NCBI GenBank assembly: GCA_016840425.1
Contig: JAEOSI010000137.1
Span: forward strand, 1 to 6,213
DNA from: Candidatus Wukongarchaeum yapensis
Lineage (GTDB): Archaea; Asgardarchaeota; Wukongarchaeia; Wukongarchaeales; Wukongarchaeaceae
Length of the DNA: 6,213 nt
Reading direction: 5' to 3'
Part shown: piece by piece, positions 1-6,213 of the stretch
Position numbering within the stretch: position 1 is the stretch's first letter
How the letters are laid out: every line of letters starts with the position of its first letter
The notes under the pieces: model-generated
Databases searched by the model: none
What the model was told of the DNA's origin: nothing
The model's input: the letters and a program-made list of their open reading frames with translations, nothing else
Made by a program: the position numbers and the translations under genes

Positions 1-211
1 CCCATTAATTTGTTTTTCCGTGAATACCGCCTGTGACTTCTCCTACTGTAAACAAGCCTAGAACAGTTGTTTCAATATGTTTGTTTATTTCTACGCCTCA
101 ATTTTGGTAATGAAGTGAAGGAAACACAAGAACAGAGTCTTCGATTATATCGGTGGAGAAACGTTTAAACCTAATGTACATGACGGATAATCTGTTCTCT
201 ATAGTGCCTTC
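1..211 (-). pseudogene. 5'-truncated, disrupted fragment of an FAD-dependent oxidoreductase (succinate dehydrogenase/fumarate reductase/L-aspartate oxidase flavoprotein family); continues beyond the left edge
   Basis: Manual minus-strand translation from 211 gives EGTIENRLSVMYIRFKRFSTDIIEDSVLVFPSLHYQN*GVEINKHIETTVLGLFTVGEVTGGIHGK, then NKLMG in a shifted frame. This matches the family C-terminal motifs P-x-x-H-Y-x-x-G-G and GL[FY]AAGEVTGG[IV]HGxNRL[GM]GN. Lesions: TGA at 98-100 where Gly is expected, and a run of only five A (13-17) where six are needed, which gives TAA at 5-7. The N-terminal FAD-binding region is absent because uppP lies directly upstream. Confidence 0.85.
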
Positions 212-241
212 GCAGGGTAAAAAGTTGTTGCATTCTGAAAT

Positions 242-1066
242 TTAGAAGAATGCATAGAAGATTAAAACTAACACGATTGTAATAATTCCCAGAAAATAAC
301 AGATTTTATCAAATGTTAAGCGTTCTGCCAACCCTAAGAGGAAATTCATCATAAAATAGCCCAAAACCGTGACTAACCCCGTTAAAGCAAAATATTCTAT
401 TGATAAATCAACATAGATCTCATTATAAATTATGTCAAAAGCGATTGCACCCAATACGGCGGGGAGGCTCATAAGAAAGCTCATCTCGAAGGCCTCTTGT
501 CTCTTAAAACCTCTTGCAAGAAAATATGTAATTGTGACGCCAGATCGACTTATTCCTGGAAGTATTGAGAATCCTTGAAAAAATCCAACCAAGAGCTCAT
601 CCGAAAATTTTCGCTCTGAAAAGGTCAATGTGTCGCTGGATTTTAATACTCCAAATCTAAGAAGACTGCCTGTCAACAGTAATGCGACACCAATAAAAAG
701 CGTGATCAACATTCCATCAAGTAAGGAAAAGCTTTCCTTTATTAGTATATAAAGAGGAATAGCGGTAACCGCTGTTGCGATAGCAGATATCACAAGAAAT
801 CTCAGCAAAGGAATATTTCTAAATGTAATTGTATCAAAGTATTTCCGGCGATATTTGAACAAAACTGCAAGAGATGTACCTAAATGAAAATAGATTGCAG
901 CCCTTAACGCTTCTGAAGCCGATTTTTGAAACACATTAACTGAAGTTAAAATCAAAAAACCTTCGGAGCTCACAGGCAACCATTCAAGAATTGCTTGTAT
1001 AATTGCTAGAATCAAATCCTCGTTGAACGACAATTGTATAACACCGATTTTTACACTATACCCCAA
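242..1066 (-). CDS. uppP: Undecaprenyl-diphosphate phosphatase (UppP/BacA family)
   Basis: Hydrophobic multi-TM 274-aa ORF with both BacA signatures: QAILEWLPVSSEG and QGFSILPGISRSGVTI, followed by EMSFLMSLPAVLGA. The true start may be the TTG at 1031-1033, which has a GGTG SD (1042-1045) 8 nt upstream. Confidence 0.93.
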   Translation of the reverse strand: MGYSVKIGVIQLSFNEDLILAIIQAILEWLPVSSEGFLILTSVNVFQKSASEALRAAIYFHLGTSLAVLFKYRRKYFDTITFRNIPLLRFLVISAIATAVTAIPLYILIKESFSLLDGMLITLFIGVALLLTGSLLRFGVLKSSDTLTFSERKFSDELLVGFFQGFSILPGISRSGVTITYFLARGFKRQEAFEMSFLMSLPAVLGAIAFDIIYNEIYVDLSIEYFALTGLVTVLGYFMMNFLLGLAERLTFDKICYFLGIITIVLVLIFYAFF

Positions 1067-1081
1067 AAACCGTATCTCAGA

Positions 1082-1097
1082 AAAATAAAGTTTTTAC
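1082..1097 (-). promoter_or_regulatory. Putative archaeal BRE/TATA promoter of uppP
   Basis: Minus strand GTAAAAACTTTATTTT: purine-rich BRE-like segment followed by a TTTAT TATA-like box, about 50 nt upstream of the TTG at 1033. A near-identical motif precedes the 3869-4513 gene. Confidence 0.45.
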
Positions 1098-1323
1098 CCT
1101 TAAAAGAGATGCTTTAGCCCTGTCAAAAAAGGAAAAATAAAAATAATATTTAATCAATATTATAATAGATTTAATAATTAGATATTCAATAATTAGAGAC
1201 AAACGTAATTTATTAATTATTTAAAGGATTTTTACTATATATATTTGGAGATAGGACGATATGTTCAATAAGAATCTTTTTAGTATGCTTAATTGGCCAC
1301 CATAAGTTTTAGAGGGTTTAGAT

Positions 1324-2601
1324 GTGGGTAAATCGGGTTTTTCTAGGTCAAATGTGGAAAAAATGAAGGTTGAGAGAGATGTTGAAGGTCTGATAAAGGC
1401 CTTGAATTATAAGAAAGATCGTGATGTTAGAAGGGATGCAGCAAAAGCCCTTGGACAGATAGGAAATACGAGGAATATGGAATCGGTTATTCCCCTTGTT
1501 CAAGCACTGAAATATGAAAATGAGGAGATTAGAACAGAAGCAGCGTGGTTTCTTGAACAGATAGAAAAAGCAGATACTACGGAACCGATTATTCCTCTTA
1601 TTCAAGCATTGAAAGATAAGAAGGAGGAGGTTAGGGCAGAAGCAGCAAAAGCTATCGGAAAAATAGGGGACCAAAGAGCAACAAAACACCTCGTTAAAGC
1701 CCTAAAAGATAAAGAGAGAGACGTTAGGGCAGAAGCAGCAAAAGCTATCGGAAAAATAGGGGACCAAAGAGCAACAAAACACCTCGTTAAAGCCCTAAAA
1801 GATGAAGATGGGGATGTTAGAGTAGAAGCAGCAAAAGCTATTAGGAAAATGGGAGATCCGAGAACAATAAAACACCTCGTTAAAGCCCTAAAAGATGAAG
1901 AAGAAGATGTTCGACTACAAGCGGTGAAAGCCATCGAAAAAATAGGGGATCCGAGAACAATAAAACACCTTGTTAAAGCCCTAAAAGATGAAGATGGAGA
2001 TGTTAGAGTAGAAGCAGCAAAAGCTCTTGGAAAAATTGGAGATTTGGGAGCAACAAAACACCTTGTTAAAGCCCTAAAAGATGAAGAAGAAGATGTTCGA
2101 ATAGAAGCTGTGAAAGCTATTGGGGAGATAGGAGATCCGAGAGCAATAAAGCCCCTAATTAAAGCCTTAAAAGATAGATATAAGGATGTTTGGAAAGTTG
2201 CTAAAAAGGCTTTTGGGAAGATTAAGTTTGAAAAGGAACAATGGGATAAGTTGGCGAGAATAGGAGAGGCGACAATAGAGTCTCTTATGGAGGTAAAAAC
2301 GGATGAAATTGATGAAAGTTTCAGCCTAGCCGCCGAAACTGAAAGTATGAAGAAAGCCCCTTTTGCTGTTTCTTGCTCATATTGTGGGGCTGAAGTCCAG
2401 ATTCAAAAATGCATTGTCTGCAATCTTCCAATTTTTGATGACCTTACTAAAACCCCTTGTTGTAAAACTTATGCTCATTACGTCCATTTAAAAGACTGGT
2501 TAAAAACTAAAGGAAAATGCCCGCACTGTGGAGAAAAACTAGAAGAATGGGAAATTGAACAAAAAATACAACTAACAGAAGACTATTTAGCTAATATATA
2601 A
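1324..2601 (+). CDS. HEAT-repeat (PBS-lyase-type) protein with C-terminal RING-like zinc finger; putative E3 ubiquitin-ligase-like protein
   Basis: 425 aa. About nine HEAT units of consensus VRxxAAKA[IL]GKIGDxRAxxxL[VI]KALKD (aa 35-300). Cys/His-rich C-terminus: CSYC (351-354), CIVC (363-366), PCC (378-380), HYVH (385-388), W392, CPHC (399-402). Start is GTG 1324, or possibly ATG 1363. Confidence 0.88.
   Translation: MGKSGFSRSNVEKMKVERDVEGLIKALNYKKDRDVRRDAAKALGQIGNTRNMESVIPLVQALKYENEEIRTEAAWFLEQIEKADTTEPIIPLIQALKDKKEEVRAEAAKAIGKIGDQRATKHLVKALKDKERDVRAEAAKAIGKIGDQRATKHLVKALKDEDGDVRVEAAKAIRKMGDPRTIKHLVKALKDEEEDVRLQAVKAIEKIGDPRTIKHLVKALKDEDGDVRVEAAKALGKIGDLGATKHLVKALKDEEEDVRIEAVKAIGEIGDPRAIKPLIKALKDRYKDVWKVAKKAFGKIKFEKEQWDKLARIGEATIESLMEVKTDEIDESFSLAAETESMKKAPFAVSCSYCGAEVQIQKCIVCNLPIFDDLTKTPCCKTYAHYVHLKDWLKTKGKCPHCGEKLEEWEIEQKIQLTEDYLANI
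1630..2223 (+). repeat. Coding tandem array of 93-bp (31-aa) HEAT units
   Basis: The 'gtt' Val codon that opens each unit recurs at 1630, 1723, 1816, 1909, 2002, 2095 and 2188 (period 93). 1630-1710 and 1723-1803 are identical over 81 bp. Two more divergent 102-bp units start at 1426 and 1528. Confidence 0.97.
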
Positions 2602-2634
2602 GAACCTTAAAAACCGTGCAAACCATTCAATCTT

Positions 2635-3663
2635 TTAATAATCGCTTTTTAATGGTCTTTCTTTTAGAAGCCGCTTTACGAAGGTTATAGTGTCTTGTAA
2701 CTGGTTAGGGACTATGTTTTCTGGATTTTTCAATACTTCGATGGCTATGTGAAACTCTAAGGGCAGAGAACCTTCGTAAAACTCTTCGATCCTTGTAGAA
2801 CTCATATCATCAAGGAAACGGTTATACCCTCTTAAAAACCAGTTTAAATCCTGTTTAGTTCTTGAAAGATTTATATTCCCGCTTTTAAACTCTTGAATCA
2901 CCTGTTTTATAAAGAAAGTAGCAATGTCCTCTAAGCGACACGACTTCACGAAAGGATTAAAATTTTCAGAGCTTACAAGCCACACGATTGCACGTTCTTC
3001 TTCCTCGGGTAAAAGTTCAAAAAAGAGATTTGTACTCGTAAAATTATTAAAAGAAACCACACTACCATAAGATTTAGCAATATTGAAAATAAAACCATCA
3101 AAAAGCCTCTTTAAATCAAGTTTTTCTTCACCGGATAAAGGTAAGGGTTTTAACGTTTCAACAACTCTTTTTTCCTCCATTTCCGGATTATTTTGCTCTA
3201 TGCCTACACCGTGAAAAACAGAAAGAGCAAGACCCGCTAACTCCAACTTTTTATCATAAGGAAAAGTAGAAGACATAAAAGACTCTCCATTAAAACTCTC
3301 AAAAACCATATAACTTGAACCATATTTCAAGGGCTTTATAGCCCTAATATCCTCAAAAACATCTTCAACCCTATCGAAAAAATCTAAAGCATTTCCAAAA
3401 ATCTCTTCAGCATAACCCTTTTTACCGATTTCAAAAACTCTTAATAAAAACCTTTCAAGATATTCAGATCTTTCACTACTATACTTCACAAAAAGCCACT
3501 TTAAGTTAAGAGTAAAAGGCTTAACCTCCACATGATCCACAACAAAAAGAAGCGGCTCATCAAACCCTTTAGATATATCAGCCTTCCGAGCTTTATCAAA
3601 AAGAAAATCTTCCAAATCTTTAACAATGATTTTTAAAACACTATTGTCAATATTAACCGCCAT
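2635..3663 (-). CDS. Hypothetical protein; probable APH/choline-kinase/maltokinase-fold pseudokinase
   Basis: 342 aa, ATG start with GAGGT SD at 3674-3678. Kinase-fold motifs occur in the expected order: LFVK60, YMVFESFNGES (118-128), AGLALSVFHG (143-152), SFNNFTSTNLFF (204-215, the HGDxxxxN position), WLVSSEN (228-234, the IDxE position), RLEDIA (243-248), FLRGY (276-280). The CDS is well supported; the fold call is by eye. Confidence 0.7.
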   Translation of the reverse strand: MAVNIDNSVLKIIVKDLEDFLFDKARKADISKGFDEPLLFVVDHVEVKPFTLNLKWLFVKYSSERSEYLERFLLRVFEIGKKGYAEEIFGNALDFFDRVEDVFEDIRAIKPLKYGSSYMVFESFNGESFMSSTFPYDKKLELAGLALSVFHGVGIEQNNPEMEEKRVVETLKPLPLSGEEKLDLKRLFDGFIFNIAKSYGSVVSFNNFTSTNLFFELLPEEEERAIVWLVSSENFNPFVKSCRLEDIATFFIKQVIQEFKSGNINLSRTKQDLNWFLRGYNRFLDDMSSTRIEEFYEGSLPLEFHIAIEVLKNPENIVPNQLQDTITFVKRLLKERPLKSDY

Positions 3664-3780
3664 AAAATAGCCAACCTCAAAAGGAAAAATATGAAGAAAT
3701 CCTTATATTTTTTTTCCACTAAACAAAAAAACAAAAAGATTAAAAGAATCCCTTACTTCAAGTAGTGAGATTAAAGATTT

Positions 3781-3801
3781 AAGAAAAAAGAAAGAGGAAA
3801 A
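3781..3801 (-). terminator. Putative oligo-pyrimidine (T-tract) archaeal terminator
   Basis: Minus strand TTTTCCTCTTTCTTTTTTCTT, about 70-90 nt downstream of the TAA at 3869-3871. Confidence 0.4.
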
Positions 3802-3868
3802 GTGTTTAACGTAAACTTTTCAAAGAGAGAAATGATTTTCATGCACGATCTTTTTGATAGTTAGAGTT

Positions 3869-4513
3869 TTACTCTTCCACTTTTACGGCTAATTTTTCGA
3901 GTACAGTTTTTATTCTTCGTTCTACATCGTTAATTTTTGGAACTGCGTCTATGACTATTGCTTCTTTTTTCCCAGCAGGGATCAATATAAATCTCCCTGA
4001 TCTTAAAAGTAAGAATTCGAAAATATCTTCTAAGCTTTTTTGCACAACCATGTTAGGGGCTGGCCACCGATCAACATCTCCCAAAAATCCTTTTTTGTGG
4101 AGGAGTTCTTGGTGCGTGAGTTCCCAATAGTTGAATCTTGCTCCTACCCAGGTCAAGAATAAGACGAGTATCAATATTAACGCTATAGTTAAGTAGAAGC
4201 TTGCATCGGCAACAGCGGGTATTGTTAGGTCTATATTAAAATCTATTACTCCAGTTTCTGTGAGATATAGTATTAGCACGGCAGTTGCAAAAATCAAGGA
4301 TAATAGTGCGATTAATATGCCACGAGTAAACTCAAAAGCTACCACGAACAATAGAGCTAAGAACGAAATTAACCAAAAAGTTGCAATCGCTTCTGAACTG
4401 CCAAGATTTCGCCACTCTAGAAACGCGCTTATAAGCGAAATGAAAACTAATGGATAGAAGAACACTACTTTAGGATAACCCCTTATTGTTACCTTTTCTA
4501 TACTTTCTGACAT
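3869..4513 (-). CDS. Conserved-looking hypothetical membrane protein (about 4 TM helices) with soluble C-terminal domain, possibly bacterial-PH-like
   Basis: The ORF track starts at GTG 4582, but ATG 4511-4513 (MSESIEK) has an AAGGAGAGG SD at 4522-4530, and the extra 23 aa are low-complexity Lys/Asn. Four hydrophobic segments are followed by NYWELTHQELLHKKGFLG...DIFEFLLLRSGRFIL. Confidence 0.8.
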   Translation of the reverse strand: MSESIEKVTIRGYPKVVFFYPLVFISLISAFLEWRNLGSSEAIATFWLISFLALLFVVAFEFTRGILIALLSLIFATAVLILYLTETGVIDFNIDLTIPAVADASFYLTIALILILVLFLTWVGARFNYWELTHQELLHKKGFLGDVDRWPAPNMVVQKSLEDIFEFLLLRSGRFILIPAGKKEAIVIDAVPKINDVERRIKTVLEKLAVKVEE

Positions 4514-4582
4514 TGCATTCGCCTCTCCTTTATTTTGGTTTTTGGTTATTTTCTTCTTTTCCTTCTTAATTAAGTTTTTCAC

Positions 4583-4597
4583 AAAATAAGTTTTTAC
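4583..4597 (-). promoter_or_regulatory. Putative archaeal BRE/TATA promoter of the membrane-protein gene
   Basis: Minus strand GTAAAAACTTATTTT, nearly identical to the motif upstream of uppP. Confidence 0.45.
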
Positions 4598-4754
4598 TAG
4601 ATTATCTAAGGTTTTGCACGTAATTTATTTTGATAAAAGTTTATGTTTTGGTAACAGGTTTAAAATGATCTTAACTATGGATTTTTTAAGGTCTTATATG
4701 AAGGAGTTAATTTAGGTTATTGCTTATGGTGAATTTTTTGTTGGGTGGGGTAGT

Positions 4755-5813
4755 TTAGGTGTAATATACTTCCTTCTCTTCTTCTTCTATTGGGCCTTTT
4801 ATTGGGATTTTTGTGTTGCATTGGGGGCATGTTGCATCCTTGTTTAGGTCGTATGCTCCTATTCTGAAGCCTATTCTTCTTATGAGTTGTTTTCCACAGT
4901 TGGGGCAGTAGGTGTTTTCACTATTGTGACCGGGAATGTTTCCAGCGTAGACGTATTTTTCGCCTTGTTCTTTTGCTATTTTCATGGCTTTTTCTATGGT
5001 TTTTGTGGGGGTTGGGGGGGCGTCAAGAAGTTTAAAGTGTGGGTAGAATCGGGAGAAGTGGTGGGGTATTTCTGGACCTAGGTTTTCGACCACCCATTTT
5101 GTTAAGGCTTTCAACTCTTCTTCACTGTCATTATAGCCGGGTATTAGGAGGGTGGTTATTTCTAGATGGATTCCTTTTTCCACCATTGTTTTGCATGTTT
5201 CTAAAACTGGTTGGAGTTTTGATTTTGTGATTTTACGGTAAAATTCTTCGTTGAAGCTTTTAACGTCTACGTTGGCTGCGTTTATGTAGGGGGCTATTTC
5301 GTTTAGGGGTTCTTGGGTTATGAAGCCGTTGGTGACGAGTATGTTAAACAGGCCTTCTTCTTTAGCTATTTTTGCTGTATCGTAAACAAATTCATACCAG
5401 ATGATTGGCTCGTTATAAGTATAAGCTATGCTTTTACAAGGGCTTTTCTTTGCTTTTTTAACGATTTCTTTCGGCGTTGTTTCAACAAGTCTATATTCTT
5501 CAGGTTTTGCTCTGGCAATCGTGAAGTTTTGGCAGAATAAACAGTAAAGGTTGCAACCGATAGTTCCTAAGCTATAAGCGCAACTTCCTGGCCAGAAATG
5601 GAATAAAGGCTTTTTTTCGATGGGATCTGGGAAAGCAGAGGATACGAGTCCATAGTTTAAAGTGTAAAGTTTTCCTTCTTTGTTTTCTCTAACCCCGCAG
5701 AATCCCCTTTTACCTTCGCGGATTTTACAGTATTGGGGGCAGAGAGAGCATCGCACTGTTTTATCTTCTAAGGATTCCCAAAACCTTGCTTCATACATGC
5801 TCAAATCAATCAC
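4755..5813 (-). CDS. amrS: AmmeMemoRadiSam system radical SAM enzyme (AmrS)
   Basis: Radical SAM motif GC87NLYC91LFC94QN; family N-terminus CSLCPQYC-x9-CGVREN and DPIEKKPLFHFWPG; IAYTYNEP; C-terminal NTYCPNCG...CPQC. Start is GTG 5813, or ATG 5796-5798 preceded by a GAAGTGAT SD-like sequence. Confidence 0.93.
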   Translation of the reverse strand: MIDLSMYEARFWESLEDKTVRCSLCPQYCKIREGKRGFCGVRENKEGKLYTLNYGLVSSAFPDPIEKKPLFHFWPGSCAYSLGTIGCNLYCLFCQNFTIARAKPEEYRLVETTPKEIVKKAKKSPCKSIAYTYNEPIIWYEFVYDTAKIAKEEGLFNILVTNGFITQEPLNEIAPYINAANVDVKSFNEEFYRKITKSKLQPVLETCKTMVEKGIHLEITTLLIPGYNDSEEELKALTKWVVENLGPEIPHHFSRFYPHFKLLDAPPTPTKTIEKAMKIAKEQGEKYVYAGNIPGHNSENTYCPNCGKQLIRRIGFRIGAYDLNKDATCPQCNTKIPIKGPIEEEEKEVYYT

Positions 5814-5868
5814 TTCAATTTGGTAAAATATTTTAGAGGAATCAGATATTTTAATAGCAAAAGATAGA

Positions 5869-5882
5869 TAAGAACTTTATTA
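5869..5882 (+). promoter_or_regulatory. Putative BRE/TATA promoter for the ORF starting at 5952
   Basis: TAAGAACTTTATTA, the same A-rich-AAC-TTTAT pattern as the two minus-strand motifs, about 70 nt upstream of ATG 5952. Confidence 0.35.
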
Positions 5883-5951
5883 TATTGAGATATTATCCAT
5901 GATGTTGCTAGGAAAGTTAAAATTTTATTGTTTTTTTGGGGGTTTTTTGCC

Positions 5952-6213
5952 ATGCCTGTTCATGATGTGGGTGTTGGCGATGATGGGTCGAGTCTTGTGG
6001 CTTTGATAATGGCTTTTGTTGTAACGCTTTTCGTAGTGAGTCTTCTTGCGGCAGTTTCGGAGTCTGCTGGAGCTTTAGGTGTTTTTGCTTTTCTTATAAT
6101 TATTTTAATAGCTTTTTCGGCGCTTTCAGGGGATGAGGAATCAGTGTTACTTGTTTTGTTTGCTTTTCTTATGTTAAGCGCTATTTCTGTTGGAATGCTG
6201 TCAGAGGAAGGGG
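5952..6213 (+). CDS. Hypothetical integral membrane protein, partial (runs off the right edge)
   Basis: Manual translation is open for 87 codons to the edge: MPVHDVGVGDDGSSLVALIMAFVVTLFVVSLLAAVSESAGALGVFAFLIIILIAFSALSGDEESVLLVLFAFLMLSAISVGMLSEEG. It has three TM-length hydrophobic stretches and a GGGGG SD-like tract at 5938-5942. Confidence 0.72.
   Translation, partial: MPVHDVGVGDDGSSLVALIMAFVVTLFVVSLLAAVSESAGALGVFAFLIIILIAFSALSGDEESVLLVLFAFLMLSAISVGMLSEEG

Follow-up and report, generated by a model that had tools for sequence, protein, structure and literature searches.

A HEAT-repeat protein with a C-terminal RING-like finger as a candidate single-chain ubiquitin ligase of an Asgard archaeon

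Does an Asgard archaeon close to 'Candidatus Hodarchaeota' make a ubiquitin ligase (E3) from a single chain that carries both a HEAT solenoid and a RING finger, and if it does, is this combination a eukaryotic design, as the original prediction held? The question is raised by one complete gene in the window, by which we mean the whole stretch of 6,213 nucleotides that was analysed. We read the product as a candidate soluble, single-chain RING-type E3 and give this reading a probability of roughly 0.6. The features of the gene, referred to below as the HEAT-RING gene, are collected in Table 1.

Table 1 Features of the HEAT-RING gene, with positions in the window
Feature	Position	Strand	Basis or remark
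Complete ORF	1324..2601	+	425 aa, GTG start, TAA stop
ORF layout from N- to C-terminus: HEAT solenoid, linker, half zinc ribbon, RING, C-terminal helix	1324..2601	+	
HEAT-repeat alpha-solenoid, 9 units, aa 23-306	1390..2241	+	Pfam, unit HMM, AF2
93-nt tandem DNA repeat beneath the HEAT units, 6.1 copies, 82% identity	1612..2175	+	
Acidic linker, aa 307-347 (about 40 residues)	2242..2364	+	Low pLDDT, full-length AF2 model
Remnant of a zinc ribbon (aa 348-359), reduced to its first knuckle, C351-x2-C354	2365..2400	+	Alignments, AF2
RING-H2-like finger, aa 362-405	2407..2538	+	Pfam, conservation, AF2 + Foldseek/VIA, BLASTP
C-terminal tail, aa 406-425, with L406 and I411 conserved and a helix predicted after them	2539..2598	+	

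Near-identical orthologues were found in P0002, which has one HEAT unit fewer, and in L017, a Hodarchaeota MAG. The HEAT and RING parts occur together with an intact frame in at least three assemblies (module identity 87-96%), and close, intact matches to the gene were present in metagenomes from about nine studies; the gene occurs at mangrove and marine-sediment sites. A chimeric assembly was ruled out, since the architecture is common to three assemblies and DNA contigs span positions 2071-2735. The search of the genome contigs for related loci confirmed only four because the back-translated pattern was narrow, and this number is no measure of distribution; a match in Alistipes (L020) covered 18 residues and was taken as a short chance match. 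Contigs of the metatranscriptome library X20 matched positions 1538-1748 and 2071-2272 with 95-99% identity, for which DNA carry-over is possible. The neighbours of the gene were BacA, two unknown ORFs and an AmmeMemoRadiSam radical SAM enzyme, with no ubiquitin, E1, E2 or JAB gene among them. The adjoining ORFs of 342 and 237 aa had no Pfam or NCBIfam match, and the neighbours gave no functional link for the HEAT-RING gene.

About nine HEAT units had been predicted, and a unit HMM gave nine: seven near-identical units of 31 aa (aa 90-306) and two weaker ones (aa 23-74). Pfam matched the array with HEAT_2 (1.7e-62) and HEAT_PBS (1e-50), and the full-length AF2 model had paired helices at residues 8-300, with pLDDT above 90 over approximately 120-280. 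In the DNA, the array consists of tandem 93-nt copies of recent origin, and their number is not constant between orthologues, the protein having 425 aa here and 394 aa in P0002. The repeat array was fragmented in all of the contig sets, which give no copy-number reading, and a single 73-nt 'skip' joint in X12 was disregarded, as one of its sides had 20 nt and lay inside the repeat array. Judged by its sequence, the array is of the prokaryotic PBS-lyase type and not a eukaryote-specific solenoid. The Pfam ARM_PUB match was weak (28.2 vs 33 bits), and the NCBIfam matches of the units to CpcE/NblB-type lyases were also below cut-off (120 vs 330 bits). This nine-unit array is the sole repeat region of the protein, and no beta-propeller was found N-terminal to the RING. 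The acidic linker that follows the array is probably flexible in view of the model, and the motif at its end, LAAETE..KAP, is common to the membrane-anchored paralogues P0003 and the C181 protein.

After the linker comes what is left of a zinc ribbon, modelled by AF2 as a beta-hairpin (348-350/357-359). Its second CxxC knuckle was deleted, and the deletion is common to the orthologues P0002, P0024 and L017; the ribbon is intact in at least 90% of the relatives in a 121-sequence family alignment. In the finger itself, a ligand-residue script located C363, C366, C379, C380, H385, H388, W392, C399, H401 and C402, which bore out every residue of the predicted Cys/His/Trp pattern, and it added C351 and C354 of the ribbon, which were absent from the earlier listing. 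The spacing of the ligands is C-x2-C-x12-C-C-x4-H-x2-H-x10-C-x2-C, with C-P-x-C at the C-terminal end, and departs from the canonical C3H2C3 spacing (C-x2-C-x9-39-C-x1-3-H-x2-3-H-x2-C-x4-48-C-x2-C). The eight ligands of a RING were indeed present as candidates, but with Cys as ligand 4 and His as ligand 6 the register is C4H2C2, that of the archaeal srfp proteins. All ligands of the srfp register (C-x2-C...C-x2-C-x4-H-x2-H-x10-C-P-x-C) are there but one: in this protein the middle pair begins with T377 instead of Cys. Most relatives have ligand 3, a Cys, in this column as part of C-P-x-C (103 of the 121 rows); the 'TPCC' form seen here was found in 19 of 121, and C379 presumably stands in for the missing ligand.

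The family alignment also showed which residues are kept. C363, C380, H385, H388, C399 and C402 were invariant, while C351, C354, C366, W392 and P400 were conserved in at least 90% of the 121 rows. The E2-surface residues, expected from the conserved Trp and the C-P-x-C end, held throughout the family: position 365 is V in 95 rows and I in 24, position 392 is W in 112 and Y in 7, and position 400 is P in 120. Based on the same alignment, one zinc ion would be bound by C363, C366, H385 and H388 and the second by C379 and/or C380 together with C399 and C402. An Arg or Lys serves as the linchpin residue in many active RINGs; the corresponding residue of this protein, next to the last Cys on its C-terminal side, is Gly403, and the position is variable across the family. 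A chance Cys pattern was ruled out by the conservation of the ligands family-wide. The sequence pattern also ruled out a PHD finger (C4HC3, with Trp two residues before ligand 7): here ligand 6 is a His, and the Trp, six residues ahead of ligand 7, sits where a RING-H2 finger has it.

When the protein was searched alone, zf-RING_2 (PF13639) gave 18.6, 19.7 and 21.3 bits, below the curated cut-off of 27.3, and a six-frame search gave 23.9 bits at 2407-2529. Many short zinc-ribbon models of Pfam scored about as high as zf-RING_2, all of them below their cut-offs, and Prok-RING_1 (PF14446, defined here from its Pfam name and from citations in PMC4678705) had no match at E ≤ 0.01. In the family, zf-RING_2 matched 114 of the 121 modules and Prok-RING_1 matched 88 (best 6.6e-11), and relatives such as the srfp of the same genome (31.6 bits) and P0026 (27.7 bits) reached the zf-RING_2 cut-off. 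The profile of the 121 sequences matched structures of RING-H2 E3s (RNF126, RNF24, EL5, AMFR, Arkadia and RNF38) at 4e-8 to 5e-6, and over the family-profile searches such matches reached 1e-6 to 1e-9. For aa 338-425 the AF2 model had a pLDDT of 81.9, and searches with it by Foldseek (PDB, Swiss-Prot) and VIA returned RING/U-box folds only, with the Prp19 U-box at Z 8.2 (rmsd 1.6, 56 residues) and then TRAF6, Rad18, RNF4, RNF165 and CHIP at Z 6-7.5. The profiles and the model thus support the predicted RING, as a cross-brace finger of the RING/U-box type, and not a plain zinc ribbon.

The finger belongs to a family whose proteins end in a zinc ribbon and a C4H2C2 RING and vary greatly in their N-terminal parts. 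The family had 805 cluster representatives at E ≤ 1e-10, and its module was found in 33 of the 41 Asgard genomes searched, with up to 29 copies; seven further proteins of the present genome carry it. The family is very large and mostly Asgard, with the HEAT-RING protein as a divergent member, and it is related to the archaeal srfp E3, which is active in biochemical assays, as well as to Prok-RING_1. The N-terminal parts joined to the module in own-genome paralogues and relatives comprised HEAT, TPR, Kelch, VWA/PKD/Ig, beta-propeller-like with TM, and winged-helix-like regions. HEAT and RING came together at least twice in the family by domain shuffling. The idea of solenoid plus RING as a eukaryotic design is not supported in this case: the HEAT units are of PBS-lyase type, and the fusion arose recently by domain shuffling inside this large family of Asgard RINGs rather than as a one-off design in eukaryotic style. 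The HEAT/RING architecture class is already noted in the literature; the catalogued ESPs of Asgard archaea include RING E3s, and RING-type E3 ligases appear among the Asgard-eukaryote alpha-solenoid clusters listed in a 2026 preprint.

A ligase needs its pathway, and the ubiquitin-like system sought in the genome was found there, with genes for ubiquitin, E2, UEV, E1-like proteins and JAB as well as for a RING protein encoded in an operon. Ubiquitin (40 bits) is a 77-aa protein with a GG end on contig C109 (16045-16278), where it adjoins srfp, UEV and ESCRT genes. The E2 is a 161-aa protein on C135 (1183-1668; UQ_con 108.9 bits, HPN..C) and was the only catalytic UBC found. Three ThiF matches (E1-like; C232, C119), among them a 363-aa protein on C232 and a fusion to Prok-JAB on C119, and JAB proteases on C244 and C119 were also present, all of these ubiquitin-system genes lying on contigs other than that of the HEAT-RING gene. 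The small operonic RING protein, the C109 srfp, passed the zf-rbx1 and zf-RING_2 cut-offs; it matched the HEAT-RING protein in BLASTP (3e-8, 34% identity over 53 residues), and the two co-aligned in both family alignments (A1, A2).

In the ligase reading, the HEAT solenoid would bind a substrate or partner protein, and the tethered RING would recruit the ubiquitin-charged E2 (C135) through the V365/W392/P400 surface and promote transfer of ubiquitin (C109) to lysines on the bound substrate or on the RING protein itself; the E1-like ThiF proteins and the JAB proteases may then complete the cycle. The predicted E3 architecture stands as far as the RING fold, the pathway genes and the E2-contact residues go, but not in the protein's own zf-RING_2 score. 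This score was counted against the ligase reading, together with T377 for ligand 3, Gly403 at the linchpin position, a ribbon short of two of its four ligands and the lack of linkage to the ubiquitin-system genes. Also counted was that the best-scoring solved relatives include the scaffolding RINGs of IFT-A and GATOR2, which serve largely in assembly rather than catalysis.

These relatives bear on the first alternative, in which the RING would serve in assembly or interaction and not in catalysis, like the RINGs of IFT-A, GATOR2/SEA and HOPS/CORVET subunits, and the HEAT protein would be a scaffold subunit and not a ligase, its RING dimerising with another ribbon+RING protein or binding a peptide. 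The top single-domain profile and Foldseek matches were the C-terminal ZF+RING of IFT144/WDR19, with the family-profile alignment spanning both ribbon and RING (8f5o_F 2.6e-10, WDR19 approximately 1e-8, GATOR2 subunits 3e-7 to 1e-4) and VIA giving Z 7.4 over 73 residues on WDR19; the GATOR2 subunits WDR24, WDR59 and MIOS ranked further down the profile and Foldseek lists. C-terminal RINGs of the IFT-A/GATOR2 type mediate subunit contacts (PMC4678705). The linchpin Gly, the degenerate ribbon and the shifted Cys pair are consistent with such a role, and the seven other module proteins of the genome could pair among themselves. However, the E2-contact triad V/I365, W392 and P400 is almost invariant in the Asgard family, which also keeps the His ligands, whereas the aligned IFT144 sequences have neither the His ligands nor the Trp, and of the relatives studied by experiment, the nearest are the archaeal srfp proteins, which act as catalytic E3s. 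We consider a scaffold role rather unlikely.

Much less probable is a generic zinc ribbon or treble clef with a non-ubiquitin role, for example in nucleic-acid or metal binding, on a PBS-lyase-like HEAT protein. The near-equal single-sequence scores of the ribbon models and zf-RING_2, the resemblance of the HEAT units to CpcE/NblB-type lyase repeats and the absence of an adjoining ubiquitin-system gene would agree with it. But the lyase matches were far under their cut-offs, the family profiles and the structure model led to RING/U-box with no ribbon-only fold ranking high, hundreds of relatives share the conserved H-x2-H-x3-W-x6-C-P-x-C signature, and the paralogy with the operonic srfp is significant. 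We give hardly any credence to a recently shuffled, decaying copy whose function is not maintained (HEAT amplified, half of the ribbon deleted, ligand 3 lost): the young repeats of varying copy number, the lost knuckle and T377 fit it, but the intact frames across assemblies and metagenomes and the retention of every invariant family ligand except at position 377 do not.

The ligase reading gives a clear example of the logic 'substrate-binding repeat domain plus RING', and the HEAT-RING protein probably adds one more candidate substrate-specific ligase to an Asgard family that is large and in part already described. The HEAT fusion alone is a lineage-specific variant and no surprise. That a repeat domain is joined to a RING in a genome where at least eight RING proteins stand beside a single ubiquitin and a single catalytic E2 suggests that E3 diversification by domain shuffling predates eukaryogenesis. 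It may also be, although we offer this tentatively, that the Asgard ribbon+RING module was the prokaryotic antecedent of the C-terminal ZF+RING in eukaryotic protocoatomer-derived proteins; those concerned could be, with the same reserve, IFT144/IFT122 of IFT-A and WDR24/WDR59/MIOS of GATOR2/SEA, perhaps also HOPS/CORVET and alpha-COP. If this is true, the fusions of the module to HEAT/TPR solenoids, Kelch and the propeller-like repeats of the C57 protein would be the building blocks of that architecture, already combining in organisms with a working ubiquitin system. The family-level likeness to the IFT-A/GATOR2 C-termini is a testable lead on the origin of the C-terminal domains of coat proteins. 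In the literature searched we found no paper linking Asgard ribbon+RING proteins to these C-termini, which publications outside that search may do. The HEAT-RING protein, small and soluble, can be easily tested beside the E1, E2 and ubiquitin of its own genome.

Among known systems, the plant U-box/ARM (PUB) ligases likewise combine an alpha-solenoid substrate-binding region with an E2-recruiting RING/U-box fold, but in the reverse order, with the U-box N-terminal, and their U-box is a zinc-free fold. Between the HEAT-RING protein and PUB or other solenoid-E3 fusions, no specific sequence relationship was found. With eukaryotic RING-H2 E3s (RNF126, RNF24, EL5, Arkadia/RNF165, AMFR, RNF38, RNF4) it has in common the cross-brace fold (Z 6-7), the hydrophobic residue after ligand 1, the Trp of the central helix and the C-P-x-C end; it differs in being C4H2C2 where they are C3H2C3 and in having no linchpin Arg.

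Like the Asgard family, the protocoatomer-type proteins (IFT144/WDR19, IFT122, GATOR2 WDR24/WDR59/MIOS, HOPS/CORVET Vps11/18, alpha-COP) have the ribbon directly before the RING, with a linker of 5-6 residues; in both groups the pair forms the very C-terminal end of a repeat protein, and a 'T-x-P-C-C' variant occurs. Pfam matches among the 121 family modules were zf-RING_16 in 61, zinc_ribbon_16 in 45 and Zf_IFT144_1st in 7. The HEAT-RING protein keeps only half of the ribbon, has no beta-propeller and carries a short PBS-type HEAT array in place of their TPR-like solenoid.

In the archaea, a Helarchaeial cascade of E1, E2 and RING E3 works in vitro (bioRxiv 10.1101/2023.07.25.550441), and the srfp of Caldiarchaeum subterraneum, whose C3/C4 register is offset in the same way, has E3 activity in vitro (PMC5654768). 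The HEAT-RING protein and srfp have in common a Cys pair for ligands 3/4 that is offset from the canonical C-x-H and is followed by x4-H-x2-H-x3-W-x6-C-P-x-C, although the C-x2-C of this pair is shortened to CC in the HEAT-RING protein. While srfp is a bare RING of about 100 aa, the HEAT-RING protein has 425 aa with the HEAT solenoid and the remnant ribbon; its gene lies outside the ubiquitin operon, and its host carries the cognate Ub/E1/E2 set.

Taken alone, the sequence of P0001, the HEAT-RING protein, did not decide the fold of the finger: its zf-RING_2 score (Pfam) of 19.7-21.3 bits was under the 27.3-bit cut-off and close to the scores of several short zinc-ribbon models. The C-terminal zinc ribbon and RING form a module common to a large, mostly Asgard family, and 114 of 121 modules matched zf-RING_2 and 88 of the 121 matched Prok-RING_1 (best 6.6e-11; Pfam). 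The family profile matched the solved RING-H2 E3s RNF126, RNF24, EL5, AMFR, Arkadia/RNF165 and RNF38 at 4e-8 to 5e-6, and RNF4 at 2.6e-9, the latter against a tandem construct. The AF2 model from the 121-sequence alignment (pLDDT 81.9, pTM 0.65) contained two hairpins, one central helix at 386-396, and a turn at the C-terminus. Foldseek searches of the PDB and of Swiss-Prot models, with VIA re-alignment, gave RING/U-box domains only: the Prp19 U-box (Z 8.2, rmsd 1.6 Å, 56 residues), the WDR19 C-terminal domain (Z 7.4, 73 residues), and TRAF6, Rad18, PEX10, RNF4, RNF165 and CHIP (Z 6-7). P0001 was also similar (3e-8, BLASTP) to the genome's own operonic small RING finger protein (srfp), which was above the zf-rbx1 and zf-RING_2 cut-offs. 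The Caldiarchaeum srfp, which is active as an E3 in vitro (PMC5654768), was described with a Cys pair in place of the canonical RING-H2 C-x-H, an unusual register that P0001 would share if C379 takes over for the Cys missing at T377; a helarchaeial E1/E2/RING E3 cascade has been reconstituted as well (bioRxiv 10.1101/2023.07.25.550441). Family profiles, model, structural matches and srfp similarity thus showed that the RING-like finger of the original prediction is indeed a RING and not a non-RING zinc ribbon.

The predicted cluster residues C363, C366, C379, C380, H385, H388, W392, C399 and C402 were all located by script exactly where they had been placed, and the script also found C351-x2-C354, which had not been listed. 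Family conservation was read from the 121-sequence alignment, in which C363, C380, H385, H388, C399 and C402 were invariant and C351, C354, C366, W392 and P400 were kept in no fewer than 90% of rows. Most members supply ligand 3 with a Cys that aligns with T377; P0001 falls in a "TPCC" subgroup, where the adjacent C379 presumably replaces it. The second knuckle of the zinc ribbon was deleted in P0001 and in its orthologues P0002, P0024 and L017 (a Hodarchaeota MAG locus), so the deletion is real and stable in this lineage.

The gene lies on contig C139, whose full 6.2 kb make up the window, in a 2.16-Mb genome bin (92% complete). The HEAT signal was strong (HEAT_2 1.7e-62, HEAT_PBS 1e-50; Pfam), and an HMM made from the protein's own units gave nine of them, seven near-identical units of 31 aa each (aa 90-306) preceded by two weaker ones (23-74). 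Residues 8 to 300 formed paired helices in the single-sequence AF2 model (core pLDDT >90), the DNA of the array was a 93-nt tandem repeat (6.1 copies, 82% identity), and the nearest orthologue P0002 (394 aa) had exactly one unit less. Judged by sequence, the array is of the common prokaryotic PBS-lyase HEAT type, an assignment based on CpcE/CpcF/NblB-type NCBIfam matches that were far under their cut-offs.

The family pattern was a zinc ribbon C-x2-C-x9-11-C-x2-C, a linker of 5-6 residues, and then C-x2-C-x12-18-(C-x2-C or CC)-x4-H-x2-H-x10-C-P-x-C. Seven further proteins of the genome carried this C-terminal module, behind propeller-like repeats and a TM helix (C57; C-numbers are contigs), a TM helix only (C181 and C197), TPR (C104) or repeated winged-helix-like units (C152), in a short protein (C117), and, without the ribbon, in the 116-aa RING protein adjoining ubiquitin (C109). 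Among 1.84 billion, a profile of these modules picked up 4179 cluster representatives with E<=1e-3, of which 805 had E<=1e-10; their lengths ranged from 88 to 1693 aa, and the module nearly always formed the very C-terminal end. It was found in 33 of 41 genomes of the phylum, this one included, with 1-29 copies; the nearest named genomes were "Candidatus Hodarchaeota" (87% identity, orthologue adjoining BacA) and Helarchaeota. Some Asgard relatives (G013, G037) had 16-29 copies, and many of those in G013 sit within roughly 1.68-2.36 Mb of its single contig, which suggests a local expansion or island. Closely matching DNA occurred in metagenomes of about nine studies (marine sediment, mangrove, seawater, soil), and the covering of two short parts by RNA-library contigs is not proof of transcription.

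In the maximum-likelihood module tree P0001 was inside a well-supported clade (100/97), whose other 12 members had VWA/PKD/Ig, TSP3, Kelch or propeller-like plus TM N-termini. The three other HEAT-bearing representatives fell in two other supported clades (P0141 and P0151; P0026), so HEAT joined the module at least twice, and three times by parsimony. Among 82 N-terminal regions scanned, HEAT occurred in 5, TPR in 4 and a beta-helix in 3, and most had no Pfam match. This placement and variety mean that the fusion is a young domain-shuffling product in an expanding E3 family rather than a eukaryote-style design that has been conserved. The close module relatives P0054 (901 aa), P0010 (798 aa) and P0048 (1296 aa) had N-termini of Kelch propellers (Kelch_1, 1.6e-62), VWA+PKD+Ig domains and bacterial TSP3 repeats; the pairing of Kelch with RING is a further E3 theme reminiscent of eukaryotes.

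The ubiquitin system expected for such a ligase was present in the same genome, with ubiquitin, E2, UEV, ThiF and JAB genes. C135 encoded a 161-aa UBC with HPN..C (108.9 bits), and C109 a 77-aa ubiquitin ending in GG, adjoining srfp, a 271-aa UEV-type E2 variant and ESCRT-like genes. There were three ThiF-family matches, one of them fused to Prok-JAB, and a JAB/MPN protein on C244. The C109 cluster (16045-19997) also included a 157-aa coiled-coil protein, its UEV had HPN...S instead of the catalytic Cys, and Vps28-like, steadiness-box-like and EAP30-like ORFs, named from sequence reading, stood at its end. The JAB-ThiF/E1-like fusion (Pfam) had 552 aa (C119:1-1656), and two short ORFs adjoining the E2 gene (C135:158-827) resembled, on reading their sequences, IS200/IS605-type TnpB (OrfB) transposase-like fragments.

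Among its neighbours in the window, the HEAT-RING gene was not linked to any ubiquitin-system gene. Its adjacency to BacA was kept in three related genomes (this one, L016 and L017). The 342-aa and 237-aa ORFs, with no Pfam or NCBIfam match, had the same order beside it in GCA_976602455.1 (L016) and were not kept there in L017. No AmmeMemo or Memo partner gene was found within the window.

Genes around the HEAT-RING gene
Feature	Position	Strand	Remark
BacA undecaprenyl-diphosphatase	242-1066	-	divergent from HEAT-RING gene
HEAT-RING ORF	1324-2601	+	425 aa, P0001
342-aa soluble protein	2635-3663	-	no Pfam or NCBIfam match
237-aa protein, several hydrophobic segments	3869-4582	-	no Pfam or NCBIfam match
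AmmeMemoRadiSam-system radical SAM enzyme	4755-5813	-	TIGR04337, 401 bits; C-terminal CxxC...CxxC zinc ribbon

Positions 365, 392 and 400, which correspond to E2 contacts in solved RING-E2 complexes (c-Cbl, RNF4), were kept across the 121 rows (V 95 and I 24; W 112 and Y 7; P in 120), and the linchpin position after the last Cys was variable (K, Q, R, G; Gly in P0001). Because the contact positions are kept, P0001 can be read as a candidate substrate-adaptor E3: the HEAT solenoid would bind a target, and the RING, tethered by a low-confidence linker (aa 307-347), would recruit a charged E2. RING E3s are already catalogued as Asgard ESPs, most of the family is covered by Pfam Prok-RING_1, and an October 2026 preprint names "RING-type E3 ligases" in its list of alpha-solenoid clusters exclusive to Asgard archaea and eukaryotes. 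Thus P0001 itself is a new, divergent addition to a known kind.

The two-part module aligned from end to end with the C-terminal ZF+RING of IFT144/WDR19 (2.6e-10 and 1e-8), likewise with that of IFT122, and with GATOR2 WDR24, WDR59 and MIOS (3e-7 to 1e-4), and a T-x-P-C-C variant is found on both sides of the alignment. WDR19 was the top Foldseek match of the module model, and family members matched zf-RING_16 (61), zinc_ribbon_16 (45) and Zf_IFT144_1st (7; Pfam). Cys-rich profiles can inflate scores, and a ribbon beside a RING could be a convergent juxtaposition; common descent of the Asgard and eukaryotic modules is a tentative reading that we consider rather unlikely. Our literature search found no paper tying Asgard ribbon+RING proteins to IFT-A/GATOR2 C-termini. 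The IFT-A structure paper described such ZF+RING C-termini and likened them to those of COPI, HOPS, CORVET and GATOR2, and a weak HHpred link of the alpha-COP RING to Prok-RING_1 has been reported (PMC4678705).
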